NCBI GenBank assembly: GCA_046597055.1
Contig: JBKJLC010000255.1
Span: 1 to 11,259 of the forward strand
Source of the DNA: Kofleriaceae bacterium
GTDB lineage: Bacteria; Myxococcota_A; Polyangia; Haliangiales; Haliangiaceae
DNA length: 11,259 nucleotides
Reading direction: 5' to 3'
Part shown: piece by piece, positions 1 to 11,259 of the stretch
How positions within the stretch are numbered: position 1 is the stretch's first letter
How the letters are laid out: every line of letters starts with the position of its first letter
Program-made: the position numbers and the translations under genes
Notes under the pieces: generated by a model
What the model saw: the letters and a program-made list of their open reading frames with translations, nothing else
Databases searched by the model: none
What the model was told of the DNA's origin: nothing

Positions 1-1027
1 TGGAACTGGGGATCGTGGACGTACGTCGACAGCACCGCCACCACGCCCTCGCGGATGTCCTCGGCGGTGAGACTGACGCCCTTGGGGTCGAGCCCGTGCG
101 TCGCGATGTAGTTGCGGACGGCCTTCACGATGGCGGTGCGCAGGCCCTGATCGTGGGTGCCGCCGTCGGGCGTGGGGACGCTGTTGACGTGGCTCTTGAT
201 GAGGTCGTCCGTGCCCTCGGTCCACTGCAGGGCCAGCTCGACGCCGAGCTTGGCGTCGTCGTCCCGCTTCTCCAGGTAGAAGACGCCGCCGGTGGACGGC
301 ACGGGCATCTTGCCCCGGCCGGAGACCAGGGCCGGCAGCCACTCGGCGATGCCCTTCTCGTGGACGAAGCGGTGGGTCGCCGGCGGCTTCTGGGTCTCGT
401 CGATGAAGATCATCTCGAGGCCGTGGTGGAGGTAGCTCTTGGTCTCGAGGCGCTCGGCGATCCAGGCGGCGTCGAAGGCCAGCTTGCTGCCGAACACCTC
501 GTCGTCGGGCGTGAAGCTGATGCGGGTGCCGGTGCCGCGGGCGCCGCCCAGGTTCTTGAGCTTGGTGGTCGGCAGGCCGCGCGCGAAGCGCATCTCGAAG
601 CGCTCGCCGTCGCGCTTGACCTGGGCGATGAGCTCGACCGACAGGGCGTTGACGACGGCGGAGCCGACGCCGTGGAGGCCGCCGGAGACGGAGTAGCTCT
701 CGCCGCGCTCGAACTTGCCGCCGGAGTGGAGGCTGGTGAAGACGACCTCGAGGGCGGACTTCTTCTCGTCGCGCATCATGTCGATCGGGATGCCGCGGCC
801 GTTGTCGTCGACGGTGGCGCTCTTGCCGCCGTGGTGGAGGGTGACCTCGACCCGGGTGGCGTGGCCGTTGATGGCCTCGTCGATCGAGTTGTCGACGATC
901 TCCCACAGCAGGTGGTGGTAGCCGTCCTTGCCGGTGCCGCCGATGTACATGCCGGGCCGCTTGCGGACCGGGTCGAGGCCCTCGAGGACCTGGATGTCGT
1001 CGCCGGTGTAGGTCTTCGAGATCGCCA

Positions 1028-1028
<1 letters not shown>
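1..1028 (-). CDS. parE: Type IIA DNA topoisomerase B subunit, N-terminal ATPase (GHKL) and transducer region; 3' end lies beyond the window start. Probably topoisomerase IV subunit B (GyrB/ParE family)
   Basis: Not in the ORF track because it runs off the edge. Manual translation from ATG 1028 gives MAISKTYTGDDIQVLEGLDPVRKRPGMYIG...LWEIVDNSIDE...DDNGRGIP...LHSGGKF...SGGLHGVGSAVVNALS...TPDGGTH...EDIREG...DPQF, all GyrB/ParE signatures. The ATG overlaps the upstream TGA (TGATG). The family call is secure; parE rather than gyrB is inferred from the partner lacking a GyrA box. Confidence 0.9.
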
Positions 1029-3529
<2,501 letters not shown>

Positions 3530-3561
3530 CACGAATCCTCCTCGCACCGGTGAGATCGGCT

Positions 3562-3606
3562 TGGCCCTCCGGTTTGACGGGATCTCCTGTCGCGCGCGGA
3601 GGGCCA
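3562..3606. repeat. Inverted repeat / stem-loop in the divergent parC-M23 intergenic region
   Basis: TGGCCCTCCG (3562-3571) is the exact reverse complement of CGGAGGGCCA (3597-3606). An inner stem GACGGG/CCTGTC includes one G-U pair on the + strand. Confidence 0.6.
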
Positions 3607-3745
3607 GCAGGTCGTGCCGCGTCCGGATCAGCCATGGGCCAGCCCGGGCGCTTCGACCGCAACTTCGGCCGTGCCACGCGCCCTGGGCAAGTTTTTGCGC
3701 CGAGGTGCGCCCGCGTGATATCAGGGGTTCCCCCCGCAGGTAGTC

Positions 3746-5143
3746 ATGGCCGCCCGGCGCTCGAAGTCCCGCAAGAAGTCCACGCTCGAGCCCGCCCGCA
3801 GCCCGGCGCGGCGGGGCACGCTCCGCCTGCTCGTCATGCTGGCGGTGCTGGTGATGGTGAACCTCTACGTGTTCCTGTGGCGCGACGGCACCAGCCTCCC
3901 CCAGGTCCGCCAGAGCGCCGCGAACGTCGGCAAGGAGGCGCTGGTGCCGGCGCCCGCCGCCCCCGGTGGCTCGGCGCCGGCCGCGCCGTCGCGCAGCGGC
4001 ATCATCGACGGCAAGGTCGAGAAGGCCGAGAGCCTTGGCAAGATCCTGAAGACCAAGGCCAACCTGTCGGCCAGCGCCGCCGACGAGCTCATCCGCGCGG
4101 TCGGCCCGGTGTTCGACCTGCGCGCGCTGCGGGTCGGCCAGGTCTACAAGATCGTCGTGGCCGACGACGGCCGGGTCGAGCTGTTCGAGCTGGTGGTGTC
4201 GAAGACGGTGACGGTCCGGGTCGAGCGCGACCAGACCTCCGACGAGCTCGCTGGCAAGAAGGAAGAGGCGGCGACCCGCATCGAGGTGCGCGAGGTCGGC
4301 GGCCAGATCAACAGCTCGCTGTACGCGGCGATCAAGAGCTCGGGCGAGGACGGGGCGCTGGTCAGCTTCTTCGTCGACGTGTTCGCGTACGACGTCGACT
4401 TCTACAACGACACCCGCGCCGGCGACACGTTCCGGGTCGTGATCGAGAAGGAGTACAAGGACCAGGAGTTCCTGCGCTACCGGCGCATCCTCGGCGCCGA
4501 GTACAGCGGCAAGGCCGGCACGTATCGCGCCTTCCTGTGGACGCCTCCCGGCAAGACCACCGCGCGCTACTTCGACGAGCGCGGTCAGTCGGTCGAGAAG
4601 AGCATGCTGAAGACCCCGCTCAAGTTCGCGCGGGTGTCGAGCGGGTTCAACGCCAAGCGCATGCACCCGGTGCTGCACACGACCCGCGGCCACTTCGGAA
4701 CCGACTTCGCAGCGCCCACCGGCACCCCGGTGTGGGCGGCGGCCGACGGCGTGATCGTCCAGCGCGGCGTGGCCGGCGGCGCCGGCAACATGGTGACGCT
4801 CCGCCACGACAGCGGCCTGACCACGCTCTACATGCACCTGTCGAAGTTTGCCGGTGGCCAGAAGCTCGGGACGCGGGTCGCGGCCAAGACCGTGATCGGA
4901 TACGTCGGGACCACCGGGCTGTCGACCGGTCCGCACCTGCACTTCGGGGTCAAGAAGGGCGGCGCCTACGTCGACTTCCAGAAGCTGGCGCCGACCCGGG
5001 TCGGTGGCGTGGGACGGAAGGATCTCCCGGCCTTCCAGGCCGCAGTCGGCCCACTCGTCACCCGGCTGCAGCGCATCTCGACCACCGCGCCGGCGGTGCC
5101 GCCGGGCTCGGCTGCGCCGGTGCTTGCCGCGCCGCCGAGCTGA
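3746..5143 (+). CDS. M23 family metallo-endopeptidase (peptidoglycan DD-endopeptidase, MepM/YebA-like), membrane-anchored, 465 aa
   Basis: Basic N-terminus and TM helix ([18 protein letters not shown]), an OapA/LysM-like region ([10 protein letters not shown]), a central [10 protein letters not shown] domain, and an M23 catalytic domain with RMHPVL, HxxxD (HFGTD), YMHLS and HxH (STGPHLHF). Confidence 0.92.
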
Positions 5144-5227
5144 TCTGCGTCCGGCGGCAGGACGGACGACGGCAGGCGCGGTCGACCTTTGCCGTCGCCG
5201 TCGGCGCACGCTGGGCGCAATCGTGGG

Positions 5228-5256
5228 TTGCCGGGCGGGCGCGTTGCGCGCATCCT
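5228..5256 (+). promoter_or_regulatory. Possible sigma70-type promoter for the small membrane protein gene
   Basis: TTGCCG-N17-CATCCT, about 20 nt upstream of the proposed TTG start. Only a partial consensus match. Confidence 0.25.
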
Positions 5257-5278
5257 TTTGGAAGTCACGGAGGTCTTC

Positions 5279-5728
5279 TTGCTCAAGCTCCTGCTGGGTC
5301 TGTTAAAGGGTGCGGTCATCGGTGGGGCGCTCGGGTATGGCGCCTACGCCGCCGGCCTCGACGGTATTTTTAACTGGGTCACCTACGGCCTCTGCGGCGC
5401 CCTGGTCGGGGTGGTCGCCGGGCGTCCGATCTGGGCGCTCATCACCGACAAGAACTCGACCAGCTGGATCTCGGTGCTGAAGGCCGTGTTCGGCTTCGGC
5501 ATCGCCTGCGGCATCTACGCGCTGGTCGCCAAGGTGTGGGGCGGCTTCGACCTGGTGCTCGGCCAGGAGACCCGCCGCGTGCAGGACTGGCAGCCCATCT
5601 TCGGCGCCGCGATCGGCGGCTTCTGGGGAGCCTTCATCGAGATCGACGACGCGATCGGCGGCGACGACAAGGGCAAGGGCGACAAGCCGCCCGCGCGCCC
5701 GCTGCCCGCCGGCAAGCCCAAGCCGTAG
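5279..5728 (+). CDS. Hypothetical Gly-rich inner-membrane protein (about 4 TM segments), 149 aa
   Basis: TTG 5279 is preceded by GGAGG at 5 nt spacing. Codon usage is strongly GC3-biased. Hydrophobic GxxxG-rich segments ([63 protein letters not shown]) and a charged, Pro-rich tail. Confidence 0.8.
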
Positions 5729-5731
5729 GCC

Positions 5732-7066
5732 TCAGGGCAGGGCCAGCTCGACGCCGAACCCGATCCGGTCGCGGCTCCGGCCGTGGTCGCCCAGGTTGGC
5801 CGGCTCGGCCCCGCCGGAGAACGGGTTGTCCTGCGGCAAGCCCGGGCGCTCGACCGTGACGCTACGGGCCAGCTGACGCGCGAGGCCGAGCGTGATCACG
5901 GCGGCGCCGGCCGACACCTCGAGACCGAGCCCGAGCGTGTGGCCGCCGGCGTCGACGCCGACCGTGGTCGTGCCCTGACGGGCGGCACCCGCCGCCTGCC
6001 AGCTCCAGCCGGCCGACATCCACAAGAACCCCGGCAGCAGCGCGACGTCGACCGCGGCGCGCACGGCGCCATGCGAGCGGCGGGCGAACCGGGTGGGGAG
6101 CCGGCTCACGGTGGCGGTCGCGCCGCTCTCGTCGCGCACGCGCGCGCCGTCGATCGTCCAGGCGTCCTGGCCGGTCGGGTACATCCACGCCGCCGCGCCC
6201 ACCTCGGTCGCCCATCGATCGCCGAGCCAGCGCATGCCGACCGCCAGCGTGAGCGCCGATCCGAACCGCCCGTGCGCGGTGGCGCCGGCCGCCTCGACTC
6301 CCGGCGACGACCGGACCGCCGCGAGCGAGACCGGGCCGGTGGCGCGCACGTCGTCGGCCCACGCGGCGCCTAGCGCCAGCTCGATCGGGACGTCGGCGGG
6401 CGCGATCAGCGCGCCGATCGCGCCGCCCGGCACCAGCCGGTCGTCAGCGGCGATCGCGACCTCGACATCGCGGGCCGGTGAGCTCGGGCCATCACGGCCA
6501 CTGAAACCCGCCCAGATCCGCCGGGTCTCGCGGGCGTCGACCTGGCCGAGCGTCACGGTCGCGCCGATCGCGAGCCAGTCGGTCGCGCGCACCGCCGCCG
6601 CCGCCGCCACGCTCGCCCGGGTCCACCGCGCGGCCTGCCCGGCGTAGCGGTGGGGATGATCCGCGATCACCGCCGGGTCGGGCAGGCCGTCCGCCGGCGT
6701 CGGCAGCTGGCGATCGATCGACTCGGTGACCGCGACGCTGGCGCCGAGCACCACCCGCTCCCAGCCGCCCTGCACGCCGATCAGCGGCACCAGCTCGGCG
6801 GGGCCGAGGTCGCGCACCCGCGGATGCCCGGGCGCGTCGAGCCACACCGCGTCGTCGACCGCCAGCCCCGCGAGCTGCCCGCGCACGCCCCCGCGTCGCG
6901 CGATCGCGGCCGGACACAGGAACACCGCCGCGGCCCCGTCGTCGGAGACCAGGCTGGCGCCGGCGTGACCGATCGCCCGAGGCGACAGCAGGTCGAGCTC
7001 GCCGCCGGCGCTCGCCACCGCCGGCGCGAGGACCAGGGCGCCGAGAGCGGCAAGGGCGCGGACCAC
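5732..7066 (-). CDS. Outer-membrane beta-barrel protein, FadL/OmpP1/TodX-like (divergent), 444 aa
   Basis: Signal peptide ending VASA, then a FadL-like hatch segment (GGELDLLSPRAIGHAGASLVSDDGAAAVFLCPAAI, compare the family pattern G-RA-G-AGA--A-ADD--A---NPA). Alternating beta-strands (ATDWLAIGATV, IELALGAAW, HTLGLGLEV) and a terminal strand RIGFGVELAL. Confidence 0.7.
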   Translation of the reverse strand: MVRALAALGALVLAPAVASAGGELDLLSPRAIGHAGASLVSDDGAAAVFLCPAAIARRGGVRGQLAGLAVDDAVWLDAPGHPRVRDLGPAELVPLIGVQGGWERVVLGASVAVTESIDRQLPTPADGLPDPAVIADHPHRYAGQAARWTRASVAAAAAVRATDWLAIGATVTLGQVDARETRRIWAGFSGRDGPSSPARDVEVAIAADDRLVPGGAIGALIAPADVPIELALGAAWADDVRATGPVSLAAVRSSPGVEAAGATAHGRFGSALTLAVGMRWLGDRWATEVGAAAWMYPTGQDAWTIDGARVRDESGATATVSRLPTRFARRSHGAVRAAVDVALLPGFLWMSAGWSWQAAGAARQGTTTVGVDAGGHTLGLGLEVSAGAAVITLGLARQLARSVTVERPGLPQDNPFSGGAEPANLGDHGRSRDRIGFGVELALP

Positions 7067-7105
7067 GCGCCACGATACCCCAGCGCGCGTCGCGACCGCA
7101 GCGTG

Positions 7106-7570
7106 CTAGCAGCTGCAGCAGCGGTCGTTGCCGCGCTTGCAGGCAACCTTGCCGCTGTCGCAACGGCCGGCGGCCCAGGCGTCGCCGGGCAACTCGGCGG
7201 CGAGGTCGCAGATCGCGGCCGCGTTGTCGCAGATCGAGTCGCCCAGCCGGCACACGTCCTGGCAGGTCTCGCGCGGTGAGCGCGCGCACGCGGTGCGCAG
7301 GTCGGCCATCGGCACGCCGCCCGCGGCCTCGATCGACGTCGGGTCGGGCGCCTCGAGTTCGGCGGCGACCAGCTGGCTCGCGATCTCGGCATCGAGCCGG
7401 CGGATCTGCTCGCGGAGCTCGTCAGGGCGGCCGGCCAGCGGAGGCGCCTGGGTGCCAGCGGCCTCCCTGGTCGTCGCGGGAGACCGACCGGCGCTGCCGG
7501 CGCAGGCGAGGAGCGCGGTCGCGACCGTCGCCGCCGCCAGCATGCGCGGGGCCGCCATGCGCCGGATCAC
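7106..7570 (-). CDS. Cys-rich putative lipoprotein B (10-Cys C-terminal domain), 154 aa
   Basis: GTG 7570 overlaps the upstream stop (GTGA) and follows a GAGGTG SD. Lipobox-like LLAC, a helical segment (ELREQIRRLDAEIASQL), then C-x7-C-x3-C-x6-C-x6-C-x15-C-x6-C-x6-CC-x-C at the extreme C-terminus. Paralog of 7567-8079. Confidence 0.8.
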   Translation of the reverse strand: MIRRMAAPRMLAAATVATALLACAGSAGRSPATTREAAGTQAPPLAGRPDELREQIRRLDAEIASQLVAAELEAPDPTSIEAAGGVPMADLRTACARSPRETCQDVCRLGDSICDNAAAICDLAAELPGDAWAAGRCDSGKVACKRGNDRCCSC

Positions 7571-8079
7571 GGGCTCACCTCGGGCTCGCGGTCGCGGTCG
7601 CAGGTGCAGCAGCGCTGCTGGGCCTCGCGGCACGACGCCTTCGCGCTATCGCACTTGTCCTGGGCCCAGGCGTCGTTGCCGAGCTCGGCGGCGAGCGCGC
7701 AGATGTTCTCGGCGTTGTCGCAGATCGCGTCGGCGAGATCGCACACGTCGGTGCAGGTCGCGCGTTGTTCGCGCGGCCGCACGCACGCGCGGGCCGCGGT
7801 CGAGACCGACATGCGCTTGATCGCGACCACCGACGACACCTCGGGCTCGACCTGCAGGCCGGCCTCGCGCCGCCAGTCGCGGATCTGGGTCCAGAGCGCC
7901 GTGATCTCGTTGCGGCGGCCCTGCGCTGCCTGCCACGCGGGCGCCTGGGTCGGCCGGCTGCATGCGAAGGCGAAGAGGCAGGCGCCAGCGAGCGCCGCGA
8001 CCGCGCTGATCGCGACCGCGCGGCCGGCCCCGGCGTGCGGCCGGCCCGCGGCGGGGCCTCGTGGCGCGGGCCGCATCAC
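7567..8079 (-). CDS. Cys-rich putative lipoprotein A (10-Cys C-terminal domain), 170 aa
   Basis: GTG 8079 / ATG 8076 overlap the upstream TGA (GTGATG). Hydrophobic signal ending AFAC, a helical segment (RRNEITALWTQIRDWRREAG), then C-x9-C-x3-C-x6-C-x6-C-x15-C-x6-C-x6-CC-x-C. Confidence 0.82.
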   Translation of the reverse strand: MMRPAPRGPAAGRPHAGAGRAVAISAVAALAGACLFAFACSRPTQAPAWQAAQGRRNEITALWTQIRDWRREAGLQVEPEVSSVVAIKRMSVSTAARACVRPREQRATCTDVCDLADAICDNAENICALAAELGNDAWAQDKCDSAKASCREAQQRCCTCDRDREPEVSP

Positions 8080-8678
8080 CGCTCTCCCATGAGTCGCTTC
8101 TGCAGCGCCTCGGCGATCTGGTTCGAGCGCTCGAGCGCCATGATCGCCTGCTTGCGCAGCTCGTCGGCCCGCGCGTCGTCGGCGGGCGCCCCGGTGCCGT
8201 CGAGGATCGCGGCCTGCGCGCGCAGGACCTCGCTCCGCACCGTATGCAGGTTGGCGACGAAGAACGACTCGCGGGTCGCTGCCCCCAGGCCCTCGTCGAC
8301 GACGCTCATCGCCGCCTCGAGCTGGGCCTGACCGACCAGCAGCTTGGCCAGGAGCGCGCGGGCGTCGAGCCGGACATCCTCGGCCTCGGGCGCGCCCGCG
8401 GGGAACGGCAGGGTGAGGATCTGTCGGACCGCCGCGGTGGCCTCGGGGAGCTTGCCATCACCCATGTAGACCCGCGCCATCTGATGAAAATTCTTCGCGC
8501 GCAGCAGCGCGAGCATCAGCTCGTCGTCGATCGCGTCCTCGGGCGCTGTGATCCGGACCGCGGCAGGCCGCTCCCGGTCGCCATCGCCCGACGAGCAGGC
8601 CGGGCCCACCGCGCCGGCAACCCCCAGGGCGAGCCCGAGCGCGACGACCCGTCGGCGACCGACAGCGAAGAACCTCAT
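8076..8678 (-). CDS. Putative lipoprotein with TPR-like helical repeats, 200 aa
   Basis: ATG 8678 has a GGAGGT SD and overlaps the upstream stop (ATGA). Signal MRFFAVGRRRVVALGLALGVAGAVGPAC-SSG. TPR-like helices: FHQMARVYMGDGKLPEATAAVRQIL, ARALLAKLLVGQAQLEAAMSVVDEGL, ANLHTVRSEVLRAQA. Confidence 0.78.
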   Translation of the reverse strand: MRFFAVGRRRVVALGLALGVAGAVGPACSSGDGDRERPAAVRITAPEDAIDDELMLALLRAKNFHQMARVYMGDGKLPEATAAVRQILTLPFPAGAPEAEDVRLDARALLAKLLVGQAQLEAAMSVVDEGLGAATRESFFVANLHTVRSEVLRAQAAILDGTGAPADDARADELRKQAIMALERSNQIAEALQKRLMGER

Positions 8679-9349
8679 GGCGTACCTCCACGCAACCCGG
8701 GCCGTTCGAACGTGCGCTCGCGATAACCGGCGAGCCGGTCGGCGTAGATCGTCTCGATGCGACCGAGCGCATCGCCGCTCGCCTCGCGCGCGATCGCGCC
8801 GATCAGCGGGTCGGCCGGCCGCGAGCGCCAGTGGGTGGGCAGGGTCGGCTGCGCGGCCACCGGCGGCGGCGGCGGCGGGCGACGACCGGCGATCAGGATC
8901 GCGACCGCCGCGGCCGCGACCGCCGAGGTGACGCCGGCGATCGCCCACGGGGCGGCGCGCCGCCAGCGCGGTCCGCGCAGCGGCGCCACCCCGGCAGCGG
9001 CCGCGGTGATCGACGGATCGGTCAGCCGCGGGCCACCGCCGCCACCGCCGCGGCGCTCGATCGCGGTGGCCAGCGCGGCCTCGATGATCGAGCGCTGCTT
9101 GCCGGCGTTCAGCTCGACCGGGCGGACCGCCGCCCGCAGCGCGGTCGCGACCTCGAGCAGCCCGCGATCCTCGGCGGGCACCGCGGCCGGCGTGCGCCCG
9201 GTCAGGAGCTTGTCGACCAGCTCGCCGAACGAGCGCGCGCGCGCCTTTTCGCCGGCATCGGCCGGGGCGTCGGGCGCCGGCAACGGGCCCAGGCGCAGGT
9301 CGGCGTCGTCGTCGCCGTGGAGGTCGGGGTCGTGGTCGTCGCGGGTCAT
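8675..9349 (-). CDS. Single-pass membrane protein, putative anti-sigma factor, 224 aa
   Basis: Directly downstream of the ECF sigma gene. Cytoplasmic helical N-domain (ARSFGELVDKLL...LLEVATALRAA), then a basic stretch and TM helix (RWRRAAPWAIAGVTSAVAAAAVAILIA), a poly-Pro linker and a short extracytoplasmic domain. The function is inferred from position and topology. Confidence 0.7.
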   Translation of the reverse strand: MTRDDHDPDLHGDDDADLRLGPLPAPDAPADAGEKARARSFGELVDKLLTGRTPAAVPAEDRGLLEVATALRAAVRPVELNAGKQRSIIEAALATAIERRGGGGGGPRLTDPSITAAAAGVAPLRGPRWRRAAPWAIAGVTSAVAAAAVAILIAGRRPPPPPPVAAQPTLPTHWRSRPADPLIGAIAREASGDALGRIETIYADRLAGYRERTFERPGLRGGTP

Positions 9350-9398
9350 GGGGCTTCGTCTCGGCAGCGGCGGCGCAGGGCGGTGGGGCGGGCGGCGC

Positions 9399-10016
9399 TC
9401 ATACGGCAGCCGCCGGGATCTTGTCGCCGAATCTTTTACGGAACGAGCGGACGGCGCGGTGGAGCAGCACGTCGAAGGTGCCGACCGTGATCGCGAACCG
9501 GCGCGCGCACTCGTCGCGCGACAGCTCGTCGATCAACCGTAGCTGGATCGCGGCCCGGTAGCGCTCGGGAAGCTCGGCAAGGGCGACATCGATGCGCTCG
9601 CGATGGGCGCGCCGCTCCTCCTCGGCCATGATCACGGCGTCGGCCGCGCTGGCGGGGTCGGTCTCGGTCGACAGCTCCTGCGCCATCGCGTCGGCCAGGC
9701 GGCGCGACCGCTTGTTCGACCGGTGGACGTCGTAGACCTTGTTGATCGCGATCTGGCGCAACCACGGGTAGATGGTCTTGCCCTGCCAGGTGAAGCGGTT
9801 GATCTTCTCGACCGCGGTCGCCAGGGTGTCGCGCAGCACGTCCTCGGCGGTCGCGGCGTCGCCCAGCCTCGGCAGGATCACTGTCGAGTAGAGCGGCTGG
9901 GCGTAGCGTTCGAGGATAGGTCGCATGGCGTCGAGGTTGCCGCGCTGGGCCTCCTCGACCAGGCGTTGCTCCTCGTCGAGCAGGACGCTGTGATCTGTCG
10001 CAGGTTCGGAGGCCAA
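9399..10016 (-). CDS. RNA polymerase ECF (group IV sigma-70) sigma factor, about 205 aa
   Basis: Region 2 (EQRLVEEAQRGNLDAMRPILERY...AEDVLRDTL...WLRQIAINKVYDVHR) and region 4 (ALAELPERYRAAIQLRLIDELSRDECARRFAITVGTFDVLLHRA). Proposed TTG start at 10016 with AGGGGA upstream; the exact start is uncertain. The longer track ORF extension overlaps truA and is not credible. Confidence 0.9.
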   Translation of the reverse strand: MASEPATDHSVLLDEEQRLVEEAQRGNLDAMRPILERYAQPLYSTVILPRLGDAATAEDVLRDTLATAVEKINRFTWQGKTIYPWLRQIAINKVYDVHRSNKRSRRLADAMAQELSTETDPASAADAVIMAEEERRAHRERIDVALAELPERYRAAIQLRLIDELSRDECARRFAITVGTFDVLLHRAVRSFRKRFGDKIPAAAV

Positions 10017-10029
10017 GTACCGATCCCCT

Positions 10030-10056
10030 AACGCCGAGTGGCTAGCGCACCTTACA
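10030..10056 (-). promoter_or_regulatory. Candidate ECF-type (autoregulatory) promoter TGTAAG-N17-CGTT
   Basis: Minus strand reads TGTAAG gtgcgctagccactcgg CGTTA just upstream of the sigma gene. This resembles the common ECF architecture AAC-N16/17-CGT. The -35 element contains the TAA stop of truA. Confidence 0.45.
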
Positions 10057-10873
10057 CACCCGGCGGCGGCGCCGGACCGCGCAGGCGGCCATCGTACCGC
10101 ACCGCCACCAGCGTGAGGCCGTGAGCGGGCGCGGTCTGCCCGGCCCGGCGGCGGTCCCGAGACGCAATGATCTCCGCGATCTGCGCGGCGGCGAGGCGGC
10201 CTTCGCCCACGCCGAGCAGGGTCCCGACCAGGATCCGGACCATGTTGCGCAGGAAGGCATCGCCCTCGACGTCGATCGCCAGCACGTCGGGATCGCCCAT
10301 CCGGGGGCCGATCTCGACGCGGTGCAGGGTCCGGGTGGTGGTGCGCGCCGCGCAGCCGGTGGCCCGGAAGCCCGCGAAGTCGTGGCGCCCGATGAACCCG
10401 CGGGCGGCCTCGGCCATCGCCGCGTGATCGAGCGCCTCGGGCCGGTGCCAGGCCCAGCGTGCCCAGCGCGGCGATCGGTCGGCGCGGTTCACCACCAGGT
10501 ACTGGTAGTGCTTCCCGCTGGCGGAGAAGCGGGGATGGAAGTCGGCGGGCACCTCGGCGACGTCGGTGACCGCGATCGCCGGCGGCAACAGGCCGTTGAG
10601 GCCGCGGCGCAGGCCGTGGACCGGGATGGTCCGCACGGTCTGGAAGGTCGCGACCTGGCCGAGCGCGTGGACGCCGGCGTCGGTGCGCGACGCGCCGGTG
10701 ACCCGCACCTCGTGCTGCAGCATGGTCGCCAGCGCGCGCTCGAGATGCGCCTGCACGGTCGGCGCGTTGGGCTGGCGCTGCCACCCGCCCAGCTCGGTGC
10801 CGTCGTACTCGATCGTCAGCCGCAGCTGGCGGGTCGCGCCGGCTGCCGAGGGCTCACGATCGTCGTCGTCCAC
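10052..10873 (-). CDS. truA: tRNA pseudouridine(38-40) synthase, about 273 aa
   Basis: LTIEYDGTELGGWQRQ, TVQAHLE, catalytic GASRTDAGVHALGQV, FHPRFSA, GRHDFAGF, FLRNMVRILVG, TAPAHGLTL. GTG 10873 lies 5 nt after the upstream stop. Confidence 0.96.
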   Translation of the reverse strand: MDDDDREPSAAGATRQLRLTIEYDGTELGGWQRQPNAPTVQAHLERALATMLQHEVRVTGASRTDAGVHALGQVATFQTVRTIPVHGLRRGLNGLLPPAIAVTDVAEVPADFHPRFSASGKHYQYLVVNRADRSPRWARWAWHRPEALDHAAMAEAARGFIGRHDFAGFRATGCAARTTTRTLHRVEIGPRMGDPDVLAIDVEGDAFLRNMVRILVGTLLGVGEGRLAAAQIAEIIASRDRRRAGQTAPAHGLTLVAVRYDGRLRGPAPPPGV

Positions 10874-10878
10874 CGCGG

Positions 10879-11259
10879 TCAGAACTCGAAGTCGATGCCG
10901 CCCGACCAGGTGGTGTCGCCGAGCGACATCTTCTTCTCGCTGCCGAAGCCGTCGACCCACGCGGTCGAGACCTCCGCGAAGAAGCCGGCGTGCTCGATGC
11001 CGCTGTCGCGCATCGACCGTGCGCCGTCGGGATCGATCCGCTCGGCACGGAGCGAGAGCCCGGCGGCCGCGACCAGGCCCATCGAGGCCCCGCGGGCACG
11101 GTCACTCACGCAGCTCATCTCGTCCGTCTCGCAGACGTCCGACACCTTGCCGTCGGGGCGGGTGATCCACCAGACGTAGTAGCCGAGGCCGCCGCGCAGG
11201 TAGGGCACCACCGGCACGCCCCACTGATCGTCGAGCTGGGAGACGCGATAGATCGCGGT
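10879..11259 (-). CDS. Outer-membrane beta-barrel protein, C-terminal part (5' truncated); resembles the myxobacterial MXAN_2562-type barrels
   Basis: The frame is open to the window end (TAIYRVSQLDDQWGVPVVPYLRGGLGYYVWW...GLSLRAERIDPDGARSM...GIEHAGFFAE...TWSGGIDFEF*). Amphipathic strands and a C-terminal Phe beta-signal. The family resemblance is from recall, not from a search. Confidence 0.75.
   Translation of the reverse strand, partial: TAIYRVSQLDDQWGVPVVPYLRGGLGYYVWWITRPDGKVSDVCETDEMSCVSDRARGASMGLVAAAGLSLRAERIDPDGARSMRDSGIEHAGFFAEVSTAWVDGFGSEKKMSLGDTTWSGGIDFEF

Follow-up and report, generated by a model that had tools for sequence, protein, structure and literature searches.

To our knowledge, neither a regulator nor a regulon has been assigned to most ECF sigma factors of myxobacteria outside Myxococcus. 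The described systems that come closest to the one considered here are the following. E. coli RpoE is an ECF sigma factor with a membrane anti-sigma, RseA, an operon-encoded periplasmic binder, RseB, and outputs that concern the envelope (PMC8103513). In Myxococcus xanthus, the ECF factor DdvS is paired with the single-pass anti-sigma DdvA, which has a periplasmic TPR (PMC11506125, PMC6061681), and its promoter carries GTAA and CGT boxes; the bulky TPR domain of DdvA has been proposed to block RseP (PMC11506125). Streptomyces BldN, of group ECF121, shares the motif F.WQG with the sigma factor described below and likewise has a single-pass protein, RsbN, encoded at position +1 (PMC7826278). The BldN-related factor ShbA uses the promoter CGTAAC-N16-CGATGA (PMC12019637).

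Gene layout

The locus lies in a window of 11,259 nucleotides, the whole stretch of Kofleriaceae DNA that was analysed. On the minus strand, between positions 7106 and 10016, five genes share one orientation and encode, in order, a sigma factor, a membrane protein (gene 2), a TPR lipoprotein and two Cys-rich lipoproteins, CysA and CysB. This arrangement had been described in an earlier note, and its details hold: the stop and start codons overlap at ATGA 8675–8678, GTGA 8076–8079 and GTGA 7567–7570, and each overlap has an SD-like motif upstream (GGAGG, GGAG and GAGG). The same note took the gene set to end at 10056. However, the sigma gene starts at 10016, and 10056 is instead the first base of a promoter-like motif that overlaps the truA stop codon.

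The overlap between the membrane protein and TPR genes recurs in 118 of 124 modules. Of 120 modules, 43 have a sigma gene that runs directly into the membrane protein gene through an NTGA overlap; at this locus the two do not overlap and are separated by a 49-nt gap. An 18-codon open reading frame (9346–9402, minus strand) bridges that gap, overlapping both the sigma stop codon and the next ATG. Judging by its position, it is possibly a relic of coupling between the two genes, or else it arose by chance. In one metatranscriptome, with 6% of the words, the contigs are short sigma and gene 2 pieces of a relative, and none of these bridges a gene junction.

A conserved four-gene core

The core of the module comprises four genes, encoding the ECF sigma factor, the single-pass membrane protein, the TPR lipoprotein and a Cys-rich lipoprotein. 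Of the 301 Myxococcota genomes that were sampled, 81 contain the sigma clade, mostly as a single copy (84 copies in total). Homologues of the lipoproteins do stand beside the same sigma clade elsewhere in Myxococcota genomes, as the earlier note had expected: 36 of the 84 sigma copies have the full four-gene unit. Another three have no adjacent Cys gene, 41 have a long membrane protein and no Cys gene, with the complete ones ending in a fused TPR, and four are cut off. What is conserved across the phylum is the four-gene core, the fifth gene being a CysA paralogue of limited lineage. Gene 2 occupies the +1 position in 80 of 80 assessable loci. Of 39 split-type loci, 36 have a Cys gene adjoining the TPR gene, and in two complete split loci no Cys gene is adjacent.

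The module is independent of its flanks, since truA adjoins only 6 of the 39 split loci. We rejected as module parts the upstream truA itself, on that count, together with the downstream gene of 444 aa and the upstream MXAN_2562-family gene, each of which is present in 4 of 39 loci. Order-wide synteny was also rejected as the cause of conservation, as the flanks differ outside the order and in loci L041 and L042.

The fused membrane proteins form one clade (support 0.70), so the association of fusion with loss of the Cys gene counts as a single event. Their C-terminal domain aligns with the TPR lipoprotein (hhalign 98%, E 2e-13), and, scored with the lipoprotein profile, 12 of 22 fused proteins come out ahead of every other segment among the 52,344 from six-frame translation of the own genome. 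Between the split and fused forms, the N-domains show a weak alignment (60.7%, E 8e-5), and a search of the fused form for a segment like the split-form tail gave no detectable counterpart. Pfam scans of the 22 fused proteins returned TPR families only. The earlier note had not recognised the gene set as a characterised system; in keeping with this, no description of the module was found in the literature searched, with most subscription papers lying outside that search.

The sigma factor and its candidate regulon

The sigma gene (9399–10016, minus strand; TTG start) encodes 205 aa. The product is an ECF (group 4) sigma factor with sigma2 and sigma4 domains only, scoring 37.5 for Pfam Sigma70_r2 (cut-off 24), 47.6 for r4_2 (cut-off 25.7) and 71.1 for TIGR02937 (cut-off 42.9). 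Its homologues, from Kofleriaceae, Haliangiales and Polyangiaceae, form a discrete clade, with a gap in matches from E 1e-35 to 3e-55 and with the signatures ILPRLG, F.WQG and FDV.L.RA. BldN comes nearest to it, both among sigma factors of solved structure (6dxo, E 5e-28) and in NCBIfam; against the BldN family TIGR02952, the protein scores 79.1, below the cut-off of 206.45, with a match that starts at residue 19. It contains one Cys, whereas the metal-sensing sigma factor CorE (ECF238) has a C-terminal Cys-rich domain.

Upstream of the sigma gene lies a predicted autoregulatory ECF promoter, TGTAAG-N17-CGTT (10030–10056, minus strand), the −35 box of which overlaps the truA stop codon. Of 167 regions upstream of the sigma gene, 150 contain the motif TGTAAG-N16/17-CGTT in relaxed form and 128 in strict form, against a mean of 1.0 and a maximum of 5 in shuffled controls. 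The spacer GTAA-n17/18-CGT is found at all 150 of 150 sites, and n16 never. We rejected the explanation that the motif is an artefact of the truA stop codon because it persists where truA is absent.

Strict motif sites number seven in the own genome, where 0.62 are expected; across 15 genomes there are 127 motif sites, against 37 for the backwards control; the excess is weak in four of the 15 (14 v 10, 7 v 6, 5 v 4 and 5 v 4). Lipoboxes lie downstream of 28 of 80 motif sites elsewhere, compared with 7 of 111 and 36 of 704 (5–6%) in controls that were drawn from the own genome only. Membership seems variable: of six own-genome homologues of recurrent target families, only two have the motif, and targets turn over. 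Candidate targets include DUF4349, DUF4139 and YfbK-type vWA lipoproteins, and among the downstream gene families in a scan of 46 is one with a Cu-binding_MopE motif and one thioredoxin. From these motif counts, it is likely that the sigma factor turns on chiefly genes for envelope lipoproteins.

A putative anti-sigma factor and its predicted partner

Gene 2 (8675–9349, minus strand) encodes a putative anti-sigma factor of 224 aa, so assigned from its position and its predicted topology. The protein has a helical N-domain without a zinc motif, a transmembrane helix at about residues 136–154 and a conserved periplasmic tail of 70 aa, a segment that spans 45–87 aa in split forms. Of the aligned rows, 28 of 28 in one set and 25 of 26 in another have a single predicted transmembrane helix. 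The zinc motif HxxxCxxC is found in 0 of 28, 0 of 26 and 0 of 22 rows of the family, and 27 of the 28 near rows have no Cys at all. Searches of Pfam and NCBIfam with gene 2 gave no match and no recognised anti-sigma family, its profile found no anti-sigma chain and nothing meaningful among PDB sequences, and none of the 26 split and 22 fused membrane proteins scanned with Pfam showed a FecR family. The N-domain is weakly conserved, with a mean identity of 24%. Judging by synteny and topology, the protein nevertheless likely holds the sigma factor inactive at the inner membrane.

The TPR lipoprotein (8076–8678, minus strand; 200 aa, lipobox Cys28) has, as modelled, a helical TPR solenoid fold. 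Its AF2 model (pLDDT 87.6) matches the TPR of LGN (VIA Z 17.1, rmsd 2.5, 129 aligned) and DdvA (VIA Z 15.5, rmsd 2.6, 117 aligned). Pfam TPR_2 and TPR_8 are found in 13 of 28 TPR lipoprotein rows, and the MucB/RseB family is not among the Pfam matches of these 28.

The gene 2 tail is predicted to lie on a conserved surface of this solenoid. Complex prediction gave 0.82 for the tail on the TPR lipoprotein, against 0.01 for the best of three controls and 0.00 when the TPR protein was replaced; part of the 0.82 may be likeness, because TPR–peptide complexes are common among solved structures. Among solved complexes, 116 of 157 attain this mark, as do 2 of 215 mismatched pairs; our prediction differs from that calibration set in having three chains and alignments of our own making. 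Runs had at least 68% of contacts in common, with a partner pLDDT of at least 67. The predicted interface columns, which include D105, H65, F140 and R197 on the TPR lipoprotein, are more conserved than the rest (0.74 vs 0.51 and 0.61 vs 0.41) in a test that rests on the same alignments as the prediction itself. The idea, put forward earlier, that all three lipoproteins form a complex with the tail therefore gains a predicted basis for the TPR protein and, as stated, gains none for CysA and CysB. Confident contacts of CysA with the tail are not listed in the complex model, although only tail contacts were scored and the result does not argue against binding.

The Cys-rich lipoproteins

CysA (7567–8079, minus strand; 170 aa) and CysB (7106–7570, minus strand; 154 aa, starting at GTG 7570 or ATG 7558) are 44% identical (E 3e-23), and each has 10 Cys after the lipobox Cys. 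Matches to the family number two in 14 of 16 same-genus genomes and one in each of the six matching genomes from other families of the order; by these sequence counts, the second Cys gene is a paralogue limited to one lineage. The earlier description of two 10-Cys lipoproteins is accurate for this locus but not as a family trait, as ten is one variant within a range of 4–10 that differs by lineage while the operon stays intact.

The AF2 model of CysA (pLDDT 86.6) forms a bundle of three helices, at 47–71, 106–131 and 136–159. A fold search with it returned generic three-helix bundles alone (best Z 8.4), and no copper-storage protein is among the best 50 matches. The Csp copper-storage bundle has four helices and free thiols; the CysA model has three helices, and Cys residues of the family are lost in pairs. 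CysA and CysB match no entry of Pfam or NCBIfam. A sequence search of the PDB gave nothing meaningful, and an Atlas search with CysA gave Myxococcota clusters only, none with a name. Among 103 parsed rows, the paired counts are 92/0/0/11 for C119/C149, 67/1/4/31 for C98/C157 and 93/3/1/6 for C112/C159. Because Cys residues are lost in pairs and their number is lineage-specific, they more probably form structural disulfides than a site for metal binding or redox sensing. CysA is likely stapled by five disulfides, with predicted pairs 98–157, 108–156, 112–159, 119–149 and 126–142.

Proposed mechanism and alternatives

We propose, with confidence only slightly better than even, that this conserved operon encodes a sigma factor held by a single-pass protein, the tail of which is bound by the TPR lipoprotein as a protective, RseB-like cap. 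The N-domain of gene 2 would sequester the sigma factor, and removal of the cap would leave the short tail open to RseP-type intramembrane proteolysis, freeing the sigma factor; two RseP-family genes score over the cut-off in the own genome. The freed sigma factor would read TGTAAG-N16/17-CGTT in front of its own operon and of a few other genes, a changeable group that mostly encodes lipoproteins and exported proteins. The weakest step is a role for the Cys lipoprotein as an accessory input upon failure of lipoprotein sorting or of oxidative folding, whereby it would pull the TPR cap off or hold it on. More specifically, the system may serve lipoprotein homeostasis, with the Cys lipoprotein signalling such failure to the TPR cap and a lipoprotein regulon being induced. 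The cap would then sit on a zinc-free anti-sigma of an undescribed family, and one lineage would have shortened the relay through a fusion of TPR and anti-sigma and the loss of the Cys gene. We regard this fuller reading as tentative and rather doubtful.

The Cys protein may be an output rather than a sensor, because its family (1–5 copies per genome) is found outside the operon too, in one case, at L322, behind a motif copy of its own. The core would then be the same, with the Cys lipoproteins as regulon products that support the envelope and take no part in signalling. A further Cys gene stands first in the operon behind the motif at L091 and L092, the 41 fused-type loci have none, and the regulon is rich in lipoproteins in any case. 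However, orphan-type Cys matches at six other loci have no motif in front of them. The Cys gene is also kept directly behind the TPR gene in nearly all split loci, 111 of 124 modules having an NTGA overlap at this junction, whereas the other targets change from genome to genome. We consider this explanation rather unlikely.

The polarity of the cap might also be reversed. E. coli lipoproteins without Asp at +2 go to the outer membrane, and Asp stands at +2 in 4 of 99 TPR lipoboxes and is absent from 95; by that rule, the TPR lipoproteins would reach the outer membrane, far from the short tail. Upon a transport stall, the protein would meet the tail and activate the sigma factor, much as NlpE and RcsF activate their systems. 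The tail length of just 45–87 aa and the preponderance of lipoproteins among targets accord with this scheme, and the predicted interface gives no direction. The TPR of the fused form is permanently attached, though, as one would expect of a cap more than of a trigger, and we find reversed polarity improbable.

The earlier note had suggested that the three lipoproteins perhaps report disulfide or redox state, metal load or lipoprotein trafficking. Thiol-based metal or redox switching by the Cys lipoproteins might be read from ten Cys in a small helical domain and from the MopE-type and thioredoxin families downstream; paired changes and a variable Cys count with the operon intact instead favour structural disulfides and make such a sensor very improbable. 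Least credible is the view that gene 2 anchors an envelope complex of TPR and Cys lipoproteins in the membrane, with the operon simply a sigma target: the protein does match no anti-sigma family or structure and its N-domain is weakly conserved, but its invariant +1 position, cytoplasmic helical N-domain, single transmembrane helix and the weak alignment of split and fused N-domains speak for an anti-sigma.

Comparison with described systems

Under the cap model, a widespread sigma clade gains a candidate anti-sigma factor, a predicted binding partner, a promoter motif and candidate targets, and the regulon, as a candidate, would place DUF4349, DUF4139 and YfbK-type vWA lipoproteins in context. 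The split and fused forms together illustrate how the sensor domain of a putative anti-sigma can exist as a separate lipoprotein.

Among classified groups, ECF121 is described as 100% actinobacterial and as having an N-terminal extension of 30–130 aa, neither of which applies here, and the available description mentions no TPR or Cys lipoprotein (PMC7826278). Its RsbN carries a class III anti-sigma domain. Members of ECF210 and ECF267 come from Sorangium and Chondromyces (PMC7826278), genera in which cultured strains carry this TPR gene; annotation there calls its product hypothetical or, at its most specific, a lipoprotein, a secreted protein or a TPR protein. In the passages at hand, no regulator is listed for ECF210 and its promoters are not conserved, the anti-sigmas of ECF267 are FecR-like/TPR and accompanied by kinases, and part of ECF216 has zinc-finger anti-sigmas; these three accounts contain neither this gene context nor GTAAG, and set the groups apart by description only (PMC7826278).

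DdvS/DdvA differs in several respects, as far as the excerpts consulted describe it (PMC11506125, PMC6061681). Its promoter spacer, GTAA-n16-CGT, is one or two bases shorter than that at all 150 sites here. The DdvA N-domain binds zinc through CHCC, whereas the gene 2 family has no such motif, and DdvA carries a periplasmic TPR-CHAT, whereas here there is no CHAT protease, the split-form tail is short and the TPR is provided in trans. DdvS targets CBASS and CRISPR genes; the 46 candidate targets scanned here point to lipoproteins.

RpoE itself is a distant relative (E 2e-18, against 3e-55 or better within the clade). In place of RseB, the predicted binder is a TPR lipoprotein, which one lineage has fused to the anti-sigma, and a Cys lipoprotein is added to the set. 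Apparently undescribed as such, the gene set appears to be a variant of RseA/RseB logic.

Architecture of the operon and its surroundings

The five minus-strand genes of the earlier note, with their three 4-nt overlaps and SD-like motifs, are all present in the window sequence. They encode an ECF sigma factor with a TTG start codon at 10016, a single-pass membrane protein (gene 2, the putative anti-sigma), a TPR lipoprotein and two Cys-rich lipoproteins, CysA and CysB. Sigma and gene 2 are separated by a 49-nt gap, which is spanned by an 18-codon ORF. When all five were scanned against Pfam and NCBIfam, only sigma gave a family match above the cut-off. Genes 2–5 each occur at a single locus in the same genome, and CysA and CysB are paralogues (44% identity) with ten cysteines each beyond the lipobox. 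Judged from what its homologues are called, the window lies near Kofleriaceae in the order Haliangiales.

The operon is preceded by truA (10052–10873, minus strand), whose stop codon lies within the predicted −35 box, and by an MXAN_2562-family outer-membrane beta-barrel gene (10879–11259, minus strand; NF040596, 123.5 versus 100); both stand ahead of the operon in Haliangiales. Behind it lies a gene for a 444-aa signal-peptide protein (5732–7066, minus strand) with an outer-membrane-like C-terminus and no Pfam or NCBIfam match. This gene follows the operon in many Haliangiales, yet in only 4 of the 39 loci in the phylum where the TPR protein is a separate lipoprotein (split form). Further along, topoisomerase A-like and then B-like genes (1–3400, minus strand; labels read from translations), an M23 peptidase gene (3746–5143, plus strand) and an unnamed membrane protein gene (about 5240–5728, plus strand) form a block that is syntenic throughout the order. 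Because truA adjoins just 6 of the 39 split loci, the operon is a unit independent of its flanking genes.

Distribution among Myxococcota

CysA matches were found in 41 of 61 related genomes, at loci where sigma is still followed by the genes for the membrane protein, the TPR lipoprotein and the Cys lipoprotein, in that sequence. Of 301 genomes sampled across the phylum, 81 gave a match to a broad sigma profile, always at E 3e-55 or better and with no match between that value and 1e-35; the remaining 220 genomes, without a match, include whole families (0/26, 0/23 and 0/18). Three of the 81 carry two sigma copies, and one locus was fetched for each of the 84 matches. The five-gene neighbourhood proposed in the earlier note is conserved in part: sigma is accompanied by the membrane protein gene, the TPR lipoprotein gene and a Cys gene at 36 of the 84 loci, 3 are without an adjoining Cys gene (one of them ended by its contig), position +1 is taken by a different gene at 41, and the other 4 stop too early. 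The TPR gene is also present in cultured strains of Sorangium and Chondromyces. We conclude that the ECF module is real, phylum-wide and apparently undescribed. At some split loci (L074–L087) the operon continues into a gene that by eye is acyltransferase-like, and often into a J-domain-like one as well.

The 41 loci with a different gene encode a single-pass protein, mostly of 335–680 aa in complete copies, that was classed by its N-domain, several copies being truncated at contig ends. Complete copies have a long low-complexity linker and then a C-terminal TPR (fused form), which aligns to the TPR lipoprotein (98%, E 2e-13). As a control for generic TPR likeness, the lipoprotein profile was run on fused proteins and on 52,344 segments from the window's own genome; 12 of 22 fused proteins outscore the best other segment (18.7 bits). 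No counterpart of the split gene 2 tail, the periplasmic part after the transmembrane helix, is detectable in the fused protein. None of the 41 fused-type loci has an adjoining Cys gene, and no fused-type genome is among the 41 matches of a broad Cys profile. In a FastTree phylogeny of 54 selected sigmas and three own-genome outgroups, with an untested root, the 24 fused-form sigmas make up one clade (support 0.70) nested within the split ones, and the fusion therefore counts as one event. Behind fused loci (L195, L202, L205, L207, L213, L214, L218) there is often a gene for a 278–285-aa protein and one for an 'LVTGA' protein, which by eye resemble an acyltransferase and an epimerase. At one locus another gene for a fused-type membrane protein lies close by (L191:3935–5062), and the membrane protein of another (L194) contains the N-domain motif twice.

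Promoter motif and predicted regulon

A predicted ECF promoter, GTAAG-N16/17-CGT, lies within 200 nt upstream of sigma in 150 of 167 de-duplicated regions, and its strict form, TGTAAG-N16/17-CGTT, accompanies sigma in 128 of the 167 (shuffle mean 1.0), in both split and fused forms. Twelve of the 17 misses were re-read: in 7 the motif stands further upstream, in 3 it comes downstream of the sigma gene, and in 2 it is off the operon strand. The window's genome contains 7 strict sites versus 0.62 expected, and 15 other genomes contain 127 versus 37 in a backwards control, with a weak excess in four. Two second copies of the module (L217:3823–4320 and L219:3928–4572) have a CGTAAG...CGTT variant between sigma and gene 2, such that sigma would induce its inhibitor directly. 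A strict site in the window's genome (G000:C225:13676, minus strand), 248 nt upstream of another single-pass, anti-sigma-like protein, possibly reflects cross-talk or chance.

Among 90 motif sites fetched, 80 are not at a sigma gene, and for 69 of these 80 a gene lies no more than 120 nt away. Downstream of the 80 non-sigma sites are 28 lipobox genes and 39 genes with any signal peptide; in the lipobox controls, all from the window's genome, the figure was 7 of 111 for one set of control sites, 36 of 704 for another, and no more than 691 of 6,961 for the called genes. Families that recur downstream of the motif include DUF4349 lipoproteins (7), a small TPR protein (7), vWA/YfbK lipoproteins, DUF4139 proteins and several unnamed lipoproteins. 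One of the two commonest motif-bearing targets is a 101–116-aa TPR protein without a signal peptide (G000:C285:8266–8589 in the window's genome; L242, L246, L253, L256, L269 and L296 elsewhere). When 11 target families were queried, only 2 of 6 own-genome homologues carried the motif, marking the regulon as labile.

Cysteine pairs

The Cys domain has 4 to 10 cysteines that change pairwise among the 103 of 107 first-Cys genes that could be parsed (numbering from the ATG at 8076). Counted as both, first only, second only and neither, C119/C149 gives 92/0/0/11, C98/C157 67/1/4/31 and C112/C159 93/3/1/6; the four C157-only rows had their ends cut by trimming, and in the three C112-only rows the partner is shifted by one residue. 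Loss of C119/C149 was probably one event, and that of C112/C159 is seen in three or more families. The pairs would form disulfides. Of the redox or metal sensing previously suggested for these lipoproteins, a fixed metal site is argued against by the paired changes, with which dependence on oxidative folding is compatible.

Predicted structures and proposed mechanism

The TPR lipoprotein model (six helices, pLDDT 87.6) matches TPR domains, including that of DdvA (Z 15.5). CysA is modeled as a three-helix bundle (pLDDT 86.6), for which a fold search returned no specific match. A single complex prediction combined TPR residues 45–200, mature CysA and tail residues 169–218, the tail being the scored partner. 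The tail scored 0.82, the best of three controls scored 0.01, and the score fell to 0.00 with the TPR replaced. Of solved complexes, 116 of 157 attain the score mark, as do 2 of 215 mismatched pairs. The runs agree on 68% or more of their contacts, with partner pLDDT of at least 67. Predicted contacts involve L58, A61, H65, D101, D105, F139 and N143 of the TPR and D180, I183, I186, R197, I198, I201, Y202 and R205 of the tail, and interface columns are conserved above the rest, in the same alignments that the prediction uses. The proposed lipoprotein–tail contact is supported, in prediction, for the TPR protein. The prediction supports binding short of proof, because the job differs from the calibration set and TPR–peptide complexes are common.

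By position and topology, gene 2 most likely encodes the anti-sigma, whose short tail would be capped by the TPR lipoprotein. By analogy with RseB and DdvA, loss of the cap would open the gene 2 product to RseP-type cleavage (RseP genes are found in the genome), and the freed sigma, judging from the motif, would induce its own operon and envelope lipoproteins. The weakest step is the accessory input proposed for the Cys lipoprotein, which may instead be an output only, since orphan Cys gene copies occur, one with its own motif. In E. coli, lipoproteins are sorted by the Lol +2 rule. The polarity could also be reversed, as 95 of 99 TPR lipoboxes are without Asp at +2.

Comparison with known systems

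The literature searched contains no description of the module, although the supplementary tables of PMC7826278 may still list the sigma. Within that ECF classification the module may fall in ECF210 or ECF267, as a part not yet described there, or be ungrouped. The module has some parts in common with DdvS/DdvA (PMC11506125 and PMC6061681) and with BldN (PMC7826278; related ShbA promoter, PMC12019637), but falls outside both by their membership tests. It would work like RpoE/RseA/RseB (PMC8103513), but differs from that system in that its predicted tail-binding protein has a TPR fold and is not of the RseB/MucB family.
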